From Microthyrium microscopicum (Eukaryota), in the NCBI GenBank assembly GCA_010405405.1, contig MU004244.1:127895-191894 (forward strand): a stretch of 64,000 nucleotides of DNA, in the 5' to 3' direction. Shown piece after piece: positions 1-64,000 of this stretch. Position 1 is the first letter of the stretch; every line of letters starts with the position of its first letter. A model generated the notes under the pieces. That model worked only from the letters and a program-made list of their open reading frames with translations. It was not told where the DNA came from and ran no database searches. The position numbers and the translations under genes are program-made.

Positions 1-1526
1 CAACTCCTGTTCCAATCCAAGTTTCTGTCAGACTCCGCACTAAACATGTGAAAGACCTGTTGCTTAAGCCCATCGCTCTTATCTTTTGGGCATAGCACAT
101 GTAACTCATTCTACCTCTTCTGCTATACACTAACCTCGCACTCAATTTATATCTTGGACCCTTTAATATCTCTATCCTCTTCTATTTTTTGCCACTTGAT
201 CAACCATACACTCGTCCACGGACAGGATGAATGGTTCGTTACTCTGTCTAAATTTCTAAAAAAAACTTCTAGAAGCACCAGACCGTCCATCGTGGTCAGG
301 ATATCCCCTCCAACTCACGCACGATATTCAAGCCAAGGCTATTATCCAATGAAAACCACATGTCAACTGTTCGCACGGCACTTGATATATTCCTCCCGAT
401 TTTCCGATCCACTAACAGGTAGCTTACCATTGAACATGTGTTGACCCCTACTCTAGGCTGTAGCTCGTAAATATTCAATCCTTTCCCCACGTGCATATCT
501 GGCCAATTACATATGCAACCCCATCTGAAAGGCCCATCTTGATTCTTCCTATAGCCCGCCCACATAATTTCTCCGCTTCGCTGTCTATCCGATATGCGAC
601 CCTTACTTGATTGCCGCGCAGAGTAGTTCATGCTATGTTTCATGATAGCTACCTACAAGCACGGTAATATGTGCATCTACTATGATCGATCAAAGACCAC
701 TTTGACGTCTGGGCTCGTGTATAATCGGGCCTATATAAATATGGCATCTTCCAGTCTTTGACATCTGACACGACTTGATCATCACGGGTATTTTTTGTCT
801 AGTCTGTTTGGTTGGTTTCCATAAGTTGTGCAAAGTGTGCCTTTTGCGATATCGGCATCTGCATACAGCCTCATTGTATCTTCAATACATACAGTACGGT
901 AGGATGTTAACTCGATGATCCAATGAATGGAAAAAATCACCGAAGCGCTTACCACATGTCCATCAATTCCAAAGCACGCCTCTCCGCCCGGTGCAAAAGA
1001 GCTCAATACATAGTCATGTGCTGTTTAGTTTCCGCTCACATGTATTCTCAACGCTCACCGTAACTTACCCAGTTCAGCCAGCTGACCCAGAACCGTCACT
1101 TTTTATTCTAGTCTCATGGCACGTTTCTATTCTAAAAGAGGACTTGTGTTGACAAAGTTCGCAAAAAGTTCCTAAAGTGCCCGAACCAATTCTCCATTGC
1201 TCGCTACAAGACATTGTGTTTGAAAAATATTCTGCATGTTTCTCGAAACTGTCAAATTGTTTCGCTATTGCGCAACTGGTTACGTATTCGGATATTTCTT
1301 ACAGTCTTATACAGTGCATGTAGATTCCACGTCCAGTATAATCGATCACTTTGAAGTCATGATCAAATTATGAAACACATCACGATAGTCTTCCGCAAAA
1401 GTCATGAATTGTCAAACCACGTGCTGAACCCTCTGTGTGAAAATCGTTGTCAAATTATATGAACGTGAACCAACTCCTTGGATCCGCCTTCCTAGTTTAC
1501 TTGACATGGTTTATCCTTTGAGTCGC

Positions 1527-1571
1527 GGAACCAAGGGTTCCGGAACCAAGGGTTCCGGACCCAAGAGCGCT
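1527..1571. repeat. 15-bp tandem repeat (2 perfect copies + 1 degenerate), each unit self-complementary
   Basis: GGAACCAAGGGTTCC x2 (1527-1556) then GGACCCAAGAGCGCT. The junction forms the 12-bp palindrome GGTTCCGGAACC. It encodes GPEPLVPEPLVP in the weak minus ORF 1511-1903. Confidence 0.85.
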
Positions 1572-3779
1572 GGATCGCATGCTGATCCTTTAGGACGTTG
1601 AAGATCCATGTTGTGAGCGGGCGCTAGAGCCGCCGTTCCATTTGGACATTCTTGGGAGATTTTGGAATGGGAAGATGGAGATTTTGAGATGGGAGTTGTG
1701 TTTGTATTTTTATCGAGTGAGACAGTGGCCCTCCAGGGGGATTTTATGTTCATGATGTGCTTTGAGGAGCTGCTTGGGTAACAAGGTAAAGAAAGTAAAT
1801 ATAAAGAAACGAGTAGACATCCTTTGATGTCTTGTAGTTCGTTTGTAGTGTTTTTTTGTTGGAATTGGTCTGAGTTTAGGCTCAAGTATAAATAAATATT
1901 CAAGTTTGTATTTGGGGTGAACTGTTCATTTGATCTATTTTACGGCATAAATACACAGGTAGTTGTAGTTGAGAGGTGTCGTTCTGTTGTGATAAGTCTA
2001 GAATGTTTTCAACTTTTTAAATATACGTAATGCTTTAACATTAATATCTATGAAGATCGTAAGATTACCGACAACCAAGTGAATCTTCGAAATAGAAAAA
2101 GTCTAGGATTTTGTTGATTTTCATGCCTATAATTCTCGAAGATAGAGCCTCCCGCTCAATCACCAAACTGGCCTTTGTATTACTTGATTTACATTGATAT
2201 GTCCATGGAAACATATTAGCTTACAGGTAGGCGGAGAAGATGGAATTCCTATTAAGAGGAAATATCAAACGCACCGTAATCTGGTTTTGACCAAGATGGC
2301 CAAAAGTGGACTGAAGCTTCACACATGAAGTTTTACTCTATTAAGCAATATTGCCTACGATTCACAAAGCCCCTCCATAATAATGTCGAAGTTTCTATAT
2401 TTAGTCTACTGTTGCAAAAATGCCAGTTTTTGTCCCTCCACCTTATCCAAGGACAATGACCAATAAACCCCATCAGGCTGAGCACAAGGCTGACGCAACC
2501 AGAACTTTACCTTTGGAGATACGAAGCACTCAACAAGCCATTCAAACTACCGAACTGCTCCAAAAAAATTTGCAAAAAGTTCACCACACATCTGAGCTAT
2601 GCTCTAAGATGTGTGGTTATGAAAATCAGACGATCTGATTTTGCGTTGCAAACGGGGCTTGAACCTGGAGGTTGTCATTGCCACATCGTTAGACTTGAGC
2701 AGGCGTTGTCTCTTAATTACGCATCGGGTTAGCTCCATTCCTCTTTCGAGGGAAGAAACACCGTCAATTGCCACCCTTATTTTGTACCTAAATGTGTTAG
2801 TAGATATCGAGAATTTGCAACAATGGCGTATATATATAAGATTCGGTGCTAATAACACTATGCTTGACATTAGTTGATACGAAGACGAATCCTCCGCGCT
2901 GAATTAGATTTATGGTTTGAAAGTGAAAATGAATATCGCTAGAGTTATCATTGGTATCTTTGTGAGAATGGTCATCTGGACAATATTCGTTTGGCAATAA
3001 GAAGAAACTACGTATTCATTGGATTTAGCTCTTGATGTTGCCTTGAATATCATGGAGTTCAATAAGTATCCACGGTCGCCGCCTCGCCATTTGCTTTTGA
3101 TTATATAAAGTTTTGAACTCCAGTGACAAGTCCAGGAAATTTTTGAGGCTAAGGTGTACTGCACAGTGCATTGGATGTTTGGAAAGTACTGAGAATGGTG
3201 ACATCCATGAACGTGGCAAAGAGGCATTTCTAGGACCTCAACCAGTGAAAACGTCTGGTGAAGGTGAGCTTGTGACGAAAAGTCCAGGCTTTCAATACAC
3301 AAAGCCAATGATGCTTGTTGCTGGTGTCTAGCGGTTCTGCGTTCGGTCATGTTTTACAGGCTTTCCGTCGGGCGTCAGCCTTCACTGAGACAGGCAAAAA
3401 GAAGTCCAATGGTTCGTGAGATTTCTCCTTCAAGGTCACATATTCGAAGTTATCGTGAAAAATCTTATATGTACATCAACGCTTGAAAACACACGCTTTT
3501 CTAATTTGACTGACTACCTGCGAAGGCTATACTAAAGCAAAGACCCCAGTATTTCCGTCCCCTTCAGTCCATGGTCAAACAACAAAGAGCACTCTCTCAT
3601 GAAGAGCGTCAACAGATCTGACAGTCAAGCAAACGTCGCCACCCAGCGAGAGTCCACCTCATGAATCTTGACCGCCGAACAGAGCAACCACACATATCCC
3701 GCGATGCAGTCAATATACCGTAGTGGCCTCTATTGAGAGACCATATCGGCTTTTCTGTTTTTCGCGGGTTATTTTTCTA

Positions 3780-6623
3780 TCAAATTTCTTCCTCTTCTTC
3801 CTCTTCCTTCTCGACCGCCCCCTTCTCTTGAAAAGCTTCGTCAACCATCGCCTCGTCTTCATCGCCATCTTCTGCAACTGCATCTGACACTTGATCGACT
3901 TAAGGTTAGTATTTGTATTCACTCATTGGCTCTAATGACTTACCTTGAGCAGCAGTAGCAGCATCCTCCATGTCATCGTCACCATCCTCATCATTATGAT
4001 CTTGCTTCTCTTCGACAGTGGCTTGTTGAGCGGTAGAACTTGCATTTATTGCTGTGAAGGTGGATAGCTGGCTGCTTGCATTTCCATTTCGGAGAGTAGA
4101 CAACGGGCCGCTTGCGTTGACAGGCTGAGCGATTGGCGGATGAACCTGTGCAATGAAACCTTGGTAATCATGATGCTGTACATGTGCATTGAGGAGCTGA
4201 GAGATAGGTGGTAGAGCTCGCGCAGCCATAATAGCTTGAGTGAGTGGAGTTTGGCATGGCATTCTCATAGTCTGAGTGACTAAAGGTTGGTTCTGCGCAT
4301 TGGTAGCTTGGAAGCCTGCTTGTTGAACATGCCTATTGTTGTGCTGAGAGACTGGTGGTTGATAGCGTGAATTGATAGCTTGAGCGACTGAAGGTTGGAG
4401 TCGCACTTTGTTGGCTTGGAAACCAGAAGATCGGTTCTGCGCGTTCAAAGTCTGCAAAGCAGTCATTTGGGCTTGTGCATTCATGGTGTTCAAGCCTGAT
4501 GGTGGGCCATACGTATTCATAAACTGCAAAGTTGGCGCCTGAGTTGGCGCAACAGGAGCTCGAGAAGCGGAGTATTGGATGTGTGGAATCATAGCCTTTT
4601 GACGTGCCTCCTCCATCTCTTTCTCCATCTTTTTCTTCAACTTGTCCGCTGCTACCCCGTCTTTACCGGCTTTACGCTTTCCCTCTTGAGTCGAAGATAT
4701 TCCAACAGAAGCCGCGACAGGAACAATTGAGCCTTTGTCACCCTTGGAAATAGTGCCTGCGCCACAGATACCTCTGATCCAGCCCCACTCTCGCCGACCT
4801 GGATGAGTTTTGGGCCACTTCACGCCGTTATCGTCGGAAGGCTCTTTGTCATGGCAAGCTAGCATGTGGGCTTGCATACCTGATACGAAGTTAGCTTGAT
4901 GCGTGTCGTAGCATTTTGAAAGGATACAGACACAGGGTGCTTCTTACCTTTAGGACCTTTGAAGAAGATTAGATGGTTTCCTGAAGTCGAGTGGATTCCC
5001 GCATTGGCTCCACCTAAAATCCGTCAGTCCACGTATCAAAGTTGGCGAGGGATGTGTTCAAACTTACACAATGGACACTTCAGAGTTTGTAACTTATCAT
5101 CGCCCAGATCAAAAACAGGGAGTTGGTCTATCGCGAGTTTTGAAGCATCAGGAATCGTTGTTTCATCATTTGGAATTGCTCGGGTTCGTGCGACAGGTTG
5201 AGGAGCTGCTTGAGCTGTAGTGCGAGAGCTTGATGCATGAGTGGCCACAGGACCCCCAACATGCTGTTGCTGAGCAGCGTTAACGGCGACTATAGGCGTA
5301 CCACACATAAATTGCATCGCTTGTACACTGGGCATAGGAAAGTTGTATTGCGGAGGACGATTTGGGGGCGTGAGATGAGTACCATATGTCGCTTGCATTT
5401 GTGGTAGAGGACCCGCAGTAACAGAAGGAGCCAGAGCCAGAGGACCCCGGCGAGCTGGCTCCGGAATAGCAGGTGCTGCAGATGCGAGAGTCTGACGAGC
5501 TGGAGCAGATTGAGACGGAGGCGCACGATGACGGCCAGTACGCGCTGCAGGCCGAACTAAAGCAGCGGCAGGAGCAGGAGCAGGAGCAAGGTTTTGATGG
5601 CGACCAGACCAGGCAAATTGAGAGGTAATTGCACCAGCGCCAAAAGTCACAAGTTGACCACCCGCAGGAGGCGGAACCTGTGAACGAGGAGCAGCTTTCT
5701 GACGAGGAGGAACCTGCGGATGAGGAGCAGTTTGCGAATGAGGGGCAGCGGGTAGAAGACTAGCAACATATGGACCTGGAGCAATCTGCGAACCTGGAGC
5801 AACATATAGACGAGGAGCATAATATGAACCAGAAGCAGCATACGGACCATGAGTAGCCTGCGAATGAGGAAGAGCATATGAACTAAGAGCAGTCCCCGGA
5901 TGATTAGCAGCAGGCTGACGAGACAAAGCTCGAGGTCCTGGTTGAGTCGCAGCCTGCGAATCGGAATTGTACGAAGGGTCCGTCAAAGCAGCATAAGTCA
6001 TAACCCGGCTTGCCAGATCGATTGGATCCGAGTTCAATGGGCCAGCTTCATGTAATGTTTCGTTATGGTTAGACTGACGAGTTTGACGTGGCGGTGCGAT
6101 TGAAGCTGTGGTAGGCAGATCTGGCGCAAAATCCGCGCGTTCGTAAGCGTATCTACCGTCCGCATCTCGCTGTTCAGCATGCTGAATTACATGACCATAT
6201 CGAGGCTGGATGGAGTTGTACGTCGAGGGCGCATCTGGGACTTCCGGATTGAGAATCGCAGAGAGAGAAATGTAGCCGGTGTACGGTACATAAGCTCGTT
6301 CTTGAATCACATTTGAGATTGCCGTAGGTGCATTTGCGTTGGTGACGTTGACGATAACGTTGTCAGAAGCTTGAGTACGAGTGACCGGTTTTTCTTGTCG
6401 GCGTTGATCTAGTTCTTCTTGATTGAGAGGGGATGCCGACGCAGGATCCATTTGAGTATTGGAGACTACAGGAGGATCTTCTCGACAGTCTATATTCAGT
6501 TTTAGTTTCAATATCTCCTTTGGTTGGCAGCGAGAACTTACCTTCTGCGCTATCTCCATGTTGCTTATCCATTTTTTGATGAGATGGAGGATCAACTTCC
6601 ATAGCATCTGGCGTATCGTCCAT
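3780..6623 (-). CDS. ~874-aa low-complexity protein with atypical zinc-finger-like domain (paralogue A), 5 exons
   Basis: Joins ORFs 6363-6623, 5036-6658 and 3906-4877 via GT-AG introns 6541-6490, 5067-5014, 4947-4880 and 3943-3899. Spliced length is 2625 nt, in frame. Spliced motif KCPLCGANA...FFKGPKGMQAHMLACH; P/A/Q-rich flanks; basic patch KRKAGK...KKK; acidic C-terminus ending EKEEEEEEEI*. Confidence 0.8.
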
Positions 6624-7850
6624 TGTCTCAATGATTTACTTGAATGTAGCAAGAGCAATGTCCTTGGTCTATATTTGGTACGTCTGGAGGTCTGAGTATG
6701 ATGGATGTGTTCGTTTGATGCAGAGGAGAGTTCGAGCTGAGGATTTGATGGAAAGGACGGGAGGTTGAAGGTAAAAGCCAGTGAATGACAGCGACGGTAA
6801 GGTGAAGTTTGAAGGTCCTAGTCGAGTGAAGCTATGTCGACGCAATCTGTGACCTCAACCCAATGGCCACTACTTTTATCTAGATAGCCCCCGTAGAAAA
6901 TGCGGAGACATAAAGTCATCATGAGATACCTTGAAGGGAAGTGACTGGAGTGTTGGTTGTTTCTTGGCCATACTTTGGGTTTGGCAGTTTCGACATCAGT
7001 GTCAAGAGCACCAAAAAGATAATTCTAGACTCCCGGAAACAGAACTAAAAGATTTGCTAATTAGTATGACTTTGCACGCTGGTTTTGCAATGGTTGAATC
7101 AAGAATAGATTCATAATCATGACCTAGAGGATTTCGTTACTTCGAATCTCTTGAGCTTCTACTTTGTTGAGCCTCATCACGCAAAGATGATTGGTAGTCT
7201 GTAAAACAGTAGAAGTCAGGGAGCATAGCTATCTAAAGTTTGTACCTCGTAGATAATACACTTTTGGAACCTCAAAGTTCTTCTCAAAGCTACTTTATAT
7301 CCAGCTCTTTGATGGTCGCTATAGCCCCCTTGCCGCTATTTCTCAGGAACTAAGCATTGAGTCACTATCTATCTATTGCGCTTCTTGGCAAGCTGTGGAG
7401 ACCTATGGTGCCTCAGGTGCCTGTTCCGGGAACGTGATAGTCCTACAGACTTATATGTAGCCAGCCCCTTTAGAGCCACCTGGCGCGTCTTTATTCGGAC
7501 CTAGAGGCTCACCTGAATCTTATTTCGGGCCATGGAGGCCGATAGGTCAGGTCACCATTTCATCAATTTTGGTCGGGCGCGGGGAAAACCTCAATGCTAA
7601 GTCAAAATTGAAAAGACGATGCGGCCGATGCCATCCTAAATGACAAGCCTGTCCATTTCAATTCCCCATTGAGTATCATTTGAGGTATTCTTTTTTGGGA
7701 TAGGATGTTTGCGATTGACAAGTCTCAGGAAGACCATCCATGAAATCGTATTTGACAGATATATCTCTCATATATAAGGTACGGAGGAATGAACGCCACT
7801 CCAAAAACAGGAGGTGGCGTAACTAATGTGGCGCACCACGATGTTTCTAA

Positions 7851-10493
7851 TAGTGATGCAGTATTTCTCACTTGATCGGTTATACTACGAACGCCGTTAA
7901 ACTACCGTAATTAACACGTTTAACTTCTACTACTAGTTTAACTACATCTAATTAGTATAAATAACTGCTTATAGCATTAAAACCTATAATCATTACTAGT
8001 TTAGGGTTAGCGCACTAAAATTAATCTTAAAGTTTAGGATCTAACTTTAACCTAAACTACTAAAGAATCTAATAGTTTTTAATTATTAAGCACTCTATAA
8101 CTATAGCTTAAACTATAATAATTTTTAGATATACGTGTTCTTTTTATTTAGCTCTTTATAATAATATACGTTTTAAATTTAATAAGAGGTTTTTAATAAG
8201 TCTAATTTACCTCTAAAAATACTATAATATTTAATCCTTTTTTAATAGTTACTATACTATTTCTTTACTAAAAATGGCTCTAAGAAGGCTAAATCGAACA
8301 AAACGGCGAAAGTAAGAGATTCTTCTTTACTAAAATATGCTTCCTTATTAAGATCTAACAAAATTACTAGAATTTACTTATAAATACTATCCTTAAACGT
8401 ATTTTTATAATATAGAGTATATAGAGCAATATTTAATTTAGGAAGGGCATATTTAACGTCTTATAGTTCCTACTACTCCCTCTTAGTTAAATATAGCTAA
8501 TTTACGTATATAAATGCGAATTAAATAGGATTACTACTATATATAATAAATAATAAAAGAAGAGCTTCCTATAAGTATATTTAATAAATCTTACTATTAA
8601 ATAACCTATAAACACGAAGTTAAATCTATAAGATTAGCTAGAATATTAAATTACTTACCTTTATAAAGAGGCTAGATACTAAATTTAGTTAAAGACATCT
8701 ACAACGAAGATCTTCTACTACTTTAAGAGGTACTATAAAATTAGCCTCTTCTTAACTTCTTATTAGATAAAAGTATTAATAAAGCTAATTATTAAATAGC
8801 TAATTTCTATATTATTATACCTACTTTAGGTTCCTTCTATTTTAAAATCGTTAATTTAGGTAGAGTATATTTAATAGCTTTAGCTATAGCCTACCTCTTA
8901 TTAGATACTTTTTACTATTAGACGAAAGAAAATCTTTTACGTATTAATTTAATTATTTTAGATACGTATCCTACTATACGTACAGTTTAAAATATACTTA
9001 AAAAATACCTAGAATAGGCCTTTAAGAAGTACTTAATAATACTATACGATTCTTATAGTCTTTAGCTTCTAATTAAGGATATTTTAGGTAATATTCCCTT
9101 TCTAAAAAGTACTTAGAATTAAATTTAAGAGATAGCAACCTAGTTTAGATCTAGGCCCTTATACTTTAGTATACTTTAAGATATTTAACAATATTAACTT
9201 AGTAAGACGTACAGAATAGGATTATTAGTAATTACTTATTAAGGAACCTAATTTAATCTAGTTTAATTACTAGAACGTAGTAAAATAGCTATAGATTCTT
9301 TTATAAAAACTATTAAAGTTCTTAGAGACACTAGAGCTATTAAAAATAAGAATAAGATTATATTTAATACTATAAAGAATCTACTCTTTTAGAGGAACTA
9401 TAGATTCCTATCTTATATCCTAAAGCCTATATATAACGCTTAGGTTTAATTAAAAGGGCTATAGTATTACTTAGGTAAAGTAATAAAGGACTAGTCTTCT
9501 ATTAGAACTACCTAGTAAGATCTTTATAAAGAATACTCTAAGATAGACAATATCACTAGTATTTAAGCTAAACTTCTCTATTTATTAGAAGAATAATAAA
9601 ATCTTTAAATTATAGACGATATTAATCTAGCACACGCTCTAGATCCTTTAATAGTTATTAAAACATTAGTTTTATAGTAATATGCTATAGTATTTTAAGC
9701 TCTAAGGAATTAATTTAAAGCACGTCTTAGTACCTCTAAAGAAGAGAGAGATAAAGCTAAGGAAGAGATCTTACTTATTAGTAATAAATTCTATATTTTT
9801 AGACTTTAAATAGGAGTATTTTTAATATCTTTAGATAGTACTAAAGCTTAGGATTACTAAAAACTATTACATTTTTAGGAATATCTTTAAATAGTAGTTC
9901 TAAAGCTCTTTAACATTACGATTAGGCTATTTAAAACTATAGCTAATTCTATACTATTAAAAAGAGCGTTTTTAATAGTTAATTAGATTTAGAACCCTTA
10001 ATAAACAAGATTAACTAGTAAGTAAGTAAATATGCTAGTTTTTAGCTTTATAAACAATAAAAAGCTTAATTAGTTAGTAGTACAATTAGGACTATATTAC
10101 ATTAGTAGTTTGCTATTTATACTACGCTATTAGTATAATTTAGATCTACTTAAAGTTAAAGATTTTAATAATCACTTCTTTAAGCGTTAGTTATTAAATC
10201 TTATTATAGTAAAAAAGGAAGAAAATATTAAGATAATAAAACGTACTATTAAAGAGAGTACTTAATAGGCTATAGTAGGGGCTACGAATTATATTCGCGA
10301 GTTATAGAGAGAAACTTAAGGTTTAGATAAAGAATTATAGCTATTTTATAACACCAAAAGTTATATAGAAAGTAATTTAATTTGGCTTCAAAATAATCGT
10401 GTTTTTAGCTATTGATGTTGCTAAACGCTGATTAGATGTTAAGGGCTTGGCGGTAGAGTTGGTTAAACACCCTCTACCGATCGCGCATCACTA
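7851..10493 (+). mobile_element. hAT-superfamily DNA transposon, full length (2643 bp), inactivated by RIP
   Basis: TIRs TAGTGATGC (7851-7859) / GCATCACTA (10485-10493). Perfect 8-bp TSD GTTTCTAA at 7843-7850 and 10494-10501. Interior very AT-rich, TpA-rich and CpA/TpG-depleted. hAT transposase motifs are recoverable by reversing transitions. Confidence 0.95.
8274..10300 (+). pseudogene. RIP-mutated hAT transposase relic (BED finger, DUF659/RNase H-like core, hATC dimerisation region)
   Basis: ATG at 8274. Reversing C>T/G>A changes gives TCKYC...EQHL (BED-like, ~8375-8435), D(E)S(T)NK..(H)(R)IANF (~8765-8810), RIN(S)I.(S)DT(C)PT(M)R.V(W) (~8940-8990), (P)(C)DS(H)(G)L(Q)LLIKDIL (~9040-9086) and RLF.T.ANS(V)(P)(S)(E)RAF(S)..N(W)I (~9921-9990). 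Many in-frame TAA/TAG. 3' end approximate. Confidence 0.88.
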
Positions 10494-11124
10494 GTTTCTA
10501 AGGTTGGGCGATAAGAGAAGACCCTTGACTGTTTTTGTCGTCAAGTCAAGCTCTCGACAAACAAGTTTGTGAACAAGTAATTTTTAGAGATATTCTAACT
10601 GTCAGCTGTCGTTTGGCGGGCAACCCAAAATGATGCGACATGGCGGGTACATAAAACCTGAGGCCCAGTCATCGCAACTCATTCTTGCCAGATGGATCGC
10701 ACCACTTTCTCACAAGTTTGCCAAGTTCAAGCGAACTTGGTATATCTATGCACCAACTCTATTAACTCTCTGTAAGCATGATTCCGACGCACGGCAAAAC
10801 CATGAGTCCAGCGCCAATAACTGCACTAAGGACTGCTAGACTCATCCCGTTGAGACAAATACATTGATACAAAAGTGGCCCACAGAGGGTTTTTTAGGTT
10901 TCTCTCGTACATCTTCCAGCTTTTTCCTAGATATCTCTTCCAAGCCTTTCTTGGAGCCTCTGTCATTACTTTCTTATGATCTCGCTCACTCTTCTTGCAC
11001 GCACTATTATAGTCTCTCCTCACACCGTCAGTTACTGCTTCGCGTAAAAGCTTTGTCATCCATTCATAGCTGCCTCAGCATCGGTGGTCTCCATGAACAC
11101 TAGACCTCATGGTTCTTGAATCAT

Positions 11125-13456
11125 TTAATGATCGATCTTGCTCTTCTTGACGCCTCGCATCGAAAGGCCCTGAGCATCGCTCTCACCATTGACGCTCTTA
11201 TCTTGGTCCCGCTCGCGCTTGCGGCGCAGAGAATTGCCACTAACAATATTGACCTGCGCATTACCCGTATGTGAAGGTTGGATCAGCCAGCTGGGTTGGC
11301 CCATAGATCGCCATTGAGTCATTTGGCCGCCCGTCGGTGCTTGCTGCATTGGGAGTCGAGACATGCCGCCTTGAAGCATTCGTTGGCCTTGAGATATCTG
11401 ATGACCTTGAGGAACGTGACTTCCTGGTAGCTGTCCTTGACTTGCTTGGACCGAAGACCACTGCCCGGGCTGCATTTGCATCTGTACCGACGACATATTC
11501 GCATGATTTGAGGGGTTAGTCGCCAAATTTATACCCATTGGATGGCCACCTTGACCAAAGGCCTGGGAGTATTGCCAGTGTTGCACTTGCACGTAGCGAA
11601 CAGTCTGGGCTTGCTGTTGGTTTGTTTGGACTCGCTGTTGCTGAGCCTGGATATCATGTAGCAACTGCGCATGTTGCTGGAGCTGGATTTGTTGTTGCTG
11701 AGCTAGTGCTTGCTGCCGAACCATTGCTTGCTGCCGAGCAAGTGCTTGCCGCTGCTGGGCCTGCTGCAGTTTCAGAAGCTGAGCCAATCGCTCCCGCTCT
11801 CTACCCAGACGGCGCTCCTCCGCTGCCAAAGGGTGAATCTGCGAATTTGTCGGAATGGCAACAAGGGAAGCAATCTGGCCAGGTCTAATTGTTCTAGTAC
11901 GGCAATGCGTACGCAGCCACAAATAGTTTTTGCGGTCTGCGTGACCCTTGGGAAGGGGTCGACCATGACTGTCGGAGGGCTGAATACCATGTGCGACCCA
12001 CAGATGTTCTAGCATAGCTGAGAAATAGGTTAATTTAAACTCATGGAACAGCATGTACTTTGGTAGACTTACCTTTTTCAGACTTGAAAAATTCAAGTCG
12101 ATCATCTTCCTCCTTCTTTCCCTCGATTCGACGAGCGTTTCCACCACAAACCTGACAATACAGAAGCTGCAGGTCACCGTTGGGTAATTTATGTAAGGGA
12201 AGCTGATTCACCTTCTCGGCACCAAGCAGAGCGGCGGCATCTGGCATGAATACATTGGCTGTAGGAGGACGAGCAGGTCGAGAATTCGGTGGTGTGACTC
12301 CTGGGGGAGGCACATAGATCACTTCACCACGACGACTGAAGCCAAGTACTGCTCGTGGAGGATTGGCAATTTGAGCATTTGCGTTAGAGTTTGGCGCTTG
12401 TATTGATGCAGAGCCAGCGGAAGGAGCTTGCAAGAGTGGAACCGAACCCATGGTTGCAATAGAGTTGGAAGCAACAGTGGGTGCAGGGTAGGGAGGAGCA
12501 GTGGGCGCAGGGTAGGGAGGAACAGTGTGCCCATTGTGTAGTGGACCTGGATGATTGGCGGTCGGCAGCGGAGGACCACGATTACCTAGATGAGTAGGAA
12601 CCGCTGGGTAATGAGAATGAGTATGCGATGGCGGCAAGACATTTTGGAGACGATCGTGGGTGTGGACTACTGAATCAGCCGGCAAAGAATCTTGGCCCTG
12701 CGTCGAGATATCCGCTGCTTGTCGTGGTCTATCTCCATAGTGGGAAAGTACCACATCCGGGCCCGCTTGATTATGCTGCACAGCAACATCGTCGTCAATG
12801 CCTCGATGATCATTGTCATGAAGATCAACCGTAGGATCATGGTGCGCATTACCAGATGGTAGGGTTGAACGATTTACTGTTTCCATATAACCTGAGCCAT
12901 CATAAGCAAAGTCCGGGGCATCAGATGAAGCAGCCTCAGGACTGAGCTTATTAGACGTGTCCGGAGCAGTGAGAGACACTACTGAAGTATCGTTTGCTGT
13001 GGCCACAGAATTTGTTGGATGAATCGAGTCGCTGTCTGAGAGTAGGAAGGTGCGCGATATCGCGGGTGAGGATTGGATCAACTCCTGTTGAGAATCTTCT
13101 CGTTGGGTTCCGTGTTGTGGAGTAGTATCCGAGACTGCCATAAAAGACAGGAAGGGCTCATCGTCTGGTTCTGGCACAGATAGGAAGTTACGATGCCGAG
13201 CTTGCGACAGATCTGAAGGAGTGGGGAAGGGAGATATGGCTTGCGATAGATCTAGAGGATTCGTAGAGGGAGATTGGTCAAGATGAACAGAGTCATTACT
13301 CTCTGAGTCGAATTGGGTTGGTGTGGCCTCGAGTGGTGGTTCATCAAAACTGGTTTGCTCCAGTAATGCCTGCGTTTCTTTGTCAACTTCGAATACGGCG
13401 CCGTCCCGCGTGGCGGCGAGCAGTTGCTCGAGGTTAATCGCGTCAAACTCAGCCAT
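11125..13456 (-). CDS. ~758-aa low-complexity/polyQ protein with atypical zinc-finger-like domain (paralogue B), 2 exons
   Basis: ORFs 12041-13456 and 11125-12177 joined by intron 12072-12018 (GTAAGT...TTAAC...CAG). Spliced length is 2277 nt, in frame. Motif YCQVCGGNA...FFKSEKAMLEHLWVAH; Q-rich tract; C-terminal RRKRER...KKSK (NLS-like). Confidence 0.85.
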
Positions 13457-16127
13457 TGTAGGAGTTATGGCGGTGTGAAGATCTCTTTTAAGACCAGCAC
13501 GGTACGAAAGAGTGATCGCAGCGATCAGGAAGAGATATAGTAGCGCTTATTCAAAATGAAATTGAAACGAATGAGGAGGGCGCGGCGGGAAGATGATCTC
13601 AATGTTGTGAAGGCGTGGTGGTTTTTGATGCTTGAAGTAGAACGGGTTTGTGTTGGATGGAATAGAGGTTAAGGATTGGAGCTCGAGGGATGTGGTTGCT
13701 AGCGGAATAAGAGTGACGGGGCATGAAAAGAGCCCACCTCAGAAAAATCATCTCAATGTCGACGAGGTGGCTTTTGGAAGCACCTAGTCACTTCACGATA
13801 CCTTGGGTGGTAAGAGCCACCTGCTTTCAGCGCAGCTTCTACGAGCTTTGTGGTTTTCACGGTCTTCTCTCGAGACCATAGCAAAAGCTCCAAATGTTGT
13901 GCCATTGATATCAGCGGTTGATTATGAAGATAAGACAGATTTCCCATCATATTGCGCTTCATGCTTTCTTCATTGCATATATCATAGCCCATCGGAGCCT
14001 CAACAATGGCAATTCTCAATTGAAGATTATTTATTTGGCAACACGAGAAGACTATCTTAGATTAGTTTGCTCCGTTTTACCTGATATCATGAGCGGTATC
14101 AGCATTGTGCTCCAGGGAATCTTGGTGCGAGACCATATGCTATGAGGAGAAGCACACTTCATAGACAAACGCCCAAGTCAACTCATATTGGCGAAAAACG
14201 ATGAGATGCCTCGGTTAACAGGACGTGAGCGATTAGAAAGAGGTTGAAGTCGAAGTCACATATGTTATCATCAAGTTGACTGAAAGATGCTTCAAAAAGT
14301 GGCTCACTTTGTTAAGAGCGTTGGATACTCACTTGATCTTAATGTTTGACAAATCGATTACTCTAATATGATGAACGATGGAAAAGACACCCGTAGTCTA
14401 CGATTCATGTACTATTCTAGGCTTTGGGTTACTGGCTGGATTGAATGGTACTTGGCTGAGAGTCTATCCAAAACTTCCGTGGCTGATCGATAAAAAAATC
14501 GGCGAATTGGATCTTATGTTACAAGTTACACAATGAGGTGGAGTTGAGAGCCACGTGAAGTACATCCGGCTTCGTCACTTTTTGATAGCTCGAAACCACC
14601 ACATGCTGCAATTACGAGTACCCAGATCTTTGCTGTTTTCACGATACGAGATGTTCAGATTCAGAACACCACGGCGTCTACTAGACCACTAGTCCATTGA
14701 TTTGGAGCGAATTTAAACCCGTCCAATGAAGGGCACAAAATATAATGCGAATCATTGCTTGTTGTTAGTTTGAATATTTGCCATCTTCGTATTTCCCATA
14801 AGAGCCAAAGCAGCCCAATTTTTGACATGGGTTTAAAACCTCCAAGCGACATATTTCTCTACTTAAAGTGCAGTGCCATCGTCTCAGGCCCCATGCCAAA
14901 CGCTTGGATTCAGAGGCCAATCAATGAGGTTGAGTTCCAACTCCAAAATTGCTTCCAATATTATTCAGAATTTCTTTTGGAATAGAGAGTCTTTTTCAAA
15001 TCGGAGAATATAGCGCACAAATTAAGTGCAAGCCGTTACTTCGTAAACAATGAAGCTGTGTTTCTCAGCCTTGTGCAAGAATACATGAGGTAGGTTCTAT
15101 GAGGCTGAGAATGCAAGGATGCGATTGGCTCATTAAAACAAGGCCGAATACATGTTGCAGACCTGCCAACGGGATTCTCCTATTCCCCCTCTCAAAAATA
15201 TGTATATGCAACTTTTAGTATGATTGGCTTACGGCCAGCGCCTTAATAGGTTGAACTGGGTGAAACTAAATATTGCCATACGTTAAGTCTGATGGAGACT
15301 TGATGAGACTTGATGGCTTGTCTTTAAGCCAATTAAGCCTCTGGATTTTCATTTCACATTTTAGGGGAGATATAACAGAACTTCGATGGCATTGTATCGT
15401 TTCGGATGCACTGAGTCGTGCGCACTCTACGAAGGATTATATCCATCAGTTTCTACGCACAATATAACACACAATAAAAAAGTTGATTAAAAAATATCGC
15501 ATACTCTTTCTCAGAAAGGTGGATGCAGCGGTTGCCGCTCACAGAACCATGTCATTCCGTTGCATGCTAGAAAGAAATATTTCCCTCGTGCTGTTCAGCT
15601 TGATTGATGGCCACGAATGAAGGAACTAGGCTGGTCAAAGAAATGTCTTTCAAAGCTCTGTGTTCGTCTTTTTGGCATTTCTGAGGGTTTTATACACTTT
15701 CCAGAAGGCGAACTTAAGGTACTAAGCTATGGTATAAACACTTGGATGAAATCACTATGAGACATTTTCAATCTTAGTTGAATGACAAATCATCTGAATC
15801 GGGTTGAAAAAATTGAAATCCTTCGTCAAGTTCCCTTATTCACTAGTACTTACTATTGAATCTTGAAAATGCAGTTTCGCAGAACAAGCATTGGACCTCT
15901 TTGAATTGAAATCAAGCACCATAAGATAAGACTTCGAAGCAACTCAACAAGAAAACGTACCTACGCCCTGGTCTAGATTCCACCCTGGGATCTTTCAATG
16001 ACACCAGTTTGACGTCATTCGTGAGACTTGACATATTGCATTTTTGAGACTTCTTTATCAACTCCCATATCTTCTCCTAAGTAAACTGTCAACCTATAAA
16101 GCAAAAAACTCCCACACGCTTCCAAAC

Positions 16128-16845
16128 ATGAACGAAAACTCAACTTCCAACAACGCCGCAGGCGCCCCAGAAAGTCTTACGAACAAAACACTTGAAACAG
16201 CAGCCTCACTGACCCAAGATCTCGCGCCCGTCAAACGAATATGCGCCCATCTCAATGCATTCCACGCCTACGCCTCTGATACCAGTCGGTTCGTCGAAGC
16301 CAACCACTACTGTAGCCACATCAATGAAGGTCCTACACCCCATTTTCTCTCTCACCTACGACCACTAACACCATGCAGATATGCGCCAATGCATAATCTA
16401 CGACTCCCCAGACGCCAACGCCCGCTTAATCGGCATCGAATACATGATCTCACCCCGCCTCTACAACGACCTGCCCCAAGATGAGCGCAAACTATGGCAT
16501 TCCCACGTCTTTGAAGTGAAAAGTGGCATGCTCATCATGCCCAAACCTGCGGCAATTCCGGAAATTGTTTGGGAAGCGCCAGAGGGTAAGGAGATGGAGG
16601 ACGTTGTTACGTGGTATGGCAAGGTGTATCACCTTTGGCAGGTCGATAGGGGTGATAAAGTGCCGTTGGGAGAACCGCAGTTGATGACGAGCTTTACGAA
16701 TGATAGTCACTTTCCGCAATTTGAGAAGGAGTTGAGGGATAGGGATGCGAGATTTGGTAGTGACTTTAAAGTCAAGAAAGAGGCTAGGAAGGGGATTGAG
16801 GTGCCGGAGATTCATGGGGATGCTGATCAGGCTTGGAAGGCGTGA
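16128..16845 (+). CDS. DUF1264 / oil-body-associated protein-like
   Basis: Motifs [66 protein letters not shown]. One intron 16330-16378 joins ORFs 16044-16484 and 16381-16845 in frame. Confidence 0.9.
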
Positions 16846-16955
16846 TTTCATGCATTTGAGACTCAAAAAGAACGAATTTGAAATTTTAGTGACATGTTCT
16901 ACATAGCAACCATTCCCAGATAAATCGCATCTTACAAGCCGTCAGCCAGACGTTC

Positions 16956-17982
16956 CTAGAGCCACTCTTTTGTTCCAAAATGAGACACAAAAGCACCACC
17001 AAACTCCTTAACCGTCGCCCTTTCCACCAACTTCATGACATGCTCCACCGAATCTTTCGTACTAATAGGTCCAGCAAATTCAGGTTTATATTTCGCAAAC
17101 GCACCAATCATTGGAGCCAGCTTCTCCAACTGCTCTGGAGTTGCTATTGAACTGTCAGCACACAGGCTTGCCAAAAAGAAAATAGATGAGAATCTTACGA
17201 GTCTTTCCTTCACTACTATCGACCAAACCCGGACTAATCGACATGAAAAGAATGCCCTCAGACCCAAACGCAGCGTTATATTTAGCTACCAGGGCGTTGG
17301 TGGCTGCTTTGCTGATTGAGTAAGGGGCGCCCAGGCCGAGGGAGAGTGAGTTGATCAGATCTGTTCGGGAGTTAGCAACTGCAAGATCTGGTAGGTTGAT
17401 CGATGGCGGAGAAAAACGCACCTATGTCTGCCATCCCTGACGAAATAGTAATAATTTTCTTCACCGTACTCTTCTTGATCAAAGGAAGAAAGGCGGTGAC
17501 CGTGTTAGCCACACCAATTACGTTGGTTTGGAATGCATCAGATAATTCCTTGTTCAACTCTTCAGCATTGTTCTCGCTATCCTCAACGTTAACATTACTC
17601 ATAATTCTGGTTGGTGGAGTCGGACGGACATACTAATGAGTTAAATCAACATAGCCAGAAGCCGTTGAAACAGAAGCTGCATTATTTATCAAGTAGTCGA
17701 GATTGCCTCCAGTTAGTTTAGCAACTTCTGCAGCGGATTTTTGCAGAGCTGGGAAATCGGTGATGTCGGCTTCGTAGATTGTGACGTTGGTAATGCCGTC
17801 TTTTGCTAATCGTTCGTCTGTGGCAACTTTGTTGCGAACTAAACCTATGACGGTGTTGGATTTATCTTGGGCTAATTGGCGGGCAAACTCGTACTACGAG
17901 AGGTTAAAGGGATTTCTTGAATGTTGTTTACAATGCTTACGCCAATGCCGCGAGAGGTTCCAGTGATTAAGTAGGACGGCAT
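16956..17982 (-). CDS. Short-chain dehydrogenase/reductase (C-factor/CsgA-like), multi-exon
   Basis: N-terminal MPSYLITGTSRGIG (TGxxxGxG), LINNAA, FQTNVIG, KIITISSG, catalytic PYSISKAA (YxxxK), SISPGLVD, C-terminal GAFVSHFGTKEWL. Several canonical short introns. Confidence 0.92.
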
Positions 17983-18498
17983 TGTTGGAACGTGATGTGG
18001 AAATATTGGTATGGAGTATGTTGTATGAAGATGCTGCTTTAGTAATTGATGATAATGAGAGATGGGAGCAGAGACGAGAGTATTTATATGTTGGTCACTA
18101 CAACCTCGTATCTCCATTCTGGACCGTTAATTTGATAGGAGCTGGCTTTGTAAGAGCGCTTCATAATGGCTGAGAGACATGGCAAGTATCAGCGAGCCAA
18201 TCTGAATGCTCATTAGCAATCAAGCTCTTTGACTGATTGGACACTCGCACTGCTCCATATAACTTAAATGTATAGTCCAAAGTATAATTCGAACATTTCC
18301 AATCAACCTCAAGACTGGCAACTTTCTCCGATGCTAACCTCTTCGGGTAAGTGCAATATCTTGACAATGTTGTACTTGAGTTGCAATCACCAGTTCCGAA
18401 CTTCTACATGTCCTTCTGAAATCTCCAGGACAACTGCATCTCCACGCAAGGCAAATAGCCGGGTGGTTCTTGGGGGTTTTTATACTTCATTTTATCAT

Positions 18499-20221
18499 TC
18501 AAGCAAAACATGGCAGATTGCCATATGTATTCATGATCGCATCGAATTTCTCCACATAATTTAGTGCCTTTTCAGGATCTAAGTCATCTTGCGCCCAAGA
18601 AGCCTCTATGATCTGCTGGGTGAGAGCGAAGTTTCCAATCTTACGGGACTCTCGCGTGCGACGCAGAATATCGAGTATCAGCAATCGTTCCTCGTCAGAG
18701 CGTGCTTCACATCCGATTATAAGCAAGGGGAAAGCTCGTTCACATGTGTCCAGGTCTGCAAGTATGTTAAAGCCAGCTTCAATATCACATTGGGCTCTGG
18801 GTGAAACGAATGCGTGGTTGCGGCATGCACCGTTAAGATAGATCAAGCCAGCTAGACGGTAAAGCTCTGCGATTTTGGTGGCGGCATTTTCGATAGGGAA
18901 TGCCTCTGAACTTTCGTCAACGGAAACATACTGCTTCACGAACTGTAATTTCCTTTCGAGTTGGTCGATCTTCATTAAACGCTCGAAAGAACTGAGCCCC
19001 GAGCCGTGCGCTTTGGGTTGTGCAAGTTCGCTGATGCCGGCAATTGCTTCTAGCACTGCCGCAGAGCATCCTGCTGAGCTTATAATCTATAAAATGTCAG
19101 TTTGCCTTCCAAGCAGTTGAGGGTCGGGTTGTATACCTTGGAGGAATCACCAGATAATCGCACTGCTTGCTTGACTTGGGCATCGCTCACGCATTCCCGC
19201 ATGCCAGGGGTACTTCGAGCCCAGTGAAGAGCGCTGAACCTGGAAAGCGTGTCGTGATAGAATAACCAGTCCAGTATAATGCGCGCGTCTCCTTCATATG
19301 CTCGATCCGGAGAGAAGACCTGGTTACCTGCTTGCTTTGCGCTACAGATATACACTGCCCAATTATAGCTTATTCCTGAAGATTCATACATCTATATGAA
19401 GTTAGAGGAGGCACTTTAGGCCTGAGGCACGCTTATACGTACTTCGAAAAGGCCGAGAAGCAATCCAGCAGCAATATGTTGGAGTTGATCTCTGGCGCTC
19501 AGGGGAGTTTCTATGGAGTCAAGAAGGGCTTGGGTGGCTTTCCTTCTGAAAATGGATGCGGTCTCGAACCCGTAGAGATTTATAGCGGTCAGAGCATACA
19601 GAGCCTGGCGGACGGCTACGGATGAGAGCGAGTTATCGGTAAAAGACATGGAAATAAGCAAGCCTTTGAATTTTTCGTCGTCTAGAAGTGTAAGCGTTGC
19701 TGCAATTGATCGTTCATCTACGAGGTCAAATTAGATAGAACAGAATTGTCACTAAGAATACAGTCTTACAATGCGATACAAGTGTGCTATTGAATCCATC
19801 GGTTCCTGAAGGAATCCAGGACATTGATTGAGGAACCGATTTCGGATTTCTCAAGGTATTCCGGGTTGCCCATTTCAGGACCTTGTAGTAGTCTTCAGAG
19901 TTCGGTGCATTAGATACAAGCTTTAAGTAGAGCTGTATATCTGAAGATCTGACGCGAAGGAAGTGAACGCCCGATTTTCTCCGCGACGATGTGAATGTAT
20001 CATGCTGTTTTTCATGCAGCACTATACTTCTACGAGCATCTCCAGCCTGTGGCCAAGATAGCTGTATGCCGTATTGACAAGCCTTGCCAACTTTGACGCA
20101 GTTTGAGCATGTTGGAGTTTTGAAGTCGCAACGAACTTTTCTACCTTGCCATTGAGTCAGCACACTGTCGGCAAGAGGGTTCTGTAGGCGCACTTTTACA
20201 TGTCCAGCAAGCTTTACCCAT
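18499..20221 (-). CDS. Zn(II)2Cys6 transcription factor with fungal-specific TF (Fungal_trans_2-type) domain
   Basis: Spliced N-terminus MGKACWTCK/SRKVRCDFKTPTCSNCVKVGKAC (six Cys), then LSWP. Later exons carry LDWLFYHDTLSRFS, AELYRLAGLIYL, FPLLIIGCEARSDEER and WAQDDL. Confidence 0.92.
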
Positions 20222-20672
20222 TATCTAGCACTGGAACACCGTCTGGTGAGGCCAGCACTAGTGTTAGAGGAGAAAGCAAATGAAGATGGTCTTGGAAGCA
20301 GTAAGCATGATTGATTAGTCAGCCAATTTCCTCGTTTCATGCCAAGCCTCTGTCTAACTCCATCCTCTCTTGTCCAGTTCGGACTCAGTTTCTTCGTCCG
20401 CAATATACTCCTTCATCGCAGATATGCTGCTTCTTAATCATTGACTGCTGCCTCATGTCTGTCGCGGCACTGATGCAGCCTATCCTGCCTCAGTCATCCG
20501 TCCCGTAAGAGGACGCAACAAGCCCCGACCTTGCCCTCCCGTCCGGCATCTTGGCCATTAGTCCTGGCGCTTCTGAGATCTCATACATGTTGAGCTTCTG
20601 AGGCTGAGATTGAGGCCTTGGACTCTACCGATGAATCGCACTGGCCTTGTCGTGCTGTGCTACATACTACTT

Positions 20673-22433
20673 TCAACCGGTTCCATTTCTTCTTTCGATG
20701 TAATTCCGGTCGCGTTGTAATTTGGATAACTTTGTTGCGATCTGCTCTCTGGCATCCATCTCGTTATGATCAATTGACGCAGCCATCTCAGGGACCCCAG
20801 AAGCAGTCAATTCGTGAAGAGAAGTGGGGGAAACCTCATGAAGAGTGGGACTAAGCTGTTCACTGCTCGGGGAAGCGGGTAGTTCATGAATGACCGTCTC
20901 GCGCAAATCGATGAGATCGCCAATCTTTTCGCGGGTCTCCGCATCATGCTCTGATTGTTCCTGCTCAGCAGAATGCGGTGTCGACTCTGTCGCTTGTTTC
21001 CGCGACTTTTGCTTGCGTCTCATGCAGAAGATTATCAGGCCGGCAGCAATGGCAACCCCTAGGATTGTCCCTACCACTGCAGAGGCTATTTCAGCTCCTG
21101 ATATCTGTTTATTAGGACCACTCGAGGCATTCTTCGCAATAAACAGTTTCTGTACATCCGGATGTGCCCACTTGGTAGGAGTTGCCCTGGCAGAGATTGC
21201 AGCGACTACAAAGTCCGGCGGTGTGTAAGTCGTCAACTTCGGATCAAATGAATCTACTGCAGCTTGTTTATTAACGTCGTAAATATACGCAATGCTTCCA
21301 TAGTCCTCGCCACCTCTTCCCGTGAAGTTCTGGCGTCCGCCAATAACAAATATCTGCGAGCCAACACGCTGGCAGCTAACGGACATGCGAGTTCGAGCTG
21401 GAGCGGCAGTGAACCACTGGAACGAAGGAATTGACAGAACCGACACGGTATCGAGAACCTTGGTAGTCTTGTAATTCGCGCCTCCAATTGTCCAGATCTG
21501 CCATGACTTTGTAGCTTTATCATACACTGTTGATGCGCAGAATTCGGTCCGTGGAGTGGCTTTGCCGGAAGTGTTCTGACGGTGCCATTTATTGTTGGCT
21601 ATATCGTAAATCCAAACATAGTCCCAGCTATTGACGTTGAGACCGTCAACGGAATCAACTGCAGGGCTCGACGGCGTTTCGCCGCCAAAATACACGAGCA
21701 CACCGCCTCCAGATGTCGGAATATATGATACCGTACCAAACTGCGAGGGCAGAAATGGCGCATCCACCATACTAGGATTGTTCGTATTCGTGTCGAATGA
21801 TAACATGCTTGTTGCAAAACGATATAGCCCGTCGTCAGGCACGTCCTCCGTTGTCTCCTTCGACTGGTATCCTCCAAGGAAGAACCCTTTGTGCAGCTCC
21901 GGCACGTTTATCGACGCACCGTCCGTCAGTCGCTGCATACTGAGTAATGTCGAAACAACGGACCATCGATTGTTTTGAACATCATATTGATAGAAATCAT
22001 TGCCTTTGGGTGCCGATTTTCCGGGGAATTGGCCACCATAGCTGAATAGGGTTGTGTTGGACGAGTTTTCCCACATTACGCCTCCCTTGAACTTGTGGAT
22101 CTCGGCAGGGAGGGAGGTTAATCTCCAGTTCGTGCCATCGGTGAGGTCGAAAGGGGCACTGAGGTTTGTGTCGACCATGTAGACGCGAGTGTTGTTCCCA
22201 TCGCCGCGAACTGCACCTCCGTCGAGACCAAGCATGAGAAGCTTGTCGTTCGTGACGATGGAAGAGAAGGTCCACGATCGGCAGAATCCATAGCTAAGTG
22301 CGTTCAGAGACTGGTTGGTGGGAAAGGTTGGAAATTTGGGGTTTCTATCGCACCACTCTTGGGTGGTCAATTGAGAGGCGGTGGGTAACAGCAGGCTGTG
22401 CCATATTAGGCCACGAGAGAGGCGCATTCTCAT
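20673..22433 (-). CDS. Kelch/beta-propeller type I single-pass membrane protein
   Basis: Intronless 586-aa ORF. N-terminal hydrophobic leader; kelch-like GG motifs (FSYGG, FFLGG, VYFGG, WTIGG, FVIGG); VLSIPSFQW; TM helix IASAVVGTILGVAIAAGLIIFC followed by RRKQK. Confidence 0.88.
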   Translation of the reverse strand: MRMRLSRGLIWHSLLLPTASQLTTQEWCDRNPKFPTFPTNQSLNALSYGFCRSWTFSSIVTNDKLLMLGLDGGAVRGDGNNTRVYMVDTNLSAPFDLTDGTNWRLTSLPAEIHKFKGGVMWENSSNTTLFSYGGQFPGKSAPKGNDFYQYDVQNNRWSVVSTLLSMQRLTDGASINVPELHKGFFLGGYQSKETTEDVPDDGLYRFATSMLSFDTNTNNPSMVDAPFLPSQFGTVSYIPTSGGGVLVYFGGETPSSPAVDSVDGLNVNSWDYVWIYDIANNKWHRQNTSGKATPRTEFCASTVYDKATKSWQIWTIGGANYKTTKVLDTVSVLSIPSFQWFTAAPARTRMSVSCQRVGSQIFVIGGRQNFTGRGGEDYGSIAYIYDVNKQAAVDSFDPKLTTYTPPDFVVAAISARATPTKWAHPDVQKLFIAKNASSGPNKQISGAEIASAVVGTILGVAIAAGLIIFCMRRKQKSRKQATESTPHSAEQEQSEHDAETREKIGDLIDLRETVIHELPASPSSEQLSPTLHEVSPTSLHELTASGVPEMAASIDHNEMDAREQIATKLSKLQRDRNYIERRNGTG

Positions 22434-23470
22434 ATGTTAAACATTCGCCGAGACTCGGGCTAGTGGTATGCTGTCTTTGTAGCTTCAGTGCAGCAGGCCT
22501 TGACGAAGAATGGGGCCGCCAAGGGAGTTTTATTAGTTCACTGAAGTCTCGCCGCCCAAGACGTTGTAGCATCCTGAAATAGACTCCATGTCAACTGCCA
22601 TGCATGAAAGCGATATCCAGGGCATGTTATTAAGACAATCGGATGTCATATTACAATTGGCCAACCGCATCACAATGCCAGCAGCTCAACTTAACGTACG
22701 ACCTTACGGGTTGGAGGCTTGAGAGCGATGGTTCTCAATCCTATGGGTAGATAGATGAAACATGGATCAACAGACATCATGGCGCGACGAGGGAATCCAA
22801 ACAGGAGCAGAAGAATACCTGCCTTACTGCACAGCGACAGAGACGGCTTAGCCTGTCTATACACATCTGAAGCGGCCACCCAATGGGCCTCAGGATTCGA
22901 ATAGGAAACGACATACTATAGATTAATCACATACCTGGTCAGAATCTAGTGCTCAAACATAGCTCAGTCTCGCAGTCTGTATTTAACTAGAATTCCAGTG
23001 GTTAAAGAGTGACCTTACTCTGAGACGACCTGTCTTCGAAAAAAGTCGTCTTGCCAGTACTACCAAGATCTCGAAAGACAATCATGATATCGACAAGAAA
23101 ACATTTCTACAAATTCAACAACGAATGGGCTTGGGTAGTTCCAGATTCGTGTTTCCTTCAAATCTACTTCATCCGAAACTGGAAGGATTCGTAGGATTCC
23201 ACCCTTGCAATGCCTACAAGTTAATGGATGCTTTCGCTAATATCCATACCTGATTGCTTGGATTGTGCATTAGATGATTGTTTTACACATTTATTTTATG
23301 TTTAGCCATAGATTCTATCTCTGCTTGCGATACGTGTAATTAAAATTTACAACCAACATACTGGCCGGTTGATCCCACCAAAATGGACTCAGATGTGGGA
23401 AAGCAGGTAATACAACACCCGCCATAGTTCATTTCTCCAGCTACTCCCACGAAAGCCAGTCAAAGGCATG

Positions 23471-24598
23471 TTAAAAGATGACCACAACTTTCTTTGCGCT
23501 CACTCCCTTCTTTTGCATGTCGAAACCTTCCTGAATACCCTTTAAGCCTCTTGTAGGAACAACTAATGGCTCGGGACTTGGGATGAAAGTGCCCTGTGCA
23601 AGCGCATCCCCCAGAAAGGACTTCCAAACCGCAGGCCCGACTTCATTCTCCTCAAGATCACTCCCGAAAATAAAGTTCGTCTTCAGTCCTTTTGTTCTTG
23701 ACTTCCACCAGATCTTCGAATTGGCAGTCAGCATGCCCGTCAGCATCGAAGCCATTTCCAAAGGTCCGTTTGGTGCGCCATCCTTCTGACCCGGAAAGCT
23801 AGCCATTGCAACAAACTTGTTGGCTTTTTTCAGCGAACCTAGAATGTCGCAGCACTTTTCAGCAGAGCCGGATCCCATACTCAAGGCGCCGGCACAGTCC
23901 TTGTCTTCAAAGGCTCGGATAATGTCTGCCGCAACGGTCGCGGAGTTGTAGTCAAATGCCTGGCTTGCACCCAGCCTCTTGACAAAGTCGTAATTTCGTG
24001 GCGAGCAGGTCGTGAAAACTTCATAGCCAGATGCGCGTGCGAGCTGGATGGCATTTGCGCCAACACTCGTGCTTCCTCCCCAGATGAGGATGGTTTTTCC
24101 TGTATTCTTGATATTTATGCTCGGGAGAGCAAGGTTGAGGTACTTTTTCTGATAGAGGCCTGAAGCTGCAGTGCTAAGTCCCAGGGGAATCACACAAGCT
24201 TGTTCATAGCTCATAATTGCTGGCATTGGCGCGCACAAGTCCTCGCGTAGCAAGACATACTCTTGAAATGCTGCCTGAGTAGGATCGGATTTTCCCTGAG
24301 TGAAGCCGAGCCCAAAACCAACGACTCTATCACCAGGCTTGAATCTCTGTACGTTGCTTCCAACGGAGAGAACGCTGCCCGCCACGTCTGAGCCGACAAT
24401 GGTGGGGAATTTGATCCAAGAAAATGCCATGTTCCCCAGGTCCTGGATGATGCGGTCAATTGGATTGATGGCGACGGCATGGGATTGTATAAGTATTTGG
24501 TTGGGTCCGGGCTTGGTGTATGGAGCTGTTTTTATCTCGATCGATTTGCCTTTTGCAACCAACCAGGCAGCATCGTTCTGTTTGGATTCGGATAGCAT
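23471..24598 (-). CDS. Medium-chain dehydrogenase / enoyl-reductase-like oxidoreductase (CipB-like)
   Basis: Intronless 375-aa ORF with AVAINPID, GSDVAG, RFKPGDRV, AFQEY, LIWGGSTSVGANAIQLA and KGVSAKKVV. Confidence 0.93.
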   Translation of the reverse strand: MLSESKQNDAAWLVAKGKSIEIKTAPYTKPGPNQILIQSHAVAINPIDRIIQDLGNMAFSWIKFPTIVGSDVAGSVLSVGSNVQRFKPGDRVVGFGLGFTQGKSDPTQAAFQEYVLLREDLCAPMPAIMSYEQACVIPLGLSTAASGLYQKKYLNLALPSINIKNTGKTILIWGGSTSVGANAIQLARASGYEVFTTCSPRNYDFVKRLGASQAFDYNSATVAADIIRAFEDKDCAGALSMGSGSAEKCCDILGSLKKANKFVAMASFPGQKDGAPNGPLEMASMLTGMLTANSKIWWKSRTKGLKTNFIFGSDLEENEVGPAVWKSFLGDALAQGTFIPSPEPLVVPTRGLKGIQEGFDMQKKGVSAKKVVVIF

Positions 24599-25349
24599 TG
24601 TGAGGTTAGATCGACAGAAAAGGGGTTACTTGTGTTCAAGAGGCAATTTTCGCAGACAATAGGCGAACAATGATAAGAATCAAGAATGGACGTTTTGAAA
24701 CTCATTTCGGTCCAAGGACTTACCTTTTTGTACTCTAGCATCGGATTATTTGTTATGCCGTGTTGGTGCAACTATCAAGAGGCGAGTGTCATCTATTCAT
24801 TCTTAAACTCGTTGAGCATTACTGGCCACTGGGTTGATCAAATGTGTACGAGAAGAGGTAACTCGGGCGGGTAGCGTTCAAAATAAATGTACCTTTGTAA
24901 ACGAGAAGCGGTTAGCGTGGTTTGGTGCTCGGCGCCGAACGCACTGAATTAGGGGAAGATCTTATAACAGAAGGTATGAACACACTCTGGGCTTTGAAAA
25001 TGCTGCAAGTAGGTGGTACCTACCTCAATGTAATGGTTTATAGCCAAACTCAAAGTAACCGCCTCAGCTGTTTTTCCACGCTATCTATTCATCGCGTCCA
25101 GAATTCACCACGGCCGCGAATATGTGTCTCCTCCCACTTCCAAGCTCTACAAAAATTGCAAGACTCGAATTTTGTGATCAGAGGCATAAGGCGAATAAGG
25201 ATCTGAATAATCGCTACCCTCCAAATTCTCGTCGATTGTCACTGCCAACGACTCAGAGAACCAAGAACCAACATCAAGTATCATAATGTGGTTCTTCTCG
25301 TGCAAAAGAGCAAATTATGGCACTACATCGAAATGATCCAGGAAGCAGA

Positions 25350-26961
25350 CTACTTGATTGAGAGATACAGAACTGCACCTATAGTGGGTTCTTTTTGGCA
25401 AACAATGCTTACAGACATATCCCCAAGTTTCAGTCGTGGCGATTTTACCGCTTGACTGTAAGGCAGGTGAGGCTTGTTCCTAAAGGTATAACTATGCAGG
25501 AACTCTTCCCATTGATTCCAATACCGCTGGCCTTCATCACTCAAAAGATCGAAGTCCCAGATATTGTCCCTCGAAGTTGAGACAAATCTACACACAACCA
25601 GTGCCGTGTTATGTTCCATATAATGCATATCGTCCTCATGGATTGGGCGCAACTGTATCCTCAATATGCCAATGAACGCCCCAGTATATCCGGGTAGTAT
25701 GCGACCATGAGGAGAACTGATAAGAGTTTCATGCCGCTTAGGTTCATACGAACCTTTAGGCTCAGCCGAGAGCTGTATTCGATGGAGCTTTGCAGGGCCA
25801 TTCGTTTCTTTCAGCTTTAGTTGCAGGACATCAGACTCCAAATCGCTTTGCTGGTATATGTTCAACAGTTTCGGGATCTGTATGTTCTCCATAATCATAT
25901 CACGACGGTGCGCGGTATCGACTGAGTGAAGTCCAAAAGAAGCGTCCCGAACAAACATTTTAGCGCCTGATCTCCGCAATGTAATTTGTAGCTCTGTTTT
26001 GTAATTCCCTTCAGTGCAATGTCCGAGATGCAATATCAGAGAACCATAATCGTTATCCCAACGAGCTGGTGCTCGAAGCTGCAGGCCTCGATTGGTGATA
26101 GCCAAGTCATGCGATCGTAACCTGTCGTCCCGCAGTCGAAGCACTTTCCCACAGTCCTCAAACTGTGACGGGTGGTCTGCCAACAGTCCATGAAATTGTG
26201 GAAACTTGACAGCCTTCCAAGCCAGAATAGACAGATCATCGCTCTCTTTCAGAATCTCCTCTTGCAAACGTAGGAAGGCTTTGTTCCCTTCTCCATAAAG
26301 CATAGACATATTAATACCGAAGATTCCCATGAGACAATATGCCATGTCTTCGACTCTTGTCGTGGTTCTCTTAGCTGCCCAGGACATTTTGACAGCTACA
26401 GGTATGTGTGCCAACACTTTGTCTCGGCGTAATATTTCAAATGAGATCCCCGTAATCTGGTTCAGTCTTCCTGCAAGGCTGTGCTTGGTACCATGTGGGT
26501 GCCAACAGCTATCAAAACAAATCATGGATTTGGTAAACGGAGCAATCAGCTCCTGAAGCGTCCATCCATCCCCTAGTGAACCATCTGATATTGTCGGACA
26601 TCGTCTCGTCTTCGCCATTCCAGTCATCCAAAAATGCGATACACAATTTAGAGTGTTTATACCACTTGAACATTGAGTTTATAGACTCGCTTAACTCGGC
26701 ACTTGAGGATTTGTCGATGCAGCACGTATCCACCCACAGTAGAGGTATATTGTGGTCACGCCAGGCTATCAAAGCCGAGTGAAGGATTTTTCTATATCCA
26801 GGTTTCTGGACTGGAGGTGAAGCATGGAAGCCTGGTGAAGTCCATTCTGCAAAGGAGACCTCTTCATCGTCGGAGCCCCAGGTATGCGATAGGATGGCGT
26901 ACTCGCTTGGTCTGTTGCTGAATAATTTCATTTCCAGTGTTTCGGTGTCGATAAGCCTCAT
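25350..26961 (-). pseudogene. HET-domain (heterokaryon incompatibility) gene with frameshift
   Basis: MRLIDT...YAILSHTWG...WVDTCCIDKSSSAELSESINSMFKWY...RWFTRGW is in one frame; TLQELIAP...MSWAAKRTTTRVEDMAYCLMGIFGINM..LYGEG.KAFLRLQEEI is in another. An extra ATGG (plus strand TCCATCCAT, 26561-26569) breaks the RGWTLQE motif; removing it restores a 535-aa ORF. Confidence 0.85.
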
Positions 26962-27186
26962 GTTTTCGGGATGCAGGGTTTCCGCCTAGTCATGGCCGAC
27001 AGTAATCAGATTCCGGTTGTGATGCGAGAAATATTCACATCTTGAGATTTCCTCTGCATTCGAGCGTTGTTATTTGCTTGAGAAGTCCTTGGAGTCCTTG
27101 AAGTCCTTGAAAATTGCCTGGGTCGTTTAGCATTTACGTCTCTAAGAGTCTAAACCAGAGGTAGGCTGAGTCAACATCTTTTAGGC

Positions 27187-27420
27187 TTAGTGTACAATTC
27201 CTCGCAGCTTGCTTGCTACTGCACCTAAAACTGTGGTCCGCTTCTTCCCTCTTCTTCTTAGTAGCTTCTTCATATTTACTCTTCCAAGTGCAGGTGACTT
27301 CGCTTCTTTGTACCCTCGCTGTATAACCAGCTCTACGACGTCCAGGCCACCGGACTGAGCAGCAAGGTGCAGCGCAGTGCTCCCTTCCACATTGGCGATC
27401 GCATGATCTGACCTTTACAG
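27187..27420 (-). pseudogene. Isolated ankyrin-repeat fragment
   Basis: NVEGSTALHLAAQSGGLDVVELVIQRG matches the ankyrin consensus (G.TALH.AA..G..DVV.LL...G). No intact surrounding ORF or ATG. Confidence 0.6.
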
Positions 27421-27773
27421 TATCAGGAGCGCCACGAATTCCAAGCAACTACAGGATGCTGCATCATGTTATTTTATAGAGTTTTGGGGGAGAAATTTGA
27501 TAGGAACCCGTACGTACGCAGCCGCATGGACACTTTATTTCCGACAAGTGCTCCTTTAGAGCCCGTGCAATGAATATTGGAAGACATCATTCCACCGCCA
27601 TACACGTTCAACATTACGCGCAACCGCCATCAGATACCGTAAGTAGATATATCAGATCCAATTCGGCGAATCAGAATGAAGATATCTCCTACAGTAAAGT
27701 AAGCTCAGCACGCGTCATGGATGATGTCTAATAGACTTTTTAATGGGCGATCTGGTGCATCAATACGTTCTGC

Positions 27774-28411
27774 ATGCGAGATAATATTTTCTTATACGAG
27801 ATACGATCAAACCGAGTTCGTGATAAAGGCAGCATGACTTCCACTTCTGACATTTTACTGCGTCTCATTTTCGAAATTCGACCTTCAGATAATTCTGATT
27901 TCTGCGTATCGCACATAAAGACAAACATAGGCAACTCCGTTGGGAAAATGTGTCGCAAAAACGAAGATTCTTCTAAACACGCGTGTTTGACACGCTTCTG
28001 GGAAAGTAGTCAGATCAGTGGTAATAGCTCAATACCTTAATCATGAAAATCTTCAGAAGGCTGACATTTTGTTATTCAGGAATGTTTCGTAAAAGTCAAG
28101 GCTCTCTTCAAAACATTCGTCTTGCGCACTTCAGGGAGGAAAGGCCAGGAAATGACACCAACCCAAGAACAGACCAACCAGACGCTCAAACTGACGCTTC
28201 TTCGGCTATGTCCAGTGCGTCAACTCTCTTTGGTCCTCCAGGTGACACCACCACAATTAGGAGCCAGGCAGATCTGTCCAATGTCAACAATGCGTCAAGT
28301 GCGTCTTCGCTGACTGCCTGTGCGTTGACTTCGTCAAGTGCAGATAGTATTGAAGATGAAGAATCTCGAGCTGTACAGATGATTGTAGAACAATGGTTAA
28401 CCTCGAGGTAG
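27774..28411 (+). CDS. Possible spliced hypothetical gene or decayed gene
   Basis: ORF 27774-28040 joins ORF 28043-28411 in frame via intron 28021-28079 (GTAATA...GCTGAC...CAG). No recognisable domain; in-frame stop just upstream at 27741. Confidence 0.3.
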
Positions 28412-30604
28412 TGATAAGTTGATATAAGATTGAATGAAATTGTTGATTGCTTGCAAGATTTGATACAAGCAAACAATACGCATACTCTTATCCTCTCCTC
28501 TACCCATACAGCTTGGTAGTTGGTGGTGTGTAGTTTAAGAAGAAATGGAACTAGGGCAGAACCATATCATCACCACGTCACTGAGATGGCTCTATTATAG
28601 AAATGACAGATAGGAAACCTCTAATTGGCTATGATCTCCGTTAGACTTCTGAGGGGTATTCGCCGCAGGCATCGTCAATGCGCCGGTATGATCGAAGTTA
28701 TTTATTTTTTCCGGCACTACTCTAGAAAATAGATCGGCTTGGTTGAATTGATCATCGGTGTAATCAGGCTTCGGTTTGTGGTGTGGTGAGCCTGTGTCCT
28801 TCACATTTCGAGGCACGCTCCAACTTTTCTCGACAATTTTTGGGGATTTTCCATTTGGTCGGCTCCGAACGCATAATCCATTAGTCCCCTATTGTAACAT
28901 TGATCTGAATCGCACAATCGGCCCATTTACGAACGGTCTCATCGATTTGACAGTCAGAACGGTGGCCCGATTCCATACATGCCCAATTGGGAAACTACCG
29001 CACCGGGTAGCGGCTCGGCCCGCGCCGCCCCACGAGGCTGCCTCAACGACATTCCACTGGGTCTATGGTAAGTGCACCAAAACGAATTCATATCATCGTA
29101 ATCTGAAATTGCACACTTATTTGGAAGATGGGGTCTGATTCCTTCTAACGAAATAGTGTTAGCTAACTTGCATCAAACACGATTTGAGGTGGAGAAGTAA
29201 TACTGGGTCTGTGACCTCTTCTAAAACTGAAGAGTCTACTGCTCTCGGTGAATGTTGAACAAGGTTAATTAGAAGAGAACGGTTATTACCAGAAGAAAAG
29301 TAAACAAGGAATGCGATCAACCAACTGAGCATGAGAACAGATAAGGTTCTTAAAGCCATAAGTGGCACAGAAGCCAGTTGATATCATTGTTCCTTTTTCT
29401 TATACCTTTCCACGAGCAGGGCAAGTCTACGCTAATCTGTACATCGCTTATTGGTACTTGAACCTAAGTGTATAGGTTTGAAGGCTTCTCTAAGCTCAGT
29501 ACCCATGATGTCCGTTGCATAATCTGTGTATCCTACCCTCCGTCACAAGCTGGTGCTGTTGATTCATTGAACCTTCAATATCGCCGCAAGCCCTTAACAA
29601 TGAAAAGGACCCAAAAAAGAATGAAGGGACTCTCGAGAATCTTATGGATTCTATTAATCCTGCGTGGGGCATCGTATCCTGTCGCAGTCAAAGCTTAGCT
29701 TTCTGAAAAAAATTCTGTAGAGATCATCATAATCGAACCAGTGATAACGCGGGGCGATACTTCCCGAACTGGCTCAGGCGGCGTTCAAGTACACCTCTTT
29801 TCTGATTTGCAAATGAGCTTTTCGCGTTGGGTTTTGGTAGTACTTGCCCTGTTTTCAGCCTTGCGCTCAGCCTAATGGTGCAATGGCAAGTAATGAGATG
29901 ATCTTCACTGTTTTCAAACTTATCGGTGCTCATACTATTACTAAGTTACCATAAAGACCTAGAACTGCAGCCAAAATTAAATGGTAGTTCAACAGATCCA
30001 TCAACAAGCTGTAAATCCTCCAGGCGCGCACTATAGATTTTTAGAATCTAGGAAATGTATCGCTTAGCAATCAGGGCCGAGTGGGGTAGTGAGCAGCACT
30101 TTGACCCCAGAGCGATAGAGAACTGTTGTATCAGGTTCATATAGTCGGTTGAAATCAGATGTCACCAAAATTGTGAGTAGCCATACCTCGAATTTTTAAG
30201 GTAGAAATGACCCAAAACTTTATGACATAGGAGGTGAAAGGCCTTGTTCTGTCAAGCTTCATCACAACTGCCTAGGCTTGATTTCAGTATACAAGAGTGA
30301 CATTTATGTTCGCTACCTAGTAGGGAAGGTCTATCGCCGAAGTCCTAACAATCGACGCTAGCAACCTATATACGTCTACTGTCACTGCGGCTATTGTTGT
30401 CACTATGAGTAAACGCCGACATCAAAACATCTCCCTCCTCGAGAAACTTTTTACCTTCTTTCCAACATTCCATCTTCCTCTCAACCTACTGCTCTGCCCT
30501 CTCTACAACTTTTTTCAGCTCATCACAACTTCATCAAAGCCCATCGACAAGTCGAAACTTCCTATCAAAGCCGCAAAGAACAAGTCCGATCTTGTACCAA
30601 CAGC

Positions 30605-31678
30605 ATGACTTCAACAAACCAGTTGTCTGAGCAGGATGTCCCCTGTAATCGCGATAGCGTACAGGACACGACTCGTGAAGAAGTCCTTGGATATCCTACA
30701 GCATTAGTCAGACAACAACCTGAATTATGGACTCGACTTCCGACAGAACTCAAACTCATGATTTTGGAACGTGCCATCAACGATTGCAGCATCCGCCCTA
30801 GCGTGGGCTTGACACCAACCTACAATAGTAGAGAACCGATTCTTGTTCCAGCTATGTTCAAGCAGCCGAAATTTACAGTTGATTCTGTGTCGCCCCGGTG
30901 GATATCAAATACTCCGCCTTCAAACGAGCGCGTCCTCAGACAGACATCTAAGGAGATTGTGTATCTTCTGGAAAGCTTCAATGTTCCACTCCATTTCCGA
31001 GCCAAGTTCACAGACGGCACTGCAAAGGGAGGCATTTACGCAACCTTGAACTTGACGTGGATCACCTTGCCTCGCGCATTGCCCTTACCAAAGTCCATCT
31101 ATGAGTCGTTGACCATCGACGTTGGGCTGGAATCCGAACTTCTTCACAAATTGCGGTCAGGCAAGCTGAGGGAACTCGACGACGAAGATTTTTTTGTATG
31201 CAGCGGGTACTTCAAATCAAAATGGCAACTTTTCGAATTCTGGAATGGAGATGAGCTACTGGACGAAAATGACATCTTGATCTTCTTACTGCAGAAATTC
31301 CGCCTTCACATGTGGAAGCAGATCGCCCACGAGACATTCGGAATTACTGAAGGGAAGGTTAAACACTTGATCATCAATGTACAGAACTTTCAATATCCGA
31401 ACATTGATGGCTACGGAATTGCGTGGAATTTGGAACCGATTTTCCCGGCCTGGCTACAACCTATGACCGCTCCAGTACGACACTTCTTTCACAATCCAGA
31501 CAACCTTTTCTGGAAGCCTTACATTCAAGATGCTATAACTCTCCGATTCGAGGATATCGAATTCTCGGTCAAAGTTGACTATCTCTCCTCTCAAGACTTC
31601 GAAATTGTGGTCAAGAAAGATGGGAAACAAGTCGATACGACTTCACCCCCTGGAGACAATGGTTTGGACACGAACTGA
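30605..31678 (+). CDS. Hypothetical protein (357 aa) with F-box-like N-terminal motif
   Basis: Long intronless ORF with CT-rich leader and TATA-like TATATA at ~30367. WTRLPTELKLMILERAI resembles the F-box/2EXR-type LP.EL...I start. Confidence 0.65.
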   Translation: MTSTNQLSEQDVPCNRDSVQDTTREEVLGYPTALVRQQPELWTRLPTELKLMILERAINDCSIRPSVGLTPTYNSREPILVPAMFKQPKFTVDSVSPRWISNTPPSNERVLRQTSKEIVYLLESFNVPLHFRAKFTDGTAKGGIYATLNLTWITLPRALPLPKSIYESLTIDVGLESELLHKLRSGKLRELDDEDFFVCSGYFKSKWQLFEFWNGDELLDENDILIFLLQKFRLHMWKQIAHETFGITEGKVKHLIINVQNFQYPNIDGYGIAWNLEPIFPAWLQPMTAPVRHFFHNPDNLFWKPYIQDAITLRFEDIEFSVKVDYLSSQDFEIVVKKDGKQVDTTSPPGDNGLDTN

Positions 31679-32764
31679 AGTACACAGAGCGGAAATCGGT
31701 ACTCTGCTGTGTATGATTGATGAGACTAGGTTCTGAATTCTTGCTTGGTCAAGCTATTATACCACAAAGGTATGGAGTCATGTCATGTTCAGGGGTTACA
31801 AGATTTCTTTCCTGTTATTGCTATTTTGGTTGCTGAGGGTGCCCCTAAAGTCAAATCAGTGCGATTCTGGTTGTTTTAGGAGGCTCAAGATCATAATGTA
31901 ATGCCTTCTATGTTCCCTTCAGAATACCCAATGATTTACATATAGAAGATAATATAACGGATACAAGTCCTTCAAATTTCGTTGACATGCCTGACGTCTT
32001 TCTCGTATACGTACAATGAGTTCTAGGTACTATCTTTCCCTCCATAACAACAGTCTTTCCTCCCACTGTTCTCAAAGACACAGCCTCCTTTCCCCTCTAC
32101 CCCGTAGGATCGGGATTCCATGAATATGAAACGTCCAGTTAACCATCCCAGCTGATCGCTCCTGCACCGCAATTACCACTCGTATCTCACAGGAAACCCA
32201 TTCCCATGACACTCACATCCACTCCATTTCCTGCATCACAGACATCTTCCTCCGCAACATCATATCCCCTGCTCCATATCGCATGGATTAGGAGTTGTGG
32301 TGACTAGCACCAGCGATATTCAGGACCACAGCTCAGCGTGTCTTGAGATGCCTCGCAACTCCAACGATTTGATTCCCTTCATCTGAGTCCTGGATCCAAA
32401 CCTTCCCAATTAGGAAGTTACCAGGGTCTACGGGCCGGCCCGCGCCATACCCACGAGGCTTGCTCCACCACATTTCAAAGTTTCGAATGTTCCTGTAAGG
32501 ATGGTTATATTTTCATGATTTTACCTGGAATGAATTGCGTTGGTACTGACGAATTATATCGAAAAGCCATATAGCTTAGCTGAACAACATGGACCTGTAA
32601 AGGTGTCAGGGAATCTACAAGGCTATATAAATCAAGTCTTCACAATGTACAACACACCGCATAGCATCAATCAAGACATAGAAGATGCTCTTATATTATC
32701 GTAAACCTACTTCAGATTCATCACCGCCTTTCCACTATTTCCATCACCGGCTCTTGTCACCATC

Positions 32765-35319
32765 CTATGCCTTCCCCAGCAGCACACGAATCTCCTTCAC
32801 CAAACTCGTAATCCTACCCTCCTTCGCAACCCCCTCCGCCCGTTCAACAGCCTTCTCAATCTCCAACCCCTCCTTACTGACCGCCACAAAATCACTGCCC
32901 AAATAAAGCACCGTACCCGCCGCCACCAGCGCACGATACAATGCCTCCGGATCCGTTGAGTGGTTCAACAGACTCGTCAATGCAGACAAAAGTGTCAGGG
33001 CACGGTCCGCGTCGCCATTCAAGTCTCGGGAACTTGTATCAGTGGACTCGGTGTCGGTAGCTGTGGTGGTAGTAGCTTTGGTGGTGATGGGCGCGGTAAG
33101 GAGGACAGCAAAGTTGATGTACAGGGTGGTAAGCGCGATACATAAGTTCTTGTTGGATGATGTGCTAAATGGCTCAACGAGGGTTAGAATCGTATCGAAG
33201 GATGAATCGGCTAGTGCGCGGCCAGGGGCGGAACAGAAGAGGTTGGCGAGGGTGCGGATTGCGAGCATGATGTGGTTATCTGGGGAGACGGATGTGTCGA
33301 GGGCGCCGGCGGATGCGAGGCGGTCGACGAGGGAATCTCCTGTCGAAGCGATCTGCGTAATCGTGTCGGCGGATGCGGCGGTGAGTAAACGCAGGACGTC
33401 AAGCCAGGGGAGACGTTTGTCGATAGGCCAGACGGAGATAGCGTGAATAGCAGCATTGATGGCACCGGGTGGGATGGAGAGAGTCGCTTCTTGTTTGCCG
33501 GCGAGGGGCTCGAGTTGGGCCATGGCGTCGGAAAGAATCTGGAAGTCGGCTGGTTGGAGAATGAGATCTTTTTGGCGTTGTTCTGTGAGCTCGTCGTTGA
33601 ATTCTTTGATTTTTTTGACAATCATTTTGTGGCTTCCCGTGGTGATTGCGAGGTATGTCTTCTGAGGCAGGATTTTTGTTGCTTCTGGAGGAGCTGATCC
33701 TGAGGAAGTAGTTCCAGGGCGGTATCTTGATTCTGTTCCGTATGGATCTGAGCCAGGTGCCGTATTGCTTGCTGATTGTGTACCTATTGTCGCGCCTTGT
33801 GTATTTTGATTGATAAAATCAACCACGGAGTCGATATATGTCATGGGTAGTTTGTTGTCGGTGATGAATTTTCGCGCTACCTCCCACGGACTTTGTGTCC
33901 GATTGTATGGTAGTTTGAGGGCTGGTTTTCCTTCTTCAATGTCAACATCAAAGACGTAGTCGTAGTCTTGCCCGTTATATGTGACCTTTGTAGCAGAGCC
34001 AGCAGAATCGACTACAGTACCAATGGCTATCCATTCATTGCCTTGAGTGGACCATTGATACGCCATGACGTTCCCGTCATCTCCTTTGACCATTTGAACC
34101 TGGCCATCTTTCGTTCCCGACTTGGTTGTCAGGAATTCCGGGCCTGGAAGATCGGTTTTGTTGATTTCCCCAAGAGCTTGTTGCGGTATCGACGACGCTT
34201 TGACCGACTCGTCAAATGCTTTGATATCGGCCTCATCCGCTTTTCGATCAGCTGAACGTGTAAAAATCCGGACAATACTATCACTAGCCCCAGTCACAAT
34301 GTCCCCATTCTCTGTACATACGGCGGCAGACCATACAGAGATAGCCGGATGGGTAATGGTTTGGATGCATTTGTCATTTTGCCATATGCGTACAGTGCGA
34401 TCTTCCGATGAACTGACCAATTCGCCCGTAGGGAGTATGTCCAAGCTGTAGATGTAGTTTTCATGGCCTACAAGACCTCCCATTTGAACTCCTTCTAATG
34501 TCCAGAAGTGTATACGATTATCATTACCTGCAGATGCAAATTGTGCTCCTGACGAATGGCCAGGAGGTAATTTAACCAGCGCTCGAACGACATCTTCGGA
34601 TGCTTGAAAGCGTCGAAGAAGCTTTCCAGTGGAATTGAAGACCCGAAGATACTTGTCGGCCGATGCTATTCAGAGTTAGTCAAATGTTCTTCCAGAACTA
34701 TAGCAATATCCAGCGCTTTTTCGCTTACCCGTTACTATGGTGTTATCATCATACGCCAAAACATCCCACACTGCCGATTCGTGGCCTACTAGTCTTACTG
34801 GCTCATCCCATTTACCAACGCGCCATATAGCAGCAGTAGTATCCCAACTTGCGCTCACAAAGAATGAGCCGTCTTCGCTAACACTCAATGCGCAGATTGT
34901 TCCATTGTGAGTAGGCAAATAGGCATCTGGATCCGAGTCTGGGGTAACCTTCGGCGATCGGACATCTAGAACGCCGTCCCCGCCGCCTGACACGAGCAAG
35001 CCGTCTGGAAAGTCGGAAGACGGAGGTACGAAAGCGACCGTGTTCACAAACGTGGTGCCGTGCGAGGAAGATATGTTTGCATCGAAACGCGGGGGATTGG
35101 CGCTTTCTTGTTTCCATAAACGTACGGTGGCATCGCGGGAGCAGGATATGACAAGGGTTGGGTCGGGGAAACTAACGCCACGGACCTGTAGGGCAGATGT
35201 TAGCTTACACCGAGAAGACTGATGGTCCAACACAAAGCAGATTGGTGCTACAGGTCAATAGAACGTACGTCTTTATCGTGGCCGGACAAACAAGCCGATA
35301 GTTTGAATGGCTGTGCCAT
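32765..35319 (-). CDS. DOA1: Ubiquitin homeostasis protein Doa1/Ufd3/Lub1 (PLAA): WD40 + PFU + PUL
   Basis: MAQPFKLSACLSGHDKD/VRGV, WD repeats (SCSRDATVRLW, GHESAVWDV, GHENYIYSL, SSSEDRTVRIW), PFU motif DYDYVFDVDIEEGKPALKLPYN, PUL helices (RLPWLDVLRL, ALTTLYINFA, EALYRALVAAGT). Two introns. Confidence 0.96.
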
Positions 35320-38300
35320 TTTGCAGTTTGTGGAAGAGTATGCTGTCGATTTGGATGGGGCGAATCAGAGCTCCGAGGACGGCGTCAGCATGCACCGCTT
35401 TGGTTGAGATCGAAGGCTAGAGAGATGGTGTTTGCCAAGAGCTGAAGACTTTAGGAAGGAGGTATTCAATAGATGGAGAGACTGGCTAGCAGTGAATGGT
35501 GCGAATGAGCTACTAAGTTGTGAATAGGCAAGGTTGGAGAAAGCTAGGCACAGCAAGCTTGCGAATGAGTTGATGGAAGGTTCTAGCAGTTGACAAAGTG
35601 ACAATCGTTCTCAAGCAGGCTCATACCGCACAAAGCCGCTCTGGAAAAAGGTCTATATGGCGATATGGAAGGTGTTGGTGTTGAGTTCTGATCAACTGAA
35701 GTTGGCGCTTGGGTCTGGTCCAGTGGTCGCTTCCAATTGCGACACCGAAATTCAAGAGGGGCAGGAGCTCATCACTGCAGGTGCTTAGGATGGAAGTGGC
35801 GGTGGCCGTGCAATGCTCTTTCCAAATCCGGCAATCAAGATAGGCGCAGCACAACTCTGGCAAGAGCCTCTCATCAAGCAAGGAACCCCTGTTGTGAAGC
35901 TTCAGAAGGTCAGGGTAAGCTTGGACTTTACCCTAGCTTCGGTTCCCAGCTCCTAGCAACAGTTTGCCGGCGGTTCGCTCGCAGATAATACCGAACCCAT
36001 ACGACTCATGAGCTCATGGATATCTTCCTTGAAGGATCCCATTGAATCCTAGGCGGGATATGGGGTTTGATCCTAAAGTTCAAATGGGATGCAAAATGTC
36101 ATTGCGACGACATTGCAATGTGATAGCGCCATTCAACCTGAAATTGCTACTGATCGTCAATGAATACTCCGTATTGCGGCAAGGAACCAGCGTACAGGAG
36201 TTTGGAAATCGGAAACAACATCTCCACGTTACCTTCCCACGCGAGGATTGTCGCTCATTTCCTTTCTGAGTCTATCCTTCTCTGCGGTTTGATGTACGAC
36301 ATGAACAAGTCAATTATGGGGAAATATCCACTATGATTTAATAGTCTCGCGAAAGCGTCAATGGCTCGCTTCGTTATTCTGTCAAGAGGCGGTCGGTGGT
36401 GCTTAGCTCTGGACGTTAATGCGCTATTTTGGATTTACTACACTCACTCACAGCTATCATTCCTACCGCTCCAGCCGATAGAAGGAATCAGAATTGAGAC
36501 AACTCGGTATTACGGTACATGGTTATTGGCTTCAATAACTTACAATAAATGCAGTTACTTTTATCGCTTCCGTCCAGACTCGCAAAAATCGGCAAGTGGA
36601 TCCAATAAGCGTTAACGCCATCCACGCCTTACGACCACCACACACCCCCAAAAGCATGGACGCTGTGCTGTCACATTGTTTGACATTTACACCACACCTT
36701 CTCAGTCCCCACTGCATCTCGGCCTCGCCTTGGACGGCCCAGTAGTTCGTTTCTTTTTTATTTATCGCTTATCAAACATCTCATCGTCGTGATTCCTACA
36801 GAACAAATCACAAAAGGACCAGGAGAGGGGCCAAATATACGCCGCGGATTTGCATCGTGGTCAGAGTCCTTGGCAATTGCAGCGCCGCGCGTTGTCAGCC
36901 TTGTGGGAATCAGAGGCTCAATTAATTTGCGAAACAAAACTTTGTGCAGGAAGTACAGCGGGGGATTTACAGCTAGTTGATAAACAGCAACTACGATTGG
37001 TATCGGCGATCAAGGACATTTTCACGCCGTGTTTCTTGCAGATTCTTCTCTTTGTTTGAAAGATGCCATAAATAACACCGAGAATCTTCTGTGCTTATGA
37101 ACACATCTACCTGGGCCCCAGATTTCTTCGACCCACAGTTCGAGAAGCCCGCGACATAAACCGCGCCGCAGAAAAATGTATACGCTTTGGCGTGGCCTGT
37201 TGTAAGGACAGTGTGAGACCATTCAACTCCATCATCTCCATCGCCCCATTCAGAGCAAAACAGCCGCATGAGCTGGACTTTCAGATTGCTGACATGCGTT
37301 GGAACTTTTTGGGGCGAAGAACCAATCACAATTTAAGCATATGCTAACAATTTGCTAACTACCGTTGGATTTTCAAGCTATGTCCCTTTAGTGTTCATAG
37401 CGGATGTGGGAGGGAGCCGCTTACCGCAACCCTTTCCGTGGCCTGGCATAATAATTGGCGCTTTAGGAGAGGCCCAGAGCTTTTGCTCGCCTCTGAACGG
37501 ACGGGACTTGGGAGGTCGGGTATAAGACTTTTTTCATATTGTCTTGCCAAGAACGGGCCCAAGGTTTGATAGCACTCGATGGGCGATAGGCAAGTTTAAA
37601 CGCGTGGGAGTTGCATACATCTTCCATATTGAATGATCTGACTTCAGGCCGTCATTCATTTGGCTTCACTTTGCCTCTCACCAGGTATCTCAAGTCTAGG
37701 AGTCATAGCTGAAAGCAATACAAAGCGCATGATAGAAATTGTTCAGGGGAAAGTAATGGATTATGAGGCTGAATAAACGCCGAGGGGAAACAATGAAACA
37801 TTCAGTAGTCGGCGCATGGCTTTTGTCGCAAATGTCAAAATCTGTTCTAGAGCCCAACTTACCGGTGTTGTACGCCACAAAGAAATGGAGCATAATTGGC
37901 TGTTATTGGGTCCAAAAACAGGCTAAAGACCACAAGTCTAGACTGGCTTCAATTTTTTTGATTGAATACCGAATACCCCTCGAAACAAGCGTGACAGGTG
38001 TGCTCTTTCAGCCGCTTGAGATTGGGTTCTCTTTTAATCAGCTGGCATCCCCTCGTGTAGGAAGCAGATTTTGTATGAAATTGTATACATTTCCATATTG
38101 GCAGGATTTATTTCTTTCCATCCATCCAGCCAGGGTAATCAGTGATAATTACTACTCAATAAGAGCCTGAAAGTACAAAGCATTCGCCGCGGCCAAACTG
38201 TTCAACTGACGAAATCTCACGTTGGACCCGCCTTCAATCTTCTCACCATCCTATCAGGTCCGCATATGCTTCTTTGTTCCTTGAGGAAATCACGCGCACC

Positions 38301-38473
38301 CAACTCAACTAACCTGCTTACTCTACCGATTCCATCCAAACGCCGTACGCTTTCAGTCCTCCTTAAGTCATCACATATCCCACCCTGGACTACCGTTTTG
38401 AGAGACTTCTTCCTATCAACAGCAACTCTCCCATTGCCACTTCACTTATAGAGCTTTACAACTTATAGTCCTA

Positions 38474-39578
38474 ATGTCAATTGGAACGGAATTTTTCCTC
38501 GAAAGCACCATGGCGGCTAATACAGAACTCATGAATGCTCTCCAAACGTAATGTTCCACACTCTTCGTATCTTATGTCTTACATTACTGACCAGGCCCCC
38601 AGGTTACTTGAAATCGGCAAATACTCTGATCTCACTATCGTCTGCGGCGAGCGTTCATGGGCCGTACATCGTGCAATCATTTGCTCACGATCAGGCTTCT
38701 TTGACGGGGCATGTAGCGGCCGTTTCCGCGAAGCACAAACTGGCATCATAGATCTCAGTGCTGACGACCCAGAAGCCATTGAGCATATGATCAAATGTAC
38801 GTACCACAACAACGTTTCCTCAGCCTTGTGCTATAAGCATAATACTCACCACTATCCAGACTTCTACAAACTCGACTATCTCGTTCCCAGCATCTCGAAC
38901 AGTGCATCCTATCCAACCTCTCCCCTAAGCTCGCCATCAAACCCCTTCTTCACAAACCACACTCCCACAACACAACCACTCAACCTCGCCTTCGTAGAAG
39001 ATCCGCTACTTGCCACAGCCGCCGCCAACGCACCAATAACACCCCAAACACCACCCACCATTGCAACAACATCAATCCCAATATCACAACCAACTTCCCC
39101 TCTCTCATCACCAGGTCCATACCAAATGGACTTCTTCTCCTCTTCCTCATTCAAACGCCCCTACAGCCCGCGAAGCCGCACAACATCCATAACCTCACCT
39201 ACTTGGGATGCCTCTACACCCCTCACCACCCCCTCAATCGCATCCCCGGACACAGATACACCACACCTCATTACACACGCTGCTGTTTATGCGCTGGCGG
39301 AGAAATATCAAATCCACGGCCTCAAGACACTGGCTCGGCAAAAGTTCTCGGCGCAACTAAACCACCACTGGACTTCATCCGAATTTCCAGCCGCCATGGC
39401 GGAGGTATATACCAGCACAGTCGAACAAGATCGCGGGCTACGGGATTTAGTTGTGCAGGTCTTTAGGAAGCACCCGGAGGTTGCGCGGAGACGGGACGTG
39501 GGGGATATGGTTAAGGAGATGCCGGATCTGGCGTGGGAGTTGTTTAAGGTTGGTTGGGGATTGCCCATCACGCACTGA
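38474..39578 (+). CDS. BTB/POZ-domain protein
   Basis: GKYSDLTIVCG..WAVHRAIICSRSGFF..AC.G.FREA..G.IDL..DDPEAIEHMI..FYKLDY and HAAVYALAEKYQIHGLK.LA..KF, VYTST.EQDRGLR. Two short introns. Start may instead be the ATG at 38510. Confidence 0.92.
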
Positions 39579-41412
39579 GGACAGTAGGTGATGTGTGCGT
39601 GTGCGTAACGAAGTGACGACTTGCGACGACTATAACCCTCGTTGATATATTTGGAAAGCGAACGGCGTTGGGAAAGGTATACCGCGGTGTTCGGTACTGT
39701 AGAACGTATGTTCAACCTTTGTATTGCTAGACATTTTGTCGAGAATCTACTGAATTACTATTACTCTCAAAATCAGCTTTCATCTCCTGTCTTGGAGCAT
39801 CATACGTACCGTTGTCACTTCGTACCTACCTGTTTGTCAACCACACAGCCAGTAAACGTATCGCATCGATCTCTCTCGCCCTATGCCATGATGCCATGCA
39901 TGTCATACGAGACCGATCAGCTTTCTCACGTACACAGATCTCGCCTACAGACTTCCCGCGTGCACGATCCGATCGAAAATCTAGACCACGACACAAGCGA
40001 TGCCGATCCTGACGCCTCGAGGACCAGGCCCATATTCCTGGGATCTGGGGAGCAGAAAGATCGGCAAAGAAAAGCGTGAAGAAAAACGTGCAAAGTCTGG
40101 ACCTTTAGGACCAATCTCAAAGTCTTGGAAATGGGCGAGACCGTGGGAGTACTTGTAGTGTGTGTATTTCGGACAAAGTACTTCGGCGTTGGTTGGCTGG
40201 CGGCGCAGTGTGCGCTGATGCAGGCCTGATGTTTCGGCTCCCCATCGGACTTCTGGACAACACTCACGCGCATGCACTGAGCAAAGGATGCTGAAGAATG
40301 TTTGTGTGTAGCGGTGATACAGAGTAAGACGAGCACGTGGGATTTGCTGCGGTGAAATTGAATAAGCGTATGAAAGGTGGTGGTTGCGATGAGGTTAGGT
40401 TGGTGGTTGGTGTTGGATGAGGCTCGGCGATCTGCGTTTTGGTGGTTCGAATCTACGAAACGGGCGTGTTTGCTTTGGAGATCTTGGTATTTTGGATGAG
40501 AGTTGAATTAAGGTTTTACGATACGATGCTGATATATATTGGCTCGTATTGCATTTATGCTAGATTGGGTTGCTGCAGTTGCGGCGAAGCTCGCGATATT
40601 AGGTTTCTCAATAGCAAAGTCCATCGTGCATACAGCGCTGATTTTATTTTGACGTCTGAGTGGAAAGGCGAAAGAAATTGTTTCTTTCGAGATATGATGA
40701 TTGTGAGGAAATAGTATTTGCATGGCCATATCGCATATCTGCTCTAACTACAAGTGAGAAGTTTATGAACAAAAATAACATACGAGGTATCATTATGCAG
40801 TTTACCATCAGGTACATTCTTTCATATTCCAGAACTCTCCTAGATAGAGTGCAGCAAATCTGGACGTCCTCCAGTTCTAGATTGTTCGAAAGCAATATAT
40901 CCTAGAAGTCACCATCAATGTTCTGCCGTGGAGCCATCAGCTAACTCAACATATCGGACCTTTCCAACAGACTGAAACCCGGCCATCAAGCGCAAAAGTT
41001 CAAATTCGTATGCCGCAGCATTATGCGTAAGCTGTGCGACTTGAATTTATATCCCTTCAGACTAACTGCATGCCTTTTCATGTGTACTTGAAGTTGAAAC
41101 CTCCCTCAGCACGCTTCCTTGCATAAAATGGATATCTTCACCGAAGTTTGAAACTCAATGTGCGCAGCAAAAGCTTCTTTTGAGAACGACGTCACTGCAG
41201 TACAACTTTATAGCCCATTCTATAGCCCATTTTGGAATATTAACGATGAGGTCGCCTGATGTTGGTGCAACGTAGACGGGCGAGAAGGAATGCTATAAGG
41301 AAGTGAATCAGTCCCAATTCAGTACCAGAGAACAAGTCGGTTCTTCAAGACATCTTAAGCCCAAAAATTATCGCAATTGTCAAGTCAAATATCCATACCA
41401 ATCCAAATAATC

Positions 41413-41798
41413 ATGTTTACACCAAAACACATCCTGGGCTCCATGCTCTTAGCCACCGTCACGCTATGCTCACCACTCGCCGCCAATCAACCAGGTATAT
41501 ATGTCACGCAGTTGACAAGACATCACTTACTCACACAGCACTTGTAGCTTGCAGCTTCGTCCCATCGACCACCTACTACCCAGGCGACTCCAGACTCTCC
41601 GAAATTGTCGCCTCCATCCCAGAGAACAAAGCTTACTTTGCCAACTTACTTGCCGAGGGTAACTGGAGCCCGGTAGACGGCTGCGCGAACTTTTGCTGCG
41701 CTTGTCCAGTTGTGCAACCAAACGTTCCTGGGATCTATACGTATACGGCGACACCTTGTAAGACGTCGCCGGGCCTGGCTAAGCGCACTGAGGCATAG
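41413..41798 (+). CDS. Small secreted cysteine-rich protein (113 aa), effector-like
   Basis: Signal-like MFTPKHILGSMLLATVTLCSPLAA; intron 41495-41538 gives an in-frame join; six Cys in the mature part including GCANFCCAC; TATAA at ~41294. Confidence 0.75.
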
Positions 41799-43217
41799 GA
41801 CGATGGATCAAGTGAACGAATGGGACATCGGTATACCACCTCATCGTGGCTACTACACAGGTAGAACAGATGGAACTAGTGGCCGTTGGAACGGCTGGAC
41901 TGTGGGGCGATGAGGGTGGGACAAGGTGGTTAGTGTCAGGAACCTGCGATGGTGATCCTGGGGTAGACATGGGATAGGTTTAATGTTGTGGACTTGCTGA
42001 TGTTAAGATCCCTAGATATCTGTGCGCCACAAGAGATGTCAGTCTTTGTTCTTGAAACATAACTTCTTGAATTGCAGTACCTTTACTGAGATGGAATGCA
42101 AGGACCTCATAGATTCAATTGAATACTACCTGTTGCTCCTACCATTTGGGTCGTGCTAGTATTGTTACGCTAGGATATAGACCCTGGATGATGATCCTGT
42201 TCGCAGATCTCCAAATATAGCAACCGTTGACATCGCATCGCATTCAACTACCGGCTTGGGACCTGTCAAGAGATCAGCAAAATAAGTCGCATTCTTTCTC
42301 TTCGAGTTCATGTCCTGATGGAAGCCTTGCATGAATATTTCAGGATCTGCAATTAACAATGCGCTTTCGTAGTTGAGATCTATTCAAGGCGGAGTTGTTT
42401 CCGACTTTGATATCGCAAAACTACACCTTTTAGTTGCACGATCTCAACCTCATTATCACTAGAATAGTCAAGTAGACACCTGTCCAGTGAGTCCTTTTCT
42501 GTGTTCATTTCAGCTGGTTGGAACCAAGTCTACCTCCCAGCTTGTAGAATCTTGTGAGGAATGTAAATTTTCTTACCATTGGCCAAAACTTTCTGAAAAT
42601 AGGTACATACGAGCTTCCGTGTCGATCATTGCTTATATGCCCTCTCATGATCTACAACCACCTGACGATACACCAACCTCATCGAATCAACCAAACATAA
42701 TTTTAGTCTCTTCAGGAATTTGCTCGATCTGGTCATTTTCATGACAGGTCAAAATTGCCTGAATCAATAGTCAATTCAGCATTTAGCCTTGGAAGTCCAA
42801 CATCCGATATCCGAATGGTACCGCAAGGCTGTGACTCCTGCTACAACAACAGGCCTATGCTGCGACCTTCGAACCATCGTGAAGCTATTCATGCGGTTAG
42901 TACAGCCGGCAGCCTGGTAACAATACGAGAACCTGTCACACCTTAACGTGACGATGGCGAGCAAGGCGAGTTACATTCGAGCTATTGAAATAACCCCAGC
43001 GACCTTCGTGATGACCAAGAATGGAAGTTATCGTCACTGCCATTATGATTCGAGTTCTTGGCAGTAAGGCAATGCTGGAGTTGGGAAAATGGTATAAATA
43101 CTGGTCTACAGATCGATGAAGTTGTCGAAACCATCAAATCATCAAACAGCTTCAGTTCAGAAAACATTCGCTTCCAAATCATAACCTTAATCTTTGAAGA
43201 TATCCAGATCAGCAAAC

Positions 43218-43788
43218 ATGTACAAGTCACTCATCGCCATCACTTCACTAGCTCTTGCTCCCTTCGCAGCTGCTGTTGGGTCTGCTCGAGTTGTCAATAA
43301 ATGCAACCACCAAGTGACCCTCTGGTAAGTCCTCACACTCAACACTGCCTCTCACCCTCCTCACTCACTCCACCGTCCCAATCCACATCTCCATGTTCCC
43401 AGATCACCAAACTAACAGCGTCAGGTCCGTCGGCGGTTCTCTTTCCCCAGCATACAACCTCGCGGCCAATGGTGGCACCTACTCGGAGCCCTTCACCTAT
43501 GACCCACAATCCGGCGGCCGAGCCTTGAAGATCACCAACGCTCCCACCGGGCTCTTCACCGGTGCTCCAGAGACCATCTTTGCATACACTTTGCAGACTG
43601 CATCCAACCAGATCTGGTATGATCTGAGCGATGTGTTTGGTGATGCGTTTGCTGGGTCCAAGTTGATTGAGAAGAGCTCGAATGGAGGTTGTCCAGTTAT
43701 TGAGTGGGACAATGGGGTTCCACCAGCTGGCAGCCAGGTTAAGGTCTGTGAGGCGAATTCAGATGTTACTTTGACGCTTTGTGCTTGA
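43218..43788 (+). CDS. Bys1 (Blastomyces yeast-phase-specific) family secreted protein
   Basis: Signal peptide, then VGSARVVNKC..QVTLW/SVG, GGRALKIT, FAYTL, IWYDLSDVFGDAF, CPVIEW, DVTLTLC. Intron 43325-43424. Confidence 0.92.
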
Positions 43789-44532
43789 ATGTTAAAAGAT
43801 AGTGGTGCGGTTGATGGGCTGGAGGAGGGAGAATGGAGGATGGGAGTTGATAGGAAGTAATAATCTAATGGTGTTGTGTACTATCCGAGATGATTCATGC
43901 TGGTTTTGCTGTTGATTTAATCGTTGTTTCTTGTGCAAAGATGACAGATAGTCTTCAGCGATCACCCGTCGCTCTTATGTCCGGGTAGTATCGTACTCTA
44001 GCCTCCAGCGAAGAATGGCCCATCCTTCATCGTTCTCTATGGCCATATTGTCTGCCTTCAGAAGACTCGATTCGCATCCAACAACCACTCCAAAAGCACA
44101 AGCCGCGCGACAACTGTATTCATTCGCTATAGTGAAAGGAATGACAAGAGGACCAGTCTGCTCCTAATGAAAACCACGTGTGACAGCAGAATCTACCGAT
44201 AAACGATATACCTGATTTACTGACATCGACTTCGATTGCCCCATACTTTACGTCCTATTGTGGAACGCGTTTTCTGTTGCGAAACTTGTAAAATATTGAA
44301 GGTTCAATCAATCATGATGGAGATAGCGCATTCTTTGAATATAGTATTGGTAGTAACCATCACTGTTGATGAGAGGGCGCCAGAATCATAGTGATATGAA
44401 AAGATTGGCTCATCTCGTATCTTTATTGCTATAGCTACTCATGAATGGGGGTGTCCCAGCCAAATTCTTCGAACCTCCTCATTAGCGTCCCTCTCTTCTG
44501 AGAGCAGTGTACTTTCGGGACGCGGTGTACTC

Positions 44533-45135
44533 TCAGGGGCGGCATGCCAGCAATAGGAGGAAACAGCGTCGTCTTATTTTTGCGCAGTTTGTCAACATAG
44601 GCGTTGTGCCACTGCTCTTCACATTAATCCCCTGACACGCCGTTGATATAGTAGCATCACTTACACTTTTGAAGCGAGCAATGCAACTGTTCTTCTCATT
44701 GGCAAATCCGGGGTGATATCTGAAAGAGTCCTGTCGCGAAACCCCCATGGATTGCAAAACTTGTCCTTGTTCAATAAGATATAGCACGCAGCCCACAGCC
44801 ACCTTTCTGTCCGCTTGATTCAACCGGCTGGGAAATTGAGAATAGTGACCAGTGGTAGCTGTGCATCCTTCGAAGCACAGCCAGAGGCTATAACCAAGCT
44901 TGCTTGGTGCTTTGGAAATTAGTAACTTTGCGCCATTGTTGCGGGTGCGGTCTCGTAGTGGGTCGTTGACTCGGGGATTGACGTGCGCGCACCAGTTTAC
45001 TGGTGCTTTCTGGTCACCTAGGGCGTGAACCTGACTACATGGGAGAACGCCTTTATCGCAGGCTATTTGGGTGGCGCCGGGGAGGAGCACGACCACGCAT
45101 CGGCAGGGGAGGATGTCAAGCCCGACGCGGCACAT
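44533..45135 (-). CDS. Hypothetical 200-aa protein with Cys-rich N-terminus
   Basis: ATG-initiated ORF MCRVGLDILPCRC...IACDKGVLPC; no recognisable domain. Confidence 0.35.
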   Translation of the reverse strand: MCRVGLDILPCRCVVVLLPGATQIACDKGVLPCSQVHALGDQKAPVNWCAHVNPRVNDPLRDRTRNNGAKLLISKAPSKLGYSLWLCFEGCTATTGHYSQFPSRLNQADRKVAVGCVLYLIEQGQVLQSMGVSRQDSFRYHPGFANEKNSCIARFKSVSDATISTACQGINVKSSGTTPMLTNCAKIRRRCFLLLLACRP

Positions 45136-45736
45136 GACAACGGCTAGACAATTTCGAAAAAGATTTCAGAGGCTTGAAGTCGAAATACACTCGGACTTTG
45201 GCTGCGATTCGGTGATATAAGATTCTGTGTATACATGGAGATGATGACCAGAATCCTGAAAGCGACCGCTCATGAGACCTAGAGTCGTTGTCAAGTCAGT
45301 GATACGTCCACTGCGACTGTAGGTCTGGCAAGAGCTTACCCGTATCAACTTCCCATGCTTCCATGGACTACGCTTTCCTCAAGACTGTTGCATGCCCTTC
45401 AATTGCGTAGACGGCTGCTTCAATTGCAGACGACGATGAATATCAGACTGTACACTTCTTAATAATGGTGATGGCCACCATTAGAGTTGATCGAAGCATG
45501 CCAGTTGTTTTGTCGATCGGTTGCTAACACGGAAATTGAGTGGAAAAAGCCATCGAAAGGAGAAGTTGTAGCAAGGACCTGATGGTAGACTGGAGGACCC
45601 GGTTAATCGTGGATCGAAGACATGTCAAATCATGAATCGTTACTTTTAGCCATAAGTCTTGAATCATACTCGTTCAATCACACCGTCGCCCATCCCCATC
45701 CCACGCATACTTTTCCCCAGCCCAACGTAGGTAAAC

Positions 45737-46866
45737 TCAATGCCTAAACGCCCTCAGATCCCTCCTCCACCACCCCAAAAAGTCCTGACAAGACACATCA
45801 ACCCCCAACTCTTTCAACACACTCGTATCCAAACGCGAATCATATGGTCTCTGTGTATCACCAGCTTCCTCTTTTGATGGGTCGTGTGATTTGAGCCCAT
45901 GCATTGGCAAGCCGAGTACATCTTCGCCAAGCAGCTTCACCATCTGCCATTTGGTGAATTGCTGCTGTGCTGAGAACTGCAGAATTTGTGGTAATTTCTT
46001 GCCCTGAGTTGGCTTGGAGTATAACTCAGAGATATCAACAAGAACGCGCCCGACATCCTCGGTACAAGTCGGAAAGCGTAACGCCCAATCATCAATCTTG
46101 ATAGGTTCTTCGCTCTTCTGGGATTCGTAGATGGCATCCACGAGGGCATGGACGGCTGATTTTGAAGTATCGTTTTCTTCACAATGGCCGTAAAGCAAGG
46201 GCACTCTCAGCACCACTGCAGTCACGCTCTCATCGTTCTTGGATTCGGAGAGCACAGCTTCCTCTCCTTCAAGCTTTGTGCGACCGTAGATGTTGGGTGG
46301 GGATGGCGTATCGGTGACTTTGTACGGTGCTTCGCCCTTCCGGCCCGGGAAGACATAGTCGGTAGAAATATAAATGAGGAAGGCATTATGTTGCTTTGCG
46401 AGCTTTGTGAGGGTGCGGGTGGAGGAGACGTTGAGGGCTGTTGCGGCGTCTGGGTCGGCGGAGCAGGAATCTGGGAAGCGGTTTGCTGCGCCTGGGGATC
46501 GTTAGCTGGATATTTCAAAGGATATAGGAAGAAGAAGGGTAGTGACGGTGATGGCTTACAGTGGACGACGACATTCGGTCTAGAAGTTGTTAGCTGGCAA
46601 CGGTCGGCATTGGGTGGTAATGAAGGGACTTACTTGGTCTCATCTAGCACGCGCTTGATATTATCTTCATCGAGAAGGTCTAGTTTAACGATGGAAGGGG
46701 GGTCTGCGCGGGTTAGGCCCGTGCCGATGGTTTTCCATTCTTTGCGTTGGAAGGCTTTGATGACATCGCGGCCGAGCAAGCCAGACGCTGATTACTATTA
46801 GCCACGGTACCATGGATGCTTGATGAAAGATAGCGAACCTCCTGTTACGAGAACTGTCGGGACCAT
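45737..46866 (-). CDS. RmlD-like NAD(P)-binding protein / methionine adenosyltransferase II beta-subunit-like
   Basis: Spliced MVPTVLVTG/ASGLLGRDV, PNVVVH/CAANRFPD, IYISTDYVF, NIYGRTK, VVLRVPLLYG, DDWALRFPTCTEDV, RPYDSRLD. Three introns, including a ~20-nt micro-exon. Confidence 0.92.
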
Positions 46867-48207
46867 GGTGATGGAGTTGTTGATGAGGTGGAGAGTGTGA
46901 CACCAAAGTTTTCAGAGATGGTAGATGGAGATGACGTTAGAGTTGAGTTAACGTTACGCAGGACCCACATGAGGCATGGGATTATGCTTGCGTATGCATG
47001 GCGCGTCGCTTGAAGTATTAGTCGGAGAATGTCTCAATGATATTTGGATGATATTTGATGAATCCAGACGTTGTGAGATGCTTCAACGCCCTGCTCAACG
47101 TGGTGGTTAATACTCAACACCAGGCTACCTGCACCGGCAGTATCACCAAGAGCATCGCTGGCCAGCATAGTCGCCAGTCCTTCAATTCGCTCATCGCGAC
47201 ATGCCCATGACCATTCCGATCACCGTCATCTTTGCCGTATTCCATATCAAAAGTACTTATCATCATCTTCCACACAGACGAGCATAAAGCACATCAGTAT
47301 TGAAAAGTCATAACAGACAGTGTTTTTGTACAAAAATTCCCAACCGATCCGAAGACCAATTGAAGCAGTCAATAAAGTAGTTTTCAACTAGCAATAACAC
47401 GGGCTCAGACGAATCTTCACTGCCACGCGTATGCCCGTGCACTTGGATGGAAAAGAAGAAGAAGAGGAGGAATTCAGAGCAAGACCAAGAGATTTTATAC
47501 CGATGAAAAAGAGGATGACTCATCCGCATTAACTTTTCACCGGCTAGGCTGCAAATGTCACTGATAAACATTGAGAGCTTGGACTTTTGGAGCTTAGTGC
47601 AGTTCTAGGTAGACCTTTCCTATTCTGGTAAGGCGCTAATAGTATTAGGCTGTACGTGAGGCTGAATCGTGACTTCTTACAACTTTGAATAATGGAAAGC
47701 ACGAGTCAATGTTCTGCTATAGCGAGATTTAAATGTCAACCTCCTAGTCTTACCGGTAATCCTGAAGCCTCAATTTCTCGATGTAATTTGAGCAGATAAA
47801 ATAGCGGCATCTCCTACCGCATGCCATGTCCGCCATCGTAACTGTTAATTAGAAAACCATTTTCTCACCATTGCACTCAATGGAAACACTCGACGGAAGT
47901 GGCCAGTTATTCTCTATATTTTGAGTGGTCTTCAATGTGTTCGATTTCAAACCAAGTTCTATTCTATACCATTGGCGAAGAACATATTCGTTGTTTTAGC
48001 TTTATTCAAAGTTTATATCAAAGTGTCGGCACGATTCGCTCGGAATTCACCTTTTAGCAACAAATGTTTTTCAGTAACATATGTGATGGCATCCATCGCA
48101 CTCGATGGGTGCCATATGATTCGATGATGTTTGGCTAGTCTTGAGTGAATTCGTGATCAGTCAAATAGGACCGAGATAAAGTGTTTACACTTTGCCCTGT
48201 CCCTTTC

Positions 48208-50142
48208 CTATTCTACAACTATTTCGCATGGTTCGGGACATCTTGAGATCCATGACGAGAAGGTCTCAGCAGCAATCCCAATTCGCTGCCATCTATCCTC
48301 AACGCTCCCAACCACTAGAAGAACAGCTTCAGATTCTTTCTCCTTGAGTGCATGCCGGACAAGTTGAACGAGCCTGATATTATCGTTTTCCAATCTGTTG
48401 ACGTCGAAACTAATAAACTTAGGGTTTCCAGGACCATCATTGGAGCAGTTATTGGTTGGCAGAGCTGTCCACGTAGATCTGATCGCAATGAATTCACGAA
48501 TTCCCTTGTCTTTGAAAGGAGTGACTTCAGCCTCGGGTCCTAGTTCAGGTTCCCATTCCTCGATTCTATGGTCTCGTAGAGTCTTTGCGTAAGTGACTTG
48601 GCCTTTCCATCCGCACCACGACCAGGAAGGAAATCCTTCTCGCCTTTCTAGCCGACCAAGAGAATCTTCGTCTGAGACCTTTGCCCAACATAGTGCAAAT
48701 GCCATATTTCTGACCGGTATGGCTGACCAGAACTCTACCTTTGTTCTTAGTGAAACCCTCGTGAACATTCCATGAAGAGCATTCAATATGTCCTGATCAT
48801 ATGAGAGCCTTCTACATGTGTATTGGGGAACAATGTCTGCATAATGCGAAAACTTCCAGGACTGGTCACTGAACAGATCTGAGTATCTGAGTTTATCAGG
48901 AAAATGAGTCTTGGCAGCATGCGTTACATCCGTGTAAACATCCTCTCGGCATCTGAAGAAGTAATTGTGGTCGGTGATGAGTAACAGCCTCTGCGAAAGT
49001 GCCTCCTCTTGGAACGTCCATCCCCTTGTCCTCCATGGCCACGTAGACGCTCCTGTAACGGGATCTCTGTAGAAAGTGGCCCTGATCGTACCTTCCGGAA
49101 CTTTCACCAGAGGCTGTTGCATATTCAACAAAGGCTTTGATACACCTGGAATTCCGGCATACGCAGAAGCAGTGGTGGCAGCTCCAATGGTGAGGAACGC
49201 ATTTTCGTAGATCCAGTCCATGTTCTCGATTTGAGCCTGTTTATGTTCTTCATCTGCCTGATTAATGCATTGTGCATCGGTCCAGACGTACTGCAGTCCA
49301 AGAGCGAGAGTCAGCTGAAGTGCGTCTTCCACAGTCTGAGGCAAGTCATCGAGATTACCAAAGGGTTGGGGATTTGTCTCAGCTGCCCTTTTTCCCCATA
49401 CGTAGCTTAGAGCTACATAAGCTGCATCAACTGGTGGTTTAACGAGAACTCTGCGCTTCGCATCAATGACATAGAAGCCAGCGTAAACCTCTTCTCGCAT
49501 GCTGCTCTGAACATCCGCACAGTCGTGCTTTTTGGAGCACTTATCAACCCATGATTTTATGAGCTCGGTTTCAAGCGTTCCAACAGCAGTGTTTACTCCG
49601 GACTTTTCTCGAGGTTCCGCAAATCCTTTTCTTGAGAGATAGATATAAAGATGTGGGTCAATTAAAGCCATGTTGGCATCATTTTGTCGAAAGCGGAGCA
49701 TGGAAAGGTGTGGGCCGGGCATTCTTCTAGCAGCCTTTCCTGCTTGTAACCCGGTCGTGAGCGGGAAGTAGAAAGGAATTTGGGCTTTCCATATTTCACA
49801 GAGAATCTGAGATTCAGGTAGGTCTTCCTTGCAGCCGCCACTTTTGAACGAGTTCCATAAGTCTAGAAGAAAGCTGCAGAATGAGCAGACATGACTTTGA
49901 TTGCGTATGGTTGCAATATCGCTAAAGACTTCAAAGAAGTATTCTCGGCAGAAAATGCTGGGTGAGTCCCAGTCAAAATGGAACAAGCCCCGGAAATCAA
50001 AGTCGTCGCATCTGTGTCGCCTGAGCAATTCGGACCCGGAGTTTATTGCTATATTCAGCGCCATGTCCAGTATTTTGCAGGAAATACTTTTAAATGTCAA
50101 TCGAAGCAAACTCCCAAAAGCCATTTGTGGTCCATTTATCAT
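48208..50142 (-). CDS. HET-domain (TOL-like) protein, intact
   Basis: Intronless 644-aa ORF with YVALSYVWG, LPQTVEDA, YVWTDAQCINQ, QIENMDWIYENAFLTI, WRTRGWTFQE, YTCRRLSYDQDILNA and FPSWSWCGW. Confidence 0.93.
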   Translation of the reverse strand: MINGPQMAFGSLLRLTFKSISCKILDMALNIAINSGSELLRRHRCDDFDFRGLFHFDWDSPSIFCREYFFEVFSDIATIRNQSHVCSFCSFLLDLWNSFKSGGCKEDLPESQILCEIWKAQIPFYFPLTTGLQAGKAARRMPGPHLSMLRFRQNDANMALIDPHLYIYLSRKGFAEPREKSGVNTAVGTLETELIKSWVDKCSKKHDCADVQSSMREEVYAGFYVIDAKRRVLVKPPVDAAYVALSYVWGKRAAETNPQPFGNLDDLPQTVEDALQLTLALGLQYVWTDAQCINQADEEHKQAQIENMDWIYENAFLTIGAATTASAYAGIPGVSKPLLNMQQPLVKVPEGTIRATFYRDPVTGASTWPWRTRGWTFQEEALSQRLLLITDHNYFFRCREDVYTDVTHAAKTHFPDKLRYSDLFSDQSWKFSHYADIVPQYTCRRLSYDQDILNALHGMFTRVSLRTKVEFWSAIPVRNMAFALCWAKVSDEDSLGRLERREGFPSWSWCGWKGQVTYAKTLRDHRIEEWEPELGPEAEVTPFKDKGIREFIAIRSTWTALPTNNCSNDGPGNPKFISFDVNRLENDNIRLVQLVRHALKEKESEAVLLVVGSVEDRWQRIGIAAETFSSWISRCPEPCEIVVE

Positions 50143-50610
50143 GTGCTCATCAAGCGTAACGTATCATTGTGTTACCGATGACCAAGTAGGGCGAACAGCA
50201 GTACGCTTGTATTGCATTTTTCTTATATTTACTTACCTAGGTATGCTATGGCATTATAGCCTTGAAAAAAAGGCAGTATAGAGTTAGATTCAGAATCGTT
50301 GATGATTTAGTTGGTAACAGTGTGTACTATAAGAGATCGCGTGCGGTAGAATCTACTTGATCTTGAAAAGTTGGGATTTAAGCGAATACAATGATACTGT
50401 TGGAGCTACTATTGAGTCACATATTGGCCATCCAGAACAATAGAAGCTTGGAATTGAGCAGTTATGGTTGATATGATATCAAGATTCAGGGCAGTAAACA
50501 AAATTCAGGGGTATCAAACTGGGGTATCAAAAACAAATCTAATGCTACTTTCCCGCGCACAGCAGCTGCCACCCATTGTTTATTATGTCTCCTTCTTTGC
50601 CGGAGTCTTT

Positions 50611-51183
50611 TCAGTCTTCAATTGAAGTCCATTTCCCGCTGCCCACTAAAAACTTGATCAGACTCCTTGGACAAAATTCAGAAATGACACTTACTTTTGC
50701 AAACTCTTCAATACAGACTTCCTCAATTGCTTTTGAGCCAATGTCCCCAAGTCCACCCAAGTTTGCGGCAGGAACGCCAAAAACACTGCCTTCAGAAGAA
50801 ACTTTCTCAAAGACACCAGCTCTCTGCATCGAGAGTAGGCAACCGTAAACGATCCGGTTCACCAAGCCCAAGGCCTCGGTCGAAGGCGACATTATGGTGG
50901 TGTGCTGACCTTTACATCCCTCTTTCTGCAACATACAACTAGGCGCTCCTTTGAATCCTGCCTCTTCAAGCCCCTCCGAGGCAAATTTTACCCAAAAGGT
51001 TTGCGGATCCTGTCCCAGCCAACCCTTAGCGACGTTTTTGGGGTCGATGTGTGCAACCCAGGTCGCAAGTTTTGCTAAAACTTCTGGACAAGCCTTCGCT
51101 CTTCCCGTACCATCACCCGGTATTCCAAAAAATATGCAACCGTATTCTGGGCAGAGCACGGAAGAATAGTGGATTTGACACAT
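50611..51183 (-). CDS. Hypothetical Cys-containing protein (~190 aa)
   Basis: Open frame to 51381; most plausible start GCCATG at 51183 (MCQIHYSSVLCPEYGC...KAC); no recognisable domain. Confidence 0.45.
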   Translation of the reverse strand: MCQIHYSSVLCPEYGCIFFGIPGDGTGRAKACPEVLAKLATWVAHIDPKNVAKGWLGQDPQTFWVKFASEGLEEAGFKGAPSCMLQKEGCKGQHTTIMSPSTEALGLVNRIVYGCLLSMQRAGVFEKVSSEGSVFGVPAANLGGLGDIGSKAIEEVCIEEFAKVSVISEFCPRSLIKFLVGSGKWTSIED

Positions 51184-51696
51184 GGCCCAAGAAAGCTGGA
51201 AACTGGCAATATAAAGCCGGGAGCCAAGAGCAGCGGTTGGACGACGAGAGCTGAGAGGAGAATCTTGATATACGCTTGGAGTCGAGGAGATGTTGCTACC
51301 GGAGTTCGATAGGAGTAGAGGCTTAAGGACATTGGAAAGGACCATATAGCACATGAAAAGTGTTGAGCAGGAGCCACACAAACGGGGTGCGTGCCATACT
51401 GAAGTGTTGGGTATTTGCGATGTCCATGCTTTGAATGATGCTCATTGCGTTTGTGAGGAAGTGATGCTGTGTTGCCCATGGCCTCCATCGAGTGCGGTCG
51501 GAGCCATAAAGTGCGATGGTAAAAATTAGGTCGGTGATGAGGGATAGGAGACTGGATTGTCAGCGCTTCACGTGGTGAGCATCGAGTGTAATGGGAGCTA
51601 CGCACTCATCAGTGTCCAAATACACTGAAGTTCGTATTACTGTTTCTCAGAAATAATCGAAAGTTTTCATTATCGAAACATTGATCTACCTAGTAT

Positions 51697-54600
51697 CTAA
51701 TGCTCTTCCTGAAGAACATCACTGGGAGCTCCACAGTGAGCTACACGTCCATCCTCAAGCACAATAACAGTATCGCATTTCCGAACCAAGTCCAGCTTGT
51801 GTGCTACCGTAATGACCGTGTTTTCTCTGAATTCCTTTTCAACAATTCCCTGGATCTTCACCTGCATAGCGTTATCGATACTGCTAGTAGCTTCATCCAG
51901 TATCAAAATACATTTCCAGGCTGATGCCCTATTTCTCAGGATAGATCGAGCCAGTACCAGAAGTTGCTGCTCTCCAATCGATAACTTTGCTAGTTCGACC
52001 TTTGCCGAAAGCCCGCCACGCTCAGTAACAAGATCCATGAGGCCCACAATCTCGAGCACAGCTTCGATTGTCGATTCATCTTTCGAATATCTTCCAGTCG
52101 GGTCCAAGTTGAAATGAAAAGTATTTGAAAAGATCAGTGGGTCCTGGGGAATACAGATCAGGCGTTCTCAGACTAGATTACGCGGTATTTTGGCAATATC
52201 TTGGCCATCAACCTCAATTGATCCTTGAATTGGGTTTATGAGTCGAAGCAACGTTAACAGTAATGTGCTTTTGCCACTTTATTTTTGGATTAGCATAACG
52301 GTTGTAGGTGTTAAGTTGAGAAAAGCTTGTTTACCTTCCAGTTCGTCCGACGATTCCTAGTTTCCGTCCTTCACTTACGTGCAGTGAGACGTCTCGTAGT
52401 CCAAATTTTCCATTGCTGAACAACATTAGCTTCGATAAATAGCCAGAATGCAGACTTTCTCTTACTCATATTTGACGCTCACGTTAGAGAATCGAACATC
52501 CCCACGAGGCCAGTTCTCTCCTGGGTCCATGGGCGTTTGATGAGTATCCTTCGAATCCTCTGGAGGAGTTTCTTCTTCAAGATTCTTCGTACGCGTAACA
52601 GCTCCTATCGTTGTCTCCGCCCCAGTATAACTGGTGATAAAAGCTTCAAGGGCAGTATTGAACCCAAGGACGCTGGTCAACGCAACACCTAGAGATCCAG
52701 CGCTAGAAGACTGAGGAACAAACAATGCTAATGCCATGACAACCACCCCTATAGCTGTGGTAGTAAGGCCTAGTACTAGGCTGAGCCATCTTTGTATGCA
52801 GAGCAATAGGTACAAAGGCCTCTGGGAATTATCCAATAGTTGTAGCTCGTCAGTTTCGAAGTAGCCTTGCCAGCCAAAGGCTCTGACTGTAAGAATGCCT
52901 TCCATCGTTTCAGAGAACTTTGTGTACAGCGGACTTTTAGCCTCTAACTCCAGAAGTCGTAATTGTCGTGATGTTCGAAGGTAAAACCTTTGGATCAGGT
53001 ATACCACAATGCCTGCAATTGGGACAGCGATAGCCATGTAGGAGGAACCAATGCAAACAAAGGCAGCTTGAGCGACAACGCTGGAAAAACCTAGAAGATG
53101 ATATAAATATTCAAAAAGAGAACAAAATGGATCATCTGATGCACTCACTAAGAATGACCTGAAATATCGACACAGGTACTGCTAAATCCACGAGGGACAT
53201 GTCTTGACTGAACCTGTTTAATAAACTACCCGAATCCGTCTTTTCAAATAATGACAATGGGGCATTGAGAACCGTCTTAACCAGAATAGCATGCAGACTC
53301 ATCGCCGATCTTGTTGCCACATATATCAGCATATGTCTGAGTTAGAGTTAGGTTCGACATTTCGTTCAATAGAGAAAACCACTCACGCTACCATTGCATT
53401 CTGTCCTATCCAGGTAACAGTCGTTACAAGCACGAATAAGCCTACAAACTTTTCGACAGAGAAGTTCTGCTCAGTAGCCCATTTCAACAACAATTTAGGC
53501 ATGTTAGCACCAAGAGCGGCGACTACAACCAGTATAGCCAGTACTAATAGAGGTCCCGGGCCCACTGCTTTGGCATAGTACAACCATGTCGTTATGTCTC
53601 CAGTTTGTCGCTTGGCATTTTTGCTGAACTCTTTCGACTTCGCTTTTTCATCCCCGGTTTCTAAGATAGATGGTACGGCTCCTTTCTTAGGCGTTGAAAC
53701 TTGTGATGCTGGCGAGTAGGTTGTGTCGGTAGCGTCGGTAGTGTCGGTAGTGGCTTGATTGCCTATTTCAATGTTAAGCTTCGAGTATTGTTGTGGCTGG
53801 CCGTAGTATTCTGGTCGTCCGTCTGAGTCTAGGACCAGTAACTTATCAGCATAAGCCACGTAAGACTCTATGTGCAAGAATCAGCAAAGAAATCCATTCA
53901 CCAAGTTCTGAGTACTTACCTTCGTGCGTTGCTAGCAGCACTGTGCAGTTGTGGCGTTTCATATAGCCGTGCCTTGAAAACAGCTTGACAGCGATGGATC
54001 TTTTGGTGCTTGTGTCAAGAGATGAAATACAGTCATCTACATGTGGTTAGATAATCGACCTCGAATCGTATCAGTGAAGCTGGAGTGGATGAATACCTAG
54101 AATTAGAATGGGGCATCTGGAATAGATCGCCCGTGCTAATGCCTTCATACACCAATTAGAACTTGCCCAATGATGATTTAATCTCAAATTCGACGACTTA
54201 CGATTCTGTGTTTCTGCCCGCCGCTAAGATTGAATCCACGGCTTCCTATCTTCGACATATCTCTGTCCGGCATATTTGACATGTCTTGTTCCAACTCACA
54301 GAGCCAAAGAACTTCGAGGTACCAATCGTGATCGTACATGTTAGGTCCAATAATCGTTTGCTGAATGGTAATGTTTTGAATCCACGGTGTTTGCGAGCAG
54401 TAAGCCATCGAGGGGCTCGTAATACCAATGGCAGGAGTGCTGCCTCTGTAAGAACTAACAGCCCCGAGTACTGCCTTTGAAAGCGTACTTTTACCGGAAC
54501 CAACGGGGCCAAGAACCAGAGTGAATTCTCCCCTATGCATGGTGAAATGGATTGGCGATACTGTGTTGGGCGATCCGCTAATGTCTGACTTGAGAACCAG

Positions 54601-56925
54601 GTCTGACACTTCGACGACGGATGTCTTCGAATTCTGCTCTTCAGCCACGATATTATCGTGAGAGCTCACTAAGATAGTGGGCTCTTTGATCTGCCTTGGG
54701 TCTTGAAAGTCATCCTCAAGGAGAAATTTCTGTACTCTGTTCAAGCAGCCAAGGGCAGCTATGGCAGTAGGAAAACTATTCAGTAGTCTGCCTGCTGGAG
54801 ATGCAAGCAACATCACCAACGTCAGAGAAGAAAATGCCTTTGCTGTTGATAAAGGAGCTGTATGTTTCAAGGATGCTTCAATTGAAAATGCAGCAAATAC
54901 CACAAAAGCCGAGAATACACCCGGAATGTTGGCTGAGATAGTGTTAGTGCGAGGCCAGTTCTGTCCTATAGCAAGACAACATAGGTGAGCAAGTTAGGAG
55001 ATACTTCCATCAAATCCGATGTGTGCCAAAGAAGGTCTTCAAAGTGACAGCTTCAATTCCTAGTGGATGCGATTTAACTTTACCGCATTCTCTAGGCAAT
55101 TTAGACCCTGTCACCATTTAGAGTTGTCGTGGCAGACGTCGTATTTGATGGAAGTATTCGTGAGACCAGCTCACTTGATTTGACAACAGAGAGCTATCAC
55201 ACTGGTGGTCAGAGGCATACCAATGCAAGTTGTGAGAACCATGATCCAGCGGAATTTTCGCGCAAGCTTGAGTTCTTCCTCTCTTTTGTTTTGAAGTAAG
55301 TCGCTCATCGTATTGACCAGTCCTGTCATCTTGATAGATTTGATAGAGCCAAGGATACTAGAAGCAACACCGACCCGACTTTGCACTGCGCCAACCCATG
55401 CCTGTTGAAATTAGATACTCTTTTTGTATGATGTGAAGAAAAAAGGCCATACCGCTTGCTTTGGACCCATTCTTTTTCCAGCCCATCCCTGACTAAAAGT
55501 GCATATCAGTACTAGCAATATGGGTGCAATTGCTGACGCGCCGAGCTGTCGCCAGAGAAGCCAGATGCCAACTGCTAATTCAATTATCAGAGCCCAAAGG
55601 TTTAAGCCCCCATTGAATCCTTGGGAAATTTGCTCTACGTCCGTGGTCATCAACGTGACTGGTTGAGCGTCCTTATATTCAGGGCCTGTAGTGAGGATTT
55701 TGGAGTATATCAATGAGACCATAGATCCTCGAAAAGCTGTTTGAAATCGGATCATCTTGAGGTTGTACTGAGCTGTAGCGAACTGTGTAGTCAAGCAATC
55801 AGATTATCATATCAGGGCTAGTCTTGTACTTGGTAACGTACTGTTTCTCCCCCATAGATCAGCGCTGCAGCGCCCAAAAGTCCATAAGCATGATTATGAT
55901 TTCGCTCATTACTAGGAGTTTCAAGATAGTTGATAGCAGCGGGAATGAGAAAGGACTGAGCATAAGTAAACCCAATTATGGCAAGTCGTGGAAGAACAGT
56001 TAATAATATTTCATATCGCAGACACGATAAAACAGCGTACAAAAGCGCCCGAGGCTTGGGACTTTGACCTACCCGGCCAATTAGTGAATTTGAAAGCATC
56101 ACAGATATTCAATGGTACTAACGCTTATTCCAAGAAACTTGCATACGAGAGTGAAGAGACTTCGAGTATAATGCATGATCCAAAGGGTAAAGGTCATCTA
56201 GTGACAATATCTTTCTACTCCCAAGCCAGAACAAGGAGTTGAGCCACCAGAATACAGACCTCCCGAACACACTAGTGGTCTCTTCTGGGCTATAGGATAT
56301 CGTCTGGTTGCCATTGAGCTCCTTGGGTAACGACTCCATGATGAGAAGCAAAAGTTTGCCTGCTAATAGGGACGATGTGATGGCCGATATATCGTTATCA
56401 TAGTGTCGCAGATATAAAGTTCTCAGCTGAACTGCATCACCTGCCACTGATAGAAGCAAATACAAACAGATCCATGTGGACGGTCGAAATGTTCGACCGT
56501 GTTCAAAGACTGCGAAACCACAAACTGTCGACAGGCATATAAGGCTCATCACAGCTGCAGCAATTGCAACTGCGGAAATTTCTGCCTTGACCCAGAGAGC
56601 CAAACATGATGTTTGCACACCTACAAGCAGTAGAGATATAAACTATTGAGATATAGTCAGGAAGCTTGTTTGAACATTGGGAGGGGACTCTAATTACAAT
56701 TTTGAGTGCATGTATAAAAGTAAACAACGTCTTGGTCGAGGATCCATATAGATTATATGCTTTGAATGGGAGTAGTAGTAGAAATATGGAAGACACTCCG
56801 ACTCCTAAAATACTTTGTTCAAAAGTGAGAGTAAAATCAAACTGCGGACATCGAATAGCTGGCCCAAACTCTTGATCTCTTGTGACATTACATCCCAGCC
56901 TTCCCGAGAGGTTTAATTGCTCCAT
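51697..56925 (-). CDS. ABCC/MRP-type ABC transporter (TMD0-TMD1-NBD1-TMD2-NBD2), multi-exon
   Basis: N-terminal FGP...FDFTLTFEQSIL, SPEE...FWWLN. NBD1: GPVGSGKS, YCSQTPW, LSGGQK, IL/DD. TMD2: LNRFSQDM, FYLRTSRQLRLLELEAKSPLY. NBD2: GRTG/SGKS, LSIGEQQL, ILDEATS, TVAH. About 12 introns. Confidence 0.95.
54985..55174. repeat. ~190-bp imperfect fold-back inverted repeat inside a 288-nt intron of the ABC transporter
   Basis: Nested complementary blocks: GTGAGC/GCTCAC, ATACTTCCATCAAAT/ATTTGATGGAAGTAT (15-bp perfect), TGCCA/TGGCA, GTGACAG/CTGTCAC, AATTCCTAG/CTAGGCAATT and ATGCG/CGCAT, around a ~10-nt loop at ~55073-55083. Confidence 0.88.
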
Positions 56926-57650
56926 CTGCGCAAAATAGGGGTTCAGCAAGTTAATGAGAGTTGTTTGCTCATGAAAGGTCGATAAAACTGTTAACGGACA
57001 AGACTGCCCGAGACAACTTCATAATTATAAGTTTTCTTTGAGGCTTCGGCTCGGTTTCTGAGCTGCATTGAGTCATATAGAAGTAACAGTGCGGGAATTC
57101 TTATATCACTTTAGACCCCTGCCAGAAGGATTCACACCCCTAACAGATATTGGCTTTGAATCCTTCGTATACATTGCTACCCATATCCCGACGCATACCA
57201 ATCTCGTACCACTTTCCGATCTTGTTTTCGTTGTTTAGATCCCTTCTATTGATTAGGTAACCTGACTACCGTTTCTGCTGGAATTACAACTCGTACCTAT
57301 TGGCGCTGATCTCAAGACATGCTCTGCTGCATATCTTGAAACCTAAAGCCATTGGCTGCAATGGATTAAAAATAACACGACACATTCCCATCGAGCGCAG
57401 TGTCTGCCCTCTGGTTACTTTGGCGGCAACTGCTCTATCTCGAAACTACGCCGTGAATCTACAAAAGAAATTTCGGGTCAGTTGTGGCTTGAACCACGTC
57501 CTCGTAATCCATAGAGTGGTAGGGTAGACATCGGAGCCAATGGGAGCAAGTAGCAACAGCGTCAACCTGAGTGAGTCCCATCCCCTTCTCTTATAATAGG
57601 TACCTAGGTACATTTTGTTGATGCCAAACGCTTGATACGTCAACCATGCT

Positions 57651-59312
57651 CTATATCTGATTCTGACCCTGGTTCAGCAGGCTGATATTCGCGTGAGGAA
57701 ACACTATCTTCAGGTGGGCGCAGAGCAAATCCAGCTCCTGAAACGGCGAACTCATCCAGCAGCGTCCTAGTACTGATCGAACAGTAGGAGAGTACCACAG
57801 CGGTTGAATATGATTTTCCCGCAAGGGGTCTATCGGTATTGTTGATTTCAATATCTTCAAGCTTGGAAGTAAACTACAAAAGGCTGCAAGATTTCTAAGA
57901 CGGACACGGTACCTTCGCGAGGTAAGGCCTGGAAGTGTTTCGGGGTCAAGCTCCTCGCTACCAAGCGAAAGTACTTCTAAAGATGGGAGTCCTCGAGCAA
58001 TTTTCTCGTAAAGGCCCATATCAAGCTGCGTGCCTCTGAGAAATTCATGGCTTAGGCTGAGTTCAAGATATCGTAGTTGCGGAAGCGGAAGCAGTAGATT
58101 CATAGCGTTGATGAATGCGGATATTTCAAGAGTGAAATCTGGGCGCAAATAACATCGCCTATTGCCAGATCCAGCTAAGGTCAGACGTTCAAGGTTGCCT
58201 AGTCTACAATTATCCGTTGCTCCCTTGATAACCTCGAGAAACATGGGCTCAGTGGTACTTCCTGTAGGAAATCTAAGGACGAGTTCTTCAAGCTGAGGAT
58301 CGTCGAGTTTTTGGAAAAATTCAGCTGGGGATTTTCGGTCGTTAGAACCTTTATTCTGAGGATGATTCTGTAAGAAAATGATTTCATCAATCCTAGAATC
58401 CCATGGATATGCCTCCGCTGCCGCATCCGGGCAAATCCAGCCGTTTTCGCGGATGCAGTTCTGATCATCGCAGTCTCCATCTCTTGGTGGCAATAGATTT
58501 AGGGAGAGACTCTGCAACGACCGAAGACTCTTTTGGAGCAATATGTCTGGACCAGGATACCAATCCCGACTGAGTGACAGCGATAGCTTTTGGATAGCAG
58601 ACTTATCAAAGATTGCCGGGTTGATGGGGTAGTTCTCAAAGATCGCTCCGGTCCAGGTCAATCCCTTATCTATTGCTTCGATTTCTAAGCTTTTGATGGG
58701 AGACAGTTGGTAAATCCTCTCTGGGATGAGGCCTGGCTCTGACTCGCGAATACTGATATGCTCCAACTTTGTCGGATCTTGTAGTTGCTCCAGTAATTTG
58801 AGAAGAACGCGGGATATTTGCCTGTCATGTAGATACTTGGCGCAAAAGCTCCGTAGTTTGGCTCCGCTGATATTGATAAAAGGGACGAGGACCTTTTCGT
58901 GGACGTTGATAAAAGAGAGCGAACGTAGGTTCGGAAGAAAGTTTCTGTGCGACCGCAGTGTGCCAATATCATGCCAAAATAGATACCAGTTCTGCTGCCT
59001 TGGGTCCCATGGTCTCCGAAATTGTTCTGGGACGTTGATGGGAGCATTCTTCGATCCTTCGATGTGGAGGGTCTGAACTATGGCACTGTAGTGATACATT
59101 CGAATGAGATCTGCGGCGATAAGTTTCCTACCCTTTTCCATTATTGGAAGGCAACAGAAGAAGGGTTCTAGGGATTTCAGATCCCTCCACAAAAATGAGA
59201 CCGCTGGATACCACAGTTCTTTACATGTCTGAGCCAGATGTGCCAGGTCTTGCTGGCGCAATCGCTCGAGAATGAGGATGTGAATATCTTCGATCTGCCA
59301 TGCTCGATGCAT
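57651..59312 (-). CDS. F-box-like protein with degenerate leucine-rich repeats
   Basis: Intronless 553-aa ORF. MHRAWQIEDI...DLAHLAQTCKELWYPAVSFLWRDL is an F-box-like start. LRR-like units FLPNLRSLSF, LRSLQSLSL, LGNLERLTL, LPQLRYLEL, LPSLEVLSL, LPSLKIL. Confidence 0.85.
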   Translation of the reverse strand: MHRAWQIEDIHILILERLRQQDLAHLAQTCKELWYPAVSFLWRDLKSLEPFFCCLPIMEKGRKLIAADLIRMYHYSAIVQTLHIEGSKNAPINVPEQFRRPWDPRQQNWYLFWHDIGTLRSHRNFLPNLRSLSFINVHEKVLVPFINISGAKLRSFCAKYLHDRQISRVLLKLLEQLQDPTKLEHISIRESEPGLIPERIYQLSPIKSLEIEAIDKGLTWTGAIFENYPINPAIFDKSAIQKLSLSLSRDWYPGPDILLQKSLRSLQSLSLNLLPPRDGDCDDQNCIRENGWICPDAAAEAYPWDSRIDEIIFLQNHPQNKGSNDRKSPAEFFQKLDDPQLEELVLRFPTGSTTEPMFLEVIKGATDNCRLGNLERLTLAGSGNRRCYLRPDFTLEISAFINAMNLLLPLPQLRYLELSLSHEFLRGTQLDMGLYEKIARGLPSLEVLSLGSEELDPETLPGLTSRRYRVRLRNLAAFCSLLPSLKILKSTIPIDPLRENHIQPLWYSPTVRSVLGRCWMSSPFQELDLLCAHLKIVFPHANISLLNQGQNQI

Positions 59313-60000
59313 TTCTTCGAGGTGCGTATGAGAATTGAGATATCAAGGATTATTACTTGATGTAAGCCTTCGGGTAGTTGCATAAATTTGGTGGGAGTCA
59401 CCGGCTTTTCTATTTTTAGAAATCTTCGCCGCATTAGGCTGAGCGCAAGGCTGAATTCGACTTCTTGAAGTGCTTCAAGACTGAACCTATATCTTTGACT
59501 GACGAATGGCGATGCCCATAAATTAAGCAAATACTACAGGCTATATTCTGTTGGTCTGAACTCTTGTGCAACTACCTAATCCTTTGGCTGATTTGAGTGC
59601 AATATCTGCCGTAGGAATCGACGGCACTGAGTTTCGTACTGAGCTCAAATGAAGCGATTCTAATTTCGCTATATTTTGGCGCTTTTTGAACATACTCGCT
59701 ACGAGCTGAAACTTCATCCAAAGACGTGACAAGCTCTGGAAATAGCAAGAGGCTTTTTTGGCGCGGAGAACTCACGAGGCTACAAATTGAATGAAAGTCA
59801 ATGCCCATGAAGACATTATCATCAGCCTCGAGAATCAGATGAAAACAGAAAACAATCAATACAACTCCAAGTTATTTAAATTAAAATCGGACTCGTGGGC
59901 ACCACCGGATGAGATGACAACTCTCAAATGTTCCAAATACACCCAACTCTTTATACACAAAGCGAATGTCTAATTTGGTGAGAGCTTTGAGGCTAGCATG

Positions 60001-60725
60001 TCACAACCCAGTTTTACTTCCATATTCGTAGTACTTCAATCGCTGCTTCCGTAACACAACCAAGTTAGTCAAAATCTAGCACGATCAGCATAGAACGGTC
60101 CAATGCGGCGTTTGTGACAACTCACAGCAATAATCGGATCAACTTCCTCAGTATTGACAATCAGAATCCCACCTTGCTTGAACTGCCCCAGCGGCTGCCA
60201 AAAACGGGCAACTTCCGTCTGCTCTCCAGCAATGATCTTCCTCAGCTCAAAAGCACGCATACTGACCGCGTTGGTTGCGAGCCAGACAAATTTTACGCTG
60301 TCGACCACAAAACTATCACGGAACTTGAAGTAACTGTCGACTTCCATGGTGATGGCGTGACTGCAGATAGCAGATTCTGCAGGAAACATGATTTGGTTGT
60401 CGGAGTTTGAATGCCAACCACCTTTCCATTCTGCGATTTTTGCGCCATTCGATTCATTGAATGTGAAATTATTGCCGTACCACCGGTCGCGATTGACGAG
60501 TATCATACTCTCGAGGGGAGATTTGCTTTTATTGGCAATACCCCAGGTTTTCTTGAACCAATCTGTGTTTTTGGGATCGTATTCGTCGTTTATGGTACTG
60601 GTAATATCGTAGATTTTGATCTGTTGAGTAAAACCCCAGTGCCCACCGATGAAATATATCTTATTAGGTTTTACTGGAGGTCCTTCCGATTTTGCAATCG
60701 TTGATTTTGTGAAGAAAGGAGCCAT
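60001..60725 (-). CDS. Conserved fungal hypothetical protein (beta-rich, possibly Tubby-C/LURP1-like)
   Basis: MAPFFTKS start at 60725; intron ~60125-60077 (GTGAGT...GCTGAT...TAG); terminal exon ILTNLVVLRKQR...GL*. Beta strands followed by a C-terminal hydrophobic helix; the fold assignment is inference. Confidence 0.7.
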
Positions 60726-61552
60726 ATTTGGTCTCGTGTCTTTGAGTTGCTTTTGTTCTAAAAAATACCGGACATCGCAGGACCAGCACTTCGAAATCCT
60801 TGAAAGAAAGTCTAGAGGCCTTGCGTATATATCTGTGTATATCTGGTCTGCCTTGCGATCGCCGGTGAGAATTCCTTGGCCGGCATGAACCAAGAGAGGC
60901 TTGAGAGGCTGTCCCACATTATTGGAGCCAGTCATCCAGTGAAGCACGAAGTGGAAGACAAGGGTCTATGATATCGCGAGATATATTTAGCCTCACTTCG
61001 TGAGTCGTACGAGCTGCGTGATTTTCGAGATTTTCGCTATATTCAACGCTTGCTCGAATTACCGCGTATCAGAGTTATCGCTGGAATTGACCCATGTGTG
61101 TGCTATTTACGGCCTTGTTGCACGTTTTCAATTTGTAGCCTTGCTGAGTATCAGTCAGTGGGACCGCATTCTACGCCTCCAGAAATCGATCATACAAGAC
61201 ATAAAGGCCCATCGTAGTCGATGGCTACCATTGCATGCTTTGGGAGTTCAGAGTATCCTTAGAATTTTCTAAATTCTCGTTTCCTAGAATTGACAAAATA
61301 TTGCCATCGCATTCAGTCGCCCCATTACACTCGATGTTCCCATAGCAGTTCATGGTAGTTTACTGACAAGCTCCAGACTACATGTTCTAAAATTAGTTTC
61401 GCCAGATCTGGAAATCGTATCTGTGTCGCGCTGTTTTGTCCTCGCCAAGGATCCTTAACGTCATAAGACTTTGATTCGAAGAAACCAGGACCGTATACAC
61501 CAAGCCGTCAGCTTCTACTTATACACATGCAATCGTGCGAATCATGACCTGA

Positions 61553-64000
61553 CTATTCTCCGTCGGCTTCTTCAGTGTCTGCTTCGGCCTCTGCCTCAGC
61601 CTCTTCTTCAACCTCAATTTCTTCCTCACCATCAACCTCAACGTCCCCATCTTCATCTTCATCGACGGCAGGGTCCTCTTCCTCCTCAATAGCAGTACCA
61701 CCTGACTTCTCACGCTCAATCCAAGTCTCCCAATGCTCGAACAAGCCCTCATCTGCTTCGTAACCATCTGTGCCGGGAGGAACACCAATTGCTCGTGCTG
61801 AGCGGCCTTTGCCGTCTGCCTCAAGCGCCGACTTCCATGAAGCAACGCAAGCCGGTGCTTCACTTGGCTTATATGTTAGAGCAAAAAGAGCGGCTTCAGA
61901 TTTCCGGTTTGGTGCGACATCTCGGAGAAGTGCGACAGCAGCTGGTACGTCGCCAAGAAGCCATAAGCAGTCAAAGAGAATGTTGTATGAGGCTACTTCG
62001 CGGGCACGATCTGCGAGCTTTTGAAGGCCGGTAGCATTGTTGGAGGATGAGTAGAAGAGGAGTAGACTACCAAGGTCCCGAGCATGCCAGAAGCATTCTT
62101 CCGCAAGTGCTAGATCAAAGGCGACAAGCGCAGCGTCGCCAACAACGCGCCACTTGTGTTCCTCGTCACGGAGGCGTGCGAGATTGAGAGCTTCATCGAG
62201 TCTGCCGAGGGATAGAGCGAGGTCGAAGCGATGTTCTGGATCAGTTGCGACTTCGAGCGCTTCTTCCTTGTAGCCTTGGCCTTCGAGGAAGCGAGCAATC
62301 TTGCTCTTTTGCTCATCTCCAATGTCTGGTAGCATCTCCATGGCGGTCTCTAGCTCGCCACGGAGCACCAGGGTCTGGAACTCCACAAGTGCAAGTGATA
62401 GAGCAAAGCTGGTTACACCGACGTCTTTATCGCAGAGGTAGATGCGTCCATCTCGAGCGAGATAACCGAGCACATACATGGGATGGTCAAAATGTGAAAT
62501 GGTGTAGCTCTTCTCGCCGACGAGATAGTTGAGGCGGTTTGTGGATGTAGTGTAGACAAAGCAGTCGCCAACCCAGCATCCGGAGGTAGCTGTTTCTGGC
62601 TGATCTGTGACAACTTCGAAAGCGGCTTCTACACCGTCCTCATCGACCTCACCGGCCGACAAAGCAGCTTCATAGTTATCCCTTGAAAATCTAAGGACAT
62701 AAAAAGTCTCGTCGCAGGCAAGCGCCACTATAAGTTATTAGCACAGTTCTTCTGCTAAAAGTGAAGCAACGTACCGAGCTCGCCGTTCTCTGACCAGAAG
62801 ACGTTTCGTGGTTCTACTTCAATTCGTCGAACCAGTTTGCCAGAGTTCCAGTCAAAAAAGCCAACACCTCCTTGCCCCTTGACGCCCAATAAAGTACCTC
62901 CACTGAGGCCCTCGGCTTGGAAACCAACATCAAGTCCACCGCCAGGTCGTTCCTTGAAGTTGCGATATACTTTGACGCTCGTTGGGGATTCGCGGACAGC
63001 GTAGTCCTTGTCGTTTTCTTTCGAACCCCATGCGAAATCTAGGCCGGCACCAAATGCTTGATTTCGAAGAGCAAGGGAGGTATATATAATCCATTCACCA
63101 TCGCCACAGACTGCGACGAAACGGCCATTGGGAGAGTGTTGTAGGGATTGTGGGTATACTTCAGTGGATCCAAGGTCTTTCTTTGGTAATGACAGGTCGT
63201 CGCCATCTTTTTGGTCCTTGTCTATTCGTGATTAGCGCCATGTCTTGTGTCGAGCTAGGATTTAAACATACCGACTCCTTTTATTTGTGTTGTCACAATG
63301 TCAGTGTGCTTGGCATATATTATCTTGCCGGAAGCATCCATACTCATGGCAGGCTCCTCGCGACCCATCTTTATGACAACCATACCCTCGTCAAAACCGA
63401 CCGCAACATTTTGTTTTCCTCGTTGATAGCATACACACCACGCACGTTCGAGTCCGTAGTTTAATGTTTGCTCGAGGCGAGCTGTGTTGGCATTCCAGAT
63501 CTTCAAAGTGCCATCCTCACTACCGGAAATGATAATAGGAAGTTCTGGGTGGTAACAGGCGAAAGACACTGATAGGATTTAGTAATGCTTGTCTTCTAAA
63601 GAGCAAGAATCTTACCGTTTGATTGATGACCTTCCAAAGTTGCAACAAGTTGCTTGGAAGTGTAATCCCAGACCTTAACGGTTTTGTCGTCAGATGTGGT
63701 GAGAATATATGGTTTATCGTTGTGAGGATAATAGTCAACCCAGTTGACACCCTATGTCGGTACATTAGCTGCTGGCTCTATTTGAATCTCCTTGATGCAT
63801 ACCTTGACCTCATGGGCTTCAAGTGTGAAGTTTGCGGTGCCCGAACCCAATGACCAGATCTTGACCGTCCGATCTAAACATGCCGACGCGAAGGTGTTGG
63901 TATCTTTGGGATTGATTGCGATGGCTGCCACTTGTTAATCATTGAACGTATCTCTCAGCATTCCGCAACATACACATGACATAGTGGCTATGCCCCTCAA
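61553..64000 (-). CDS. SEC27: Coatomer (COPI) beta' subunit; 5' end lies beyond the window
   Basis: [123 protein letters not shown]; acidic tail. Confidence 0.97.

Follow-up and report, generated by a model that had tools for sequence, protein, structure and literature searches.

Two neighbouring genes of Microthyrium microscopicum belong to a lineage-expanded family that shares a long-spacer Cys2-His2 domain

Comparison of their sequences indicates that genes A and B of the leaf-litter fungus Microthyrium microscopicum are true paralogues, not as a simple duplicated pair but as members of a family with at least 12 intact genes. The module they have in common is a domain bearing two cysteines and two histidines with a long spacer in between, which lies outside the named families and the solved structures that were searched. 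Our preferred reading, to which we give about an even chance, is that the family represents a lineage-expanded set of nuclear zinc-finger proteins that would bind nucleic acid or chromatin. The features of both genes within the window (the whole 64,000-nt stretch of contig MU004244.1 that was analysed) are collected in Table 1.

Table 1. Genes A and B, their introns and domains, and the block between them, in window positions. A slash within a codon marks the place of the intron.
Feature	Position	Strand	Remarks
Gene A (KAF2663648, BT63DRAFT_483839)	3780..6623	-	871 aa; annotated "hypothetical"
Gene A exons	6623-6542, 6489-5068, 5013-4948, 4879-3944, 3889-3780	-	stop codon within the last
Gene A first intron, 52 nt	6490..6541	-	required to obtain KAF2663648; without read cover
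Gene A domain intron, 54 nt, phase 1	5014..5067	-	within codon of second Cys (T/GT); GTAAGT..TTTTAG, CTGAC branch
Gene A domain intron, 68 nt, phase 1	4880..4947	-	K-G codon (AAA G/GT); GTAAGA..ATCAG, CTAAC branch
Gene A C-terminal intron, 54 nt	3890..3943	-	run X1 contig junction; required to obtain KAF2663648
Gene A zinc-finger-like domain	4701..5173	-	residues 467-583 (HMM envelope); split by two introns
AT-rich block	8000..10400	.	between A and B; GC 22-25%, RIP-like composition
Gene B (KAF2663649, BT63DRAFT_465307)	11125..13456	-	annotated "hypothetical"
Gene B zinc-finger-like domain	11830..12271	-	HMM envelope 402-517 of spliced protein; aligned to gene A; split by one intron
Gene B intron, 55 nt, phase 1	12018..12072	-	K-A codon (AAA G/CT); GTAAGT..TCTCAG, TTAAC branch
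60 in-frame bases spliced out as intron in public gene B model	12152..12211	-	GTGAAT..GTCAG

Gene A is expressed, and its splicing agrees with the model. The translation of its five joined exons equals KAF2663648, letter for letter (100% identity), and contigs of the public run X1 contain exact joins across three of its introns (5013/5068, 4879/4948 and 3889/3944); the introns bridged in this way show CT..AC ends on the plus strand. Both domain introns that the first-pass annotation had predicted for gene A are among those supported by the spliced contigs. The transcript evidence comes from this single run, the kind of which was guessed, with a share of words of 0.09 and with cover on gene A only. 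Given that gene B is without cover in run X1, its intron model rests on the GT..AG ends, on homology and on the agreement of its junction with that of the public model. In the model of the first-pass annotation, gene B is made up of 13456-12073 and 12017-11125, which yields a protein of 758 aa, as compared to 738 aa in the public model.

Minus-strand GT..AG splicing reproduced the strings that had been quoted for the two genes, including the spacers of ten residues (x10) between GANA and IFFKG in gene A and of 13 (x13) between GGNA and EFFKS in gene B. In a blastp comparison of the spliced proteins, 41 of the 119 columns of the top HSP are identical (34%, 74.7 bits); its E-value of 7e-18 is far beyond chance and bears out the proposal that A and B share one domain. 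The other three HSPs had E-values of only 2.4-8.1, so the claim that the proteins are unalignable outside the domain holds. Both genes carry the proposed phase-1 intron at the same place, between the first and second bases of the aligned codon, and the compositions that had been described agree with the computed percentages (P 11%, A 14% and Q 8% in A; Q 11%, S 9% and P 9% in B). Taken over the three points on which the first-pass annotation might have failed, neither introns at odds with the transcripts, nor a lack of similarity between A and B, nor a match to a characterised domain was found. The putative ligands in gene A are Cys499, Cys502, His528 and His533, and the invariant Asn is residue 505.

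The annotated intron 12152..12211 in the public gene B model is doubtful, judging from the alignment. The public protein is reproduced only if this stretch is left out, while the same bases code for NQLPLHKLPNGDLQLLYCQ and one further residue, the first Cys ligand being among them, and align with coding sequence of gene A and the other paralogues. Through their removal the conserved hairpin and the first Cys of the domain are missing from the public model. A domain that is split by short introns, and damaged in B by a doubtful annotated one, is missed by ORF scans and family libraries.

The extent of the family was established in a profile search of 1,835,955,588 representatives (threshold E<=1e-3), which gave 25 matches, the best 12 all from M. 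microscopicum. Eight of these paralogues are located on the 1.09-Mb contig of the window, three on a 1.74-Mb contig and one on a 0.5-Mb contig. Their accessions are serial (KAF2663606-609, 620-621, 648-649 and KAF2665841-843), and KAF2663606-609, 620 and 621 constitute six further annotated family proteins on the window's contig. Within the window itself, tblastn with the 25 proteins recovered genes A and B only. A word-based search of longer proteins with the 24-row profile retrieved five among 8,000 scored candidates, all of them already known. Two matches with bacterial-type RYYR-CCHC repeats (P0020 and P0025) were set aside as noise, which reduced the 23 proteins to the 21 family matches that were scanned with Pfam. 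Lineage-specific expansions of zinc-finger genes are common.

The conservation within the domain is concentrated on a few residues. Within the stretch of 113 amino acids, C29, C32, N35, H58 and H63 are at least 90% conserved in the 24-row alignment, and in all 12 full-length paralogues C109, N112, F128, H138 and H143 (KAF2663621 numbering) are invariant. The two Cys and two His, which are invariant or nearly so in the paralogues, are the candidate metal ligands. AlphaFold2, run on the 24 rows, predicted a fold with high confidence (pLDDT 94.6, pTM 0.84), consisting of strands 16-20, 23-27, 36-39 and 45-48 and of a helix, 51-63, that bears both His. The same order of elements is predicted for KAF2663621 (pLDDT >90), followed by a helix of residues 196-273. 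Stretches rich in K/R are found C-terminal to the domain in the family, and many proteins have an acidic tail that ends in basic residues such as WKKxR. On a crude heptad score, the helices that follow the domain exceeded shuffles in only one of the 12 paralogues (z 3.4) and lacked such a signal in the other 11; a coiled-coil reading was rejected.

The first-pass annotation had stated that the domain could not be assigned to a named one, and this stands: it is without a match in the Pfam copy or among the solved structures searched. Pfam gave no significant match with the raw ORF pieces or with the spliced public proteins. The sole PDB sequence match in single-sequence and profile searches, alpha-SNAP (E 0.45), was considered noise. 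Foldseek returned 77 rows at E<=10 against PDB (best E 1.6) and 233 against BFVD, none of them at E<=0.001 in either case, and a non-exhaustive literature check revealed no published description of the domain.

Nevertheless, some likenesses to named fingers can be discerned. Classical C2H2 fingers (zf-C2H2, PF00096) follow the spacing C-x2-4-C-x12-H-x3-5-H; we take Kaiso (6dfa) and AFV1p06 (2lvh) as solved examples. The Cys-Cys and His-His spacings of the A/B domain fit this pattern, whereas the second Cys is separated from the first His by 25 residues in A and by 28 in B (family-wide range 21-34) instead of 12, and this spacer makes an extra hairpin. Moreover, the module of the A/B family is around 115 residues long and carries a hairpin at its N-terminal side and a helix/strand extension at its C-terminal side. 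In Pfam, the gene A domain showed no C2H2 profile at E<=10, and zf-C2H2_ZNF592 (E 0.22) and C2H2_ASCIZ (E 0.39) each appeared in one of the 24 domain rows. The BED finger (zf-BED, PF02892) resembles the domain in its Cys-x2-Cys, its long spacer, its His-x4-His and its L-x2-H-x4-H helix. Finger units of two wider-family proteins reached E-values of 0.0059 and 0.0071 with zf-BED (16.8-17.0 bits, below the cut-off of 20.6), and three of the 24 rows were sub-threshold (best E 0.024); genes A and B themselves gave no match, and no BED chain stood among the structural rows, none of which reached E<=0.001. The G-N-A motif and the flanking elements of the A/B family, on the other hand, are absent from BED, and no hAT transposase is attached. 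The Zn_SUZ12 profile (PF23320) scored 11 bits on the gene A domain (E 0.36; cut-off 28 bits) and appeared in four of the 24 rows (best E 0.16), while Rua1_C (PF14616) had no HMM match at E<=10 in any of them. None of the Pfam DNA-binding families matches the domain, zf-BED and Zn_SUZ12 being sub-threshold only, and this counts against the preferred reading.

In the ESM Atlas, the nearest named clusters were those of the AHC1-type finger (PF25909) and of Rua1_C/ECM8 (PF14616), both of which are known from fungal nuclear proteins. The PF25909 clusters scored a structure TM of 0.41 with the gene A domain and 0.77-0.78 on language-model features with a Lophium relative, and Rua1_C scored 0.78-0.83 on such features; all these scores are below the tool's own bar and serve as leads only. 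If zinc and nucleic acid are indeed bound, the domain would be one more unnamed domain among the fungal regulator types, and it would offer a handle on several hundred "hypothetical" proteins of Ascomycota; the latter presupposes a true relationship to the three Atlas clusters that lie closest, with 193, 180 and 51 members.

How such proteins may work can be outlined as follows. Each family protein is mostly disordered, with a single folded module of around 115 residues. Its core is formed by a Cys-x2(4)-Cys knuckle and, 21-34 residues further, a His-x4-His pair on a helix. The invariant G-N-A comes directly behind the knuckle, and the predicted fold is completed by a sheet of four strands and, towards the C-terminus, by a helix/strand extension in which Arg and Trp are conserved. 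The four ligands most likely hold one zinc ion, which would stiffen the module. Together with the K/R-rich helix that follows, the module may then serve in the nucleus as a binder of nucleic acid or chromatin, and the flanking acidic, Q-rich and S/P/A-rich regions could act as effector regions, as they do in transcription regulators.

The zinc module could also be a protein-protein adaptor, which for instance docks the disordered proteins onto chromatin-modifying complexes, instead of a binder of nucleic acid; we consider this rather unlikely. The nearest named Atlas clusters carry the AHC1-type finger (zf-C2H2_AHC1), for which a role as docking scaffold has been proposed in the ADA acetyltransferase complex of yeast. 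At those helix positions with which a classical finger would read bases, the paralogues show conservation rather than variation, a poor fit to a family that diversified in DNA specificity, and the gene A domain is not net basic by count (13 K/R versus 11 D/E); both features also speak against the preferred reading. The Atlas scores are under the tool's bar, however, and no partner is known.

Quite unlikely, in our view, is an origin as fast-evolving, locally amplifying genes of the conflict type, active in repeat defence or themselves selfish or transposon-derived, in which the zinc module is kept for targeting only. The species-restricted and clustered expansion would fit, as would the low domain identity among the paralogues (only 15-49%) and the RIP-like block between A and B. 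On the other hand, Pfam domains of mobile elements, transposase and integrase included, are absent from the 21 family matches that were scanned, and even when transitions are ignored the AT-rich block is no more similar to A or B than shuffled sequence is; as a decayed family copy it was rejected, with purine/pyrimidine alignment scores of 40-45 versus 40-58 for shuffles. How a dozen clustered, species-restricted paralogues arose and survived in a genome with RIP-like blocks makes for a puzzle of its own.

The first-pass annotation had derived A and B from a single old tandem duplication and had regarded them as prion-like proteins that possibly form condensates. This is improbable, although the two genes lie next to each other in one orientation, with a common intron position and phase, and although both proteins contain long low-complexity regions, with a Q-rich stretch in B. 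Considering the family of at least 12 members, the idea of a single duplicated pair could not be maintained: a tree constrained to keep A and B together was rejected (lnL 12.4 lower, p-AU 0.0088), and B is nearest to KAF2663621, with 46% identity versus 30% to A over the kept columns. In addition, the stretch of KAF2663621 that is homologous to the start of the Q-rich region of gene B is predicted to form a 78-residue helix (pLDDT 96-98), which speaks against a disordered or prion-like reading of that part of B.

Equally improbable is the far-reaching idea that the module of around 115 residues is a zinc-dependent domain for nucleic-acid binding with a fold class of its own, which would define an unnamed regulator family of Ascomycota, the burst to a dozen or more clustered, fast-diverging copies in Microthyrium having resulted from an arms-race role such as the silencing of repeats, a task that KRAB zinc-finger genes perform in vertebrates. 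Binding of RNA rather than DNA, as known from C2H2 fingers of the matrin/U1/JAZ type with their long helix, seems very improbable: the Cys2-His2 ligands with a long helix and the flanks rich in charged helices would suit it, but zf-met, zf-U1 and zf-C2H2_jaz gave no match in true family members, and the structural rows, all of weak score, included no chain of this type.

With respect to the preferred reading as nuclear zinc-finger regulators, multi-finger arrays are typical of nucleic-acid binders, and the finger core was found in two to three copies per protein among the weaker matches, namely in two proteins of Lophium mytilinum and in other fungus-like proteins.

The region 3780-13456 of the window is occupied by two minus-strand genes, read in the first-pass annotation as one tandemly duplicated, diverged pair that shares a zinc-finger-like domain; this domain spans around 115 residues. 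Exon-level searches returned a single NCBI protein of Microthyrium microscopicum for each: 'hypothetical protein BT63DRAFT_483839' for gene A (KAF2663648, P0002, 871 aa; one of 5 candidates) and 'hypothetical protein BT63DRAFT_465307' for gene B (KAF2663649, P0001, 738 aa; one of 67). When the spliced proteins were compared by blastp, one alignment was obtained (119 columns, 41 identities, 74.7 bits, E 7e-18), and the similarity of the two domains thus exceeds chance. All remaining alignments had an E-value of 2.4 or worse, in line with the statement that the two proteins are unalignable outside the domain.

The pair is real, yet it belongs to a larger set than was initially perceived. A profile composed of the gene A domain and two window pieces of the gene B domain (A1) was searched against 1,835,955,588 representative proteins, and recovered 25 at E<=1e-3, of which 8 reached E<=1e-10 and 2 reached E<=1e-30. 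The top 12 were all 'hypothetical proteins' of M. microscopicum (see the table); within the window, a tblastn search with the 25 proteins revealed no family members besides A and B. Over 158 kept columns, gene B was 46% identical to KAF2663621 (P0003) and 30% to gene A, and the best partner of gene A was KAF2663621 as well (36%). In a tree of the 12 M. microscopicum domains, which was poorly resolved (one of nine inner branches starred, four rows on long branches), the best topology constraining A and B together was 12.4 log-likelihood units worse and was rejected (p-AU 0.0088), whereas the grouping of B with KAF2663621 was not rejected (p-AU 0.20). The proposal of one tandem-duplicated pair is therefore not supported, and the intron position and phase that A and B have in common are accordingly ancient or typical of the whole family and do not prove a pairwise duplication.

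Among the 13 weaker matches, P0020 and P0025 were discarded as noise, as these carry bacterial-type RYYR-CCHC repeats. The other 11, two from Lophium mytilinum (KAF2497405 and KAF2498934) and nine metagenome or Logan proteins, possess a core of around 50 residues, often in two or three copies per protein: D-G, an aromatic residue, L-x-C-x2-C-x-G-N-A, a spacer and L-x-F-x-x-G-x-x-G-L-x-x-H-x4-H. Some retain the C-terminal W-[IVL]-x3-C-G element (unit 3 of P0016, unit 2 of P0023). The ESM Atlas clusters closest to the Lophium protein were unnamed and from Ascomycota (193, 180 and 51 members; feature scores 0.90, 0.87 and 0.86, to be taken as leads), and the 193-member cluster was also the top structural neighbour of the gene A domain (TM 0.56 over 85 residues). 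These leads suggest a module found broadly across Ascomycota, with Microthyrium set apart by the expansion alone.

Features of the gene pair, its family and its neighbourhood (positions in the window; standard code for open frames)
Feature	Position or accession	Strand	Remark
Gene A long open frames	5036-6817 and 3906-4943	minus	
Gene A exons	6623-6542, 6489-5068, 5013-4948, 4879-3944, 3889-3780	minus	joined, identical to P0002
Gene A intron	5067-5014	minus	54 nt; interrupts second Cys codon after base 1
Gene A intron	4947-4880	minus	68 nt; interrupts Gly codon after base 1
Gene B long open frames	12041-13546 and 11125-12207	minus	
Gene B intron	12072-12018	minus	55 nt; interrupts aligned Ala codon after base 1
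DUF1264 gene	16032-16845	plus	split over two frames; ordinary neighbour
Zn2Cys6/Fungal_trans_2 regulator	18499-20220	minus	ordinary neighbour
Kelch-repeat protein with membrane segment	20673-22436	minus	ordinary neighbour
Zinc alcohol dehydrogenase	23471-24625	minus	ordinary neighbour
Family members, window's contig (1,089,509 bases)	KAF2663606, 607, 608, 609, 620, 621, 648 (A), 649 (B)		n=8
Family members, second contig (1,739,686 bases)	KAF2665841, 842, 843		n=3
Family member, third contig (506,503 bases)	KAF2663371		n=1

The breaks between the long open frames of both genes lie exactly where they had been predicted, and both domain strings, spacers included, were found in the spliced translations. 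Each of the three introns that interrupt the domain opens with GTAAG, and its CTRAC-like branch site lies 9-11 bases upstream of the AG. Since the five exons of gene A reproduce P0002 without difference, the original reading of its domain equals the public model. Contigs of one public sequencing run (X1, presumed to be RNA; 9% of sampled words) matched gene A without mismatch and bridged 5013/5068, 4879/4948 and 3889/3944, the first two being the predicted introns inside the domain; none covered gene B. As all three gaps end in CT..AC on the plus strand, and thus in GT..AG on the gene strand, these joined contigs indicate expression of gene A and splicing in agreement with its model.

The public model of gene B additionally excises 12211-12152 (minus strand), 60 in-frame bases bounded by GTGAAT..GTCAG, at the cost of 20 residues, among them the first Cys and the preceding hairpin. 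Considering that this stretch aligns to coding sequence of all other paralogues, gene A included, we take the first-pass model to be the better one. The hairpin is kept in all other paralogues, and LPNGDLQ, within the stretch, is identical between gene B and P0003. The public 'intron' is probably an annotation error or reflects a finger-less isoform.

In a 24-row domain alignment (A2), C29, C32, N35, H58 and H63 (numbered along a 113-residue stretch of gene A; Cys499, Cys502, Asn505, His528 and His533 of P0002) were at least 90% conserved. All 12 full-length paralogues keep the Asn, the second Cys, both His and one Phe unchanged; almost as constant are one Ala, Pro, Arg and Trp each and the first Cys, the public model of gene B being the sole row that lacks this Cys. 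AlphaFold2 on A2 (pLDDT 94.6, pTM 0.84) predicted the Cys knuckle to be set between two hairpins (strands 16-20/23-27 and 36-39/45-48), followed by a helix (51-63) bearing both His, and then two short helices, a strand (93-98) and a helix (99-104). The same order of elements was obtained for whole P0003 (pLDDT above 90), in which a single 78-residue helix (196-273; pLDDT 96-98) immediately follows the domain and the rest scores below 50. This helix was not flagged as a coiled coil in a crude heptad test. It opens with the AEEERRLGRE motif, which is common to gene B, and the first part of the supposed 'Q-rich region' of gene B is therefore probably helical.

The inability to assign a named domain was borne out by a scan of 24,736 Pfam models (E<=0.01), in which neither A nor B nor any of the 21 true relatives matched a family, save two sub-threshold cases: zf-BED on two wider-family proteins and the CCDC22_CC coiled coil on P0022. 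At E<=10, Zn_SUZ12 was matched by four of the 24 domain rows (best 0.16) and zf-BED by three (best 0.024). Sequence searches of the PDB with the domain gave nothing, and neither did Foldseek against PDB or BFVD at E<=0.001. Given these outcomes, the module resembles C2H2 fingers only, and these weakly, and as far as these searches reach the whole module lacks a solved counterpart. The AHC1-type finger (PF25909) was a recurrent distant neighbour by Atlas score. The domain elaborates on the C2H2 theme and carries no family name; a non-exhaustive literature search found no published description, and it could reasonably be proposed as a new family entry.

With respect to function, a single zinc ion would be coordinated by the two cysteines of the knuckle and both histidines of the helix, locking the four-stranded sheet against the helix, while the invariant post-knuckle Asn, together with a conserved Arg and Trp in the C-terminal extension, would stabilize the larger module. 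Behind the module comes a K/R-rich predicted helix, and the proteins combine an acidic/aromatic start with, often, an acidic run and a basic end. Such a build, in which a rigid module for binding is joined to a basic helix and extended effector regions, would fit a nuclear regulator. We give the module an about even chance of binding nucleic acid or chromatin; a role as protein adaptor ranks next. The positions at which a classical finger would contact bases vary little between the paralogues, which speaks against DNA readers that have diversified in specificity. In many paralogues the first ~20 residues open with M-x-[SD]-x-[DE]-F or a similar acidic/aromatic stretch, and in many the last ~15 comprise an acidic run ahead of [WF]KKx[RK], such as WKKxR; these terminal stretches may be short linear motifs.

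Between genes A and B lies an AT-rich block of 2.4 kb (~8000-10400; 22-25% GC) of RIP-like composition, which showed no likeness to either gene even when transitions were ignored. At its edges (10370-10493 and 7851-7882) X1 contigs matched in part and then continued into other sequence. One measures 603 bases (depth 33, five transition differences); the other, of 4.9 kb and depth 449, overlaps by 32 bases. Both look as if they were copies of a repeat present elsewhere in the genome. A further X1 contig in the intergenic region (7507-7667; 161 bases, depth 3, without mismatch) may stem from a transcript missing from the annotation or from stray DNA in the run.
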